This document shows, piece by piece, positions 1-64,000 of a DNA stretch of 64,000 nucleotides. The DNA comes from a candidate division WS6 bacterium GW2011_GWF2_39_15 (lineage in GTDB: Bacteria > Patescibacteriota > Dojkabacteria > SC72), in the NCBI GenBank assembly GCA_000993565.1, contig LBWK01000001.1:428208-492207 (forward strand), read 5' to 3'. A model generated the notes under the pieces. It saw only the letters and a list, made by a program, of their open reading frames with translations. It was not told the origin of the DNA and made no database searches. Made by a program: the position numbers and the translations under genes. Numbering within the stretch: the first letter of the stretch is position 1; every line of letters starts with the position of its first letter.

Positions 1-473
1 TTAAGACCACGTTTAGGAATCCTAAGTTTTCTGGTTAGATAGTATATCTTAAGGTTCCTGTTTAGATCACACTCCACTTCAAATACATTACTTCTACTAT
101 GAAACCCTGAGATAATAATCAATTTTTCAGGATTAATGAGTTTTTTTGCAATGGCGTGAAGAAGAAATGTATTACCAAGCGAATATCCCAGTACAGCATA
201 CTTTTTAAAGCCAAAAGAGTTAATGAAATCCGAAATAAACTCTACATACGAGCCAAAGCTTTTATCTTCGAGCTTCTGCTTGGTTTTTCCTCCCCATCCT
301 GGAAGATCCGGTCTAATGATTTTTATCGGATAGTCTTTTAAAAGTTCGACGAGACCATCGAAGGCCATATTAGAAGCTGTCCATGGTGGAATCAAAAATA
401 GTGGATACCCCTCCCCGCTCTCTTTGTAATAAACATTAATCCCCGCAATTTCTTTGTTAAAGTAATCTTTCAT
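1..473 (-). CDS. alpha/beta-hydrolase fold protein (C-terminal part off-window)
   Basis: Open frame from ATG at 473 to window edge (not in ORF track because no in-window stop); translation MKDYFNKEIAGINVYY...GYSLGN... contains GxSxG nucleophile elbow (GYSLG) typical of alpha/beta hydrolases. Confidence 0.5.
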   Translation of the reverse strand, partial: MKDYFNKEIAGINVYYKESGEGYPLFLIPPWTASNMAFDGLVELLKDYPIKIIRPDLPGWGGKTKQKLEDKSFGSYVEFISDFINSFGFKKYAVLGYSLGNTFLLHAIAKKLINPEKLIIISGFHSRSNVFEVECDLNRNLKIYYLTRKLRIPKRGL

Positions 474-518
474 TGCTCTTCAGTATACCATAAATGATGT
501 GCATACCTAGAAGCAAAT

Positions 519-528
519 TGCTATAATT
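519..528 (+). promoter_or_regulatory. extended -10 element (TGcTATAAT) upstream of ATP-grasp gene
   Basis: tgctataat 27 nt upstream of ATG at 555; divergent intergenic region shared with hydrolase gene. Confidence 0.3.
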
Positions 529-554
529 AAAAGCATAATTTAAGCCCATACGGT

Positions 555-1496
555 ATGAAATATTTAGTTCTGGATAAGAGACAGAGGATTGAGATATCTA
601 GTAAATACGGTTATGTACTAACCAGAATTGCAGAGGAACTTGAGAAAAAGAACCTCGACTATGTTATCGCCTACAATGATGAGATTACGATTGATTTTAT
701 TAACAATGCGATCACAATTACTGTTCAAGGACAGAATATAACAGACTTCACTCATATAATGTTCAGAGGAATGAGACTAGATAAGCCTTTAGAGTATGAA
801 ACCAGAAGACTGATTGTAGACTATATCGAGGAATACAATACATCAAACCCGGGAAAAAAGATTGAAATACAGAACTCTGAAGCGATCAAAGCCCTAATCT
901 TCTACGATAAGATATGGATTTCAAAAATATGTACCCAGAATAATATTCCAATGATAGATACACACTATAAGGCAAACGGCAGATACAATGTGGAACAGCT
1001 ACCTTTCGAATACCCCGCAATTATCAAACAATATGCGGGAGAAAACGATTTAAGAGTAATTGACGGTAAAGAGAAAATCAAAAAGAATGTCTATCTCTTA
1101 GAGTCTCCTAATGATTACCAACAGGAGTTTCTGAAAGACAAAAACTTGGATGAATACATAGTTCAGGAGTTCATCCCAACCGGTGAAGACTTTAGAGTCT
1201 TTGTTAAAAAAGGATCCGCTATTGCGGGATTTAGCAGAAAGTCCACAAAGACCTTCTTAACTGTGAATTCAGGTGAATATACTAAACTGGATATGAATAA
1301 AAGAAAGGATTTGAAAGAGTTCTCAGAACGGGTAGCACAGGTATTTAATGCAGACTTCATAGCTGTCGACGTAATGATGAAAAATGAAAAACCGGTACTA
1401 CAGGAAATCAGTTTTAATCCCGGATTTAAAGCATTTGAGACAAAAACCGATGGTGAGTTTATTAACCTTGCAAAAGAAATAATCGAGGCTTTTTAA
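555..1496 (+). CDS. ATP-grasp family ligase (RimK/glutathione-synthetase-like)
   Basis: 313 aa; C-terminal half shows ATP-grasp pattern: K in AIIKQYAGEN, EYIVQEFIP, DFRVFVKKG..AGFSRK, ADFIAVDVM..PVLQEISFNPG. Confidence 0.55.
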   Translation: MKYLVLDKRQRIEISSKYGYVLTRIAEELEKKNLDYVIAYNDEITIDFINNAITITVQGQNITDFTHIMFRGMRLDKPLEYETRRLIVDYIEEYNTSNPGKKIEIQNSEAIKALIFYDKIWISKICTQNNIPMIDTHYKANGRYNVEQLPFEYPAIIKQYAGENDLRVIDGKEKIKKNVYLLESPNDYQQEFLKDKNLDEYIVQEFIPTGEDFRVFVKKGSAIAGFSRKSTKTFLTVNSGEYTKLDMNKRKDLKEFSERVAQVFNADFIAVDVMMKNEKPVLQEISFNPGFKAFETKTDGEFINLAKEIIEAF

Positions 1497-2650
1497 ATAC
1501 CCAATTTCTTAAATACTCTTTCAAACTCTGCTGGATTGGGTGTGAGTTTAGGCTTTGGTATTAAACCGTCATCAACCCACTCCACCTGTTTAAGACTTAT
1601 CTTTCCGCTGTAGAGCTTCTCATACAATGAGGAGTCTTTCTCAATTGCTTTCCTTACCTTTCTATAACCTCTAAAGTACATAACATCTTTATAATATAAC
1701 CCCGGCAGAGAAGTATCGCCCAGCCCCCTTTTTACTCTATACGTAAAATCAAAGGCTAAGTTTCTTGCAAGAAAAGATGTTAAAGCATTATAAAGCTCTC
1801 TAAAACTCGTTTGTTCCGCCCAATATAACATCCATGTAAAACAAGCCTTTCTACGAAGAGCATCATATGTTAGTACATTCATATACTCCTCATTATAGGT
1901 GGCTAAACCCTCTTCGATATCCTGGGAATCTGGAAGGTTCGGCTTATACAGAACTGGAATACCCGAAACAAGACCATTGTATGATCTAAACACGTGCGTC
2001 CCTATTTCATGCACAATGGATTTTCTTAAATCCTGTGGACTGCGAGAGATGTCAGGAGCAATCAAAACCTCTTTCCTTTTAATACCAACTTTCATAGCTT
2101 CATCGGCAATTCTTCCGGATTTAGCAACCGTCCAGTCAGTAAGGCCTAGCTCTTTTAAAAATTCCTTCATTATCCTTTCTATCTCATCATATCCAAATTC
2201 CCTGGCTTCATTCTTTTTCTGTACCAGCTTGTAGCTTTTAATCAATCCTCTAAGGACTCTCGAGGAGTTTTTAAAAAGCTTTTCCGATGGCTTGCCGAAT
2301 CTCCTTCTTGATATCTCCGTAATCTTCTCATTATGTCCGACAGCATTTAACATATCATTCACTTCGGATTTTGAATCAATCAATTTGAGATAGAAATCCG
2401 ATATTCTAGGATCAACGTCCTCAACGCTAGAGACGGAGCTTAGTTCCCTGAGGATCTTATCATTTATATTCTTCACAGGGTTATATTTAAATACAGGGTT
2501 ATAGTCGTCTGAAGCGAAAAACTTCTTCTGTTCCTCTTTCAGGTTTACAGGTGTAAAAACGTATGAAGTGGGTAATCTTAGAATATCCAGCTTCTCTTCC
2601 AACTCGTCCTGCGTAATCTGTTTTTTACCTAAACGATTAAAAATAAACAA
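1493..2650 (-). CDS. DUF1704 / MATCAP-like zinc metallopeptidase (HExxxH + EEGLA motif)
   Basis: 385 aa; SIVHEIGTHVF (HExxxH) and EEGLATYNE matching the QEGLA-motif family; stop codon overlaps stop of convergent ATP-grasp gene (ttaa at 1493-1496). Confidence 0.6.
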   Translation of the reverse strand: MFIFNRLGKKQITQDELEEKLDILRLPTSYVFTPVNLKEEQKKFFASDDYNPVFKYNPVKNINDKILRELSSVSSVEDVDPRISDFYLKLIDSKSEVNDMLNAVGHNEKITEISRRRFGKPSEKLFKNSSRVLRGLIKSYKLVQKKNEAREFGYDEIERIMKEFLKELGLTDWTVAKSGRIADEAMKVGIKRKEVLIAPDISRSPQDLRKSIVHEIGTHVFRSYNGLVSGIPVLYKPNLPDSQDIEEGLATYNEEYMNVLTYDALRRKACFTWMLYWAEQTSFRELYNALTSFLARNLAFDFTYRVKRGLGDTSLPGLYYKDVMYFRGYRKVRKAIEKDSSLYEKLYSGKISLKQVEWVDDGLIPKPKLTPNPAEFERVFKKLGI

Positions 2651-2741
2651 GGAGAGAATATAAGAAGTTAACTTTATATTTTATCACAAATCTCTTTTAA
2701 CCCGAAATCACCTCAGGCAAGCCCTATATCGACACCCTATA

Positions 2742-3755
2742 TTAACTTGATATCTCTTTGGTAAATACACGCTCACCGCTGGCGATTAGTTCAAGTGCCA
2801 TACCCGTTCCTTTTGCAACACAAAACATTGGCTCATCTGCCACATGAGCGGGTACTCCTGTTGCTCTAGAAAACAGCTTGTCCAGGTTTCTCAAAAGTGA
2901 TGTTCCGCCACTCATTACCATCCCTCTATCAATGATATCTGCAGCAAGTTCGGGAGGAGTTTTTTCAAGCACCTCTTTTATTGCACCGATAATCTTGGAT
3001 AGAGGAAGTTTCAGGGCTTCAGCAACTTCATTCGAATCTATTTTTATGGATTTAGGCATACCCCCTGCCACATCCCGACCTTTTATCTCCATCTCCTTAG
3101 GGTTCTCAAGTTTAATAGCGGACCCGATCTTCATTTTAATCTGCTCCGCACTCTGCTCTCCAATTAAAATCCCCCTCTTCCTTCTCATATATGCAATTAT
3201 AGACTCATTAAGGGCATCCCCGGCCACTCTCAAAGAGTTAAACTCTACAATCCCATCCAACGATATCACTGCAATTTCAGCCGTTCCGCCCCCGAGATTT
3301 ACAATCATGTTTCCGGAGGATGTTTCAATAGGCAATCCAGCACCAAGTGCAGCAAGAAGCGGTTCAGGAAGAAGGTTTATTTTCCTTGCCCCTGCTTCTG
3401 TAGCCGCTTTAAGCACAGCCCTTTCCTCTACCGATGTTATTCCTGCAGGAACACTTATCATAACTTCAGGCTTAAAGAGTTTGGAATATCCTAATGCCTT
3501 ATTCAGAAAGTATCTCAATAATGCTTCCGTGACTCTTGAATCAGCTATTACACCGCTTCGAAGAGGTCTTTTAGCAACAATATTATCTGGAGTCTTACCA
3601 ATCATCTCCTTTGCCTGCTGACCGACTGCAATAACTGTGAACTTGTTTACATCAATTGCTACAACGGTTGGTTCCATGAGGACGATACCTTCTCCCTCAA
3701 CAAAAACTATTGAGTTAGCGGTACCCAGATCAATTCCAACTTTCTTTCCAAACAT
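2742..3755 (-). CDS. mreB: rod shape-determining protein MreB (actin-like ATPase)
   Basis: 337 aa; GIDLGTANS N-terminus, MSGGTSLLRNLDKL, typical MreB length and motifs. Confidence 0.9.
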   Translation of the reverse strand: MFGKKVGIDLGTANSIVFVEGEGIVLMEPTVVAIDVNKFTVIAVGQQAKEMIGKTPDNIVAKRPLRSGVIADSRVTEALLRYFLNKALGYSKLFKPEVMISVPAGITSVEERAVLKAATEAGARKINLLPEPLLAALGAGLPIETSSGNMIVNLGGGTAEIAVISLDGIVEFNSLRVAGDALNESIIAYMRRKRGILIGEQSAEQIKMKIGSAIKLENPKEMEIKGRDVAGGMPKSIKIDSNEVAEALKLPLSKIIGAIKEVLEKTPPELAADIIDRGMVMSGGTSLLRNLDKLFSRATGVPAHVADEPMFCVAKGTGMALELIASGERVFTKEISS

Positions 3756-3853
3756 AGTTGATTATATGATATTAAACAGAAACTACCAATACACTCTATT
3801 TACAGTAAAAATAGAGCGATGTATAATAGCCTTATAGTATTAAATATGTAAAT

Positions 3854-4345
3854 ATGCCAAACCTAGAGAGAGAAAAATGTAAAGAAAAAGGGGTTTCAGA
3901 TCTTGCTTTTCAATTTGTTTGGGTTATAAAAACTGCTGCTACAGAAGAACTCGCTCTGCAGATTTGGGCAGAGGTTCCTGGGTTTAAGGGAGTAAACACA
4001 TATTTTGAAATGGGTTTTAACAGCTTCGGTTCTATAAGTCTGAGACAGGAGAATCATCGTTCACAGACATCAGATTGGGAAAAAAACCTAAAGGATAGAC
4101 CCTTGAATATAGGCAGAAGAGGAGATTACCTCTTAGAGTATGGACACGACACCCCATGTTCAGATGACAAGGAAGGACTAGCAGTTCTTAGGCAGGCATA
4201 TGAGCTCGTCAAAGACAATGCCGATATTGAAAGCCTCAATGAACTGGAAAGAAACCATATTAAAAGACTTCTTACAAGAATAGATGAGACATTGCAGGAA
4301 TATGAACACCCACACCCTGTTAGTAAAGTTAAGATTCCTACTTAG
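3854..4345 (+). CDS. hypothetical protein
   Basis: 163-aa ORF, only plus-strand gene in a minus-strand block; no recognisable motif. Confidence 0.35.
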   Translation: MPNLEREKCKEKGVSDLAFQFVWVIKTAATEELALQIWAEVPGFKGVNTYFEMGFNSFGSISLRQENHRSQTSDWEKNLKDRPLNIGRRGDYLLEYGHDTPCSDDKEGLAVLRQAYELVKDNADIESLNELERNHIKRLLTRIDETLQEYEHPHPVSKVKIPT

Positions 4346-4356
4346 AGCTTGAATAA

Positions 4357-5139
4357 CTATTTATACGACATAATTGCCAGCTCTTTTTGGTTATCCATGA
4401 CTTTCTGCTCAATATCAGCAAACAATGGAACAAGACACGCTACCCCCGCTACATCATCAGCTATTGACCTTTTGACCATGATCTTCGAATGAACATAATC
4501 AGCGGCAATAGACTCCATTAAATACTTCCGGGCATAATCAGATGTACGATAATACTTTCCTCGGTTCTCATCTTCCCCATTTTTCTCGAATTGCTTGTTA
4601 ACGGCATGCTCAAACATCTGGTTTGTAATTCCCACATAACTTCTCTCATTATTTCTTACCATACTTATAATTGTATTGTAATCGCTAGCTCTTTGAGGAT
4701 TCCCAAAATATTCCAACGAGCTGACTACATTCCCTCGAAAGTTATTATTTAAAGCCATTTGAAAAATATACTCACCAATATTATGAGAAAACTCTGAAAT
4801 ATCTACACTGCTGTCTCCTGGAAGAGTGAGCAACTCATGATCCATTATTGGTGCCACGACTTCAATCGGTACCCCTATCTGTCCTAAAGCCTTGGCTATA
4901 GCAAATTCCTCTTCTAACTCAAAGAGAAATTTCCCCGCTTTTTTAACAACGCTGCCACCGTTTAGATTTCTATAATGAAAATCTTTTAAATCAGCTATTA
5001 TTCTTCTCTCACCTGTAGAATCATAATAATGTCTTAAACAGATAGGGATATATATCCTTACGGGTTTATCAGTTAAAAGTGAATGATAAATATAAGACTC
5101 AAATAAAGCCTTTTTGGAAGGAGTGAACTCCATATTCAA
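4357..5139 (-). CDS. hypothetical protein (possibly C-terminal part of a split gene)
   Basis: 260-aa ORF; 73-nt gap and frame change separate it from upstream ORF 5213..5698. Confidence 0.4.
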   Translation of the reverse strand: MNMEFTPSKKALFESYIYHSLLTDKPVRIYIPICLRHYYDSTGERRIIADLKDFHYRNLNGGSVVKKAGKFLFELEEEFAIAKALGQIGVPIEVVAPIMDHELLTLPGDSSVDISEFSHNIGEYIFQMALNNNFRGNVVSSLEYFGNPQRASDYNTIISMVRNNERSYVGITNQMFEHAVNKQFEKNGEDENRGKYYRTSDYARKYLMESIAADYVHSKIMVKRSIADDVAGVACLVPLFADIEQKVMDNQKELAIMSYK

Positions 5140-5212
5140 GTGACAGAAGAGAACAGCCGTTGTATATATCTCAACCTTTTTAGGTTCTCCCGGGAAATAA
5201 TTGTAAGCAAGC

Positions 5213-5698
5213 TCAACAACCTTGCCAAAGATAGGAATAATAATCTCCGGAAACCTTTCCCACGAGAGAGTTGTATAGAAATTCCCTCATCTCCTCCGAT
5301 GATATATTATTCCTCATCCTTTCATTCAAAAGCGAGGACGCTCTTGCAAAAATATTCATTGAATCTGATGAAGCTGATAGGCCTTTAAAATCATCATACT
5401 TAACATCTTTTAAAATACCTATTTCGGGACTGATCCCAGAGCTAACTACCCGATTGTAAAAACACTCAGGATCTCCCCTCTTAGCCCTCAAAAAACTACT
5501 TGTAAAATATCCCGCATTAGCCGGATCCGCCAAGACCCTTGCATACTTGCCCTGAGGATCATCAATTCTCCTTGATACGTCCTGGGCGGCAAGTTCATCA
5601 AACTGCTCGGCGATCGAGACAGGAACAAAAGGCAGTTTAGAACTTAGAATACTTTCTTTGATCTGACTTATTTCTTGTTTTTGCATTGCTTCATACAT
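5213..5698 (-). CDS. hypothetical protein (possibly N-terminal part of a split gene)
   Basis: 161-aa ORF directly upstream of 4357..5139 on same strand. Confidence 0.4.
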   Translation of the reverse strand: MYEAMQKQEISQIKESILSSKLPFVPVSIAEQFDELAAQDVSRRIDDPQGKYARVLADPANAGYFTSSFLRAKRGDPECFYNRVVSSGISPEIGILKDVKYDDFKGLSASSDSMNIFARASSLLNERMRNNISSEEMREFLYNSLVGKVSGDYYSYLWQGC

Positions 5699-5724
5699 AA
5701 TAATTTATTTAAAAAGTAAAATAA

Positions 5725-5801
5725 TGGTAGGCCGAACGGGAATCGAACCCGTAACTGGAGTTTTGGAGACCCCTGTTTTAACCAATTCAAACTACCGACC
5801 C
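5725..5801 (-). tRNA. tRNA-Trp (anticodon CCA), CCA-3' encoded
   Basis: Cloverleaf read by hand: acceptor GGGTCGG/TCGGCCT (3 GU wobbles), D GTTT/AAAC, anticodon stem GGGGT/ACTCC loop CTCCAAA, T-loop TTCGATT; lies just downstream of trpS. Confidence 0.75.
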
Positions 5802-5831
5802 AAAAGGTGTATAAATGTGAAATTTCGGAAA

Positions 5832-5858
5832 ATACTCCCTCTAAATTGTTAGAGGAGT
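5832..5858 (-). terminator. hairpin between trpS and tRNA-Trp (possible terminator)
   Basis: Inverted repeat actccctctaa/ttagaggagt followed on minus strand by AUUUUCC. Confidence 0.3.
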
Positions 5859-5892
5859 CGCCAGAAAAGTGTGTATGTTATTACCTGTCTCA

Positions 5893-7407
5893 TTATTCTT
5901 TCTCAATCAGCTTATTTATCCCTACCATGCTCTGAAGCTTCTCAAGAGTTTGTACAACAACCTTTCTCGCCTTTTCTGTCCCTGAAATAAGTATATCCTT
6001 CGCTTCATCCGGTCTTTCTTCATAGTATTTTCTCTTCTCTCGTATAGGCTCAAGGAAGGTGTTAAGGGCAGCAAAAAGCTTCTCTTTGACTTCTATATCC
6101 CCTACTTTCCCTTGTGTGTATCTTTCTTTAAGATCGTTAATCTCGTCCTTATTTGTATTAAACGCATCATGATATATAAAGACGGGATTTCCTTCTACAG
6201 TGCCTTTATCACTGGCCTTAATCCTATTAGGATCGGTATACATAGACATCACTTTCTTCTTTAAAGTTTCTTCATCATCAGAGAGAAGTATGGCATTATG
6301 ACCGCTCTTACTCATTTTCTCTTTACCATCCGTACCAACCAGCCTCGCAACCCTTCCAACTCGACCCTCTGGCATTACAAACAGATTTCCATATGCCTTA
6401 TTAAAGTCTTTTGCTATCTCCCTTGCCTGCTCAATCACAGGAAGCTGGTCTTCTCCAACCGGCACTAAACTGGCGTTAAACTGGAGAATATCTGCAGCCT
6501 GTAGAATCGGGTAACTTATAAAGCCTAAACTCGGGTCTAACTTTTTATACCTCACCTCATCCTTTACAGATGGATTTCTCAACGCTCTTGAGTGCTTTAC
6601 CATATTAAGGAAGAAACTATACAAAACATGCGTTTCTGGGATACCTGATTCAAGGTAAATTGTAGACTTGTTAGGATCTATTCCTACAGCCAGATTATCA
6701 AGGAAGACATCATATACATTCTGGTTTATCAACTCTGATTTATCAAAGTAGTTGGCATATGCGTGATTATTTGCCAAAAGAATATATGTTTCGTATTCAT
6801 CCTGCAATTTAACCCTGTTCTCCAATGTTCCAACGTAATGTCCTATATGCAGTTTCCCGCTAGGAGTATCACCTGTGAGAATTCTTTTTTTACTTACAAC
6901 CCCGGCCTGTCTCTTGAGGTTAGGCTCTGTAATTTCAGCCACTTTATACTTACCAAGCACTTTAAGCAGGTCCTCAACTTTGATTTTAAGGCCGTAACCC
7001 TCCCTGCCAATTCCACATATAACCTTCTCGTTATCCATAACCATACTATCAATATAGATCTTTACCGGAAACTTTTCCTGAAGCTCTCCGAGTAGTGCTG
7101 GTGAGACTAAACCTGTTTCAAATCCTAATTTTTCTAAGTCATTTTCCTCTGCAAAGTTAAGACTCCTGCTCCCGCTTAATTTCTTCACCTCCTGAGTTCT
7201 TACATTCCGATCGTCCCTTCTAAGAATAACAATGTACTCATCCCTCTCGTTCTTAAAGAAAAGTGTTGACATACCATCTCCGTACGTCATAACTGTAACC
7301 CTCACGAGTTCATCAACCGACCTGTTTTTTGCGGCTGTCTGATCTACCTCCTCATACTTTATTCCAGTACTATTCAGTTTTTCTACTATTCTTTTATATG
7401 TATCCAT
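5893..7407 (-). CDS. trpS: tryptophanyl-tRNA synthetase with ~170-aa N-terminal extension
   Basis: Class I motifs PSGKLHIGHYVG (HIGH) and KMSKS; core ~335 aa typical of TrpRS; cognate tRNA-Trp adjacent; T-box leader upstream. N-terminal domain of unknown type (possibly editing/YbaK-like, unverified). Confidence 0.8.
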   Translation of the reverse strand: MDTYKRIVEKLNSTGIKYEEVDQTAAKNRSVDELVRVTVMTYGDGMSTLFFKNERDEYIVILRRDDRNVRTQEVKKLSGSRSLNFAEENDLEKLGFETGLVSPALLGELQEKFPVKIYIDSMVMDNEKVICGIGREGYGLKIKVEDLLKVLGKYKVAEITEPNLKRQAGVVSKKRILTGDTPSGKLHIGHYVGTLENRVKLQDEYETYILLANNHAYANYFDKSELINQNVYDVFLDNLAVGIDPNKSTIYLESGIPETHVLYSFFLNMVKHSRALRNPSVKDEVRYKKLDPSLGFISYPILQAADILQFNASLVPVGEDQLPVIEQAREIAKDFNKAYGNLFVMPEGRVGRVARLVGTDGKEKMSKSGHNAILLSDDEETLKKKVMSMYTDPNRIKASDKGTVEGNPVFIYHDAFNTNKDEINDLKERYTQGKVGDIEVKEKLFAALNTFLEPIREKRKYYEERPDEAKDILISGTEKARKVVVQTLEKLQSMVGINKLIEKE

Positions 7408-7419
7408 CACTTATGGTAT

Positions 7420-7700
7420 ATAAAATAAAAATCCCCATATAGATAGACTAACATATTTTCAAAGTTAATCTAACTACATGGGGACGACATATACATCGTG
7501 GTACCACCCCACTTCATCCCGCTAACCCATAAAAAGAGAATCTCTATAAGTTGGCGGACCTTATCGACTTTATCCAAACATCGATTTGAACTTTCACGCT
7601 GTTCCTACGGCTCTCATACTACTCTACTAACTACAAGCTAGCAGGGTTTCTGTTCGCTGCTCCCGGACCCATTCTCCCGATCAATGCATTTAAATATTCA
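7420..7700 (-). promoter_or_regulatory. T-box riboswitch leader of trpS
   Basis: Minus strand: TGGTATAAT extended -10 (rc of 7711-7719); T-box sequence AAGUGGGGUGGUACCACG (rc of 7497-7514; 15/18 to consensus AAUUAGGGUGGNACCGCG); antiterminator GGGG/CCCC with 7-nt bulge UGGUACC and A2 helix ACGAU/GUCGU; overlapping terminator UCCCCAUGUAG...CUAUAUGGGGA + UUUUUAUUUU (7420-7485); UGG-A in candidate specifier loop. Confidence 0.6.
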
Positions 7701-7734
7701 GTTGTAATTAATTATACCATATCTATATTTCTTC

Positions 7735-9306
7735 ATGATATACTTTTCTGTTATGCGAAAGAAACTCGCTTCCGTACTAAAAGCAATTGCACAGATAATT
7801 ACAGCCCTTCTGGCTGCCGGATTCATTATTGTTGGGACTATATTGGTTTATATGTATGCCAGAGGATACCGGTTGGATTTCGACGGCAAAGATATAAGGG
7901 AGACAGGCGTTGTCAACCTGGAAAGCAAACCCACAAGGGCAGAAATAACCATAAACGGGGAAAAGAACGGCAAAACCCCAAAGACAGTAGCATCAATTGA
8001 TGAAGGATATGCACAGGTAAAACTCAAAAAAGAAAAGTATTACGATTGGATAAAAAATGTCCCAGTGATAAGAGAGAAATCTACTCCCGTTACAGCCAAT
8101 ATGTTCCTCAAAGAGCCCGCAACAGAAGTTTTGGTAGAAATACCCAAGGAATACACTTTCGTAAAAGGCCAGGTATCTGAAAACCGCCAGCATATACTTT
8201 ATATTACTAAAGATAAGAAGAATATTTACACAATCTGGAGGTACGATCTAAATAAAAGTTTCTGGAATCTTAGTAATAACCCTCATATAATAACAACAAT
8301 CGAAGATCCAGCCGTTCAAAACCTCACTATGATTCCATCGCCAGGAGCAAGTAATCTACTTCTCCACTACTCTTTCACACAATCTGATATAACAAAAACA
8401 AAGGTTCTTCTTTTTAATACAGAGCAGGTTGATACAGATGGCCAACTTTTGAACCTAGAAAAGTTTTTAGGAACCTATTCCATTACATGGGCAAAATCAG
8501 GTTCATATATAATACTCGAATCAGTAAATGATGTTCTCTCATACAACATAGAAAGCACGGCAAAGTCCCTCCTATATAAGAAGGCAGAGACAGAAAACCT
8601 TGTATGGACAACAGATACATCCCTTAACTTCTACTACCTACAGAAACTTAGTGATAACACGGGCAACTACTTCACCCTTGAACAACTAAACCTAGACGGT
8701 ACGAACGCGAAAACGTTGATTCCAAGAATATACTATCAAACAGATAAAGCATATATCGAGAACATAAGGAAAACGGAGTTTACTTTTATACCGTTTAGCA
8801 ATACCCCTCAGAACACCAGATTCATTGGAGAGATATCAGCCATATCAATAGATCAGACAACAAAAGGTATATATATTTCTACTGAATATGCAGCATACTG
8901 GTATGGGACAGAAGAGGATAAGTACATTATGATAAATCCATATCCATCACAGCTTATATCAATATCCGATAATAAACGAATGGCTCTTTTCAAAGATCTG
9001 ACGAATGGATACTATGGAATATTCACCTTTGATAAAACACAAAGCGATCCGGTGACCCTGCTTGGAACCAAAATAGTTATAAAAGATGAAAAAGAGGTAA
9101 CAAATGTAAACTGGGTGAACTCTGCAAATCTTTCGTATCAATCAGAAGGATCCGTCTATATTATGGATAAGGACGGAGACAATAAAGTCATGATGAAAAC
9201 ACTCACAAGCCCAATATACTTCTCTCTCTCAACCTCAGGAAAATATATCCATACATTAGAGTCCATTACGAATCAGACAAAGGTTGTGAAATACACAATA
9301 CAGTAG
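7735..9306 (+). CDS. membrane-anchored PEGA-domain protein
   Basis: 523 aa; N-terminal TM helix then PEGA-like segment (AEITINGEKNGKTPKTV...GYAQVKL), large C-terminal region. Confidence 0.45.
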   Translation: MIYFSVMRKKLASVLKAIAQIITALLAAGFIIVGTILVYMYARGYRLDFDGKDIRETGVVNLESKPTRAEITINGEKNGKTPKTVASIDEGYAQVKLKKEKYYDWIKNVPVIREKSTPVTANMFLKEPATEVLVEIPKEYTFVKGQVSENRQHILYITKDKKNIYTIWRYDLNKSFWNLSNNPHIITTIEDPAVQNLTMIPSPGASNLLLHYSFTQSDITKTKVLLFNTEQVDTDGQLLNLEKFLGTYSITWAKSGSYIILESVNDVLSYNIESTAKSLLYKKAETENLVWTTDTSLNFYYLQKLSDNTGNYFTLEQLNLDGTNAKTLIPRIYYQTDKAYIENIRKTEFTFIPFSNTPQNTRFIGEISAISIDQTTKGIYISTEYAAYWYGTEEDKYIMINPYPSQLISISDNKRMALFKDLTNGYYGIFTFDKTQSDPVTLLGTKIVIKDEKEVTNVNWVNSANLSYQSEGSVYIMDKDGDNKVMMKTLTSPIYFSLSTSGKYIHTLESITNQTKVVKYTIQ

Positions 9307-9311
9307 GAATA

Positions 9312-9384
9312 CGCACCCGGCCGGAATCGAACCGACAACCTACACGTTAGGAGTGTGTTGCTCTTCCAATTGAGCTACAGGTGC
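9312..9384 (-). tRNA. tRNA-Arg (anticodon CCT)
   Basis: Acceptor GCACCTG/CGGGTGC, anticodon loop CTCCTAA, T-arm GTCGG-TTCGATT-CCGGC; one A-C mismatch at 31:39. Confidence 0.6.
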
Positions 9385-9459
9385 ATCAACAACGCATTTT
9401 ACCAAACTTTCCCCATTATATACAGAACACTTGAGCTCTCCATGATATAATTAAAGATC

Positions 9460-12318
9460 ATGCAGGAATATATAGAAATCAAAAATGCAAAGGTTCACAA
9501 CCTTAAGAATGTTTCCCTCAAGATACCTAAAAATAAAATGGTTGTTATAACAGGAGTATCCGGAAGCGGTAAATCATCCCTTGCTTTCGATACTCTCTAT
9601 GCTGAAGGCCAGAGAAGGTATGTAGAATCCCTTTCCTCATATGCAAGACAGTTCCTCGGGTTGATGGAGAAACCTGATGTAGAATCGATCACAGGGCTCT
9701 CACCGGCTATATCCATTGATCAGAAAACATCAGGTTCAAACCCCAGATCAACAGTGGGAACCGTTACCGAGATATATGATTACATGAGATTGCTTTACGG
9801 ACATATAGGGATACCACACTGTCCGAACTGCGGATCAGAGATTAAAGCGCAAAGCATCCAGGAAATAGTTGAAAATATTAATGAAACGGTTAAATCAAAT
9901 GACAAATTAATAATTGTCTCTCCTATCATCCAGTCCCAGAAAGGCACTTTCAAAGAACTACTTGATTCCCTTCTCTCAAAAGGATTCTTAAGGGTAGTTA
10001 TTGATGGCAAAAACTATAACCTCGATGAAGTCTCCGATCTTAAACTGGATAAAAACAAAAAGCATAATATAGATCTAATCATTGACCGATTTGTGATTAA
10101 AGACACTAACGATACTGACTATATCAGAAGATTAACAGATGCAGTTGAGCTAGGGAGTAATATGAGCAACGGCGAGATCAAAGCCTCCATTAATGAAAAT
10201 CACTTCCTATACTCGGAAAATAATACCTGCAGAGTATGTAAAATCTCTTTCCCTGTTATCAAACCGGCGACATTTTCATTCAACTCCCCACATGGAGCAT
10301 GTATAAAATGCTCCGGACTGGGGATGCTGAAAGAGATTGATATAACCAAGATATATAATCCCAGACTTTCAATAAAAGAAGGCGGGATATTCCCATGGTC
10401 CAATATGACAACAACAGACTCCTGGACACTCAAGGTACTCGAGGCTGTAGCACAGGAGCATAGTTTTGATCTTAAAGCTCCAATAAGTACATACTCACCT
10501 GAGATATTCAATCTCATTTTCTACGGTAAAGGAGCAAAACAGAAATATACTCTTTCATATGTAAATAGGAATGGTTACAGGAGAATCTATGATTCAAAAT
10601 ATGAGGGAGTTGTATCACAGCTTGAACGAAGATATTTTGAAACAGATTCTGAGTATATTAGAGACGAAATTAGCAAATATATGGTTGAAAAAGAGTGTTC
10701 CGAATGTAACGGCAGAAGGCTTCAGCCCTATGCTTTAGCAGTTACAATTGGTGCTAAAAACATTCATGACCTCACTTCAAAACAGATTTCAGACCTCATT
10801 TCTTTCTTCAAAGAATTGAAACTTTCCGGCAATGCTAAAGAAATTGCACAACCGATTGTAAAAGAGATATTAGTTCGCTTAACGTTTCTTTTTGACGTAG
10901 GTTTAAGCTACCTTACATTATCACGTAAAGCAAATACTCTTTCGGGAGGAGAATCTCAAAGAATCAGGCTCGCATCGCAAATTGGCACTGGCTTAACAGG
11001 AGTGCTATATGTGCTTGATGAGCCCTCTATCGGACTACATTCTCGGGATGTTGATAAGTTGATCAGATCACTTGAAAGGCTAAGAGATCTGGGTAATAGT
11101 GTGGTCGTTGTAGAACATGATTACGACACAATTTCACGAGCAGACTGGTTGGTAGACGTAGGTCCGGAAGCCGGTAATAACGGTGGCTATATAGTCGCAG
11201 AGGGAACGATAAACGATATTAGGCAGACCGACACATTGACTGCCAGGTACCTCAACCAATCCCTTGTAGTAGGGCAATCCCTTAATACACAGGCGGGCTT
11301 AATAGAAACTAACTCCCTTATCAAAGTCTCTGGGGTCAGGACCCATAATCTTAAAGACGTCTCAGTAGAAATTCCTCTCGGAAAGTTTGTAACTATCACT
11401 GGAGTATCAGGTAGCGGGAAATCTTCCTTAGTAAATGATACTCTCGTACCAATTCTTTTGAAATACGTTGGACAGGAGGCATCAACAGAGGGTATGTATG
11501 ATTCAGTAGAAGGACTTGAAAAGGTTGATAAAGTAATAGAAATCGACCAATCCCCTATCGGCAGGACTCCACGGTCTAATACAGCAACATATACCGGAGT
11601 ATTTAACTACATTAGAGATCTGTTTGCACAAACCCCCGAAGCAAGATCACGCGGCTATACATCATCAAGGTTCAGTTTTAATGTAAAAGGCGGAAGGTGC
11701 GAAACCTGCAGGGGGGACGGGCAGATAAAAATAGAGATGCAATTTTTACCTGATATGTATATAACCTGCGAAACATGTAATGGAAGCAGATATAATAGAG
11801 AGGCTCTTCAAATTGATTACAAAGGTAAGACTATCGCCGATGTTTTAAATATGACGGTAGAAGAATCTCTGGAGTTTTTCCAGAACTACACTCCTATCAA
11901 ACGCAAACTCGAAGTGCTGGCAGAGGTGGGACTAGGTTATATCCGACTTGGACAGCCCGCTACTACCCTTTCAGGAGGTGAATCACAGAGAATTAAGCTC
12001 TCCAAGGAACTCTCTAAGGCAACAAGAGGGCATACTATCTACGTTCTTGACGAACCCACTACTGGACTGCATTTTCATGATGTTGATAAGCTTTTGATCT
12101 TACTTAAGAAGCTTGTTGAGAAAGGAAATTCTGTCTTAGTGATTGAGCATAACCTTGATATAATAAGGTATTCCGACTGGATCATTGACCTCGGGCCTGA
12201 AGGAGGAGATAAAGGAGGAGAAATAGTAGGAGTCGGGACAGTTGAGGACATCACTAGTAATCAGAAAAGTTACACGGGACAGTATCTCAAGAAATACCTT
12301 TCGGACAAGAAGGAGTAA
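9460..12318 (+). CDS. uvrA: excinuclease ABC subunit A
   Basis: 952 aa; two ABC modules (GVSGSGKSSLAFDT, LSGGESQRIRLA, GVSGSGKSSLVNDT, LSGGESQRIKLS) and zinc-finger cysteines. Confidence 0.95.
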   Translation: MQEYIEIKNAKVHNLKNVSLKIPKNKMVVITGVSGSGKSSLAFDTLYAEGQRRYVESLSSYARQFLGLMEKPDVESITGLSPAISIDQKTSGSNPRSTVGTVTEIYDYMRLLYGHIGIPHCPNCGSEIKAQSIQEIVENINETVKSNDKLIIVSPIIQSQKGTFKELLDSLLSKGFLRVVIDGKNYNLDEVSDLKLDKNKKHNIDLIIDRFVIKDTNDTDYIRRLTDAVELGSNMSNGEIKASINENHFLYSENNTCRVCKISFPVIKPATFSFNSPHGACIKCSGLGMLKEIDITKIYNPRLSIKEGGIFPWSNMTTTDSWTLKVLEAVAQEHSFDLKAPISTYSPEIFNLIFYGKGAKQKYTLSYVNRNGYRRIYDSKYEGVVSQLERRYFETDSEYIRDEISKYMVEKECSECNGRRLQPYALAVTIGAKNIHDLTSKQISDLISFFKELKLSGNAKEIAQPIVKEILVRLTFLFDVGLSYLTLSRKANTLSGGESQRIRLASQIGTGLTGVLYVLDEPSIGLHSRDVDKLIRSLERLRDLGNSVVVVEHDYDTISRADWLVDVGPEAGNNGGYIVAEGTINDIRQTDTLTARYLNQSLVVGQSLNTQAGLIETNSLIKVSGVRTHNLKDVSVEIPLGKFVTITGVSGSGKSSLVNDTLVPILLKYVGQEASTEGMYDSVEGLEKVDKVIEIDQSPIGRTPRSNTATYTGVFNYIRDLFAQTPEARSRGYTSSRFSFNVKGGRCETCRGDGQIKIEMQFLPDMYITCETCNGSRYNREALQIDYKGKTIADVLNMTVEESLEFFQNYTPIKRKLEVLAEVGLGYIRLGQPATTLSGGESQRIKLSKELSKATRGHTIYVLDEPTTGLHFHDVDKLLILLKKLVEKGNSVLVIEHNLDIIRYSDWIIDLGPEGGDKGGEIVGVGTVEDITSNQKSYTGQYLKKYLSDKKE

Positions 12319-12367
12319 CTGGAGCCCGAAATACTCCCTAGATTTCAGAGTATATGTTCCACCGATA

Positions 12368-14083
12368 TTACGATATCTTTGCGAGCTCTGTTTTTAGATC
12401 TGCCTTAGAAACAATCTTAGACTCTTTGCTGTTTCTGAGCTTAAACTCGTAGCCCCCATTCTGTAGACTTCTATCACTTATAACCAACCTTACTGGTATA
12501 CCAATTAAATCAGCATCAGAGAACTTTTCACCTGCGGATACATCAGTTCTATCATCCCAAAGGACCTCTATCCCCCCGTCCATCAATTCGTTGTAAAGGG
12601 TTTCAGCCTCCTTAACACCTTCTGAACCCAGTGACACAATATGGACATTATAAGGGGCAATGTTAGCTGGCCACAGTATACCCTTATCGTCATAGAATTT
12701 TTCCGCGATAACACCCATCAATCTACTTGTACCTATTCCATAGCTACCCATATATATTTCTTTCTGCGAGCCGTCAGCATCAGTAAAGTAATAACCGACT
12801 GCCTTAGTAAACTTTGTATTCAATGGGAAAATGTTCCCAACTTCTGAAGCTTTAAAGACATCGTACTCCTCTTTTGTCTCAGGATATAGGTCTCCCAATT
12901 TAGCCACTTTTATATCATAAAACATATTCGGTTTCTCGAGATCCCTCCCCCAGTTTACATTTGCTAGATGATAGTGAGTTTTGTTTCCCCCGGTTTCAAA
13001 ATTCACTAATGGTTCAACTGATTCATCAATATAAACCATAACATCCTTAGGTAGATTTACTATACCTGCATATCCGATTTCAGCTCCTGTAACTTTTTTA
13101 ACTGTTTCTTCTGTTGCAAGTTGTAACTGTTTAACACCTGCAACCTTCATGAGTTTAAGTTCGTTAACATCGTAATCACCTCTTACCGAGGCAACAAGAA
13201 CACCCTTCTCAGACTCAAAAATAAGAGTTTTTGTCGTTTGGTAAGGTTTAATACCCATAAACTGACAAAGATCCTCAACTCCTATAATCCCTTCACCAAA
13301 AACATCCTTAAACTCTTTCATCTCTTTGTCTTGCTCGTAAGCTTTTGATAATGAAGGGGCAATCTCCTTGTTAAAACACAAACCATTACTTTTAACCCTA
13401 AATACTACATCCTCACCTGTTTCAAGCTTTGTCTGAAACTCATGTGAAAAATCTTCCGTAAAATCTCCTCCGGATGCGGCTGTATAGTAAGTATCATCAC
13501 CTATGCCGAGTCTTTTATATACTTTCATGTAAGCCTCCCTGGCAACCTCATAAAATCTCTTAAGGTCTTCAACGTCCTTATGGAAGGAATAAAGATCTTT
13601 CATCCTAAACTCTCTGGTTCTCAATAACCCTGTTTTAGGACGTACCTCATTTCTGAACTTAGATTGGATCTGATACACTGCAAAAGGTAGATCTTTATAG
13701 CTTAAGTTGAATTTTTTAGCAGTCGGAGCGATTATATCTTCATGAGTAGGATTAAGCACATATTCAGCACTATTTCTCTCAAGTGAAATCTTATTAGCCC
13801 CAACCACCTTAAAAAGAACATCAATAGTGTCAAATCTACCAGTCTGTTTCCAATACTCTGTTGGAACAATTGCAGGCATTAACAATTCTACCCCTATTTT
13901 ATCCATTTCTTCTCTTACAATCTGCTCTATTTTTTGAAGTACCCTCAATCCAAGTGGTAAAAAGGTATATCCACCTGCCATCACTTGATCTATAAAAGCA
14001 CCTCTAAACAAATACTCTACGCTTTTAGATTCATATACTTTTCCTGCTTTACTAGTCTTTCCAAATAACTTTGTATATTTCAT
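12368..14083 (-). CDS. proS: prolyl-tRNA synthetase (bacterial type with insertion domain)
   Basis: 571 aa; class II motifs, N-terminus resembles ProRS (FRGAFIDQVMAGGYTFLPLGLRVLQKIEQIVREEM). Confidence 0.85.
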   Translation of the reverse strand: MKYTKLFGKTSKAGKVYESKSVEYLFRGAFIDQVMAGGYTFLPLGLRVLQKIEQIVREEMDKIGVELLMPAIVPTEYWKQTGRFDTIDVLFKVVGANKISLERNSAEYVLNPTHEDIIAPTAKKFNLSYKDLPFAVYQIQSKFRNEVRPKTGLLRTREFRMKDLYSFHKDVEDLKRFYEVAREAYMKVYKRLGIGDDTYYTAASGGDFTEDFSHEFQTKLETGEDVVFRVKSNGLCFNKEIAPSLSKAYEQDKEMKEFKDVFGEGIIGVEDLCQFMGIKPYQTTKTLIFESEKGVLVASVRGDYDVNELKLMKVAGVKQLQLATEETVKKVTGAEIGYAGIVNLPKDVMVYIDESVEPLVNFETGGNKTHYHLANVNWGRDLEKPNMFYDIKVAKLGDLYPETKEEYDVFKASEVGNIFPLNTKFTKAVGYYFTDADGSQKEIYMGSYGIGTSRLMGVIAEKFYDDKGILWPANIAPYNVHIVSLGSEGVKEAETLYNELMDGGIEVLWDDRTDVSAGEKFSDADLIGIPVRLVISDRSLQNGGYEFKLRNSKESKIVSKADLKTELAKIS

Positions 14084-14104
14084 TCCTATATATTATCTAT
14101 TAAG

Positions 14105-14392
14105 TTATATAAAAGCAAAACGCCCTTACAAAAGAATAGTTAAATACACACTATCCTTTTGCAAAGGCGTAAGTAAACGCTGTACCACTTTGCTTTTTCT
14201 AGTTATGTCACCATAACTATATTATTTACTGACTAATATCAGTATATCTGTATATTGCACTCTACAGACCTAGAGAGAGGTTATGAGCAATGAGTCTTTC
14301 CCTCTTCACTCCCCATTGGGATGGATCATAGTGATTGGTTGATTATAACTAGAATAGAGAGATGTGGCAAGCAAAATCTCCCTCTAATTATA
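14105..14392 (-). promoter_or_regulatory. T-box riboswitch leader of proS
   Basis: Minus strand: TATAAT (rc 14386-14391); antiterminator helix A1 GCAAAG/CUUUGC enclosing 7-nt bulge UGGUACA and A2 helix GCGU-UUACUU-ACGC (motif GUGGUACAGCG, 10/11 to T-box core); alternative terminator ACGCCUUUGCAAAAGG...CUUUUGUAAGGGCGU followed by UUUUGCUUUU (14111-14170); UGGU fits discriminator A of tRNA-Pro. Confidence 0.55.
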
Positions 14393-14466
14393 GGATAAAC
14401 AACAAGGTTGTTCATTTCAATATAAATTAGTTGTATTATAAGCCATTCATTTAAAAACGAATCATT

Positions 14467-14745
14467 ATGAATTTTTTTAAAATATTTAGCGGCACCCAAG
14501 AGAAACCTACACGGGAATTCTATCCTGAAGAACTCATTGGTGAGTATATTAACCCTCAAGGAGTAAAAATGAGCGTCGGATGCAGTGTTAATTTCCAGGA
14601 TAATGAAGGAAGGAGCCGTACAGGTATAATTAAAGCTTTTGTAATAGAGAAAAACCTCAAAATACCGTTTTTCCGTACTACAGATAGACCTGAAGAAATC
14701 GAATGGTTTTCTTCAGATTCTGTGTTCTTCAACAACTCGTACTAA
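14467..14745 (+). CDS. small hypothetical protein (92 aa)
   Basis: ORF only; plus-strand between proS leader and PAP2 gene. Confidence 0.25.
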   Translation: MNFFKIFSGTQEKPTREFYPEELIGEYINPQGVKMSVGCSVNFQDNEGRSRTGIIKAFVIEKNLKIPFFRTTDRPEEIEWFSSDSVFFNNSY

Positions 14746-15365
14746 TAATTCTTTTTGAAAGGAAGAATTCTCAACCAATATCCTATAAAGCCGACGGTAA
14801 TTAATGCCCCATAGACATCTATAAGGTAGTGGGATCTTCCAACCATAATAAGAACAATCACCACAAACGAAAGAAGAAAGGCAATTCTCCCTACCCTCTT
14901 ATCCATATCATATATAAACAATGAAAGCATTGTTACAAATGCCGTGTGTCCTGAAAAGAAAAACCCGTTGTTATCCAGTATTAAAGCATTAACTACATTC
15001 GGTATACGATTTTCATAGATGCTCCATGAGTGACCGACCGGATTCATCATTATAGTAAGGGCTCTTAAGAAGTAGACTATTGCTAACATAAGGAAATACT
15101 TATCAAACTTCTTAAACTTATTTTTATATCCCAAATATAGAAAGGCACCAATGAAAACTAGCTGTAGCAGATCATTAATTAAATGAGTCTGGTTCCAATA
15201 TGGCAGTATCTCAAAACTTATATCAGGAATAACAACACGGTCTGGAAAAAGCATGGGGAGCAACACATTACCAAAGTAGACATTAAGAGTTGCCGCAAGA
15301 ATATAGAGAAGAAGTGCTCCTGTTAAAGAATGCCTCCGAAGGAGTAAATAAAGTCTCTTTCTCAT
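14742..15365 (-). CDS. PAP2-superfamily membrane phosphatase (possible undecaprenyl-diphosphatase/BcrC-like)
   Basis: 207 aa, multiple TM segments; FFFSGHTAF (PSGH) and GRSHYLIDV (H..D) acid-phosphatase motifs. Confidence 0.5.
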   Translation of the reverse strand: MRKRLYLLLRRHSLTGALLLYILAATLNVYFGNVLLPMLFPDRVVIPDISFEILPYWNQTHLINDLLQLVFIGAFLYLGYKNKFKKFDKYFLMLAIVYFLRALTIMMNPVGHSWSIYENRIPNVVNALILDNNGFFFSGHTAFVTMLSLFIYDMDKRVGRIAFLLSFVVIVLIMVGRSHYLIDVYGALITVGFIGYWLRILPFKKNY

Positions 15366-15419
15366 TTAGAACAAATAATAACAAAATCCCAACCCTAAAT
15401 TATATATTGAATATACACA

Positions 15420-16178
15420 TCATACAAAAACGAAATCCTTCGTTGGGTCTTCAGGGTAAACTCTTTTAGAAACAGTCTCTACTATTTGACGGTATCCCTC
15501 AACACCAAGTTTTATATCTTTGAGTTCTATTTCAGGAAGAAGTTTCGGTATTGCACAAAACTTTGCTCTGTAGGCATTTAAAAACGGCATACATGTTGTA
15601 GAGTAAGGATAAGGCTGTCCCTCATAATCAATTTGACCACAAGTAATGATCATACCAATTTCGTTTTTTGAGAACATTAGAGAAGTTAAGTCCTCATAGG
15701 TAGGGACTCGATTATTTTTAATTAGTAGTCTCTTTAATATCCCTTCTAGTTCTTTCTGCCCTGAATAACAGAAGAGCAAGTTCAAAATCTTTTTATTTCC
15801 TCGTCTACAGGAAGTTTCCGAAAGGACTTCTCTATAATCGTTTCGATAATTGAATAAATTTTCATGCTGACCAAAAACATTAATTGTAACTTCCGATTTC
15901 TCCAAATCTCTATCTTTTGCAAAATTCGGTAAACCTAAAACCCCGGCATCAAAAAAATCGTCAATTGCAAGCCTCTTAGTTGTACCTGCAAAGTTATAGT
16001 AATAAAGAGCGGCAACAGAAACTTCCTGAATATTTAAATCTAAAAGTAAGTATTTTGAGAACTCTAATATTTTGCTGAAATATATATCGTACGACTCTCT
16101 ATAAGATATTTTATTCTTTATTGCATATCTTCTATTTCCATCGGGTAATAGAAGAACATGTTTTAAATCAATAATCAT
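15420..16178 (-). CDS. cis-prenyltransferase (UppS-like), divergent
   Basis: 252 aa; HVLLLPDGNRRYA resembles UPP synthase DGNRRWA motif. Confidence 0.45.
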   Translation of the reverse strand: MIIDLKHVLLLPDGNRRYAIKNKISYRESYDIYFSKILEFSKYLLLDLNIQEVSVAALYYYNFAGTTKRLAIDDFFDAGVLGLPNFAKDRDLEKSEVTINVFGQHENLFNYRNDYREVLSETSCRRGNKKILNLLFCYSGQKELEGILKRLLIKNNRVPTYEDLTSLMFSKNEIGMIITCGQIDYEGQPYPYSTTCMPFLNAYRAKFCAIPKLLPEIELKDIKLGVEGYRQIVETVSKRVYPEDPTKDFVFV

Positions 16179-16250
16179 AATCGGTAGGTTCTATCGTAGC
16201 ATCAAGTTTTGTATTCTTACAGAAAGACTTATAAATGTAAAGAGGGAATA

Positions 16251-16324
16251 TCGGGGTGACTCGACTCGAACGAGCGACCTCTACGTCCCGAACGTAGCGT
16301 TCTAGCCATCTGAACTACACCCCG
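16251..16324 (-). tRNA. tRNA-Pro (anticodon CGG)
   Basis: Acceptor CGGGGTG/CACCCCG, anticodon stem CTACG/CGTAG loop TTCGGGA, T-loop TTCGAGT, discriminator A. Confidence 0.8.
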
Positions 16325-16381
16325 ACTGGATAATTATACTCTATAATTAAGGAGTATATAATAATTGAATACGTTCTAATG

Positions 16382-18970
16382 CTACATCTTGTCTATACTT
16401 TCTATTCCCAGCAGGTTCAATCCGCTCTTGAGTACAGTTGTAACAGCTTCCACAAGAACCAATCTTGCCTCTTTTTCCTCTGCTCTATCAGCATTTAATA
16501 CCTGATATTTTGAATAAAAGTTATTAAAGAGATTTGCGAGCTCAAAAACATACGTACATATTAAATGCGAAGCAAAATTTGTCTGAGCACTAAGTACAAC
16601 CTTCGGAAACTCTATAAGCTTTTTAATTATAGCCTGCTCTTCAGGACTTTCTAATACACTCCCTTTTAATTCCTTCGAGTATTCCCCTGCCTTCTTTAAA
16701 ATAGAATTGGCTCTTGCGTATGTATAAAGGATATATGGACCGGAATACCCACTCATATTAAGAAAGGTGTCTGGATTATAGTTAACATCCTTATGGAACT
16801 CATGAGACAGTATGCCGAATTTCAAAGCTGCAATAGCAACTTTTTTAGCTATAGAATTGGTATCCTCCTCGCTAAATTCCTCCTTATCTTTAATCCTCTC
16901 TTTGGATACAGCTATCAGCTCGTTAAGCATATCTTCGTAAGAAAAGCTCTTTCCCATTCTGGCAGAGGTCTTCTTCCCCTCGAATAACAGCCAGCCGAAA
17001 CCGATATGCGTATACCTGCCTTTGAACTTTGGATCGATAAGTTCCAAGGCTTTGATCATATTCTTAAAATAATCAACCTGCTCTACTGAAGTAGTAATGA
17101 TAGAAAGGTACAGATCCGGGTACTCTTCAAACTTTTTAAAAGCCAGTCCAAGATCTTTTGCACCATATGTAGGAGCCCCGTCAGAAGTGATAAAGGCAAA
17201 CTTCTTTAATCCGTATTCTTCAGCATCGAATATTACAGCCCCTTTATCCTCTTTAAACACTTTTCCAATGTTTTCTTTCACTAGTTTAATCCCTTTCTCC
17301 ATATTTTCGCTTTCCGGATATTGCCTGTCATATACCACACCAAGCTCTGCAAATACATGATCCTGATACTGGATACTCAAGTCTCTGGTATATTGATAAA
17401 GCTCATTAATCCGGTCATTTTCCTTGCTGTACAAAAGCTTATTGATTTTTCTAACCTCTTCCTCCACTTCTTTATCCTTATCCATACTTAGATTTCCGAA
17501 GACATAACAATCGCTGAAGAACTTCGCAACCTTCTTTATCCCTTCTTTTTCCTTAATTTCATCTAAATAATCCTTTACCATCTCCATATCTTTATCACCA
17601 AGCTCAAAGATCTTGCTCTCTGGACTTACCTTCATAATTACACCCCATAATGCTTTGGCGATCATTAACCCTACATCACCAAAGTAGTTGGCCTTAATTA
17701 CTTCATAGCCTGAATATTCAAAAAGCCTTGTAAGCGAGAGACCTGTAATACCACTTTTGATATGCCCCATTGTAAGCTCCTTATGTGTATTTGGCTGTCC
17801 GAACTCAATCATCACTTTCTTACCGTCCCCAGTTTGATTCTTTCCCCAACTCTCATCCACACTTAGTAACTGACCCTTAATTGAATTCTTATTTACATAC
17901 ATATTAACAAACCCCGGCATAACAGATTCAGCCTTAACTACAATCCCTCCAAGCTTCCCAGCAATCCCTTTTGCTACCTCAATAGGAGATTTTCCTAATT
18001 TTCCTGCTACCCGCATTGCTACAGTACTTGTATAATCTCCATACTTCTTATCTTTAACCGGTGAGACATCAATTAAGTGCGCCTCAAGAGATTTATTAAG
18101 AGAGATATAAAGCTGATTTTGAATCTCACTTTCTATACAATCTGCTTCGTATATAAATTGTTTATCCTTTTTTCCCTCATTACTCTTTGATGATTTCTCC
18201 TTGGAACTATTGCCAACCTTAGGTCTCACGACCCCTTCTATATCTCTAGTCTTATAGTCTACTTCTACAAACTCATGCTCTTTATCCAGAACGATAACTT
18301 CTCCTTCTCCGCCGAAATGTGATGTGATGAAAGCAACAAACTCATTAGCCGCTTTGATAATATTCTTTTCATTGATCCCTTTAAACCCGTCCATTATAAA
18401 ATAGCCATCTTGGGAATCCTCTGTAAGCTTAGTCCTTTCACATTGTCTCCAGTTAAGAGAAAGTGTTGATACATCATAATCATCTTCCCAGATTAGATCT
18501 CCTTGTTTTGGTGATTTTCCCTTCTCTTCCCCAATTCCTAGCCAATGTTCATCTCCTTTAGCCAATTTCAAAACAAAATCCCCGTACACAGTACTTAGAT
18601 CCTCTCCTCCGAAAGGAGTTATGTAGTTAATGCTAAATGAGTTATATAGATCAACAATCGGGTTGATTCTTGGGAGATTACCTCCTTCTATTACTCTAGA
18701 TGCTAATGCGAAGTGGGTAGGTTTAACCTTTTTAGGATTTGCACCAAATTTTCTAAATGCTTCAAAATATACTTTTATATACTCGTTATTTTCAATATCC
18801 TCTTTGCTCTTGAATCTTTCCAAGAAGTCTTTTTGGGAGGCCTCTTTAAACATTGAGACCAATTTTTCATTCTCACTGTTCCAATGATTACTGAAATCCC
18901 TAATTACAGGAATAGCGATGAAAATATTAGGGAATTTTTCAAAAACCTCTCTCTCTATCTTAAACTTCAT
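16382..18970 (-). CDS. argS: arginyl-tRNA synthetase fused to N-terminal B3/4 (PheT-like) domain
   Basis: 862 aa; residues ~80-130 (LPRINPIVDLYNSFSINYITPFGGEDL) resemble B3/4 tRNA-binding/editing domain; ArgRS N-domain (YGDYTSTVAMRVAGKLGKSPIEVAK), HIGH-like QPNTHKELTMGH, DALR-type C-terminus. Confidence 0.75.
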   Translation of the reverse strand: MKFKIEREVFEKFPNIFIAIPVIRDFSNHWNSENEKLVSMFKEASQKDFLERFKSKEDIENNEYIKVYFEAFRKFGANPKKVKPTHFALASRVIEGGNLPRINPIVDLYNSFSINYITPFGGEDLSTVYGDFVLKLAKGDEHWLGIGEEKGKSPKQGDLIWEDDYDVSTLSLNWRQCERTKLTEDSQDGYFIMDGFKGINEKNIIKAANEFVAFITSHFGGEGEVIVLDKEHEFVEVDYKTRDIEGVVRPKVGNSSKEKSSKSNEGKKDKQFIYEADCIESEIQNQLYISLNKSLEAHLIDVSPVKDKKYGDYTSTVAMRVAGKLGKSPIEVAKGIAGKLGGIVVKAESVMPGFVNMYVNKNSIKGQLLSVDESWGKNQTGDGKKVMIEFGQPNTHKELTMGHIKSGITGLSLTRLFEYSGYEVIKANYFGDVGLMIAKALWGVIMKVSPESKIFELGDKDMEMVKDYLDEIKEKEGIKKVAKFFSDCYVFGNLSMDKDKEVEEEVRKINKLLYSKENDRINELYQYTRDLSIQYQDHVFAELGVVYDRQYPESENMEKGIKLVKENIGKVFKEDKGAVIFDAEEYGLKKFAFITSDGAPTYGAKDLGLAFKKFEEYPDLYLSIITTSVEQVDYFKNMIKALELIDPKFKGRYTHIGFGWLLFEGKKTSARMGKSFSYEDMLNELIAVSKERIKDKEEFSEEDTNSIAKKVAIAALKFGILSHEFHKDVNYNPDTFLNMSGYSGPYILYTYARANSILKKAGEYSKELKGSVLESPEEQAIIKKLIEFPKVVLSAQTNFASHLICTYVFELANLFNNFYSKYQVLNADRAEEKEARLVLVEAVTTVLKSGLNLLGIESIDKM

Positions 18971-18993
18971 TGTTATACCTGTTTAATTAGATG

Positions 18994-19067
18994 CGCGCCC
19001 GGAAGGAGTCGAACCCACAACCCCTAGTTCCGAAGACTAGTGCTCTATCCAGTTGAGCTACGGGCGC
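18994..19067 (-). tRNA. tRNA-Arg (anticodon TCG)
   Basis: Acceptor GCGCCCG/CGGGCGC, anticodon stem CTAGT/ACTAG loop CTTCGGA; T-stem has one T-T mismatch. Confidence 0.7.
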
Positions 19068-19085
19068 ATCCCGCTACTTGTAGTT

Positions 19086-19162
19086 TGGCGTACCTGAACG
19101 GAATCGAACCGTTAACCTTTGGTTCCGCAAACCAATGCTCTATCCAATTGAGCTACAGGTAC
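19086..19162 (-). tRNA. tRNA-Arg (anticodon GCG), CCA encoded
   Basis: Acceptor GTACCTG/CAGGTAC, anticodon stem TTGGT/ACCAA loop TTGCGGA, T-arm AACGG-TTCGATT-CCGTT. Confidence 0.7.
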
Positions 19163-19225
19163 ATAATAGAGAAGAATGGGATATTTGTTAAATTGCACTG
19201 CCGCCTGCTATATGACAAAGCTAGA

Positions 19226-19301
19226 TGGCGTGCCCGGCCGGAGTCGAACCGACAACCTACTACTTAGAAGGCAGTTGCTCTTCCAGTTGAGCTACGGGCA
19301 C
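19226..19301 (-). tRNA. tRNA-Arg (anticodon TCT), CCA encoded
   Basis: Acceptor GTGCCCG/CGGGCAC, anticodon loop CTTCTAA, T-arm GTCGG-TTCGACT-CCGGC. Confidence 0.75.
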
Positions 19302-19319
19302 ACGACCCACGTATTATAT

Positions 19320-19616
19320 AACAAAAAACCCCATCCTTAAACCACATATACCTGTGATCTAGGGACGGGGTTACCGTGGTGCCACCCTGGTTCACTAACT
19401 ATATAATGAGATAGTTAGCCTTAATAGATTACCCTACTTTACTCGCCATCCATAATCTTATTATAGATTAGCGGTATTTCTTCGGATATATGATAGAAGC
19501 TCTATTCCAATACTTAAGATGCCGGTCTTCCACTATCACCTGCTCGCTAGTACCATAACAAAGTATTGTACTTTTCTTCCTGAGAGAATTATAGCTAAAA
19601 GTAACAAAGTTTACAA
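19320..19616 (-). promoter_or_regulatory. T-box riboswitch leader (Arg) preceding tRNA-Arg x3 + argS
   Basis: Minus strand: promoter TTGTAA-17-TATAAT (rc 19588-19616); T-box sequence AGGGUGGCACCACGG (rc 19374-19388), bulge UGGC matches discriminator G of the Arg tRNAs; A2 helix ACGG-UAAC-CCGU; terminator AACCCCGUCC...GGAUGGGGUU + UUUUUU (19320-19371); AGA flanked by A's in candidate specifier loop (CCGAAGAAAUACC). Confidence 0.5.
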
Positions 19617-19818
19617 TAAACTTTAAGATCCCTTTACCCAGACCTCCCCCATAAAGACCTCCTGCCGGTGAAACACCCCTTTATTTTAACAACCTTGAAC
19701 CATCTTAAAGCAATAAACGGAGAGCTATAGAGCTTAAATAAGAGTGGTGCAGGGCTAGATCCCGCGGTTTACAATGACTGAACGGATTTTCAAAGGTGCG
19801 TGAAACAACAGCCCAAGG

Positions 19819-20904
19819 CTAAACACTCTTCATTACACTCAAAATAGACTTTGCTATTTCCAATGCACCCTCTTTTGTGATTCCTTTACCTGTCGGTAGG
19901 TTAATTACATGCCTTGAAGAATCTTCCGCAACTGGGCACTCTCCCCACCTATACCCCATCGATTCAATATTAGTAGAGGCAGGATATATTAAAGGGTGAT
20001 ACCAATCGCCTATATATATATCCTTATGATACAGAGCTTTTTTCACTCTATCTAGCACTTGCATATCCTTAATTATAAGCGGGAAACGTACGGCTGATAC
20101 ACTCTTAAACTGTGGAACATTTAAAGCACTTGAATATATGTCTGAAATTTCTCTTCTATGATTAAGGTTTTCTGAAATCCCTTCAAGCTGATCATTAACT
20201 ACCCTGCTTAAAGCATCTGGAAGCCTCCTCGCATACTGTCTGGGTTTCAAACCTTTTGTTTCAGACCTGTAAAATCCCATATTAAGAACACCTATTTTAT
20301 TCAAAAGCAGTGCCAACGGTGTTTGGAGCAACCCGAGTTTCCTCAAAGCTCTCCATAAGATCGGGTTCAAGAGCCATAGAAACACTTCTATAAAAGGCAT
20401 TTGTCGTATCCCAGAGTATTCTTTATCAAGATTAGAAATAAGCTTTTCGTTATTGACTAGCAAAGCCCCACCCACCCTGGTCGATAAGATTTTTTCAATT
20501 CCAAAGCTTACAATAGCAGCATCTCCACTGACCCCTAGCTCCTTATTCCCAAGACTGTGAGCACAATCTTCTAGTACTAAAAGATCCTTTTCCTTAGCCA
20601 GTGATGCTAAATCATCAGTCTGAGCCTCTTTGCCGAAAGTATGCTGTATTATTAAGACCTTCGCATCTTCCCCCATTCTATTTCTCAAAGACTCCGGATC
20701 CATATTAAAGGTATCTGATTTAATATCAATATATACCGGAGTATGTTTCAACCAAAGTATTGGGTTAATAACAGCATTGCATGTAAAGGCTTGAACTAAA
20801 ACTTCCGAGTTTAGAGGAAGATTTAAGGATTTAAGGAATACATACTCTGCACTCCTAGCGTTGGAGAATAGATACACCTTTTTACAATGATATTTCTCCA
20901 TCAA
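19819..20904 (-). CDS. DegT/DnrJ/EryC1/StrS-family PLP-dependent sugar aminotransferase
   Basis: 361 aa; FTCNAVINPI, LVLEDCAHSLG, VSFGIEKILS (PLP lysine), VINLP. Confidence 0.55.
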   Translation of the reverse strand: MMEKYHCKKVYLFSNARSAEYVFLKSLNLPLNSEVLVQAFTCNAVINPILWLKHTPVYIDIKSDTFNMDPESLRNRMGEDAKVLIIQHTFGKEAQTDDLASLAKEKDLLVLEDCAHSLGNKELGVSGDAAIVSFGIEKILSTRVGGALLVNNEKLISNLDKEYSGIRQMPFIEVFLWLLNPILWRALRKLGLLQTPLALLLNKIGVLNMGFYRSETKGLKPRQYARRLPDALSRVVNDQLEGISENLNHRREISDIYSSALNVPQFKSVSAVRFPLIIKDMQVLDRVKKALYHKDIYIGDWYHPLIYPASTNIESMGYRWGECPVAEDSSRHVINLPTGKGITKEGALEIAKSILSVMKSV

Positions 20905-21030
20905 AGTATCTACCAGGCGACTCGCTTCATCTCCTTTATAATACTTAGTAAAGCCAAAAACTACTTTTAAATACTCACTATTTGTTATCAGAACATATAA
21001 CTCACTTTAATCTCTATATTATACATTCCT

Positions 21031-21876
21031 TTAATTCAAATTGATAATAATATCTCCTTCTTTTACCGTATCTAAGTGTTTTACATTAAAAGAATTAAAC
21101 CTTCTCAGAGTTTCACTACCGGGATGGCCATATACATTATCTTTTCCATAACTGCATATAATCAGGTCCGGCGAAACTGCTTTTAGAAAGATCTCGGAAG
21201 TGGAACTGTTTGAACAGTGATGACCCGCTTTTAATATATTTACTCCATTTCCTAAAGAATACCTATTTATAAACTTCACCTCTCTTTCCTTCTCAACATC
21301 CCCCATAAAAAGGAATTCTTTCTCCCTATATTCAATTTCAACTATCACGGAGGAGTTATTAACATCCTTCTGTGTAGAAAAGCACTTGGAAATACCGGTA
21401 TCTCCATACTTAATCTCAAATTTGTTACCACCATCAGCTTTAATCGAGAAATAATCAGTATACACAGTCCTTGCTGCCCGACTTGTCCTTAATAGCTCCT
21501 TATATATTTCCGAATTAACACAGGAAGTCGGTAGAACTAAGGTGAAACCGCTATATCTACGAAGTATCTCTATCAAGCCCAAAATATGGTCCTCATGAGG
21601 ATGCGTAAGCACAACATAATCTATTTTCTCATCAATTTTGATCCTTTTCTGCAGCTTGTGAACGAAGTCCGTTAAGGGACCTCCATCGATAAGAACCGTA
21701 ATATCGCTATTTAACACAATTAAATTTGCATCACCTTGCCCTACATCGAAATACACTACTTTATCCTGATAATTAAGGCCTAGTAAATATCTATATTGAA
21801 AGATAAAGAACATAAGCAAATACAAGGCCAATCTGCCAGTTGTCTCCGATATTCCGTTCACAGCAGAGTCTCCCAT
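21031..21876 (-). CDS. comEC: ComEC C-terminal metallo-beta-lactamase domain (separate ORF)
   Basis: 281 aa; VYFDVGQGDANLIV, HPHEDHILG (HxHxDH) MBL motif. Confidence 0.6.
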   Translation of the reverse strand: MGDSAVNGISETTGRLALYLLMFFIFQYRYLLGLNYQDKVVYFDVGQGDANLIVLNSDITVLIDGGPLTDFVHKLQKRIKIDEKIDYVVLTHPHEDHILGLIEILRRYSGFTLVLPTSCVNSEIYKELLRTSRAARTVYTDYFSIKADGGNKFEIKYGDTGISKCFSTQKDVNNSSVIVEIEYREKEFLFMGDVEKEREVKFINRYSLGNGVNILKAGHHCSNSSTSEIFLKAVSPDLIICSYGKDNVYGHPGSETLRRFNSFNVKHLDTVKEGDIIINLN

Positions 21877-23348
21877 TTGCCAGCACGGATTATTGATATC
21901 AACGTCATCGAAATAATTAATACCACTATAACAGAGAGAAGATATGGAATAGGCACTAGACTAAATCTAAATCTACTCAGGTACTCTGTGATAGAGACAA
22001 AAACAAACAACTGGCTCTCTATTAAAATAACTATCGCACTTTGTAGGAAGTCGCTAAGGAATAATGATAATCCTAGAACTACGCCAAGGGGCATAATATA
22101 TTCAAGACTGCCGACAACCATAGCATTGCTCAAGACTGAAATAACCGAGACTTCATCAAAATACTTAGATATAATAGGCATAACCATTATGGAACACATC
22201 GCGGGTAATACAATAGCCTCTGAGAGATTATAAGCTTTGGAAAAAACTGGTAAACCGTAAATAATACCCAGGGTAGCAGCGATTGACAACAGAAATCCTA
22301 TATCAAAGACATACAAAGGGTTAATCAGCAAGAGAATCCCGGTTGTCACAATAATATTAAGCATACCTGGCAAAGGATGCCCACATCTGTCAAAGCACGT
22401 GTATAAAGCTGTAGATACAAAGGCTCTTAAGACCGACGCTGTATTGCCGGCGATAAAACAGTATAGAAAGACAATAGGAAGAGTAATTATCCATCTATAC
22501 TTGATATTAATAAAGCTAACTAACCAACTAATTGAGTTTTGAACAAACAAAATGTTATACCCGGACGCTGCGACAATATGGGATAGGCCTGTCGCCTTAA
22601 TAGACTGCTGGAAGGCTTCTGTATAAACTCTGTCGTCTCCGAACATTATCCCTATGAGAAGAGAAGCATACGGCTCATTAACAGCTCTTTCAACTCTAAT
22701 AATGAACTCTTCTTTAAGACCATACAGTCCATAGAAGACGCTAAAACCATCTCTACGCCTTAAACATTCGTCTAAAACGCCTTTACCACTCAAATACGTC
22801 TGATTATGTATAAGATATAAACCAAAATCATTGTTTTTATCTACAGCTTCCAACTTCCCTTTGAAAACACAATTACGACCTCTCGCCAACGAAGGGTACC
22901 TTGGAATTGTAAGATATACATTCACATGGTCATCAATCCTCCCCCACACGACCTGTTTATCAGACTTCTGCTTCACCCTCGTTCCTATCGCAATATTATA
23001 GGATCGGAGATTCTCCTTTAAATACAGGCCTGAATCCTTTTTCTGATCATTTACCTGAATTATCATGATACCTAGTGCCAGAAATGATATGAAAACAGAT
23101 GAGAGAAAGTATTTAAGCAATAACCTTCCCTCTTTATACTTTAAGAAAATATAGATGATAAAGAAAACAAATCCTAAGCAAAAGGAGTTTAACTTGTTAT
23201 CAAGAAGGTAAACAAAGAAAACAATAGTGCTGACAATTAATAAAGGTATCGTGACAAGAGGATTTCTGAAGAATCTGGAGAAGTACCAGTCTGTATAATC
23301 ATTTAGAGTATCCTTAAACTTCCTATATTCTCGCTTAATTATAAACAT
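21858..23348 (-). CDS. comEC: ComEC N-terminal membrane/competence domain (separate ORF)
   Basis: 496 aa polytopic membrane protein; LSHIVAASGYNI competence-domain motif; 19-nt out-of-frame overlap with MBL ORF. Confidence 0.6.
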   Translation of the reverse strand: MFIIKREYRKFKDTLNDYTDWYFSRFFRNPLVTIPLLIVSTIVFFVYLLDNKLNSFCLGFVFFIIYIFLKYKEGRLLLKYFLSSVFISFLALGIMIIQVNDQKKDSGLYLKENLRSYNIAIGTRVKQKSDKQVVWGRIDDHVNVYLTIPRYPSLARGRNCVFKGKLEAVDKNNDFGLYLIHNQTYLSGKGVLDECLRRRDGFSVFYGLYGLKEEFIIRVERAVNEPYASLLIGIMFGDDRVYTEAFQQSIKATGLSHIVAASGYNILFVQNSISWLVSFINIKYRWIITLPIVFLYCFIAGNTASVLRAFVSTALYTCFDRCGHPLPGMLNIIVTTGILLLINPLYVFDIGFLLSIAATLGIIYGLPVFSKAYNLSEAIVLPAMCSIMVMPIISKYFDEVSVISVLSNAMVVGSLEYIMPLGVVLGLSLFLSDFLQSAIVILIESQLFVFVSITEYLSRFRFSLVPIPYLLSVIVVLIISMTLISIIRAGKWETLL

Positions 23349-23998
23349 AGTTGAGATTTAATCTGTTCAAAAAGTTTTTCAGTAATTCCAGCTTTTTCTA
23401 CAAGCTGTTCAAGGCTTCCATACGGACGAACAGAAACTATTTTCCTAGCCGTAACCTCACCTATTCCGGACAACCCCTCCAATTCGTCCATTGAAGCATC
23501 ATTAATACTTATACATTCGTTGTTATTCTCGATTGCAGTGTCCAAACTAGTATCCGGTATGAATTTGATCTGCTCGCATTTCAAGTCATCTTCAAATGGA
23601 ATGTAGACTTTCTGGTTCGGGGAGAGCTTTTCTGCCATGTTTATCCTCTGTGATACATACCTTTTTGCTGCCAATCGATTTAGACCTCCAGCTTCTTCAA
23701 TTGCCTTATTAACAATGCTTCCTTCTGTGAAACAGAAAACTCCAGGTGTGTTTATCGCACCCGCAACCTCAACTTGCAAGTCACAATTTTTCAAAACCTC
23801 AGTTTCTGTTGTTTTTGAGGTTTCTTTATCGGCTATCTGTCCGAAATCTAAAATCTTCTCCCCGGATTTGGTATTTACAATCTTTTCTATACTGAAGTAG
23901 TTCCCAGCTATATAGCCAATTAACAAGCCAGTTATGAAGACTAGACTATAGTTAAGTACATTTTGGAATTTAGCTGGCATATCTAAATGATACGCCAT
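23339..23998 (-). CDS. comEA: competence protein ComEA (SLBB + helix-hairpin-helix)
   Basis: 219 aa; N-terminal TM, VAGAINTPGVF (SLBB), C-terminal HhH LEGLSGIGEVTARKIV. Confidence 0.7.
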   Translation of the reverse strand: MAYHLDMPAKFQNVLNYSLVFITGLLIGYIAGNYFSIEKIVNTKSGEKILDFGQIADKETSKTTETEVLKNCDLQVEVAGAINTPGVFCFTEGSIVNKAIEEAGGLNRLAAKRYVSQRINMAEKLSPNQKVYIPFEDDLKCEQIKFIPDTSLDTAIENNNECISINDASMDELEGLSGIGEVTARKIVSVRPYGSLEQLVEKAGITEKLFEQIKSQLCL

Positions 23999-24020
23999 TA
24001 AAATGAAATCTAGATGATCT

Positions 24021-24863
24021 CTATTTTTCGACTATCTTTATCTCTTTAATCTTGATTGTAGCTGTAGGTTTGCCGCTTGAGTTTACATTTACAGCTTCTA
24101 TCTTATCTACGGTATTAAAGCCCGATGTAACTCTCCCAAAAACAGTATGCTTACCGTTCAGGTAGTCACCGGTAAAGCCCCGGGTAGTAATAAAGAATTG
24201 AGAACCGTTTGTTGCCGGACCGGAGTTTGCCATTGCCAATACATACGGTGCAAACTTAGTCGTCCCTTTCCCGTTTGTATATTTGTATCCAAGCTTTTCG
24301 TAGAAATCTTTGACACTGAGATTGCTATTGGCATTAATCTGCGAACTGCTGTAGAAAGAGCGAAGATACGTCGCCTCGCTAACCTTAAGGTCTCCAAGCC
24401 CTAAGGCATCTGCATCTATTTCGTCCTCAAAGCTATAACCCGGATTACCCTCTCCTGTGCCTTTAGGATCACCGCCCTGTATCACGAAGTCTTTAATAAC
24501 CCTGTGGAAGGTCAGTCCGTCATAAAAACCTTCTCCTACCAGAAAAGCAAAGTTATTAACAGTTATTGGAGTATCCTTCTCAAATAAGTCTATATCTATC
24601 TGCCCATAGTCTGTATACATCACTGCCGTATAATCTTTGGAAGTATCAATCTGCATCGCTGGTAGTGAACTATATGTTTTACCATTACCTCCGTTATTAA
24701 CAAGGTCATCCACTCCTCCGCCGGTTAAGTCATTACTCAGCGTGAAGAGATTCGAACCGCTGGATAGTACTACACCAAGTATTAAGACCAGGGCGACTAT
24801 TCCCAAAGTCCCTAGTATTATCTTTTTATGCTCTTTGAATATATCTCCTAAGTTTACTCCCAT
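24021..24863 (-). CDS. cyclophilin-type peptidyl-prolyl cis-trans isomerase, membrane anchored
   Basis: 280 aa; FHRVIKDFVIQGGDP, GSQFFITT, HTVFGRV cyclophilin signatures; N-terminal TM. Confidence 0.8.
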   Translation of the reverse strand: MGVNLGDIFKEHKKIILGTLGIVALVLILGVVLSSGSNLFTLSNDLTGGGVDDLVNNGGNGKTYSSLPAMQIDTSKDYTAVMYTDYGQIDIDLFEKDTPITVNNFAFLVGEGFYDGLTFHRVIKDFVIQGGDPKGTGEGNPGYSFEDEIDADALGLGDLKVSEATYLRSFYSSSQINANSNLSVKDFYEKLGYKYTNGKGTTKFAPYVLAMANSGPATNGSQFFITTRGFTGDYLNGKHTVFGRVTSGFNTVDKIEAVNVNSSGKPTATIKIKEIKIVEK

Positions 24864-24903
24864 ATATTTTATTCTTACATTTTATTAAGTGAACGGTGAA
24901 ACC

Positions 24904-27900
24904 TTATCTTTCGATTGTCAGTTTCACATATATAGCCTGTCCAGTTTTATTATACACCTGGATCGAATTATTATCATAATACTCGTAGTAATACTCGCTT
25001 CCTAGTCCTTTAGAAGTAAAGCCGTAACCTTGTATATTATCCGACTTGATTATACTGATCTGCGAAGGGGTTGCATTGAAATTATGTGACACTTTTATAC
25101 TGTCATTAGGATTTATTTTTGTCCACTCTCCTCTGTATGTACCCTTTCCGCCGATCTGACCGGAAGGATTTACGCTGAAGAGAGTCTCACCTTTAGCATT
25201 CTTTATAACAAATAAGTCATTTTCACCATCTCCAATTTCAAGAACGATGCTTCCATTGTTAGACTTCAACCGACCATTAAGTGTCAAGTCACCGGCAACC
25301 CCAAGATTCCCTCCTGAATCTGCAGTCACAGATCCGTCACCAATATTCAAAAGGCCAGTATTTAAGATATTAAAGTCTCCTTTCGTTCCGGTAATACTTG
25401 CGACATTAACCTCTCGGCTTGTCGATATGCCGTTTTCCTCAATCTTCCATCCTCCTCCGCTTCCACCAAATGCCCCTGCGTTGTAATCACCAACCATCTT
25501 GGCAATATCATCACTAATCCACTGAGGCTGATACCATACAACATCAACAAAGGCCATTATTTTTCCGATATAAATACTATCTGAAGATGTTAAATTATAT
25601 TGTGCAAACAAAGATTCTCTGACACTCTTATCAAATGAATCAACCGGTACTACAAAACATGGCTTAAGTTCATTCTTTCCATTATCCTTGGGCCACTTTA
25701 TATCCTCAATGCCGCTTACAGACTGGCAGACACTATCAGCCCAATCCAAGGTATCTTCCAAAGCCTTTGCAACGACCATTCCTGGGTCTTTTCGCACAGC
25801 CCCTATTCCTGGAAGTACAGAAGCAGTGATTACATCTCCCTTGGCTACACTTCTACCGGTAGTCATAACCTTCATAGGAAGACGCCCAATAAGACCTACA
25901 GGTCTAGCATTATCGCTTCTTTCATCATTCATAAGAAGGCCTGGTGCCGTAGATACTACCCCCATAAGGTTGGAAATATTATCAAGGTCGGATTTTTGAA
26001 CTTCCCCTACAGTATTTGGATCCAAACTTACAAGATCGCCTGGTTCAATTGTAAGATCGCTTACCTTATACATTTCAGCAAGGTCAGCACTTTGTACACT
26101 TGTATTATTGGCATAGATAGTACCGGCTGTTGCCCCCGCACAGTCATCAGCATTGGATTTAACACACAGTGCTCCTACAACCTTTAATTCAACGTCAGGC
26201 GTACTATCACCTATTCCTACTTTCCCGGTAGCCCTATATATGTTAGCGCCAACTGTAGCCCAATCAGAATCCCCACCGCTTGAACCCCCTGCTCCGGTAA
26301 CACTTAATCTAAGTTCCTGAGATTCCCCTGAGTAGTTATAAATACGTGCTGTGTTCGCATCGGTCATTTCTACCTTATATCCATTACTCCATGATAGCTT
26401 CACATTATATAGGGTTGGCTTATATCCTACCTCAGAGGTACTAAATATGATTCTATACTGCATGTAATCACTTGCTGTGGAAGTAACAGTTGATCCGCCT
26501 TCACTCCTCATATACCTGCCTCCTACCATATTATCTATATAAAAAATATTGGAAGAGGAAGTCAGATTAGTTATCCGAAGCTTAGTGATAGCATTTCTTT
26601 GATACGAAGGGACATCTGATATATCCCAATATACTTTCTGCCATGTATCAACCGTATCCATTCCAACCGTCATCTCATTTTCCGTAGAAGTACTTTCACC
26701 AAAACCTAATTTGATGGTACCCCCTGTTTGAGATGCTCTGACCCAAATACTAATGTAATCAAAATCGGCAAGGCTTAAACTCGAAATAGTAGCTTCTGAG
26801 TACCCACCGTTAGTTGATGAGACCATCTTTGTTATATCTGCAACAGTTGTCTCATCTTCGTCTTCGTAGTAATCGACGTTCCTAGTCACATCGCCTTCCG
26901 ACACGGTTACATTAGTACCGCTCCAGTTTGTGTGGGTGTCTGCAGTCTCAATAGACTTTTCATTAGTATCTACAACCACAGGCTTCCACCCTTCCCAGGT
27001 ACCATCTGTAGAGTTATTTGAGGCTCCGCTTCGTGTTTGAATCTCTATTAGTCCATACTTATTTAAATCACTGTGCCATCTAATCTGCCCAAAGCCTGAA
27101 GCTTTTGGTGTATTAATTTCATCCGAAATATAAACTCCGTAAGTATTAGACGGCTGAGAAGCAACCTCTGCTCCAGGTGTGACACCGGAACCGGAATATG
27201 AGTTCAGGTAGAAGACCGCTATTCTACCATCCCCACCGGCACCACCATTATACGAGTCATTTGTTGCTCCGGAGTTATACCCAATTCCTCTGATTCCTCC
27301 TGTTGCACTGGTCTTACTTGCACCAAGATTTGCAGTATTACTGACTATCTTGATTGATCCACCCGCACCACCACCACCTCCTCCTCCATAAAGGCTTGCA
27401 CCATTAACCCCATTACCACCATTTTCACCATTAACCTGAAGATTTCCTGAAACAGTAACGCTATTTGCAGCAATTGATACTATTCCACCCCCGTCCCCAC
27501 CTTTTCCAGGGAAGTGATCAGAAGCATTATGCGTGTATTCTCCACCTTCGCCTCCGGCGGATCCAAAGAACATCTTACTTAAATCGGCAGTCCCGTAGCT
27601 TCCACCACCTCCTCCTCCACCTATTCCCGCACCTCCATACCCACCGTTACCTGAAGTATTGATTCCACCATCTACACCTCTTTGTGTACTTGTAAGGGAA
27701 TAACTTCCCGCGATACCGTAACCTCCATAACCACCACCACCACCACCGCCATCATAACCTGACCCACCACCTCCAGCACCACCTGAAGAGGAAGAACCTA
27801 CTCCCCCGCTAACTGAATTAGTAGATCCACCACCTCCACCGCAATATCCATTTCCACCCTGATAAAGGGTTGTATTATAGTACCCTGCACCACCACCGGC

Positions 27901-28251
27901 TGCACCGTTACTACCGTAAGCAATACTACCCGCAGCAATATATCCCCCGGCTCCACCAACTCCACAAAGACTTTCTCCTCCGTTACCTCCTGCTGCGCTC
28001 CCGTTCGTATCATATCCAGCGTCGTTATCATAGAATCCTATATATCCTTTAGCATTTGCATGGATTGTTCCATTAATAGAAACTGATCCAGTTGCTCGGA
28101 AGAAGATAACCCCTCCTTCTCCCTTACCATTGTTAATAGTACCATCCGGTTGGATCCAGTCATCTGGATACCAGTTGATACTTGAATTCACTGTTACATC
28201 TGTATAGTTAGGGACTCGCTGCAGCATCAAGTCCAATATTCGTATCGTCAC
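24904..28251 (-). CDS. giant glycine-rich repeat surface protein, C-terminal ORF (fragment 3 of 3)
   Basis: 1115 aa; GGxGG-rich tracts, repeated module shared with 28208..30712; starts inside conserved module (MLQRVPNYTDVTVNSSINWYPDDW). Confidence 0.6.
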   Translation of the reverse strand: MTIRILDLMLQRVPNYTDVTVNSSINWYPDDWIQPDGTINNGKGEGGVIFFRATGSVSINGTIHANAKGYIGFYDNDAGYDTNGSAAGGNGGESLCGVGGAGGYIAAGSIAYGSNGAAGGGAGYYNTTLYQGGNGYCGGGGGSTNSVSGGVGSSSSGGAGGGGSGYDGGGGGGGYGGYGIAGSYSLTSTQRGVDGGINTSGNGGYGGAGIGGGGGGGSYGTADLSKMFFGSAGGEGGEYTHNASDHFPGKGGDGGGIVSIAANSVTVSGNLQVNGENGGNGVNGASLYGGGGGGGAGGSIKIVSNTANLGASKTSATGGIRGIGYNSGATNDSYNGGAGGDGRIAVFYLNSYSGSGVTPGAEVASQPSNTYGVYISDEINTPKASGFGQIRWHSDLNKYGLIEIQTRSGASNNSTDGTWEGWKPVVVDTNEKSIETADTHTNWSGTNVTVSEGDVTRNVDYYEDEDETTVADITKMVSSTNGGYSEATISSLSLADFDYISIWVRASQTGGTIKLGFGESTSTENEMTVGMDTVDTWQKVYWDISDVPSYQRNAITKLRITNLTSSSNIFYIDNMVGGRYMRSEGGSTVTSTASDYMQYRIIFSTSEVGYKPTLYNVKLSWSNGYKVEMTDANTARIYNYSGESQELRLSVTGAGGSSGGDSDWATVGANIYRATGKVGIGDSTPDVELKVVGALCVKSNADDCAGATAGTIYANNTSVQSADLAEMYKVSDLTIEPGDLVSLDPNTVGEVQKSDLDNISNLMGVVSTAPGLLMNDERSDNARPVGLIGRLPMKVMTTGRSVAKGDVITASVLPGIGAVRKDPGMVVAKALEDTLDWADSVCQSVSGIEDIKWPKDNGKNELKPCFVVPVDSFDKSVRESLFAQYNLTSSDSIYIGKIMAFVDVVWYQPQWISDDIAKMVGDYNAGAFGGSGGGWKIEENGISTSREVNVASITGTKGDFNILNTGLLNIGDGSVTADSGGNLGVAGDLTLNGRLKSNNGSIVLEIGDGENDLFVIKNAKGETLFSVNPSGQIGGKGTYRGEWTKINPNDSIKVSHNFNATPSQISIIKSDNIQGYGFTSKGLGSEYYYEYYDNNSIQVYNKTGQAIYVKLTIER

Positions 28252-30790
28252 TCAGTCCGTCTCCATAGTACTTTGTTTTGGATGTTGTAAATGTAATTGT
28301 CTGCCCTACGCTGGATATTCTTAACGTTTCGTAGTTACCTACATTTCCAAAAGCTGTGTTAGTCCCACGAAGATTTATCAACAATACCTCATCACCCACC
28401 GCCAGACAACCTGTCGAAGGCGATGATTCCAGTGTTACATTATAGTTAACAGCATCTCCACCATCACCACACGAACGTCCAGTAATTATGTTCGATACAT
28501 TAATACTCCCATCTGATGTTACTGTAATACTCCCATCATTACCTGTTCCTAAATCTACAGAAGAATTAAGAGTTACACTATTATCCGAAGAACTTACGTG
28601 GACTCTCCTATCAGAATCCAGGTTCTTCTCAACTACGGTTAATCTGGATACCGATGGGTAGTCCTCACTATTAATTTCTCTTATTCTGTCAGCATCTACT
28701 GTGTAAGTACCTGATAGATTGGTAAGATTGATCCGAACAGCGGATAGCGTTGGGGTTGAAGCTGTATCTGTAGTGGAAAGGATAAACCGGTACTGCATAT
28801 ACTCATCTGCTGTTGAAGATATCGTTGAACCAGCAGCATTACTCAAGTAGTTTTCACCTTTGATATTGTCTATGTAAACAACTGCACTATTAGGAACAGA
28901 TGTCACCCGTAGCTTTGTAATTGCATCACGTGCTGTCGAAGAGATTGCTGAGATATCCCAATAGACTTTTTGCCACGTATTTACCCCGTCAATATAGACA
29001 GTAATTTCGTTCTCAGTGGCTGCAGCCTCGCCTATTCCTAACTTTACTGACCCGCTAGTAGATGACGACCTTATCCATGCAGTCAAGTATTGATATGTTG
29101 AGATGTCCGATGCAGAAATGGTCGCTTCCGCGTAACCGTTAGAGGCCGTAGCAGTTAACTTAGTAAGATTCCCGACAGTGCTCTCATCCTCATCTTCATA
29201 ATAGTCAATGTTTCGAATAATATCTCCCTCAGCTACTGTCATGTTGCTTCCAGTCCAGTTAGTATGCGTATCTGCTGTTTCCAATACTTTATAGTTAGTT
29301 GTTAACGTGGCCGGTTTCCAGGCTTCCCATGTGCCATCAGTAGAGTCCGGTGTTGAACCGCTTCTCGTTTGAACTTGTATCTCTGTATTGGTAGGGAGGT
29401 TTTCTGTCCAGGAAATGTTATTTAGTGCTGTTGAACTTGGAGTGTGAATCTCGTCACTTACGTAAGCGGCATATGTGTTATAGGATAGGCTATATGATAC
29501 AGCCTCAGCCGGAGATCCTACTAATGACGTACCGTAAAATGCTGCAATTCTACCATTACCTGCTGTTCCTCCTGCTGCTGCTGCATAAGGGGTTGTAGAA
29601 GCCGCATATCCGTTACCGCCAGTTCCTCCCGTTACAGTGGTCTTTGTAGTACCCAAATTCAAACTGTCTCCTGCTACCCTGATTGACCCACCCGCACCAC
29701 CTCCACCGCCAGCATCAACGTATGCTGCCCCAGCACCTCCATTACCGCCATTTTCACCATTAACCTGAAGATTTCCTAAAACAGTAACGCTATTTGCAAC
29801 GATTGATACTATTCCTCCACCATCTCCGCCTTTACCTGAAATTGAAGATGTATACGATACAGTATTAGTATATTCTCCCCCTTCACCTCCGGCGGATCCA
29901 AAGAACATCTTACTTAAATCGGCAGTCCCGTAGCTACCACCACCTCCTCCTCCTGCATATGAGCTGTTTACACCATTATATCCACCGTTACCAGAAGTAT
30001 TTGTTCCTCCATTAATTCCACTATATGGCAAACCACCAGTGGGGCTTCCTCCAATACCGTAAATTCCATACCCACCACCACCTCCTCCTCCATAGTGGTT
30101 CGCACCACCACCACCAGCTCCACCAGATGTCGTGGAACCCACTCCGCCCGATGTATTCAAAGATGTTCCACCACCTCCACCACAATATCCATTACCGCCT
30201 AAATAGCTGGTTGTTGTATTCTGACCAGAACCACCACCAGCTGCTCCGTTAGCTCCTGCAGCAATATATCCTCCTGCTCCACCAATACCACAAAGACTTT
30301 CTCCTCCGTTACCTCCTGCTGAATAGTTACCTGACCCATAGTTAGGGTCGTCATCCTGAAATCCTATGTATCCTTTAGCATTTGCATGGATTGTTCCATT
30401 AATAGAAACTGATCCAGTTGCTCGGAAGAAGATAACCCCTCCTTCTCCCTTACCGTTGTTAATAGTACCATCCGGTTGGATCCAGTCATCTGGATACCAG
30501 TTGATACTTGAATTCACTGTTACATCTGTATAGTTAGGGACTCGCTGCAGCATCTCGTCACTCAGTCCGTCTCCATAGTACCTTGATTTAGCAGAAGTGA
30601 AGGTAACCGTTTGGGAGGTAACATTCGAGACCCTCATGGTCTCGTAATTACCTACATTTCCAAAAGCTGTGTTAGTCCCACGAAGATTTATCAACAATAC
30701 CTCATCACCCACCGCCAGACAACCTGTCGAAGGCGATGATTCCAGTACGTTACATTATAGTTAACAGCATCTCCACCATCTATACATGAA
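27420..30790. repeat. tandem ~2.3-kb direct repeat inside the giant gene
   Basis: Near-identical blocks, e.g. 28044-28228 = 30371-30555, 28321-28470 ~ 30651-30790, 27465-27640 ~ 29770-29950. Confidence 0.7.
28208..30712 (-). CDS. giant glycine-rich repeat surface protein, middle ORF (fragment 2 of 3)
   Basis: 834 aa; begins and ends with the same GDEVLLINLRGTNTAFGNVGNYET module; Gly-rich core. Confidence 0.6.
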   Translation of the reverse strand: MGDEVLLINLRGTNTAFGNVGNYETMRVSNVTSQTVTFTSAKSRYYGDGLSDEMLQRVPNYTDVTVNSSINWYPDDWIQPDGTINNGKGEGGVIFFRATGSVSINGTIHANAKGYIGFQDDDPNYGSGNYSAGGNGGESLCGIGGAGGYIAAGANGAAGGGSGQNTTTSYLGGNGYCGGGGGTSLNTSGGVGSTTSGGAGGGGANHYGGGGGGGYGIYGIGGSPTGGLPYSGINGGTNTSGNGGYNGVNSSYAGGGGGGSYGTADLSKMFFGSAGGEGGEYTNTVSYTSSISGKGGDGGGIVSIVANSVTVLGNLQVNGENGGNGGAGAAYVDAGGGGGAGGSIRVAGDSLNLGTTKTTVTGGTGGNGYAASTTPYAAAAGGTAGNGRIAAFYGTSLVGSPAEAVSYSLSYNTYAAYVSDEIHTPSSTALNNISWTENLPTNTEIQVQTRSGSTPDSTDGTWEAWKPATLTTNYKVLETADTHTNWTGSNMTVAEGDIIRNIDYYEDEDESTVGNLTKLTATASNGYAEATISASDISTYQYLTAWIRSSSTSGSVKLGIGEAAATENEITVYIDGVNTWQKVYWDISAISSTARDAITKLRVTSVPNSAVVYIDNIKGENYLSNAAGSTISSTADEYMQYRFILSTTDTASTPTLSAVRINLTNLSGTYTVDADRIREINSEDYPSVSRLTVVEKNLDSDRRVHVSSSDNSVTLNSSVDLGTGNDGSITVTSDGSINVSNIITGRSCGDGGDAVNYNVTLESSPSTGCLAVGDEVLLINLRGTNTAFGNVGNYETLRISSVGQTITFTTSKTKYYGDGLSDDTNIGLDAAASP

Positions 30791-33357
30791 CGTCCCGCAA
30801 TTATACTTGTTGTATTAATACTACTATTCGCAGAAACGGTAACTGCTCCATCTGCTCCATTACCCAAATCGTTCTGTCCAAGACCCAATTTAGCACTTTG
30901 AGCCTTCCGTTTTGATGCAAATGAGGTATCAAACTGATTTCCGAGGTTATGAGTAATATCATTCCATATATCGGTAGCCTGTTTCCACTGACTTCCAACT
31001 TTAACCCATGCAGTTGATATCAAGTCAAAGGAATTCTCGTTATGTACAAGTTCAAGATATGAACCGTTGGGAACAACACCTGTAGTAGAATGCAGCTGAC
31101 TTGTAGACAAGGCTTTCCACTCAGAGCCATCATATACAAAAAGACTCCCAAGAGTCGTGTCATAAACCAACGACCCGCTTCCTACCCCAGTAGGTTTGGA
31201 TGAATAATTTCCAACCTGTAGTTGTCCAGTGACGGCTAAATTAGTCCCGTCATTTGTCAGTACACTACTCGCTTCCCAATCAGTACCATTATGTCTTAAA
31301 GTTTGTCCTGAGGTACCTGCATAGATATTACCAAGCTCTTTCCACTGAGTCTCGTCGTAATAATAAATACTTTTTGAAGCAGAATTGTATACTAATGACC
31401 CACCTCCCAAAGCCGTTGGATTTGATCCATAGCTTGCCAACTGGAGCTGTCCACCGTTTAACACTACATCACCTGAGAAAGTTCCATCTACAACATTGGT
31501 AATACTATCCCCTGCAAAAGATATATTGCCTGAGGCAGAATCAAAAGTTATATCACCCGAGGTATTAGATATTATTGACGATCCGCCTGCAATATCTAAC
31601 TTTCCTCCCGGAGTACTTGTTCCGATGCCCACATTTCCGTCTGCGTCAATGACAAACGGGGTTGTATCTCCCGCTTCATCATTTACCCGAAAACTAAGAC
31701 CCAGAGTGCTATTAGTTAGAGTTAATAGTTCATTACCCTCATCAAAAAAGAGAGGAGCACTTGAATCCATACCACCCAAGGCAAAATCATCCACAAGAGA
31801 AGTCAAATATGTAACATCACCGCCATCAGTGAATAGACTGCCTCCCGTACCGCTTCCCACTAAAAGATCAACAGAGCTTGATCCATCAAAAAAGTAAAGA
31901 TTTGTACCGTTCCACCATAAATCCCCGGAATTAGGTGTAGCAGGATTAATACCAGCAGAAGTCACAAAGTTGATCTGAGCAGAAGAGGTTGTTGCAGCTT
32001 TTATTCCAAGAAAGGCTGCAGGTGAAGCAGCCCCAATTCCAACACGTCCGGTACTGAAGTCAGTAACCTGATTATCCCAATCAAAAGACATAAACGTATA
32101 CGTATTAGTCCCGTTATACCCTGATACAGTCATATCTTTATTGTTTGAGACATGCGTGAAAGCCCATTGAATATGGGTAGAATCAATAACTCCCTTTCTC
32201 ATATTGATAGAGGTATTTCCGTTACTCACCCCGGTTTGGGTAAGGTTCCCCGTATCTGAAAGGGAAAAGCGGACTACACCCGAATTATTTACAAAATTCA
32301 ACGATGGAGAAGCAGATGCTGTAATGCCTAGCCAATATCTACCTGTAGCATCAGATCTGCCAATACCAAGGGTTTGAGCATCAGCAAGTGACTCGAGAAC
32401 AGTTCTCCCTCCCTTTACCTCCAACTTTGCCCCGGGAGCGTCTGTTCCGATACCTACATTGCCATCTGCATCTATAGCAAACGGAGTCGTATCGCCTGCT
32501 TCATCATTTACCCTGAAGCTTAAACCTGCCGTTGTATTACTAAGTGTTAACAATTGGCCGCTGACATCATAAAAAAACGGAGATGAAGAGTCCGAACCTC
32601 CAAAAGCAACATCTAAACCTGTATAGCTATATATAATATCCGGATCAGTTGCCTCATTAAGAAGCCAGTATGATGGCAGATTACCAATCGCCGCTTGAAC
32701 TGCCAGCCAGTTCGTACCATCATAGACTCTTAATACATTATCATTACCATCATAAAAGACCTGGCCGGCGGCAATATCAGAGTATCCTGTAGCATCATTA
32801 GCTGAATCGAATTGAAACTGCTTACTCGCACCCTGAGCACTTATAGCAAATGCCGTTCCACGCACGGCCATCCTCTTACTATTAGCATCAAGAAATGTCT
32901 CTGTGTAAGTACTTCCGTCAGGAGCAAAGTCAACCTCAACATATACCGAAGGATTATTCAAAAAGATGTTTCTAAAAGATGTTTCACTACCACCAGTGAA
33001 GGTTCCCGTACCTAATGCAAGGTTGAATATACCGTTGTATTCACCAATCTCTATATTACTAAAAACCTCCGTAGCCAAAACGGTACCCAAAGTATCAACG
33101 CTGTAGTACTTAACTCTGAAATCACAAGTATCATTGCTCGCACCAAGAAATACACAGGCCGGTGACCCTGCACTCACATTTAGTCCTTCATTCCCACTAT
33201 CATTCCTTACAATTTTTCCCTGAAAATTGATCGTTTCAGAAGTGGCAAACACTGGAGACGAAAAATACACCGCCAAAGCGATTCCGACTAGAGGCAAGAA
33301 AAGAAGTAGTAGAGGGATTTTATTAAGTTTTAGGCAGTAATCGGCAGTGCTTCTCAT
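30691..33357 (-). CDS. giant repeat surface protein, N-terminal ORF with signal peptide (fragment 1 of 3)
   Basis: 888 aa; N-terminal signal/TM MRSTADYCLKLNKIPLLLLFLPLVGIALAVYF; duplicated GLSFRVNDEAGDTTPF[AV]IDADGNVGIGT fibre-like repeats; xYxYDGxxW repeats. Confidence 0.6.
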   Translation of the reverse strand: MRSTADYCLKLNKIPLLLLFLPLVGIALAVYFSSPVFATSETINFQGKIVRNDSGNEGLNVSAGSPACVFLGASNDTCDFRVKYYSVDTLGTVLATEVFSNIEIGEYNGIFNLALGTGTFTGGSETSFRNIFLNNPSVYVEVDFAPDGSTYTETFLDANSKRMAVRGTAFAISAQGASKQFQFDSANDATGYSDIAAGQVFYDGNDNVLRVYDGTNWLAVQAAIGNLPSYWLLNEATDPDIIYSYTGLDVAFGGSDSSSPFFYDVSGQLLTLSNTTAGLSFRVNDEAGDTTPFAIDADGNVGIGTDAPGAKLEVKGGRTVLESLADAQTLGIGRSDATGRYWLGITASASPSLNFVNNSGVVRFSLSDTGNLTQTGVSNGNTSINMRKGVIDSTHIQWAFTHVSNNKDMTVSGYNGTNTYTFMSFDWDNQVTDFSTGRVGIGAASPAAFLGIKAATTSSAQINFVTSAGINPATPNSGDLWWNGTNLYFFDGSSSVDLLVGSGTGGSLFTDGGDVTYLTSLVDDFALGGMDSSAPLFFDEGNELLTLTNSTLGLSFRVNDEAGDTTPFVIDADGNVGIGTSTPGGKLDIAGGSSIISNTSGDITFDSASGNISFAGDSITNVVDGTFSGDVVLNGGQLQLASYGSNPTALGGGSLVYNSASKSIYYYDETQWKELGNIYAGTSGQTLRHNGTDWEASSVLTNDGTNLAVTGQLQVGNYSSKPTGVGSGSLVYDTTLGSLFVYDGSEWKALSTSQLHSTTGVVPNGSYLELVHNENSFDLISTAWVKVGSQWKQATDIWNDITHNLGNQFDTSFASKRKAQSAKLGLGQNDLGNGADGAVTVSANSSINTTSIIAGRSCIDGGDAVNYNVTYWNHRLRQVVWRWVMRYC

Positions 33358-33414
33358 TTAGACAGTTTTAAACCCATACACAGAATTTGTTCAAAAAACA
33401 CACTCTGTCCTTTT

Positions 33415-33443
33415 ATAGTAAAGGAAAAATGGAGTTCTGTCAA
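33415..33443 (-). promoter_or_regulatory. sigma70-like promoter TTGACA-N17-TACTAT upstream of giant gene
   Basis: rc of 33438-33443 = TTGACA, 17-nt spacer, rc of 33415-33420 = TACTAT; ~60 nt upstream of start at 33357. Confidence 0.4.
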
Positions 33444-33463
33444 AAGTTACTCACTTTCGATTT

Positions 33464-35911
33464 TTAAACTATAATGTTAGCTATCTTTCCTTTTATATAG
33501 ATGATTTTTCGGATTTGTTCACTCTCCAACAGCTTACCCAAATTCTCATCCTTCAATATAACCTCTTTAATCTGACCCTCATCGGCATCTACAACCACTG
33601 TAATTTTCCCTTTCAGTCGCCCATTTATTTGCACAGGAATCTCTACAACTGAGGAGACTAGGTACTGCTCATTGTATTCTGGCCAAGCTTCAAGATGCAC
33701 GGTTTTCTCATACCCTATAATACTCCATAACTCTTCAGCAAGGTACGGCATGATCGGAGCGATAAGCTTTATAAAGATCTCATAGCTTTCTTTTGATATA
33801 TTTTTTGGATCTGTTTTTTCAAAAAAGTTAAGCAGTTCCATATATTTGGCTACAATAGTATTGTACTGAAACTGTTCAAAGCCTTCAGTAACATACTTAG
33901 TTGTTCGATGAAGGATTTCATTTACTTCTTGGGAAGACTTGTTGCCGGCGGTTGCAGTGTTTTCGGCAAAGAACTTATACAGTCTCTCTGTAAATCTTTT
34001 TACTCCCATAAGTGCATTATCGTTCCAGGCCATAGTGCCTTCAAAAGGACCAATAAACATCAGATACGCCCTAATGGCATCCACCCCTACCTTATCAGCT
34101 ACTTCATCCGGAGTAATAACATTTCCTTTGCTTTTGCTCATCCTTTGATTATTCGAGCCAAGTATAACTCCATGGGATATACGCTGGTAATAAGGTTCTG
34201 GCGTAGGAACTTCACCAAGATCATAAAGGAATTGGTATATAAATCGGGAATACAGAAGATGTAATGTATTATGCTCATCCCCTCCTATATAAATATCAAC
34301 TGGAAGCCAGTACTTCATCTTGTCCATATCAGCGATTGCCTTATCGTTTTTGTTATCCAGATATCGGACATAATACCAATCACTTCCTGCCCAATTAGGC
34401 ATTGTATCAGTCTCTCTCTTCGCATCTCCTCCACAATTCGGACATTTTGTATTAACCCATTCTTCGATTTTCGCAAGTGGACTTTCTCCGGTGTCAGTGG
34501 GTTCGTAATGCTCAACTTCAGGAAGGACAATTGGCAATTGATCCTCAGGAACAGGAATCCACCCGCATTTCTCACAGTGAACCATCGGAATTGGTTCTCC
34601 CCAATAGTGCTGTCTGCTGAAAATCCAATCACGCAGATGGTATCTCACCGTTTTCTTTCCCCAGCCCTTCTCTTCCATGTAATCCATTATTCTCTTGGTT
34701 GCAGAACGGATATCCATTCCATCCAAAAATCCTGAATTAATCATAGTTCCTTCATCCTCCTGAACCTGTTCTTTCTTAGTAATCTCACCTGTATCCCCAT
34801 CTTTACCTACCACAACCCTTATTATTGGTATTTTAAACTGCTGAGCAAATTCAAAATCTCTTATATCGTGTCCTGGAACTCCAACCACAGCCCCTGTTCC
34901 AACCGTTCCAAGTACAAAGTCGGTTATCCATATAGGCATTTTCATATCGGTTAAATGATTCACGGCATAAAGCCCAGTGAAAACTCCTGTCTTATCCCGA
35001 CCAGTTACTTCCTTCTGCCTTTCAAGTTCAGACTTATTTTTAGCCTTAACGACATACTCCTTTATAGGCTTTATATCCTGGCTTGTGTTTATTTTACCTG
35101 TGATGAGCTTTTCTACAAGTTCATGTTCCGGTGCAAGGACTATAAATGTAGCCCCATAATTCGTATCCGGACGCGTCGTTGCGATAGTAACGGTTTCTTT
35201 TACACCATCTATAGGATAGGTTATATCAATCCACTCCTTTCTATCAATCCAGTTAATCTGGGCTGCTTTAACTTTATCTATAAATGCCGTCTCTTTTAAT
35301 CCCTCTATTAATCTATCTGCATATGCAGTGATTTTTACAATCCATTGGCTTATATTACGTCTTTGAGTCTGCGTGCCGCACCTCTCGCACTTACCATCAA
35401 TAACTTCTTCGTTTGCAAGACCTATCTTACATGACGGACACCAGTTTATTGGCCACTCCTCTTTATACGCTAATCCTTTCTCAAAAAGCTTTATAAAAAT
35501 CCACTGTGTCCATTTATAGTAACCGGGATCAGTTGTATTAACTTCTCTATTCCAGTCAAATGAGAATCCTAATTTCTGCATTTGATCCTTAAACATTGCC
35601 GTGTTTTCTTTAGTTACTTCTTGAGGCTTACGCTTTACCTTGATTGCATAGTTTTCTGTTGGTAGGCCAAACGCATCGTATCCCATCGGAAAGAGTACGT
35701 TATATCCTCTCATTCTTTGATAACGGGCGTATACGTCACCACCTGTAAAAGAAAATGCATGTCCTACGTGCAGACCACTACCGCTTGGATACGGAAATTC
35801 CACTAAAACGTACTTTTTCTTTCTTTTATCAAAATCCTTAGCAGAATAGATATCGGAGGAAAACCACTTCTCTCTCCACTTATTCTCTATTTCTTTAAAG
35901 TTGTAACTCAT
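33464..35911 (-). CDS. leuS: leucyl-tRNA synthetase
   Basis: 815 aa; PYPSGSGLHVGHAFSFTGGDVYARYQRMRGYNVLFPMGYDAFGLP, KMSKSKGN. Confidence 0.9.
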   Translation of the reverse strand: MSYNFKEIENKWREKWFSSDIYSAKDFDKRKKKYVLVEFPYPSGSGLHVGHAFSFTGGDVYARYQRMRGYNVLFPMGYDAFGLPTENYAIKVKRKPQEVTKENTAMFKDQMQKLGFSFDWNREVNTTDPGYYKWTQWIFIKLFEKGLAYKEEWPINWCPSCKIGLANEEVIDGKCERCGTQTQRRNISQWIVKITAYADRLIEGLKETAFIDKVKAAQINWIDRKEWIDITYPIDGVKETVTIATTRPDTNYGATFIVLAPEHELVEKLITGKINTSQDIKPIKEYVVKAKNKSELERQKEVTGRDKTGVFTGLYAVNHLTDMKMPIWITDFVLGTVGTGAVVGVPGHDIRDFEFAQQFKIPIIRVVVGKDGDTGEITKKEQVQEDEGTMINSGFLDGMDIRSATKRIMDYMEEKGWGKKTVRYHLRDWIFSRQHYWGEPIPMVHCEKCGWIPVPEDQLPIVLPEVEHYEPTDTGESPLAKIEEWVNTKCPNCGGDAKRETDTMPNWAGSDWYYVRYLDNKNDKAIADMDKMKYWLPVDIYIGGDEHNTLHLLYSRFIYQFLYDLGEVPTPEPYYQRISHGVILGSNNQRMSKSKGNVITPDEVADKVGVDAIRAYLMFIGPFEGTMAWNDNALMGVKRFTERLYKFFAENTATAGNKSSQEVNEILHRTTKYVTEGFEQFQYNTIVAKYMELLNFFEKTDPKNISKESYEIFIKLIAPIMPYLAEELWSIIGYEKTVHLEAWPEYNEQYLVSSVVEIPVQINGRLKGKITVVVDADEGQIKEVILKDENLGKLLESEQIRKIIYIKGKIANIIV

Positions 35912-36225
35912 ATGTGTGAAAAAATATTAATTTAAGGTATTAGTCAGTTTTAGGAAAAAATATACTCCCCTAAGGGAGGAGATTAAGAAGAGTATTTACT
36001 TGTATAACCTTAAATCTATACATAGTGAGTATTATATAGAGAATGTAGGGAAAAGAAAATGCCTGGAGGAATCATAGTCCCGGGAAGCGTCTTAGCATAC
36101 ATAGCTCCAGCCCGCTAATCCCCATTTTTTATTCGTTTACACTATACGTATTTCAAGAGTCAATCTCTCAGCTATCGGCTGATCCGATTCTTTGGGTTTA
36201 CAACCTTGGAGTAGAAGTATGATTG

Positions 36226-36300
36226 TGGACCTGATGGGACTTGAACCCATGACCCCTTCTATGCCATAGAAGTGCTCTAGCCAAACTGAGCTACAGGCCC
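36226..36300 (-). tRNA. tRNA-Ala (anticodon GGC)
   Basis: Acceptor GGGCCTG with G3:U70 wobble (Ala identity), anticodon loop ATGGCAT, T-loop TTCAAGT. Confidence 0.7.
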
Positions 36301-36337
36301 GTAATTACCTCCGTTAAGTATAAGTTAGCGGGATAAA

Positions 36338-36410
36338 TGGACTCAGCCGGAGTCGAACCGGCGATCTTCGCAATGCGAATGCGACGTTCTACCAGCTGAA
36401 CTATGAGCCC
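36338..36410 (-). tRNA. tRNA-Ala (anticodon CGC)
   Basis: Acceptor GGGCTCA with G3:U70, anticodon stem TCGCA/TGCGA loop TTCGCAT. Confidence 0.7.
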
Positions 36411-36454
36411 AATACTTGTGATTATACTATATCTTTGAGAAATATAGAAAAGAT

Positions 36455-37846
36455 TTAATACCCACAAAGGTGAGTCTTAAAATATGGGGCTGGATTAAGT
36501 GAACTCCACCCGCCATTACTCCTTATCACCATGAAATGAACATGAACTCCGTACGCTGTACCTGTCTGCCCCATCTGGCCAAGAGCTTGTCCTGCACCTA
36601 TATACTGACCGTTTCTCACATATATTGAATGCATATGCCCGTAAACAGTAGAAAGCCCGTTACCGTGGTCAATGATAACCGTCCACGCCAAACCATAACC
36701 GCCAATAAGGGAACCAAGTCTTGGACACGAACCGGACTGACACCCCGCAAACGTTACCCTACCCGGAGCTGCTGCTACAAGATTTGGATACGACCTGTCC
36801 GCGATATCAATACCGTTATGCCATCTGCTATAACACTGAGAGACCTGTCCGCCGCGTGATACAGGCCAATTCAAGAACCTCCCCACCCCTGGAACGATAG
36901 GACTTGAATATATTGGTGTATACGGACGGGTAACTATTGTTCCGGAGTATACAGGAGTTGTAGGCCTTACAGGTGCAGGCGGTCTGCCATCCGGAATGAA
37001 AAGACTGCTGCCTGCTCTGATGAGGTAATCCGGTGGAAGAAGCTGCTCTATATTAGCTTCAAGAATCAGCTGAGGACTAGAGTTATATGTTTTAGCAAGC
37101 TTCTCTACGGTATCACCCTTCTTTGTTTCAACGAGTACACCATCACCAGGGGGAATTGTAAGTTTGTCACCAGGCCTTATGAAACTAGCTGCCGTTAAAT
37201 CATTCGCCCACATAATAGTCTCAACACCTATTTGATTTATCTCGGCAATTCTACTTAGAGTGTCCCCAGTCTTTACTACATAGGTAGTTGAATCATAACT
37301 CTTTCTGTCTTCAGGAATGGGAGTTGCAACAGAACGACCCTGCGTCAAAAGATCCTGCTGGGCAAGCACTACTGCATCACTTCCAGAAAGGATATTGGAG
37401 GTTATAGGGTTAAGCCTATACGGGTAGGAAACAACGATAATAACAGTGACAACTGCGGCAACAAATTGTATTGAGAAACGAAAAATACTTCCTCTTCCCC
37501 AGAAAAGGTTCTTAACAAAAATATTCTTAACGGACTCAAAATACGCTCCTAATACCTCAAAAAAAACCGCAATTAAAACGGTCATAACCCTTAACCTTAG
37601 AGATAGGTAGAAAATGAAGTCATAAAGAAAGGCCATGGGATTTACATGCCCCCTGAACCTCTGTTCAAAACTCTCCATCCACTTCTTTACTTTACTCCCA
37701 AACTTGCTGAAAACAGACCTGTCATCATCAGTGAAAACATCGGTATCCTGATAGAGATTAGACCCCTCAACTTCCAATGTATGGGCTAAGTTTCGAAAGC
37801 TAATACTCGTGATACTTTTTAACGATTCGTCATCGTTTCTTTTCAT
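36455..37846 (-). CDS. LysM-domain M23 family metallopeptidase (cell-wall hydrolase)
   Basis: 463 aa; N-terminal TM, two LysM repeats (YVVKTGDTLSRIA; KKGDTVEKLAK), C-terminal M23 motifs HNGIDIA...GHMHS...VHVHF. Confidence 0.75.
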   Translation of the reverse strand: MKRNDDESLKSITSISFRNLAHTLEVEGSNLYQDTDVFTDDDRSVFSKFGSKVKKWMESFEQRFRGHVNPMAFLYDFIFYLSLRLRVMTVLIAVFFEVLGAYFESVKNIFVKNLFWGRGSIFRFSIQFVAAVVTVIIVVSYPYRLNPITSNILSGSDAVVLAQQDLLTQGRSVATPIPEDRKSYDSTTYVVKTGDTLSRIAEINQIGVETIMWANDLTAASFIRPGDKLTIPPGDGVLVETKKGDTVEKLAKTYNSSPQLILEANIEQLLPPDYLIRAGSSLFIPDGRPPAPVRPTTPVYSGTIVTRPYTPIYSSPIVPGVGRFLNWPVSRGGQVSQCYSRWHNGIDIADRSYPNLVAAAPGRVTFAGCQSGSCPRLGSLIGGYGLAWTVIIDHGNGLSTVYGHMHSIYVRNGQYIGAGQALGQMGQTGTAYGVHVHFMVIRSNGGWSSLNPAPYFKTHLCGY

Positions 37847-37866
37847 AGTCTCTTATTATATCAGAT

Positions 37867-39123
37867 TTAGGCCTCGTGCAATTTCGCTAAAAATTCTGCG
37901 TTATCTTTGGCCTTTTTCATCTGACTTATAAGAACCTCGGTTGGATTCTCATTGCTATCAAGAACCTCAAGCATTCTTCTAATTCTCCAAGATTGATTAA
38001 GAACCTCTTTGCTTAGAAGGTTTTCTTCATTTCTTGTCCCTGAACTTACAACATCAATTGCAGGATAGATCCTCCTGTTTGCAAGATTTCTGTCTAAATG
38101 AAGTTCCATATTACCGGTTCCTTTGAACTCCTCATAAACAAGGTCGTCCATTCTACTTCCGGTCTCAACAAGGGCTGTTGCAATAATAGTCAAACTCCCA
38201 CCCTCTTCAAAGTTTCTAGCAGCTCCAAAGAACCTTTTTGGAGGATACAAAGCAACGGGATCAAAGCCTCCTGAGAGGGTTTTTCCCGATGTTGGCATGG
38301 TAATGTTATATGCACGGGCAAGACGAGTAATACTATCCATTAGGATTACCACATCCTCACCCCATTCCACCATTCTCTTTGCTTTTTCAAGTGCCATCTC
38401 TGCAACTCTGCAGTTATGCTCTGGAAGCTCATCAAAGTTTGAAGCATATACTTCACCTTTAACACTTCTCTGCATATCCGTAACCTCTTCAGGTCTCTCG
38501 CCGACAAGCACAACCATAAGTTTAGCTTTAGGATGATTTTGAGCAATGCCTTCGGCAATATCTTTCAAAAGCCATGTTTTTCCAGCCTTAGGAGGAGAAA
38601 CCACCATTGATCGCTGCCCAAAACCGATGGGAGCAAGGAGATCAATAACTCTTGTAGACACCTTACTCGTTTCTGTCTCGAGTTTAATCTGCTTCATTGG
38701 GAAGATTGCTGTCAGCCTGTGAAAGAAAGGCCTGGCCGCTGCTTCAGCAGCAGGTTTTCCATATACAGTATCAACTCTTAATAAGCTCAAATACTTCTCC
38801 TTATCCTTAGGAAGCCTAGCAGGTCCTGTAACAACATCGCCCGGTCTTAAACTGAACTTCTTAATTTGCGAACCGGAAACATAAACATCATTCTCACCCG
38901 GAAGCATTCCATCAGTTCTAAGCACTCCGTGTGATCCGTCATTCATAACTTCAAGGATTCCTTCTATAAAAATAAAGCCTTCCTTTTGAGAGGAAGCCTT
39001 AAGAATCTCTATTATAAGTTCTCTTTTGGGAAGTTCCATGAACTCCTTCATTCCGAGATCTTTAGCCCGAATACGAAGGTCAGCAATCGTTTTGCTTTCT
39101 AAATCTTTTATCGTTAATTCCAT
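37867..39123 (-). CDS. rho: transcription termination factor Rho
   Basis: 418 aa; N-terminal domain, RNA-binding CSD-like region, Walker A GKT and Rho-specific motifs. Confidence 0.9.
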
Positions 39124-39680
39124 AAGATATATAGGGGAAAAATTAAAGCCAATTAATGAAATACATAAATGTTATTTAAGTATAAGCAGAGTAATAAAAA
39201 ATGTCAAATTGAGAAAAGGGTTGGGATCGGTACTGCCCCGACCGACCCCGATTTCTTGATACAGAATATAAAAAAATCGAAGTGCAAATTAATGCATCCA
39301 ATCCCCTTTTCCGAGGGCCCAGTAAATGGGGAAACCACAACCAAACCCTGGGAAAAAAGGATTGACGTATCAAAGAGTTTTCCTTTTGCCCAGCGATGTT
39401 TACCATACCAGACAAAGGGAAAAATCTTCGATATCCACACTTCTTTTTAAACAACGATTAATTATAACCCACTCATGTATAGAAGTCAACCTATAATACT
39501 TGTACACATATCCAAACCCTTATCATTATTATAATACATTGATCGGCAATACGATGTCAACAAGTTTATATATCTGCGATTGCAAATACTTTTCGACGAG
39601 ATCTAAGGGTGAATGTTACGGAATGGTTTTATGTAAAACCGTGTTACGTATTTTATGGATAAGGTTTGATAAAAAAATAT

Positions 39681-41018
39681 TTACAGGGAAGATATATCAC
39701 GCAAAACCCTTATATTAGAGGCTGTTTTCACCTTTGCTGATTTTGGCATTACAATCTGCGAATATCCTAGTCTTTTAGCTTCTTTTAATACCATTTCAGA
39801 GGCAAATCCTCCTCTAACTTCGCCCGTAAGCCCAACCTCTCCCCAATACACAACCTCATTACTCAGTACTTTTTCCTCAACCGCTGATTTGATAGCTGCG
39901 CATATTGCAAGATCTATTGTAGGATTATCAATACTTATACCTCCAACAACATTTACAAACACATCCTTATCGCCTAAAAACACCCTTCCTCTTTTTGAGA
40001 GCACCGCACATAGCATATCCAAACGCGGTTTCTTAATGCCGTTCGCAACTCTTCTTAATGGTCCGGACTCCATACCTCTTTCACTCACAAGGGCTTGCAC
40101 CTCTACAAATACAATTCTTGACCCTTGCATAACAGCACCTATGGCACTGCCCGACATATTCCCCTCACCCTCAAGAAAAAGCTTGGACGGATTTTCTATC
40201 TCGCTTAGTCCGGATTCGACCATCTCAAAAACCCCAATCTCATTGGTTGACCCAAACCTATTCTTCGCCGACCGCAAAACTCTGAAGGTATTAAACTCCC
40301 CTCCTTCAAAATTAAGCACCGTATCAACAACATGTTCAAGGACTTTAGGGCCTGCAATACTCCCTTCTTTTGTAATTTGACCAACGAGAATAACCGGAAT
40401 TTCCAGAGACTTTGCCGCCCTGGTTAAAACCGAGCCACATACCCTTACCTGACCTATGCTCCCTGCCGAGCTCCTTACCTTTTCCGACTCAAGAGACTGA
40501 ATAGAGTCAACAATCGCAAGCATAGGTTTCTCAGCGTCTAAAAGATCAGCTATGCTTTCTGCATTTGTTTCATCAGAGAGAATTAGGCTATATTTACTAT
40601 AGGAAGGTTTATTATCTATACGTAATACCCTAGAGTGTATCTGAGCAATTGATTCCTCTCCTGATACATACAAAACCTTACCAATAAGGGATAATTTCAA
40701 AGCAATTTGAAGAAGAATCGTTGACTTACCTATTCCAGGCTCTCCGGCTACCAGAGTAATACTTCCCGGAACAATTCCTCCTCCCATTACCCTATCAAAC
40801 TCATTAAAGCCCGAACTAAGCCTCTCAAGCTTCATTGTTTTCTGCGTTGAAAGTTCCTTTAAGCTTACCTTACTTGCTACTCTTGCAACCCTATCAGATT
40901 TATTACCCTTACCCTTTACCGCATCTGGAGCTTCTGCAATGGTATCCCATTGGTTACAAACCGGGCATTTGCCGGACCACTTAGGGAACTCACTTCCACA
41001 GTTTGTACAGTAGTACAT
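39681..41018 (-). CDS. radA: DNA repair protein RadA/Sms
   Basis: 445 aa; N-terminal C4 zinc finger CTNCGSEFPKWSGKCPVCNQW, Walker A GEPGIGKST, KNRFG motif, Lon-like C-terminus. Confidence 0.9.
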   Translation of the reverse strand: MYYCTNCGSEFPKWSGKCPVCNQWDTIAEAPDAVKGKGNKSDRVARVASKVSLKELSTQKTMKLERLSSGFNEFDRVMGGGIVPGSITLVAGEPGIGKSTILLQIALKLSLIGKVLYVSGEESIAQIHSRVLRIDNKPSYSKYSLILSDETNAESIADLLDAEKPMLAIVDSIQSLESEKVRSSAGSIGQVRVCGSVLTRAAKSLEIPVILVGQITKEGSIAGPKVLEHVVDTVLNFEGGEFNTFRVLRSAKNRFGSTNEIGVFEMVESGLSEIENPSKLFLEGEGNMSGSAIGAVMQGSRIVFVEVQALVSERGMESGPLRRVANGIKKPRLDMLCAVLSKRGRVFLGDKDVFVNVVGGISIDNPTIDLAICAAIKSAVEEKVLSNEVVYWGEVGLTGEVRGGFASEMVLKEAKRLGYSQIVMPKSAKVKTASNIRVLRDISSL

Positions 41019-41020
41019 AT

Positions 41021-43504
41021 TTAGGAGACTATTATTTCTTTATCCTTTATATTAATTTTCAGAGTTTTTATAATGCCTTTCTCCTCCTCACCATGAATTA
41101 GAAGGTAGTTGGCTATAGCGTTTTCAACAGAATCCTGAAGCATTCTTCGTAATGGCCTTGCCCCGTACTCATCACTAAATCCTTCATTTGCAATATATTC
41201 TTTAACCTTTTTATCTATAGTAACCTTGATACCCTGATCTTTCAACCTAATATTTAGCTCTGTAATGAGAAGTTCAACAATCTTCTGAGCGTCTTCCTTA
41301 GTTAGGGATCTGAAAATGACAATATCATCCAGCCTGTTAAGAAGTTCGGGTCTTAGACTCTCCCGAAGTTCCTTTGTTAAAGCCTGTTTCATTGACTGAT
41401 ATGCATTCTCGACATCTTCTTCATCTTTTTCTTCAGTCTCATTTATGAACCCAAGTACTTTATCCTTTCTAATTTCTTCCGCACCAATATTAGAGGTGAG
41501 GACTATTACTGTGTTCTTGAAATTAACCCTCCGGCCTTTTCCATCAGTTAGATGTCCATATTCAAGGATCTGAAGCAGGATATTAAGAACATCAGGATGG
41601 GCTTTTTCAATTTCATCAAAAAGAATAACGGAATGGGGCTGCTGGCGGATTTTCTCCGTTAGTTGACCTCCCTCCCTATATCCTACATATCCTGGAGGAG
41701 ACCCGATGAGCTTGGAAACACTGTGCATCTCCATCATTTCACTCATATCAATTTGAATCAGTCTGTCTTCATCACCAAAGAGAATCTTTGTGAGAACTTT
41801 AGCCAATTCGGTTTTGCCTACTCCGGTTGGGCCAAGAAAAAGAAACGAGGCCCACGGCCTATTTTCGTCCGATATCCCTGTTCTTGCACGCTTTATGGCA
41901 GAGGCAACTGACTGCACGGCTTCTTCCTGACCCACCACCTTTCTGCCAAGTGTTGATTCCAGGTTTATAAGGGACGATCTCTCATCGCTGCCAAGCGTAG
42001 CAACAGGAATACCTGTCCATTTAGAAACAACGTTTCTAATCGTGGTTATATCAACTTCATACTCCCTGCTCTTCTGACTGATACTTCTCTCTTTTTCAAG
42101 CTGTTTAATCTTCTTTTTCAGTGTACCTTCCTGCTCTTTCTGTTCTAAAGCTTCTGCCATTCTCCCTTTTTTGATATCTGTTTCCTTCTCAAGCTGAGTC
42201 GTTCTCAACTCATTCATAAGATCAGAGATCTGCGAATACTCTTTTTCGACCGCCAGCTTCCTTGTTGCGGCAGCCTCATCCAAAAGATCAATTGCTTTAT
42301 CAGGTAGATATCTGTCACTTACATATCTATCAGACAGCTTAACGGCCGTTTCAAGAGCTTCTTTTCCGATTCTTACATTATGATGCGCTTCCAGTATAGG
42401 CTTAATCCTTCTCAGGATCTTGATGGTATCGGCAATAGAGGTTTCCTCCACAAGTACTGCCTGGAATCTTCTGACTAAAGCATTATCCTCTTCCATGTAC
42501 TTTGTATATTCAGACATGGTTGTAGCCCCAATGCACCTGAAGTCTCCTCTTGTCAGAGCAGGTTTTAGTATCCCGGACATATCTGAAGGGACTCCGGGAA
42601 TGCCAGAACTTAACACATTATGAATTTCATCAATAAAAAGGATCGTATTAGGAGAAGATGTGACTTCTTTGATAATAGCAATCATTTTTTCTTCCACATC
42701 CCCTCTCATCTTACTCCCCGCCATTATACTGGAGATATCTAAAGCTACAATTTTCGCGTCTTTAAGGGCTTGGGGTACATTTCCATCTGCAATCCTCTGA
42801 GCGAGAGCTTCTACTAAGGCGGTTTTACCTACCCCTGCCTCACCGACAATTAGAGGATTATTCTTCTTTCTACGCGAGATAATGTTAACCATTTTCTCAA
42901 TTTCCTCTTCCCTCCCAACTATCGGATCAAGCTTACCCTCCCTGGACTCTTTAACCAGATCCCTCCCGAAAGCGGCAAGAGCAGACTGTTCCATAATCAT
43001 TGAAGGACCATTTTCAGGCTTTGAGAGTATACCTGCCGGGTATGTGGCAAAGTTAAAAAGGGCTTCCTCTACTGATTTATAGTCTAAACCCTGGGTATAC
43101 AACTTCCTACCAAGTTCCGTCTTATCAGCTTTAAGCAAAGCAAGCAGTATATGCTCAGTTCCGACATATACATGTGATAATTTGTGAGCTATAGCATATG
43201 CCTCCCTTAATACCTCCTGAGATTCAGAGGAGAGACGAATATCAGTTTCTTTAGTCTTCTCAATGGTAATAAAGTCGGTCCCTGTCACTCCCATAATCTC
43301 CTTTGTTATCTTTTCAATATCAAATCCCATCGTTAGAATCGTCCTGGAAGCAAGTGATTTGCTGTTAAGCACAATACCAACAAAAAGATGGTGAGGTGCA
43401 ACCTCATTGGCAGACAGAAGTTTGGAAGCCTCTGACGCTATTTTCAACGAGGCTTTTGCATTATCGCTAAGTTTTGATAGTACAGAAACATCCTTACTCC
43501 GCAT
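41021..43504 (-). CDS. clpC: Clp/Hsp100 ATPase, ClpC-like (Clp_N + two AAA+ modules + short M-domain)
   Basis: 827 aa; two Walker A (GEAGVGKT, GPTGVGKT), short coiled-coil middle domain. Confidence 0.85.
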   Translation of the reverse strand: MRSKDVSVLSKLSDNAKASLKIASEASKLLSANEVAPHHLFVGIVLNSKSLASRTILTMGFDIEKITKEIMGVTGTDFITIEKTKETDIRLSSESQEVLREAYAIAHKLSHVYVGTEHILLALLKADKTELGRKLYTQGLDYKSVEEALFNFATYPAGILSKPENGPSMIMEQSALAAFGRDLVKESREGKLDPIVGREEEIEKMVNIISRRKKNNPLIVGEAGVGKTALVEALAQRIADGNVPQALKDAKIVALDISSIMAGSKMRGDVEEKMIAIIKEVTSSPNTILFIDEIHNVLSSGIPGVPSDMSGILKPALTRGDFRCIGATTMSEYTKYMEEDNALVRRFQAVLVEETSIADTIKILRRIKPILEAHHNVRIGKEALETAVKLSDRYVSDRYLPDKAIDLLDEAAATRKLAVEKEYSQISDLMNELRTTQLEKETDIKKGRMAEALEQKEQEGTLKKKIKQLEKERSISQKSREYEVDITTIRNVVSKWTGIPVATLGSDERSSLINLESTLGRKVVGQEEAVQSVASAIKRARTGISDENRPWASFLFLGPTGVGKTELAKVLTKILFGDEDRLIQIDMSEMMEMHSVSKLIGSPPGYVGYREGGQLTEKIRQQPHSVILFDEIEKAHPDVLNILLQILEYGHLTDGKGRRVNFKNTVIVLTSNIGAEEIRKDKVLGFINETEEKDEEDVENAYQSMKQALTKELRESLRPELLNRLDDIVIFRSLTKEDAQKIVELLITELNIRLKDQGIKVTIDKKVKEYIANEGFSDEYGARPLRRMLQDSVENAIANYLLIHGEEEKGIIKTLKINIKDKEIIVS

Positions 43505-43548
43505 ATGGATATGCTTTATATTATTAGAAAATTATACCACAGGCCCCT

Positions 43549-44907
43549 TTACTCCTGAGGAACTTCCTGTGCTATTGCTTCGTCTACAGCCTTTTCTAAT
43601 TCTTTCTTAGAAAGTTTCTTTGCCTTCTTAGTTGTTTCTTTCTCACCGACAGCCTTAAGACTGAGTCCGAGATGTCTTTCTGTTGAAGATATTGAAAGGA
43701 TCTTTACCTTTACATTGTCTCCCTGCTTTACAATATCCGCAGGATCTTTAACAAGCTTATCTGACATTTCAGAAATGTGTACAAGACCGTTAAGCCCATT
43801 TCCAACTCTAACAAAAGCTCCATAAGGAACAACTCTTTGAACTTCTCCTTCAACAACATCACCAATCTGATATTTGGCAATTGCTTCTGACCATGGGTCT
43901 TTCTGAAGTCTTTTAACAGAGTATGCAACTCTTTTTCCTCCATCAAGAATACCAATAACCATAACATCAACTGTTGAACCCGGTTGGTACAATGCACCAA
44001 CATCCTCAACTTTATCCCATGATAATTCTGACAGGTGAACAAGACCCTCAAGTCCTGCTGCATTAACAAAGATTCCGAATGGTGCAATACCGCTGACAGT
44101 ACCATGTAGTACATCACCCTCTTTAACCTTCTTCAAAGTCTCATCTCTCTGTTCAATATCACGAGCTTTTTCAGAGAGGATAACCCTGTTCTTCTCTCTA
44201 TCAAGTTCAATAATTTTAGCCTTAATTGTCTGGCCGATTAATGATGTAAGTCTCTTCTGAACTCTGGCTGAAATATCTTTTCCGACAGTCCTGACTCCAT
44301 TTGCATACACTCTTGAAGCATCAAGCTGGGAGGTTGGGATAAACCCGCGGACATCCTTTCCAAGTTCTACAATTAACCCACCGTTATTTGATTCTACGAC
44401 AGTAGCTTCAACAACCTCATTCTTATTCTTAGCTTCTTCAAGCTTCAGCCATAATCCTGCCTGCTTGGTTCTTCGGACTGAGAGAACCAATTGTCCCTCA
44501 TCATCTTCAGGTTTAACAACGTATACAAGCATGCTGTCTCCAACATTTACCGTAGATGGATCAAATCCTTCTGTTTTCAACTCTCTTCCTGCCACAATAC
44601 CTTCAGATTTATATCCGACATCAATTACAAGCATTCCCGGTCTTACATCCATTACTTTTCCTTCAACAATATCTCCTCTTGATAGCTGTTTTAATTGATG
44701 AGCTGTATCAGAGATATATGAGTCAAGTCTTGAATATAGATCTTCAGGATTAGTTGAAAGAGGAACTACAACCTTTGGTGTTACAACTTTTTTGGTAACT
44801 TTTGCTTTAGGTGCAGCCACTTTCTTAGTAGTAGTCTTGGTAACCTTCTTAGTTACTTTTGACTTTGTTTTAGAGGTTTTTTCCATAATTTTAGTTAATA
44901 TATACAC
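43549..44907 (-). CDS. rpsA: 30S ribosomal protein S1 (four S1 domains) with Lys-rich N-terminal extension
   Basis: 452 aa; repeated S1 motifs (GxV..I...G.FV.L..G..GL.H.SE). Confidence 0.8.
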   Translation of the reverse strand: MYILTKIMEKTSKTKSKVTKKVTKTTTKKVAAPKAKVTKKVVTPKVVVPLSTNPEDLYSRLDSYISDTAHQLKQLSRGDIVEGKVMDVRPGMLVIDVGYKSEGIVAGRELKTEGFDPSTVNVGDSMLVYVVKPEDDEGQLVLSVRRTKQAGLWLKLEEAKNKNEVVEATVVESNNGGLIVELGKDVRGFIPTSQLDASRVYANGVRTVGKDISARVQKRLTSLIGQTIKAKIIELDREKNRVILSEKARDIEQRDETLKKVKEGDVLHGTVSGIAPFGIFVNAAGLEGLVHLSELSWDKVEDVGALYQPGSTVDVMVIGILDGGKRVAYSVKRLQKDPWSEAIAKYQIGDVVEGEVQRVVPYGAFVRVGNGLNGLVHISEMSDKLVKDPADIVKQGDNVKVKILSISSTERHLGLSLKAVGEKETTKKAKKLSKKELEKAVDEAIAQEVPQE

Positions 44908-44997
44908 TCCACGGAAAGAGTTTAAATATACTTAAATATTAATATTATTTATCCGTGCAAAGGGGATTATATCAGAAAAAAGCTTTACTGCCAAAAC

Positions 44998-45594
44998 TTA
45001 ATCTTTATAATCCTCCTCAAAGAAATCTAGATACTCCTGAGGAGTAAACAGGGTTCCGTAATCGTTTACCCAGCATACTAAGTGACCTCTTGCATTCTCT
45101 ACGATATACCTATCGGGATAATGTGAGTCTCTAAGACCATTGGCGACAGAGTTAGAATCAAACTTATTACCCTTTCTAAAGAATAAAATTCCTTTACCAT
45201 CTAAATAGCATGCGAACAAATCCACATTAGGATTATCTATAACGACAGCATTACAACCTGTTGGAGAGTTTTCTAGAAGAGTCATAGTCGTAAACTTCGT
45301 CTCTACTGACATAAGGGCTGTTATAGCTGAAAAGCTAAGATTCCGAAGATCTCCATATAAAGCCGACATATCATCCTCAATTGCATAACTGTCCCCTCCT
45401 AGAGTCATCTTTTCATGTAAAGAGTTAAGTGCTGCTGGTAAATTCCTAACTTGATTTACAAGTCCCTCCTCTAGCTTACTTAGGTCACGCCCAATTATTA
45501 TCGGATCAAACTTACCCTCGTTCCGAGTCATTGCCTCCATTCCAAAAAGGAAACAACCGCTCCCTTCTTTTTGCGTTAAACTCCTGATTGCCAT
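44998..45594 (-). CDS. hypothetical protein
   Basis: 198-aa ORF; no recognisable motif. Confidence 0.4.
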   Translation of the reverse strand: MAIRSLTQKEGSGCFLFGMEAMTRNEGKFDPIIIGRDLSKLEEGLVNQVRNLPAALNSLHEKMTLGGDSYAIEDDMSALYGDLRNLSFSAITALMSVETKFTTMTLLENSPTGCNAVVIDNPNVDLFACYLDGKGILFFRKGNKFDSNSVANGLRDSHYPDRYIVENARGHLVCWVNDYGTLFTPQEYLDFFEEDYKD

Positions 45595-45747
45595 AGCAAA
45601 CCCGAATTAGTATTATAGGCTAATTATATCTCTCCCCTAGGCTGATTACAAATAGATAAGCCTACATGACAGTCATTCAAGAGATTCGCTTAACGATACA
45701 GTCCCTCGTATCAGTGCATTCTCAGTATATACCCTGCGGGGTATATA

Positions 45748-46380
45748 CTACTCAATAGGCAGGCCTTTACAGTATGAACATATATCTCTAAATACACATC
45801 TTGTTTTCTTCATCTTCGCTCTGCATATATACCTTCCGTAAAGTACAAAGTATCTATTTATCTTCCACCAGTCTTTTTGGGGATACAATTTCTCTAAATC
45901 TCTGGCTATCTTATCCGGGTTTGTTTCTTTCGTTAATCCTAGACGCTGTGAGACCCTCATTACATGAGTGTCGACTGCTACACCCTCATTAGACTTATAC
46001 AGATCGTTTAGGAATACATTGGCGGTCTTCCTTCCCACACCTTTTAAGGTTATAAGGTTGTTCACATCTTTAGGAACTTCCGAGTTAAAATCTTGAACAA
46101 GTTTTCTAGATAGTTCAATTAAATATCTCGATTTTGAATTAGAATAATTTACAGTCTGAATTATACTGTACACATCTTGTTCCCTAGCCTTTGACATAGA
46201 TAAAGGATCGGGATACTCTTCAAACAGCATAGTCGTCACCTTATTCACTCCTTTATCTGTAGTTTGGGCTGATAATACTATACAAACAAGGAATTGAAAC
46301 GGTGTTTTCCAGTTTGCAAGCTCTGTAGCTGCGTTAGGAAAAAGTTCTTCCATTTTGGAAAGTATCTGCTTAGGTGACAC
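45748..46380 (-). CDS. nth: endonuclease III (HhH-GPD DNA glycosylase with 4Fe-4S cluster)
   Basis: 210 aa; LKGVGRKTANVFL HhH-GPD motif, C-terminal CxxxxxxCxxCxxxxxC cysteines. Confidence 0.8.
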   Translation of the reverse strand: MSPKQILSKMEELFPNAATELANWKTPFQFLVCIVLSAQTTDKGVNKVTTMLFEEYPDPLSMSKAREQDVYSIIQTVNYSNSKSRYLIELSRKLVQDFNSEVPKDVNNLITLKGVGRKTANVFLNDLYKSNEGVAVDTHVMRVSQRLGLTKETNPDKIARDLEKLYPQKDWWKINRYFVLYGRYICRAKMKKTRCVFRDICSYCKGLPIE

Positions 46381-46394
46381 AAAAAATTATACCA

Positions 46395-47099
46395 TTAAAA
46401 TCGTCGCTCTAATTTTGACGACATATCTCTGGCTTTTACTAGTTCAGAATGGATAAAAAGAAAAGCTTCATTCTGAATCTGATGAGCTCTAAAGCCATGT
46501 CTCAGATCACGATAATTATCAACATACCAGTCATACTCCAAGTCAAAAACGGCATCATCTGAAGGATTTGCAATTGAATGATCATAACTATCGGAAAGGA
46601 CTAAGACATTACCGCCTTGAAGACCACCCGTAAAGCCCGCCATCTTTTTTTCATACCCCCAAAAACCATTAATAAACCAGGGCTCACGTGCATCCACAAA
46701 AACTACTGCCGGGTCAGGAGTTTCGTTTATCATTCGTAGAATCCACAAGTATAAGAAATCACTGTCCCGCTCCACTATCTTATGCTTTAATTCAGACATT
46801 GCCCATCTCCAAAAATTATCTTTTGTCTCTCCGTCCCAATCCCTACCAACCAGATCAGGAATTGAATCCTTAATAGATCGGAGCCAAGGATATACGCTAT
46901 CAGGTAGAAGCACTCTATCATGCTTCTCTTCCGAAAGCAGAGTTTGTTTAATTGGAGTTATTGATGATAAATGCCTAAAGTTAATACTATATACGCCTAA
47001 TTCTCTCTTAACTGCAATTCCGAAAGTATCTTTCCCTGCTCGTGGCTTACCATTTACTAAAAAAACTTTTTTATTACTGAAATCACCATTTTGACCCAT
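46395..47099 (-). CDS. P-loop protein resembling phage-type deoxynucleoside monophosphate kinase
   Basis: 234 aa; N-terminal Walker A VNGKPRAGKDTFG resembling dNMP kinase GVKRSGKDT; rest unassigned. Confidence 0.3.
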   Translation of the reverse strand: MGQNGDFSNKKVFLVNGKPRAGKDTFGIAVKRELGVYSINFRHLSSITPIKQTLLSEEKHDRVLLPDSVYPWLRSIKDSIPDLVGRDWDGETKDNFWRWAMSELKHKIVERDSDFLYLWILRMINETPDPAVVFVDAREPWFINGFWGYEKKMAGFTGGLQGGNVLVLSDSYDHSIANPSDDAVFDLEYDWYVDNYRDLRHGFRAHQIQNEAFLFIHSELVKARDMSSKLERRF

Positions 47100-47184
47100 A
47101 TACCAAAGACCTATGATAATAAAATACCCCTTAACGGGGCTTAAAAAAGTATACTACAAGTCTTAGTTTTCTCCAACAAAATAA

Positions 47185-47616
47185 CTAGCTTCTTAATCTA
47201 TTAAGAGCCTTAAGATATTCAGGTTCAGAAAGAAATTCATTTAAAGCACTCTCACGTTCTTCATCATCATTAATAAGCAATACTTCTAATGATTTCTCAA
47301 TGACTTTTGTGAGATACGAGGGAGAAAACATCAATGGGAAAGGAGATTGTACAAACGGTCTCGAAGGCGTTGCATAATAAATTACATGACTAGTATCTCC
47401 GCTTAACCACTGTATAACAAGAGGAGTTTTCTCTTGCTGTGCAATAGTTATAACTCTGGAATCTTGACGCTCTCTTCCACGGTCAATCTTAAGAGTTCCC
47501 TTCTCAGTTTGAATTATAGAATTCGTAGGACCACCATTGCCTCCTACCAATTCATCAGCCTGTTCATTTATCATAGCAAAGAACTCCTCGGCAATTATTT
47601 TCTCTTTTTTAGCCAT
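47185..47616 (-). CDS. hypothetical protein
   Basis: 143-aa ORF. Confidence 0.4.
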   Translation of the reverse strand: MAKKEKIIAEEFFAMINEQADELVGGNGGPTNSIIQTEKGTLKIDRGRERQDSRVITIAQQEKTPLVIQWLSGDTSHVIYYATPSRPFVQSPFPLMFSPSYLTKVIEKSLEVLLINDDEERESALNEFLSEPEYLKALNRLRS

Positions 47617-47685
47617 CCATTTACAAAAATAATTAATCTTTATTAATTATAATCTAACGCAGAAATATATTCTATAAGGCTGATA

Positions 47686-47722
47686 TGAACAATAAAAAAC
47701 CCACTATTTCTAGTGGGTTTCC
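47686..47722 (-). terminator. rho-independent terminator downstream of 5S rRNA
   Basis: Minus strand AACCCACUAGAAAUAGUGGGUU hairpin followed by UUUUUU. Confidence 0.55.
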
Positions 47723-47730
47723 AATTTCTA

Positions 47731-47849
47731 AAGTCCTGGCAATGACCTATCTTCCCAATTCCTTTCGAAATAAGTATTTTAGGCGCTGGAGCATTTTACT
47801 TCTGAGTTCGGGATGGGATCAGGTAGTTCCACTCCGCTACAATTGCCAG
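47731..47849 (-). rRNA. rrf: 5S rRNA
   Basis: rc reads TGCCTGGCAATTGTAGCGGAGTGGAACTACCTGATCCCATCCCGAACTCAGAAGT...; helix I ends pair. Confidence 0.8.
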
Positions 47850-48359
47850 GCATAAGCAATCAGATTCTCTAATTACTCATGCCTGACAACCTCTATTACT
47901 AGAGATATCAGGACTTTAAATTCATAAAGAGCTATTAAGAGTGTTTACACACTCAAAACTGAATAGAAATTTGAAGCATTTCAAAAAGTTTTTTGATCTA
48001 TTAGTACACCTTGGCTCAATACATTGCTGTACTTACACCTAGTGCCTATCAACGTAGTAGTCTACTACGGATCTTCCGTTGCGCGAACGCAACAAGCAAA
48101 TCTAATCTTGGGACAGGCTTCGCACTTATATGCTTTCAGTGCTTATCCCTAAATAACATAGCTACCCAGCAATGCTCTTGGTAGAACAGCTGGTACACCA
48201 GAGGTTTACCTCGCCCCGATCCTTTCGTACTAGGGGCCACTTCCCTCAAATTTGCTGCGCCCATACCGGATAGAGACCGACCTGGCTCACGACGGTCTGA
48301 ACCCAGCTCACGTGCCACTTTAATGGACGAACAGTCCAACCCTTGGGAGCTTATCCACT

Positions 48360-48395
<36 letters not shown>

Positions 48396-48803
48396 GGTGC
48401 CGTCAATATGAACTATCGGGCACCACCAGCCTGTTATCCCCGGGGTAACTTATATCCGTTAAACAATGGCGATTCCACATTCTGCCAAAGGGTCACTTAA
48501 ACCTGCTTTCGCAACTGCTCGGGATGTCTCCCTCACAGTAAAGCCACCTTATGCTTATGTACTCTTCATCCGATTTCCATCCGGATTGAGGTGACCTTTG
48601 TACGCTTGCGTTACTCTTTTGCAAGCAACCGCCCCAGTCAAACTGCCCGCCGTGCACTGTTTCCTTGCCGGGTAACGGCAAAGGTGAGAAATTAAACGCC
48701 AATAGGGTGGTATTACACTGGTGACTCCCCAAATCCTGACGAATCTGGTTCAAAGTCTCCCACCTATGCTCTACAACTAGAGCCTAATTTCAATGCAAAG
48801 CTG

Positions 48804-48834
<31 letters not shown>

Positions 48835-48960
48835 GTACGGGTAGGCCGCATCTTCACAGCCATTTCAATTTCGCCGAGCACGCTGTCGAGACAGTGAGAG
48901 AGTCGTTACGCCTTTCATGCAAGCCACTAATTAAGTGGCGAGGTATTACGCTACCTTAGG

Positions 48961-49745
48961 CATTCCTGTTACTTAGATCTAAGTATCTATTTACTTAGAT
49001 GACCTAATTTCTTAGGCGGATATACTTTTGTATATCTCTCTACATTACTGTAGAGGTCGGACTATATCTTCTTCCACATATTTTTGTAAATGGAAGTCTA
49101 ACGTTTAGCCTCTGAGGATTCTTGCAACTAATTCTTTCTTTTCCCACTTTTTACCTTTTCCCATCTGATTCATCTCATATGAATAATCTAACAACTTCAG
49201 CATTCCTTTCGGACTAAGATGTTGCTTATTCTTCATCATCACTATTGCATCTCTAAAAATAGAGAATGCTTTTAGTTTTGTTTTCAACGGATATGTTTCG
49301 AAGAATGGGATAACTCTTTCATAACACGGATTAATTCCGGATATTTGGTATGTATAAACACTATATGGGGAAGTTTTTCGATGTATACTTCCGCAACCAA
49401 ATACTTTCATAATCTCTTCTAGAAACCATTTATTCTTTTCATGTTGATAAACATAAAAAGCTGGTTCTATTCTAAAACCGTATTTAACATTAATACGATT
49501 TTTAATATTAAGACAGAAACTCCCTTCTCCATCTACAAATCCTGAGATAAACCATTTAGAACTTTCGGTATTAGGGATATTAGTTACAAATCTTTCCTGC
49601 TGATTGTCCAAAAACATGAAGTTTTTACTTAATAAATTAAGTATCCATGCCGTTTAGGATGTCCCAGCATACAGTTAGATTTTACAACGGCCCGATATCT
49701 GGTAGCAAAACCAAGTAATAATTATCATTACTACTTAGTAGATAT
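48961..49745 (-). mobile_element. group I intron in 23S rRNA (domain IV, helix 69 3' side)
   Basis: Exon junction reconstructed by alignment to E. coli: ...ACTATAACGGT | intron | CCTAAGGTAGCG...; upstream exon ends in U, intron ends in G (plus c48961); AT-rich insert containing HE ORF. Confidence 0.6.
49105..49617 (-). CDS. LAGLIDADG homing endonuclease (single-motif, intron-encoded)
   Basis: 170 aa; ISGFVDGEGSF LAGLIDADG motif; lies entirely within 23S intron. Confidence 0.8.
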   Translation of the reverse strand: MFLDNQQERFVTNIPNTESSKWFISGFVDGEGSFCLNIKNRINVKYGFRIEPAFYVYQHEKNKWFLEEIMKVFGCGSIHRKTSPYSVYTYQISGINPCYERVIPFFETYPLKTKLKAFSIFRDAIVMMKNKQHLSPKGMLKLLDYSYEMNQMGKGKKWEKKELVARILRG

Positions 49746-51115
49746 TTATCTACCACCGTTATAGTTACAGCCGCCATTGACCAGGGCTTCAGTCATCCGC
49801 TTTTCAACAATTGACACACCGAAGTGTGGCAAGAGTCGATGACAAACTTCCTTAACCTTCTGGCATTGGGCAGGCGTCAGCACTTATACATCTTCTTACG
49901 AATTTGCAAGCGCCTGTAGTTTTGGTAACTAGTCGCTCTCTCCTATTCTGTGCCACTGTAATCACTGCCTGAAAAAATCTGACAGTGTACAGTCCCCCTT
50001 CTCGCTAACTTACGGGGTGAATTTGCCGAATTCCTTAACAACGCATCACTCGTACGTCTTAGTGCATTTACACCAATCTACCGGTGTCGGTTTGCGGTAC
50101 GATTACCATAAATATTGCTCAAGACCGAAGTCTTAAGCGCTAGAAGCTTTTCCTGGAAGATTAATCTGACAGATCGGATTCCTTGCGGTCACCTTTCCAT
50201 AACAGTTCGTGTTCATCCCGCAAGCGGGAAACGTTTTCGTGGATTTACCTGCGAAAACTAACTTGCTGTTTAGACCCCAATCCTTAAGGGGCCTGCCTTT
50301 TCAATCCTCTCACTCCATTGCTAAATATAGTAGTACAGGAATATTAACCTGTTGTCCGTCACCTACGCCTTTCGGCCTCGGCTTAGGATCGACTTACCCA
50401 TGGGCGACTGACGTAGCCATGGAAACCTTAGATATTCGACGAGCAGGGTTTTCACCTGCTTTGCGCTACTCATCCATGCATTCTCACTTCCATACGCTCC
50501 AGCAACTCCTTACGGGCTGCCTTCACTGCTTTTTTTAGCCTGCTAAGGCCAACATGTATGGAACGCTCCTCTACCAAATGTATTAACCGAAGTTAATACA
50601 CATTCGCAGCTTCGGAATTTACCTTTAGCCCCGTTATATCTTAAGCGCAGAATCTCTAGACTAGTAAGCTTTTACGCACTTTTTAAAGGATGGCTGCCTC
50701 TGAGCCAACCTCCTAGCTGTCTGAGAAACTCCACTTCCTTTGCCACTGAGGTAAATTTAGGGTCCTTATCTGACGATCTGGGCTGTTGCCCTTTCGAACG
50801 TATTAGCTTAGCCCAATAGTTCTAACTGCCACAATGTACATTCCGGTATTCGGAGTTTTACAGAACATGGTACTCTTTCGAGCCCAAGATTCTATAAGTG
50901 CTCTACCCCCAGAATTTAAATTGCAACGCTAGCCCAAAAGCTATTTCGAGGAGAACCAGCTATTACCAGGTTCGTTTGGCATATTACCGCTAACCACGTG
51001 TCATCACATAATTTTGTAACATTAAAGTGTTCGAGCCTCCATCCCACTTTCGTGGGACTTCACTCTGCACGAGGTTAGATCACCTGGATTCGGGTCCAGT
51101 GCATACGACTGAATT

Positions 51116-51146
<31 letters not shown>

Positions 51147-51264
51147 CCACCGTTTCCGGTTTAACCTTGCCGTACACAACTGACTCGCATGGTCATTCTT
51201 CAATAGGCACGCCATTATCCTAGCAAGCTAGGACTCTGACTGTTTGTAAGCATATGGTTTCAGT

Positions 51265-51308
<44 letters not shown>

Positions 51309-51991
51309 TCGGAACTTGTTCACTATCGGTCGCAAAAAAGTATTTAGTCTTACCAAGTGGTTTTGGCAGATTCCCACAGATTTTCACTTATTCCGTGGTA
51401 CTTAAGAATACTAAAAGAAAGACACATACCTTTAATGTACACAGCTTTCATGTTCTATGGCCGACCTTTCCAGATCTATTCCATTAGATATGTATTTTGT
51501 AACTTTCCGACCAAATTGCTGTTTGATCTATTAGTATCTTACAACTCCAATATTGCACGAACAGCAACCTACGAGTTTGTCTTTCCAATCGTCGCAACGC
51601 GACTCATGAATTAACGCCCTCTTACACAATATTGGTTTAGACTCTTCCCGTTTCGCTCGCCACTACTAAGGGAATAAACTTATGTTCTTTTTTCCTGTTG
51701 GTACTGAGAGGTTTCACTTCCCAACGTTCTCTCCTCTACAGATATGTATTCTCTGTAGGGTAACTGGGTATGACCCCAGCTGGATTACTCCATTCGGAAA
51801 TCTCCGGGTTATAACGATTGTTTGACATCTCCCCGAAGCATATCGCAGTCTACTACGTCCTTCATCGACTTTTTGCGCCAAGGCATCCACCATATGCCCG
51901 TAGCTTTACTTTTTGAAATGGTTCATTTCTATTCAGTTTTTAAAGTGCAAACACTATATTTTCGTAATCTATTTCTAGACTACATATCTTG

Positions 51992-52065
51992 TGGAGCTGG
52001 GTGGACTCGAACCACCTACCTCTTCATTGCAAATGAAGTGTTCTAGCCTGCTGAACTACAGCCCC
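51992..52065 (-). tRNA. tRNA-Ala (anticodon TGC) in 16S-23S spacer
   Basis: Acceptor GGGGCTG with G3:U70, anticodon loop TTTGCAA, T-arm GGTGG-TTCGAGT-CCACC. Confidence 0.8.
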
Positions 52066-52092
52066 TAAACAGCCTCATAACAGATATATTCA

Positions 52093-52169
52093 TGGTGGGC
52101 GTACCAAGAATCGAACTTGGGACCTCAGTCTTATCAGGACTGCGCTCTAACCGACTGAGCTATACGCCC
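52093..52169 (-). tRNA. tRNA-Ile (anticodon GAT) in 16S-23S spacer, CCA encoded
   Basis: Acceptor GGGCGTA/TACGCCC, anticodon stem CAGTC/GACTG loop CTGATAA. Confidence 0.85.
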
Positions 52170-52280
52170 GAAACATTGGGCGCATCAAACTCGGCTTAGC
52201 CCAAGTTCTATCAAAAATTGTAAAGAACTAGCTCTCATATTGAAAACTAAAAAGTGGCAGGAAAGTTTGGGTTCTCCTTG

Positions 52281-53822
<1,542 letters not shown>

Positions 53823-54147
53823 GAAAAATTGCTTACAAATGACATTTGCATGCCATTTGACTATCGTCGCAAATTGATAGATTTATGAATTGTTGGACTA
53901 TTGCACTTTGCAAAAAAATTGCACTCAACAAGAAGTCCAAGATATTTATTACTTGACTTCCTGCCACTCTTCAATTTTCAACGAGCAAAATACATCGCTG
54001 TTATACCACTCGTTAATCATCATGTCAAAATCTTTTTTTAGGAATTCGTTAGAGTATATTTTCTAAGAGGAATCCTGCTCCCACAGCTTCCCGAACTTGT
54101 GTGAAAGGATTATATCAGAGCCATATAGGATATGCAAGAGAATTTCT

Positions 54148-54816
54148 TTAATTACTCGTGTATCTCTCGACTAAATCAAATAGCCGGTCAGAGACCACAG
54201 ATCTATTACCATGAAGCAGGGTAGCAAGTTTGACATTTCCATAGTAACCTATCCCAATTCTTCGCTCAATATCACTCATCTTTTTACTCTTATTTACATC
54301 GGCAAGATCATCAAGAAGAAGTAGATTATCGTAATAACCATCCGGGACTATGACAATAATGTCGTGGCCATTATCTTTAAGGATAATAATGTTTCCATCA
54401 TCTAAGTTCTCAAAAACCAGAGCATCAACCGCAGGAGCATTCGTCTCTTTACTTGAACTAAAGGCTGTAACTTTCACTCGTGAATTAATCCCCTCAGGCA
54501 CTTCGTCGTCTGCATGCATTTTTACGAATGTCGAAACATCCTCGTAAAAGCCAAATAGAAATCCTGCTTCAACATCGGTAAGAGCTCCTTTTTCAGCCTC
54601 ATATCCCATATCTAAAAGGAGGTCATTCCCTAATATCTTAATAGTCATAGCTGCTACTCGGCAAAAAGGTTTTAAAGCCTCCATTGTCTCACTTGCATCA
54701 GATGCCACCATATCCTGTCCGAAGATTTCAGAACCAAAAGCCATTACCGGTGGTATTGGAGTACCATATTTCTGAACTGTATACATGATGTAATAATATG
54801 AAATTACGTGCCACAA
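54148..54816 (-). CDS. hypothetical protein
   Basis: 222-aa ORF upstream of rRNA operon; acidic, no motif recognised. Confidence 0.4.
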   Translation of the reverse strand: MWHVISYYYIMYTVQKYGTPIPPVMAFGSEIFGQDMVASDASETMEALKPFCRVAAMTIKILGNDLLLDMGYEAEKGALTDVEAGFLFGFYEDVSTFVKMHADDEVPEGINSRVKVTAFSSSKETNAPAVDALVFENLDDGNIIILKDNGHDIIVIVPDGYYDNLLLLDDLADVNKSKKMSDIERRIGIGYYGNVKLATLLHGNRSVVSDRLFDLVERYTSN

Positions 54817-54852
54817 TTATACTACAGGCTCAATAAGAAGGGAATATGACCC

Positions 54853-56637
54853 TTACTTTTTCATGAGAAGAAGCTCATCGATTGTAGTAGCATCTTCCGG
54901 ATTCTTATCTCTATCAAATTCAATTAGCCGCGGAAACCTTAAAGATAAGCCTCTTGCTACACTCTCAGACTTTCTATTTACACTCACTTCGTCGGCATCC
55001 ACCGTAATAACCACTTCCGGGCTGACAAAAACATCTGGTTTCATAATACCTTCTATAGCAACATTCTTAGGTTTCTCTTTAACAACAATGGTATCCAGCC
55101 TGCCTTTAATGGTCCCCCACTGCTCGTCCGTAATACCCGTTCCAATCTTTGTAACAGACTCATAAGTTTCGCTATCAGGGTTATATACCCCGCCAAGTAT
55201 AGCTCCTATTCCAAACTTTGACCTTTTTCCTGAACCTAAGTAATATCCCAGTACAACAAGATCCACCGTATCAACAAGATTATTATCGATAGATTTTTTG
55301 ATCTTTATCCATTCAAAATCCCTGGCACCAGGTGAGTATCCTCCGTCAACATCTTTAACTATTACTCCTTCCAGTCCCATACCAATATATTCTTTAAAAA
55401 GTTCCCTTAACTCCTCGACCTCATTGGTAATGTATACGGGTGACAGCTGGATACTTGATTCTCCCTTTTCAAAAAGCTTTTCAAGATTTTCGAATCTCTC
55501 ACCTGTCTTTCGATTAAGAATCTCTTTTCCGTCCAAATACATAACATCAAAGGCAAAAGCATTAACCGGTATATTCTGCTGCCTTTCCTCTATTCCATAC
55601 TTTCTCCTTCTTGTCATCGTATCCTGGTAGGAGAGAAATTTCTTTTCTTTAGCATTCCAGCCGACAACTTCGGAGTCTAAGATAAAGGAGTCCCCTCCCA
55701 TATTTATTGCAGATTCAACAACCTCAGGAAACATATCGGTGATATCCTCTAGATTCCTGGTGAATAGCTTAACCTTTGGAACCTGCACACCGCCGAACAT
55801 ATCTATATGCGAAGGAGCCGTCTGCCTTCCAAACCAAATTCTTTCACTTAAACTCTTTTGACTATCCCCTATCTTATGAATTTGACATCGCAATCCATCA
55901 TACTTGGGCTGAACCATGAAGGTAGAGGGGAACCGGTCTTTGACCTCATCAAAACTCTTAACCCTTTCTACCAGCCTTGAGAGGATTGGAATACCAGGTA
56001 TCGGGACAACCTCTTCTAAATGCTTCAGCGGGTTATCTTCCTTGACCAGTGATGCTATATAGCCTATATCAGCACATGATCCGTAGGCTTTATCCATAAC
56101 ATCCCTCTTACTCTTATCTCCAACCAAAAACATTGAAAAAGCATCAAGAAGTGTCCTCGTACTACACCCAAGCCTCAGACTCCCTACAATTATGCGCGTA
56201 AAGTACCTGGCCTCTAACGGCGACATCTGCTTTACAGTATTAAGAAATATCTGAGCTTTGATATCTACAGATCCCGATCCCTGCGAGTTAACAACCGTCC
56301 AAAGTGCTTCATAGACTCCAATTAAACTTAACCCTTTCGTCTTATGATCCACTAGTTTCTCCACGGCACTTCCAAGATCTCCTTCTTTTTTTCTTAAAAC
56401 AGAGACCTCGTTGCCGTAAACATTGGAAAGTGCGTTTATCAGTCCCTTCTCTGAGAGATTGTACTCCGCAGGGATAAACATGGGAGCGACTCTGCCCTGT
56501 ACAAGATATGAGAACACTTGGATATCCTTTTCATCCAAAACCCTTACAGCTTCAGCCAAAATAACAGTCATCTCATTACGAGATGAAATACTCTCAATAC
56601 TTTGGAATATTTCAGATGCCTTTAAAAAGCTTATCAT
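54853..56637 (-). CDS. ATP-dependent DNA ligase
   Basis: 594 aa; motif I KYDGLRCQIH (KxDG adenylation lysine), EGVIVK motif, OB-fold C-terminus. Confidence 0.75.
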   Translation of the reverse strand: MISFLKASEIFQSIESISSRNEMTVILAEAVRVLDEKDIQVFSYLVQGRVAPMFIPAEYNLSEKGLINALSNVYGNEVSVLRKKEGDLGSAVEKLVDHKTKGLSLIGVYEALWTVVNSQGSGSVDIKAQIFLNTVKQMSPLEARYFTRIIVGSLRLGCSTRTLLDAFSMFLVGDKSKRDVMDKAYGSCADIGYIASLVKEDNPLKHLEEVVPIPGIPILSRLVERVKSFDEVKDRFPSTFMVQPKYDGLRCQIHKIGDSQKSLSERIWFGRQTAPSHIDMFGGVQVPKVKLFTRNLEDITDMFPEVVESAINMGGDSFILDSEVVGWNAKEKKFLSYQDTMTRRRKYGIEERQQNIPVNAFAFDVMYLDGKEILNRKTGERFENLEKLFEKGESSIQLSPVYITNEVEELRELFKEYIGMGLEGVIVKDVDGGYSPGARDFEWIKIKKSIDNNLVDTVDLVVLGYYLGSGKRSKFGIGAILGGVYNPDSETYESVTKIGTGITDEQWGTIKGRLDTIVVKEKPKNVAIEGIMKPDVFVSPEVVITVDADEVSVNRKSESVARGLSLRFPRLIEFDRDKNPEDATTIDELLLMKK

Positions 56638-56999
56638 TTTGCAAAATACTTTGATGACTTAGTACTCCCCTGTTTATATACTAACCCCATTTCCATCATT
56701 CTATTTAGATCCCTTCTTAGTGTTCTGTCTGTAGTATTTCTAACAACTTTAAGCATAGACATAGTATTCAAACCGTTAGAACCTGATATGGCGTCAAGAA
56801 GCTTCTTCTGCCTGGAATTTAAACCTGCATCTGCACCTTTTTTAACAATTCTAATATTTCTTCTGGGTAAAGCCTCTTCTTCATGAATTGAGGGCCTATC
56901 TTCTATGCTTCTCTTTTTCTTTAGTAGAAGGTATGCAACTGCCCCAACCCCTATAATACCTAAAATAATGCCCAGACCCTTTGATTTTCTTTCACTCAT
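56634..56999 (-). CDS. small membrane-anchored protein with DeoR-like winged-HTH C-terminus
   Basis: 121 aa; TM helix GLGIILGIIGVGAVAYLLL; C-terminus TLRRDLNRMMEMGLVYKQG resembles DeoR HTH; 4-nt overlap with ligase start. Confidence 0.3.
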   Translation of the reverse strand: MSERKSKGLGIILGIIGVGAVAYLLLKKKRSIEDRPSIHEEEALPRRNIRIVKKGADAGLNSRQKKLLDAISGSNGLNTMSMLKVVRNTTDRTLRRDLNRMMEMGLVYKQGSTKSSKYFAK

Positions 57000-59687
57000 C
57001 TACTTCAATTCACTCATATTATTTCCCGTAGAGATATGAACATCTAAAGGAACAGATAATTTTACAGCATTTACCATAATTTCTTTAACCTCTTTTGAAA
57101 AGCTCTCTTCATATCCCTTCAGAACTTCAAATATGAACTCGTCATGAACCTGAAGCAGAATATATGCTTTATCTTTGTACTTCCCCTCAATCAATCTGTC
57201 TATCTTGATCATGGCAATCTTCATAATATCGGCTTCTCCCCCTTGTATAGGCATATTCACAGCCTCTCTCACAGCCGCATTGCGTACATTGAAGTTTCTA
57301 GATGTTAAACCTGCTATATACCTTGTCCGGCCTAACATGCTCTGTACATATCCCGTCTTCAAAGCGTTTTTTGAGGCTTCGTCAATATACCTTTTAACCC
57401 CCTTATATATTCCAAAATATTCTTCAATATATTTCTGTGCCGTCTCCCTGTCTACTCCTAACATGCTTGCAAGTCCATACTGAGTCTGCCCGAAAAGAAT
57501 TCCAAAGTTTATTGTTTTTCCAAGACTCCTCTCCTCTTTAGTGACATCCTTTTCATCTTTCTTAAATATTCTTGAAGCTGTAGCCCTATGAATATCCCCG
57601 TCTGTAGCAAAATCATGCAAGAGTGCTTCATCCATTGAGATATCCGCCATAACGCGAAACTCAATTTGAGAATAGTCGGCGCCTATAAATACATATCCGG
57701 AACGCGGAATAAAGATCTTCCTAATCTCATCCCCCCATTCTCCCCGAACGGGAATATTCTGCATATTAGGGTTAACGGAGCTAAATCTTCCCGAAGAAGC
57801 CCCCATCTGTTTAAAATCAGTATGAATCTCAGCAACCCGGCTTTTTTCAACGACTTCTCTATAAGGGATAACGTAAGTATTCTGTACCTTGGAAAGCTCC
57901 CTGTATTTAAGGATTTTCGATATTGCAGGATGAATATTTTGGATTTCAATAAGGACTTCTTCCCTTGTTGATCTTCCCCTTTTGCTTCCTAATACATCGG
58001 GCACTGAAAGTTCATTATATATAACATCGGAAAGTTGCTTAGGAGAGTTTAGATTAACTTCATGACCTATGTCCTCATATATACTCTTCCTTATCTTCTC
58101 TATTTCCGTGTTAAGCCTTTCTTCCAACCCCTTTAACACCTCTACATCTACTGCAATTCCTCTTTTCTCCATTTTTTGAAGTATTGCAGAGACAGGCATT
58201 TCAATACACCTAACCATATCTTCTATAGAAGCAATCTCCTCCTTCAAAGACTCACCCGCATTTTTCCACCCTTCAACTACATACTCGGACATCTCCAACC
58301 CTTCCACCTTATCTTCGATCACCTTAATTACATCTACAAGTGCCTTACCGATTCTCATATAGTCCTCCGAATCAGACTTAAAAGATAAGGAATCAAACAG
58401 CACCGTTTCCAGAGAAAAGTCCTTCTTGCCAGAGGAGATGGAGAAAACAAGCAATTGAAGATCCACCGATTTTGCTTTCATAAAGGCATTTACAGTTCCC
58501 ACCTTAATCTGTGAAACCAATTCTTCCCAGTCCCAGATATAGGTTTCACAATCTATCGAAATCGTGGAACATAGTATATCCAGGGTTGAGGGGGTTGTTA
58601 ACGAGACGCTTACTTGTCCCAAGTTATCCACAGTGCTACACAAAAGCTTATCCTTAGTGCCTATATAAGCAATAATGAACCTCTTGGCCTGCGTTACAGA
58701 CGGTACGAGATCGCTAATCTCCTCCACTCCGTCCATCTGTTCACCCGGCTCACTAAACATATCGAATTGAGGTTTTGACTTTTTTGCACCATTAATCGAT
58801 TTAGGTATCTTATTTACCAGAGTTCTAAACTCAAACTTGGCAAAGACATCTAAAAGCTTCTGCTCGTCAAAATCCAGGACCACACAATCCTCCAACTGCA
58901 GACTAATATCTACATCACGTTTAATTGTAGCCAGATCCTTGCTGAAATAAGCCTGCTCTGTACCCTCAGCTAGTTTCGTACGGTATCTCTGATCGACTTC
59001 ATTCATGTTCTTATACAAATTATCCAGAGTTTGATATTTATACAGAAGCCCTAAAGCCGTTTTCTCCCCTATTCCCTTAACACCGGGGATATTATCCGAG
59101 GCATCGCCCACCAATGCTTTATAGTCTGTAACCTGCTCAGGAGAGTATCCGTATTTCTCTATGACTTTCTCTTTATCGTAAGTAATAATATTGCTGAATG
59201 ATCCACTGGGTAGACATGCTGATACATTTTTATCTACCAATTGTAGAAGGTCACGGTCTCCGGTAACCAAAAGCATGGATAGGTTATATGAAGCCCATTT
59301 ACCATCACTAACCCACTTAGAAACCGTTCCGAGAATATCATCGGCCTCAAATCCTTCCTTTTCTATAATCGGTATGTTAAAAGCCCTTAAAACCTCCTGT
59401 ACAAGGGGAAACTGGGCTGTCAGAGAGGCATCCACCGGCTTTCTATGACCTTTATAATCGGTAAACTGCACATGCCTGAATGTAGGCTTGCCGGTATCAA
59501 AGGCACAGAAGATATATTTGGGGTCAAACTGTTTAAGAATCTGCAAAAGCATCACGGTAAAGCCGTATACTGCATTATCCTGTAATCCTGTGGATGTTGC
59601 CAAAGTCGGAGGATACGCATGAAATGCACGGTGCACTATAGCATTTGCATCAATAGCAATAAAAAGGTCTTTACCGTTATAAGTCAT
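57000..59687 (-). CDS. polA: DNA polymerase I
   Basis: 895 aa; N-terminal 5'-3' exonuclease, C-terminal pol motifs RSLGKTINFGILFG and QVHDEFIFEV. Confidence 0.9.
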   Translation of the reverse strand: MTYNGKDLFIAIDANAIVHRAFHAYPPTLATSTGLQDNAVYGFTVMLLQILKQFDPKYIFCAFDTGKPTFRHVQFTDYKGHRKPVDASLTAQFPLVQEVLRAFNIPIIEKEGFEADDILGTVSKWVSDGKWASYNLSMLLVTGDRDLLQLVDKNVSACLPSGSFSNIITYDKEKVIEKYGYSPEQVTDYKALVGDASDNIPGVKGIGEKTALGLLYKYQTLDNLYKNMNEVDQRYRTKLAEGTEQAYFSKDLATIKRDVDISLQLEDCVVLDFDEQKLLDVFAKFEFRTLVNKIPKSINGAKKSKPQFDMFSEPGEQMDGVEEISDLVPSVTQAKRFIIAYIGTKDKLLCSTVDNLGQVSVSLTTPSTLDILCSTISIDCETYIWDWEELVSQIKVGTVNAFMKAKSVDLQLLVFSISSGKKDFSLETVLFDSLSFKSDSEDYMRIGKALVDVIKVIEDKVEGLEMSEYVVEGWKNAGESLKEEIASIEDMVRCIEMPVSAILQKMEKRGIAVDVEVLKGLEERLNTEIEKIRKSIYEDIGHEVNLNSPKQLSDVIYNELSVPDVLGSKRGRSTREEVLIEIQNIHPAISKILKYRELSKVQNTYVIPYREVVEKSRVAEIHTDFKQMGASSGRFSSVNPNMQNIPVRGEWGDEIRKIFIPRSGYVFIGADYSQIEFRVMADISMDEALLHDFATDGDIHRATASRIFKKDEKDVTKEERSLGKTINFGILFGQTQYGLASMLGVDRETAQKYIEEYFGIYKGVKRYIDEASKNALKTGYVQSMLGRTRYIAGLTSRNFNVRNAAVREAVNMPIQGGEADIMKIAMIKIDRLIEGKYKDKAYILLQVHDEFIFEVLKGYEESFSKEVKEIMVNAVKLSVPLDVHISTGNNMSELK

Positions 59688-59712
59688 GGTAGATTATAAC
59701 GCATCCGAAGAG

Positions 59713-61605
59713 TTACTCAAACAAAGCGTTAAATTCTTCCTTCCCAACCTCTTCCTGCTTAAGAAGCAGCTCTACAAGTTTCTCTACCACAGCCTTGTTT
59801 TCTCTAAGTATCTTTCTTGCATTCTCGATAGCCTTTTGAATAATACCCTTTACCTCGCTGTCTACAACCTCAGCAGTCTTCTCGCTGTAGTCTCTGCCGC
59901 CGCCATAGGTATAACCAAGGTGCTTTGTCTCTTCTGCGTCTCCGTACTGAACAAAACCAAGTTTATCACTCATCCCCCACTGCCTTACCATCATCTTAGC
60001 AACCTCTGTAGCGTGTCTAATGTCTCCTGATGCACCAGATGATATATCACCAAGAAATATCTCCTCAGCAACTCTTCCGCCTACTGAGTTCTGAATAGCC
60101 GCAAGAAGCTGCTTTTTGGTCTCCATACTTCTATCATCCTCAGGAACATAAACTGTTACACCACCTGTACCTCCCCGTGAAATCATCGATACCAGTTCCA
60201 CTGGAGAAGAGCTCTGTGTAAACTTAGCAACGACAGCATGACCGGCTTCATGGTATGCGACTCTCTTAAGATCATCTTCTACCCTTTTATTCTTCTTCTG
60301 TCTCCCCAACTTAACTTTTAAGTATGATTCCATTAAGTCTTTCTGCATAATCTCTTTCCTACCATCGATAACTGCCATGATAGCAGCCTCGTTTAAGAGG
60401 TTTTCCAAGTCGGCACCTGAATATCCAATTGTCTTTCGGGCTACAATATCAAGATTGGCTTCCTTATCAAACTTCTTATTCTTAGCATGCACATTCAATA
60501 TTGCTAATCTCTCGTGATAATCAGGAAGATAAAGGGTAACCATACGGTCAAACCTTCCCGGTCTCAAAATTGCAGGATCAAGCACATCAGGTCGGTTGGT
60601 AGCGGCAACAACAATAACGTTTTCACGACCCTCCAAGCCATCCATTTCCACTAATATCTGATTAAGAGTCTGCTCACCCGCCCCTGAATGCAATACCGTA
60701 CCTCTCTTTTTAGCGACTGCATCAATTTCATCAATAAAGATAATAGATGGGGAAGACCTCTTCGCCTTAAGGAAAAGATCCCTAACTCTCGAAGCTCCAG
60801 CTCCTACAAGCATCTCCTCAAACTCCGAGCCTGAAGTATGGAAAAAGGGAACACCCGCTTCACCCGCTACGGCTTTTGCAAGAAGAGTCTTTCCCGTTCC
60901 CGGTGGCCCGGAAAGAAGAACTCCCTTAGGAATTCTCGCACCAATATCCCCATATTTCTTTGGACTCTTGAGAAAATCAACTATCTCAACCAACTCATCT
61001 TTAACTTCTTCAATTCCCGCAACGCTGTCAAATGTAATACCGGTCTTCTTTCCAAAAAGCATCCTAGCTTTGCTCTGTCCAAAATCCATCAGTCTTCCTC
61101 CCTGAGAGTTCATTCCTTTGATCAGGTTGTACATCAATACTAAACCGAGAGCCAAAAGGATGAGCCAAATGATGTCAGTAATTGATACATTTACCGCAGG
61201 TTGATAAAAATCATTACTCAGAGTTTTGATGTCTACATCAGCATCCGATAGAGTTGAGTAAAAATCTGTACCGGGGGGGATAAGCGCAAACTTTCGAGTA
61301 AGATATTTCGTTTCTTTTCCGTCTGTTTTTTCAGTTTTTTGCTGTTCAAGAATTACAATATTATCCTTAAGAATAATTTTTTTATAATCCTTTTTAGCAA
61401 TACTATTAACAACATTACTCAAAGAGACTTCCCTTCCCTTTGTCTGAGTATTCACTACTATGCTCCATGCTGAAAATATAGCAATTGAAAGAATTATACT
61501 TGCAACAATTCCCCACATATTAACTCTAACTACGTTCTTAGGAAGTTTTCTTATATCTGCCTTTTTACTATTTGGATTCTCCATTTTATCTACTATTAAC
61601 ACCAT
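59713..61605 (-). CDS. ftsH: ATP-dependent zinc metalloprotease FtsH
   Basis: 630 aa; TM anchor, AAA module GPPGTGKTLLAKAVAGEAGVPFF, HEAGHAVV zinc motif. Confidence 0.9.
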   Translation of the reverse strand: MVLIVDKMENPNSKKADIRKLPKNVVRVNMWGIVASIILSIAIFSAWSIVVNTQTKGREVSLSNVVNSIAKKDYKKIILKDNIVILEQQKTEKTDGKETKYLTRKFALIPPGTDFYSTLSDADVDIKTLSNDFYQPAVNVSITDIIWLILLALGLVLMYNLIKGMNSQGGRLMDFGQSKARMLFGKKTGITFDSVAGIEEVKDELVEIVDFLKSPKKYGDIGARIPKGVLLSGPPGTGKTLLAKAVAGEAGVPFFHTSGSEFEEMLVGAGASRVRDLFLKAKRSSPSIIFIDEIDAVAKKRGTVLHSGAGEQTLNQILVEMDGLEGRENVIVVAATNRPDVLDPAILRPGRFDRMVTLYLPDYHERLAILNVHAKNKKFDKEANLDIVARKTIGYSGADLENLLNEAAIMAVIDGRKEIMQKDLMESYLKVKLGRQKKNKRVEDDLKRVAYHEAGHAVVAKFTQSSSPVELVSMISRGGTGGVTVYVPEDDRSMETKKQLLAAIQNSVGGRVAEEIFLGDISSGASGDIRHATEVAKMMVRQWGMSDKLGFVQYGDAEETKHLGYTYGGGRDYSEKTAEVVDSEVKGIIQKAIENARKILRENKAVVEKLVELLLKQEEVGKEEFNALFE

Positions 61606-61918
61606 TTATTATATTAAATATTTTACTACTATTAAGCTTCAATGCGTCTGCTAAGAATAATACAACAGAATCATCCACCCTATCTTCCAAAGAACGACTG
61701 CAAAAGACCTGCCAATCATCGATATTCCGTACCCACAAAACCCCAATTTCCAAACCTATTGGATCATTTACATTCTTAATGTTAATCTGGGAAAGATCTC
61801 CGGAGTTAGTTACTCCATAACACCACCCCCTTGTCTGAGACTCCGTAACAAAGGAGTCCACTCTACCTTCAAGCTCTTCTAAACTAAGACTCTCTGAAAA
61901 ACCTCCTAATTTTGCCAT
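61586..61918 (-). CDS. hypothetical protein (start trimmed to internal Met to avoid tRNA overlap)
   Basis: ORF-track start at 61990 overlaps tRNA 61943-62016; in-frame Met (MAKLGGF) at 61918. Confidence 0.3.
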   Translation of the reverse strand: MAKLGGFSESLSLEELEGRVDSFVTESQTRGWCYGVTNSGDLSQINIKNVNDPIGLEIGVLWVRNIDDWQVFCSRSLEDRVDDSVVLFLADALKLNSSKIFNIINGVNSR

Positions 61919-61942
61919 AAAGCGATTATAAATATTTAAATC

Positions 61943-62016
61943 TGGTGACGACTGGAATCGAACCAGTGACCTTGGGTTTATGAATCCCATGCTCTAACCG
62001 ACTGAGCTACGTCACC
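61943..62016 (-). tRNA. tRNA-Met (anticodon CAT; elongator or Ile2/lysidine type)
   Basis: Acceptor GGTGACG/CGTCACC with 1:72 paired, anticodon loop TTCATAA, T-arm ACTGG-TTCGATT-CCAGT. Confidence 0.65.
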
Positions 62017-62060
62017 ACGCTAGAATTATATCATTATAGAGCTTATATTTGAAAACTTTT

Positions 62061-62624
62061 CTAGTTACTTACTCTGCCGGTATACTCTCCAGTATCGGTA
62101 TTAACAGTGATAACATCACCTTCCTTAACAAACATCGGCACATTAACTTTGTACCCTGTTTCCAATGCAACCTCTTTTAAAGCGTTATTTGCCGTATTTC
62201 CTTTGACTGCATCTGTAGCCTGTACAACGGTAAGCTCAACAGAGGCCTTTCTTCTGATATCAATAATAACTCCGTCAACTAGAAGTACTAATGTTCTCTC
62301 TCCCTCTTTAAGGAAATATTTGTAATCACCTATCATCTTCATCGAAACAGTCACGGTCTCAAAAGTGGTCGTGTCCATAAAGTATGCCGCTGATTCATCA
62401 CTATAAAGGTATTGAACCTCCTTGGTCTCAGTCTCAACCTCTTCCACCTTGGAACCAGATTTAATTGTTACCTCAGAGTTATTGCCAGTATCAAGGCTTT
62501 TAAGCTTAAGTATTATCAATCCACCCTGTCTACCCTGAGTCTTCAAAAGACGATCATTAACATAGAAGATCTTCCCGTCAATTCGAAGGTACGTATTTTT
62601 TCTTGGTTGGACTGTAAAAGCCAT
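62061..62624 (-). CDS. efp: elongation factor P
   Basis: 187 aa; three-domain EF-P pattern, N-terminal KOW-like region with loop LKTQGRQGG. Confidence 0.8.
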   Translation of the reverse strand: MAFTVQPRKNTYLRIDGKIFYVNDRLLKTQGRQGGLIILKLKSLDTGNNSEVTIKSGSKVEEVETETKEVQYLYSDESAAYFMDTTTFETVTVSMKMIGDYKYFLKEGERTLVLLVDGVIIDIRRKASVELTVVQATDAVKGNTANNALKEVALETGYKVNVPMFVKEGDVITVNTDTGEYTGRVSN

Positions 62625-62682
62625 AACTTAAAAGCGTAAAAACTAAATGGATTTCCTGCAAACTATAAGTTAGCCGGATAAA

Positions 62683-62754
62683 TTGCGGGGGTTGGACTCG
62701 AACCAACGACCTTCAGGTTATGAGCCTGACGAGCTGCCTCTGCTCTACCCCGCG
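62683..62754 (-). tRNA. initiator tRNA-fMet (anticodon CAT)
   Basis: C1-A72 mismatch at acceptor end, A11:U24 in D stem, anticodon loop CTCATAA. Confidence 0.7.
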
Positions 62755-62808
62755 TCAAACGAGCAGAGGAATTATAGCCAAATACCGCTTTAAAAGCAAT
62801 CCTTAATT

Positions 62809-63702
62809 CTATTTTGCAACTCTATCGTTAGTGCTAAAACTTCTGAACGAGAAGTTTATAACAGCATTCTCAGAAGCACTAAAGGTCCCCTCTTTTGTGA
62901 ATGCGACGATTGCATCAGTACACTTCATTAAGGTCTTAAGAGGGTTTTCAGAGGCGGTGATGCTCACTTTCTCTGGCTTGCTTTTAGATACAACAACTGC
63001 AGGAGTTACATCATAACAGCTTGATGATTTAAAGCCTGTTACTTTATATGACCATGTACCATTTCCATTGTATTTATACTCTAATGTACTTCCATTGCTT
63101 GTTAATACATTCTCCTTTGTTCCCTGATACTTGGCACATACAATTTTACATGCAGCAGTATCTGTTACAGGTGTAGTTACCGTAGTTGATGTACAGGTTT
63201 GCCCTTTACTATCTTTGTAAGAGCTTTCATTGATTAGTTTCTGTAAATGAGTCAATGAGGCGGAGAGTGCTGTTTTCAAAGCGTTTTCCGACTTTGTAAG
63301 CTTGACCTTTTTACTGTAATTAACCTTTATAAATGAAGCTATTGTATCTCTAAGGGATGTAAGCTTGGAGACTTCAGGATTTTTAGTAGGGCTATATACA
63401 CACTTCTTCGAGACTGCAACATCGGTTGTCTTTACACATACGTCAGCATTAGCACTTACTACTGTAAACTTTCCGCTGATATTACACGAACATTTTACAG
63501 GTCTGCAAAATGGCTGCATTCCAGTGCCACAACTTAATTTCCCATTATTACTGCATACACTCGGAAGAAAAGCGGCGCTGCTATCTGAAGAACTCAGATA
63601 TGAGCTGCTATTAATGTAATACCAGCCTGCTGCTAATAAACCAACTAAAACAAAAGCCCCTATGAATAGGAGCTTAACTTTATCTCCTCGGACAGTTCTC
63701 AT
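62809..63702 (-). CDS. Cys-rich secreted/membrane-anchored hypothetical protein
   Basis: 297 aa; N-terminal TM LLFIGAFVLVGLLAAGWYY, Ser/Thr/Cys-rich mature part. Confidence 0.4.
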   Translation of the reverse strand: MRTVRGDKVKLLFIGAFVLVGLLAAGWYYINSSSYLSSSDSSAAFLPSVCSNNGKLSCGTGMQPFCRPVKCSCNISGKFTVVSANADVCVKTTDVAVSKKCVYSPTKNPEVSKLTSLRDTIASFIKVNYSKKVKLTKSENALKTALSASLTHLQKLINESSYKDSKGQTCTSTTVTTPVTDTAACKIVCAKYQGTKENVLTSNGSTLEYKYNGNGTWSYKVTGFKSSSCYDVTPAVVVSKSKPEKVSITASENPLKTLMKCTDAIVAFTKEGTFSASENAVINFSFRSFSTNDRVAK

Positions 63703-63773
63703 TATAAAAAGAAAAATAACAAGTTATCTATCTAAGATAGCATTAGCGACAATCTGTTTGCAATAGGGGGTTT

Positions 63774-64000
63774 TCAGTTGGTAACCCGAACTAAATCCAC
63801 ATTAAACAGAAGCTTGCTCCATTGCTGAATAGGTGGCTGCTCCACGGATTCTTTTTCCGGATTTAGTATCTCCTCTACCCTCTCTTTCCCCACTTCCAAA
63901 AACTCATCAGGAATAACAAAGACAAGTTCACTCTTCTTAGCCAGGTTTAACCTGTTTCTCGCCTGTGTTTCTATATAATCATCCGTCTCCACTTCCTCTC
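63774..64000 (-). CDS. septum-formation-initiator (FtsB/DivIC)-like protein, N-terminus off-window
   Basis: C-terminal IETQARNRLNLAKKSELVFVIPDE resembles DivIC/FtsB C-terminal motif; ORF reaches window edge. Confidence 0.3.
   Translation of the reverse strand, partial: EEVETDDYIETQARNRLNLAKKSELVFVIPDEFLEVGKERVEEILNPEKESVEQPPIQQWSKLLFNVDLVRVTN

Follow-up and report, generated by a model that had tools for sequence, protein, structure and literature searches.

Three open reading frames of one fibre gene

Three consecutive open reading frames (ORFs) lie on the minus strand of the 64-kb window, by which we mean the whole stretch of DNA that was analysed. In the ORF list, piece 1 (30691..33357, minus strand) encodes 888 aa, and piece 2 (28208..30712, minus strand) and piece 3 (24904..28251, minus strand) are listed from internal GTG codons and encode 834 and 1115 aa, respectively. 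The initial annotation had described these three ORFs with the same coordinates, and the motifs that it named as shared, the NVGIGT repeats and a hydrophobic leader at the N terminus were all found in the translations. Piece 1 comprises the leader, a MAT_N-like domain and a fibre region with NVGIGT motifs, and ends 20 codons past the first of two frameshift sites. Piece 2 takes in module A and extends ~100 aa into module B, and piece 3 consists of the remainder of module B and a C-terminal region of 453 aa. The translations of pieces 2 and 3 contain no leader peptide. When 2 nt (30746-30747) and 16 nt (28229-28244) are taken out, the pieces merge into a single ORF of 8,436 nt encoding 2,811 aa, and no further stop occurs in this restored 8.4-kb frame.

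The predicted promoter, TTGACA-17-TACTAT, is present at 33415..33443 (33443-33415 as read on the minus strand) with 10 of 12 consensus matches, and lies in the gap of 106 nt that separates the leuS stop from the start of the fibre gene. This site is a consensus match only; 18 such sites were found region-wide and 21.3 are expected from shuffled sequence. The flanking genes are equal in length to their orthologues, indicating that only the fibre gene is affected.

The gene order LeuRS - gene - cyclophilin - ComEA - ComEC is common to other Candidatus Dojkabacteria genomes, in which the orthologues are intact single genes of 2,040-3,278 aa. The closest of them, P0001 (hypothetical protein PLV59_01010, 2,821 aa, Candidatus Dojkabacteria GCA_035437765.1), has a matching context of Rho - LysM/M23 - LeuRS - X - PPIase - ComEA - ComEC - MBL - DegT and an identical assembly in at least three independent data sets. 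Further orthologues are P0002-P0010, and the sizes of the ORFs flanking loci L004, L005, L006 and L008 agree with the shared neighbourhood. P0001 is collinear with the restored protein (63% identity over 2,751 aligned codons) and its modules start at aa 833 and 1609, compared with 832 and 1603 here. It shares with its relatives and with this protein the leader, the N-terminal domain, two modules at the same positions and a C-terminal region (445 aa); the start and leader of piece 1 are likewise kept in the orthologues. Compared with P0001, pN is 0.17-0.30 in all three pieces while pS is saturated at ~0.75, and by these substitutions all three pieces show the same strong constraint. Together with the lack of any other stop, this speaks for a recent break.

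Neighbourhood and collinearity place the locus in this orthologous group, and its frame, as assembled, makes it an interrupted member. The syntenic orthologues, intact single ORFs of the same architecture, bear out the proposal of one ~2,800-aa secreted fibre or adhesin gene cut by two frameshifts. Separate conservation of the pieces would have spoken for independent genes; this is not what the relatives display, and the single-gene reading stands. One other orthologue, L004, is split. It is metagenome-assembled and is cut elsewhere, where a deletion within (GGT)n-rich sequence disrupts the frame. We looked for further sequences from the same species in several ways. An exact look-up of piece 1 in a public gene index returned no record, an exact DNA pattern across the second site (allowing a 0-30-nt gap) had 0 hits in JGI metagenome contigs, and a protein search with the 221-aa junction region for same-species fragments gave nothing above 55% identity. 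A scan of GTDB species representatives yielded 8 loci with at best 70% identity, none from this species.

Predicted architecture of the intact protein

The leader spans aa 1-38 (...SSPVFA|TSE; signal peptide call by eye) and is followed by a conserved domain at aa ~30-165 of piece 1. The sole family matched by this N-terminal domain, and by that of 13 of 19 Patescibacteria relatives, is NF053851 (Bdello_MAT_N). The best E-value overall is 2.8e-7; the protein in the window scores 22.7-27 bits (E 7e-5 to 3e-6) and stays far below the curated cut-off of 60 bits, so we read the profile match as a probable remote similarity and not as membership in the Bdellovibrio MAT family. Searches of the three pieces against Pfam, PHROGs and NCBIfam gave nothing above curated cut-offs. 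Among the weaker matches, one of AgmC_N type covers aa 18-120 of piece 2 below its curated cut-off, and a match to CHU_C (E 0.018) was dismissed as chance. A sequence search of the PDB with N- and C-terminal profiles yielded nothing useful, the weak lectin match having an E-value of 0.23.

Module A (28550..30864, minus strand, ~771 aa) and module B (26305..28549, minus strand, ~743 aa) have the same three subdomains, namely a β-sandwich, a glycine-rich helix-like region and a CBM-like jelly roll, the last at approximately 28721-29281 in module A and 26374-26949 in module B. Structure prediction had been proposed with the initial annotation, and we produced AF2 monomer models of two segments with moderate confidence (mean pLDDT 63-65). 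The module was modeled, and its folds matched, on module A of P0001. Many CBM structures match the jelly roll at the module end (prob 1.0, TMt 0.5-0.63), where pLDDT is ~60-75, and each module is thus predicted to end in a fold of the CBM4/11/16/30 type. The glycine-rich part of the P0001 model gave weak matches to tailspike β-helices.

The C-terminal region contains a putative autochaperone domain at 25516..26088 (minus strand), modeled by AF2 with pLDDT 70-94, and a further β-sandwich follows it down to 24907. The top PDB match of this domain in Foldseek is 3suc (E 4.5e-3, prob 1.0, 248 columns). In BFVD it matches a 'Preneck appendage protein' with E 6e-8 and TMt 0.62, and the phage proteins share 26-32% identity with it. 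Neither Pfam Peptidase_S74 (PF13884) nor Peptidase_G2 has a hit in the protein of the window at E ≤ 0.1; Peptidase_S74 is present in more distant homologues such as P0036. Overall, the model suggests that the domain resembles the C-terminal region of phi29 gp12 in fold, and the Peptidase G2 sequence profile does not detect it.

Two pairs of deletions inside near-identical tracts

The two modules had been described as a near-identical 2.3-kb repeat. This does not hold overall, as they share 50-70% identity; it holds for two tracts only, of 133 and 213 nt. Tract 1 (A 30648-30780 / B 28335-28465, minus strand) is identical in the two modules except for a 2-nt indel, and tract 2 (A 30369-30581 / B 28043-28271, minus strand) except for a 16-nt indel and a single C/T substitution at 30455. 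The longest exact runs between the modules are 131, 126 and 86 nt here, and in P0001 and L004 none exceeds 28 and 32 nt, respectively. In the orthologues the two modules share 60-80% DNA identity and lack homogenised tracts. Comparison of these sequences suggests that the two-module architecture is old and that the two tracts were recently homogenised in this genome specifically. We considered a repeat pair of the DGR type and rejected it, since the tracts differ by two indels and one C/T and not by mismatches at adenine positions.

Both indels were found where the initial annotation had placed them, each within a converted tract and ~30 nt from its 5′ end. Frameshift site 1 (30746..30747, minus strand) consists of two extra bases (GT) relative to copy B: copy A reads AATGTAAC-GT-ACTGG, the extra GT occupying 30747-30746 of the minus strand, and copy B reads AATGTAACACTGG. 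Alignment with the orthologues reveals that both copies have lost sequence, copy A by a 22-nt deletion that is out of frame and copy B, at 28433/28434, by a 24-nt deletion that is in frame. The segment deleted from both modules is an 8-aa hairpin found in every relative. Frameshift site 2 (28229..28244, minus strand) consists of 16 nt, TACGAATATTGGACTT, that occur in copy B but have no counterpart in copy A. Here it is copy B that has the out-of-frame deletion, of 20 nt, and copy A has an in-frame deletion of 36 nt; the segment "DDTNIGLxxxxQxV", again found in every relative, is deleted in both modules. The uninterrupted ORFs of P0001 and its relatives keep the hairpin as well as this segment, and more than 13 module copies from more than nine relatives all retain both.

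The 16 nt had been claimed as an insertion. Their location was correct, but they encode the ancestral D-T-N-I-G-L present in every relative and are leftover sequence. Read against the relatives, the indels are deletions of different sizes from the ancestral sequence. No third template copy of the 16 nt was found in the 64-kb window, so that their re-insertion by conversion from elsewhere in the 64 kb is impossible. The out-of-frame alleles keep bases that are plausibly ancestral (ACG T..., and T ACG AAT ATT GGA CTT, corresponding to DTNIGL), which would be hard to obtain by base-calling error. A compensating arrangement with both indels in one copy (+18 nt) was rejected because of a TGA in the intervening alternative frame.

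Phase variation, one of the options raised in the initial annotation, found no support at either site. There is no slippery heptamer X XXY YYZ in the final 150 nt of piece 1, no run of four or more identical bases within 30 nt of either site, and no tandem repeat detected by TRF at 30747 or 28229-28244. In the absence of these signals, neither programmed frameshifting nor classical phase variation is supported. The two sites also require opposite shifts (-1 and +1).

Origin of the breaks and comparison with known systems

One Dojkabacteria fibre gene was thus found in three pieces, and the reading we place first, at about an even chance, is that the breaks are real and very recent, and that some or all of the population carries a young pseudogene here, an unprogrammed null allele. 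The intact protein would be exported by its Sec-type leader and anchored at the cell surface by the conserved N-domain that remotely resembles the N-domain of Bdellovibrio MAT fibres. It would form a long fibre with two ~770-aa modules, which probably bind glycans on a host or partner cell, and the phi29-gp12-like C-terminal autochaperone probably helps fibre assembly. Intragenic gene conversion may then have homogenised two regions close to where each module begins, and small deletions inside the converted stretches would have taken out the hairpin at site 1 and a loop and strand start at site 2, leaving an out-of-frame version in one module per site (-22 nt at site 1, -20 nt at site 2). As written, only the 888-aa N-terminal piece would carry an export signal and pieces 2 and 3 none. 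The conversion itself is probably real, because repeat-driven misassembly needs tracts that are already highly similar. Two observations fit less well with a null allele. Two frameshifts with no other lesion and a single substitution in the tracts require several events within a very short time, and it would be odd for neutral decay to leave each site in frame in one module and out of frame in the other.

A repeat-induced assembly or consensus error is a close second, less probable than the null allele and still a serious contender. The gene would then be intact in the cell, the indels being strain alleles threaded into the wrong copy or the product of module reads mixed during polishing. Near-identical repeats can cause such mis-threading, in which strain alleles appear as differences between copies, and long-read consensus can fail there. 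The only long repeats of near-identical sequence in the window are indeed those that contain both indels, the remainder of the 8.4-kb gene and all neighbours are intact, and so are the orthologues; the out-of-frame deletion of L004 in its (GGT)n-rich stretch is typical of assembly trouble. However, the 16 nt that remain make sense as ancestral sequence and neither site is a homopolymer, which excludes simple sequencing error. Junction k-mers in a de Bruijn assembly must occur in reads, and at least some molecules would therefore be out of frame. Moreover, swapping the alleles between the copies still leaves two frameshifts.

It is improbable that the split is a functional switch, in which recombination between the modules toggles the frame, or the ribosome shifts, yielding either an 888-aa stub or the full fibre. 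In its favor, the in-frame and the out-of-frame state of each site coexist in one gene, the sites lie close to the 5′ edges of converted tracts, and the product of a +1 shift at CTT-G-ATG would read precisely DDTNIGL-MLQRVPNY. Surface fibres for host attachment are, in addition, a gene type that is often phase-variable. Against it stand the missing simple repeat, homopolymer and slippery heptamer and the opposite shifts required at the two sites. No relative is shifted at either site or even carries the deletions, no recombinase lies nearby, and orthologues lack the homogenised tracts. Slightly less probable again is that the sites are real, recurrent recombination hot spots at which short inter-module gene conversions toggle the frame of a host-attachment fibre; if this were true, an episymbiotic bacterium of the candidate phyla radiation would toggle between a stub and a full glycan-binding fibre without a simple-sequence repeat. 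Fission of the ancestral gene into three functional genes, the second and third being translated by coupling or re-initiation, is highly improbable. In support of it, the end of each ORF overlaps a possible start of the next, by 22 and ~17-44 nt, and the GTG at 28251 is preceded by a GGAG at a distance of 9 nt. Against it, the sequence with this GGAG lies inside the coding region in copy A, pieces 2 and 3 lack an export signal despite their extracellular-type domains, and the pieces are kept apart in none of the 9+ relatives examined, the split L004 being cut elsewhere.

The split is an ordinary event or an artefact: the gene either broke recently or was misassembled, and no new type of system is involved. 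In an annotation, the ORFs are best joined and marked as a single interrupted gene instead of being reported as three hypothetical proteins. The gene belongs to a large group of uncharacterised giant surface proteins in Patescibacteria, with a common N-domain remotely like the Bdellovibrio MAT prey-recognition anchor and with phage-tailspike-like and carbohydrate-binding parts. Its split illustrates internal-repeat recombination in such genes, through which module number changes and conversion tracts and deletions arise.

Like frameshifted or phase-variable giant adhesin genes, the fibre gene is very long and repetitive and has small indels inside internal repeats. Classical phase variation, in contrast, uses homopolymers or short tandem repeats, and neither is present at the two sites. 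With the pre-neck appendage gp12 of phi29 (tailspike, PDB 3suc) the protein shares a C-terminal autochaperone fold according to the model, but the gene is cell-encoded in a conserved housekeeping neighbourhood and is not part of a prophage. The MAT fibres of Bdellovibrio bacteriovorus are secreted, phage-tail-fibre-like chimeric surface proteins with an invariant N-terminal domain followed by variable binding domains, and many have a C-terminal chaperone (Caulton et al. 2024, PMC10769870). Compared with these, the protein described here is ~3 times longer, has glycine-rich and CBM-like modules that are not described for MAT, and has a C-terminal domain like that of phi29 gp12 and not Peptidase_S74. 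MAT proteins form an intertwined trimeric β-prism fibre on the cell surface; the models of the present protein are of monomers. Bdellovibrio and this bacterium are alike in a lifestyle of attachment to other bacteria. Cultivated Patescibacteria depend on several adhesins and glycan-binding proteins to grow as epibionts (Wang et al. 2023, PMC10633639), which makes such fibres candidates for host recognition.

One giant gene in three reading frames

Three consecutive minus-strand ORFs lie at 30691-33357 (piece 1, 888 aa), 28208-30712 (piece 2, 834 aa) and 24904-28251 (piece 3, 1115 aa), with neighbouring ends that overlap by a few codons in different frames. The initial annotation read them as one gene broken by two indels, and both indels are found where it placed them when the two ~770-aa modules of the protein, A (28550-30864) and B (26305-28549), are compared. 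At site 1, copy A has AATGTAAC-GT-ACTGG and copy B AATGTAACACTGG, the extra GT being 30747-30746 (-). At site 2, copy B carries 16 nt (TACGAATATTGGACTT, 28244-28229, minus strand) that copy A does not have. In-silico removal of both differences (18 nt) yields one ORF of 8,436 nt and 2,811 aa with no further stop. This and the single intact proteins of relatives bear out the one-gene reading; separate conservation of the three ORFs, the alternative then envisaged, is seen in no relative. The proposed strong promoter, TTGACA-17-TACTAT in the gap following leuS (33443-33415, minus strand), is present as a consensus match only.

A search with the repaired protein retrieved intact single proteins of like build from Candidatus Dojkabacteria (Patescibacteria). 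Homologues with two modules measure 2,821 aa (P0001, PLV59_01010), 2,802 (P0003), 2,824 (P0006), 3,047 (P0002) and 3,278 (P0004), and those with one module 2,040-2,463 aa; the gene evolves via gain, loss and insertion of modules. The positional orthologue is P0001, whose sequence recurs unchanged in three or more independent assemblies. Its gene is preceded by LeuRS and followed by cyclophilin, ComEA, ComEC, a metallo-beta-lactamase-fold protein and DegT; Rho and a LysM/M23 peptidase come ahead of LeuRS. Gene order in the window is identical and gene lengths are nearly equal. The repaired protein is collinear with P0001 at 63% identity, its modules starting at aa 832 and 1603 (833 and 1609 in P0001). 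Constraint relative to P0001 is alike and strong in all three pieces (pN 0.17-0.30; pS ~0.75, saturated), so the breaks are either recent or not real. What the locus holds is a conserved giant fibre gene in interrupted form, through either recent pseudogenisation or misassembly.

Almost every gene in the window is encoded on the minus strand, with GC skew negative throughout. A tRNA-Arg cluster (tcg, gcg, tct) occupies 18993-19301 (-) and a tRNA-Ala pair (ggc, cgc) 36225-36411 (-). The 23S rRNA gene (47980-51915, minus strand) measures 3,936 nt where the model has 2,925 nt and encloses a 170-aa LAGLIDADG_1 homing endonuclease ORF (49105-49617, minus strand, E 3e-20). Its extra length is an intron-type insertion, a feature common among candidate phyla radiation bacteria; no insertion interrupts the 16S gene (52281-53825).

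Homogenised tracts and unequal deletions

The ~2.3-kb repeat period described earlier is real, but near-identity is confined to two tracts and most of the modules are only 50-70% identical in DNA. Tract 1 (A 30648-30780, B 28335-28465) and tract 2 (A 30369-30581, B 28043-28271) are the sole near-identical inter-module stretches, differing by indels and one C/T, and the sole long direct repeats within the 64-kb window. Exact inter-module runs, counted after repair, reach 131, 126 and 86 nt. Sites 1 and 2 each lie ~30 nt inward from the 5' edge of their own tract. The corresponding tracts of P0001 are 65-80% identical between modules (longest exact run 28 nt), and in L004, an orthologous locus of a groundwater Dojkabacteria MAG (JACPFP010000002.1, 3082-11359), the modules are not homogenised (longest run 32 nt). 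Given its absence from both, the near-identity reflects a lineage-specific event, which intragenic gene conversion would most simply explain. The similarity is probably present in the cell's own DNA, since modules diverged as in P0001 would give an assembler no cause to mix them.

Two segments missing from the window are present in all relative module copies examined (>13 copies, >9 genomes). At site 1 this is an 8-residue ALTSTTAT-type segment between NYSVT and LESxPS, and at site 2 it is DDTNIGLxxxxQxV, flanked by YYGDGxS and MLQRVPNY. Both are gone from both modules of the window, to unequal extents. Site 1 has lost 24 nt in copy B, in frame, and 22 nt in copy A, where the retained "G T" is compatible with ancestral ACG TCN. 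Site 2 has lost 36 nt in copy A, in frame, and 20 nt in copy B, which retains T ACG AAT ATT GGA CTT. What had been taken for a 16-nt insertion is thus a remnant left by unequal deletions, encoding the ancestral DTNIGL of all relatives examined. Per site, the right-hand deletion boundary is common to both copies and the left-hand one differs. Low-complexity Gly runs aside, these four gaps are all the window-specific gaps relative to P0001. In an AF2 model of P0001 module A, both segments fall in the N-terminal beta-sandwich (pLDDT 67-90), that of site 1 as a beta-hairpin and that of site 2 as a loop running into the start of a strand.

The L004 orthologue is also in two parts (1,170 and 1,622 aa): within the Gly-rich stretch of its module A, 80 nt between (GGT)n runs are deleted and the frame is lost. 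This independent split indicates that disruptions of the fibre gene in assemblies are not rare, whatever their cause.

Null allele, assembly error or switch

We put the chance that this is a real, recent null allele at about even. Three points favour a real break: the bases retained by the out-of-frame alleles are meaningful ancestral sequence rather than homopolymer errors, a k-mer assembler can write such junctions only if reads contain them, and exchanging alleles between copies A and B leaves two frameshifts. An assembly artefact is possible, at a probability of roughly a third. Both indels fall within the window's sole near-identical repeats, the remainder of the gene and its surroundings are intact, and an in-frame copy paired with an out-of-frame copy at each site is a pattern that mis-threaded strain alleles or a mixed-copy consensus could produce. 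Database searches favoured neither side: the exact piece-1 protein had no record in a public gene index, the DNA pattern across site 2 had 0 matches in metagenome contigs, the junction region as a protein query gave no match above 55% identity, and the source species is not in the GTDB representative set.

A functional switch or frameshifting is improbable. No X XXY YYZ heptamer occurs in the overlap at site 1, the required shifts are opposite (-1 at one site, +1 at the other), and no relative examined has a frame shift at either site. Neither site has a tandem repeat, or a homopolymer of at least 4 bases within 30 nt, which speaks against the phase-variable gene suggested initially. The data thus support neither programmed frameshifting nor slipped-strand phase variation. 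Three functional genes are very improbable, as neither piece 2 nor piece 3 has an export signal and the GGAG before the GTG at 28251 recurs in copy A as internal coding sequence. The split fibre gene is no new mechanism; the protein family is of some interest.

Predicted fibre architecture and known systems

The N-terminus, conserved among orthologues, runs from basic residues through a hydrophobic stretch to VFA|TSE, by eye a putative Sec signal. A ~130-aa domain follows (TINFQGKIVRNDTGxEGLNV...NDTCDFRVKYYS, 32863-33270, minus strand), common to dozens of giant 1.5-4.7-kaa Patescibacteria proteins (including P0001-P0030) with very varied downstream content (LamG, GH130-like, S74, beta-propeller). 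Five giant homologues (P0014, P0023, P0033, P0068, P0079) are annotated as site-specific integrases. In P0014 and P0023 a phage-integrase SAM-like N-terminal domain (PF02899 at aa 13-103 of P0014, E 5e-6) replaces the leader peptide; candidate explanations for this start are gene fusion, a gene-calling artefact and real domain recruitment.

The AF2 model of an orthologue module (mean pLDDT 63) starts with a beta-sandwich, continues with a Gly-rich part that gives weak tailspike beta-helix matches and ends in a jelly roll with many carbohydrate-binding module matches (prob 1.0, TMt 0.5-0.63). The beta-sandwich also occurs in small stand-alone proteins on long contigs (P0083, P0089, P0090, P0092; 230-342 aa), one of them from a Sandaracinaceae (Myxococcota) bacterium, and in NCBIfam it has a weak similarity to the N-terminus of AgmC, a gliding-motility protein. 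P0005, P0007 and P0010 have one module; P0001-P0004, P0006 and the window have two. P0002 and P0005 carry an additional inserted domain, and P0002 has a precomputed Laminin_G_3-type (PF13385) Pfam match.

The 453-aa C-terminal model (pLDDT 70-94 across the relevant part) finds its best PDB match in pre-mature phi29 gp12 (3suc); viral "preneck appendage" proteins are also hit (E 6e-8). The fold thus resembles that of gp12, but the window protein has no Pfam S74 or G2 match. The parts combined suggest a secreted surface fibre that resembles a phage tailspike and would bind glycans. A role in host-cell attachment is plausible, in line with the several adhesins that cultivated Patescibacteria require (PMC10633639). 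Our literature search found no paper describing this giant protein family. The only match to its N-terminal domain is NCBIfam Bdello_MAT_N, which 13 of the 19 members hit (E 2.8e-7 at best), each scoring under the 60-bit cut-off, a remote likeness to the N-domain of the Bdellovibrio MAT fibres. The chimeric prey-binding fibres of Bdellovibrio have that domain as an unvarying end, presumably the one nearest the cell surface (PMC10769870).
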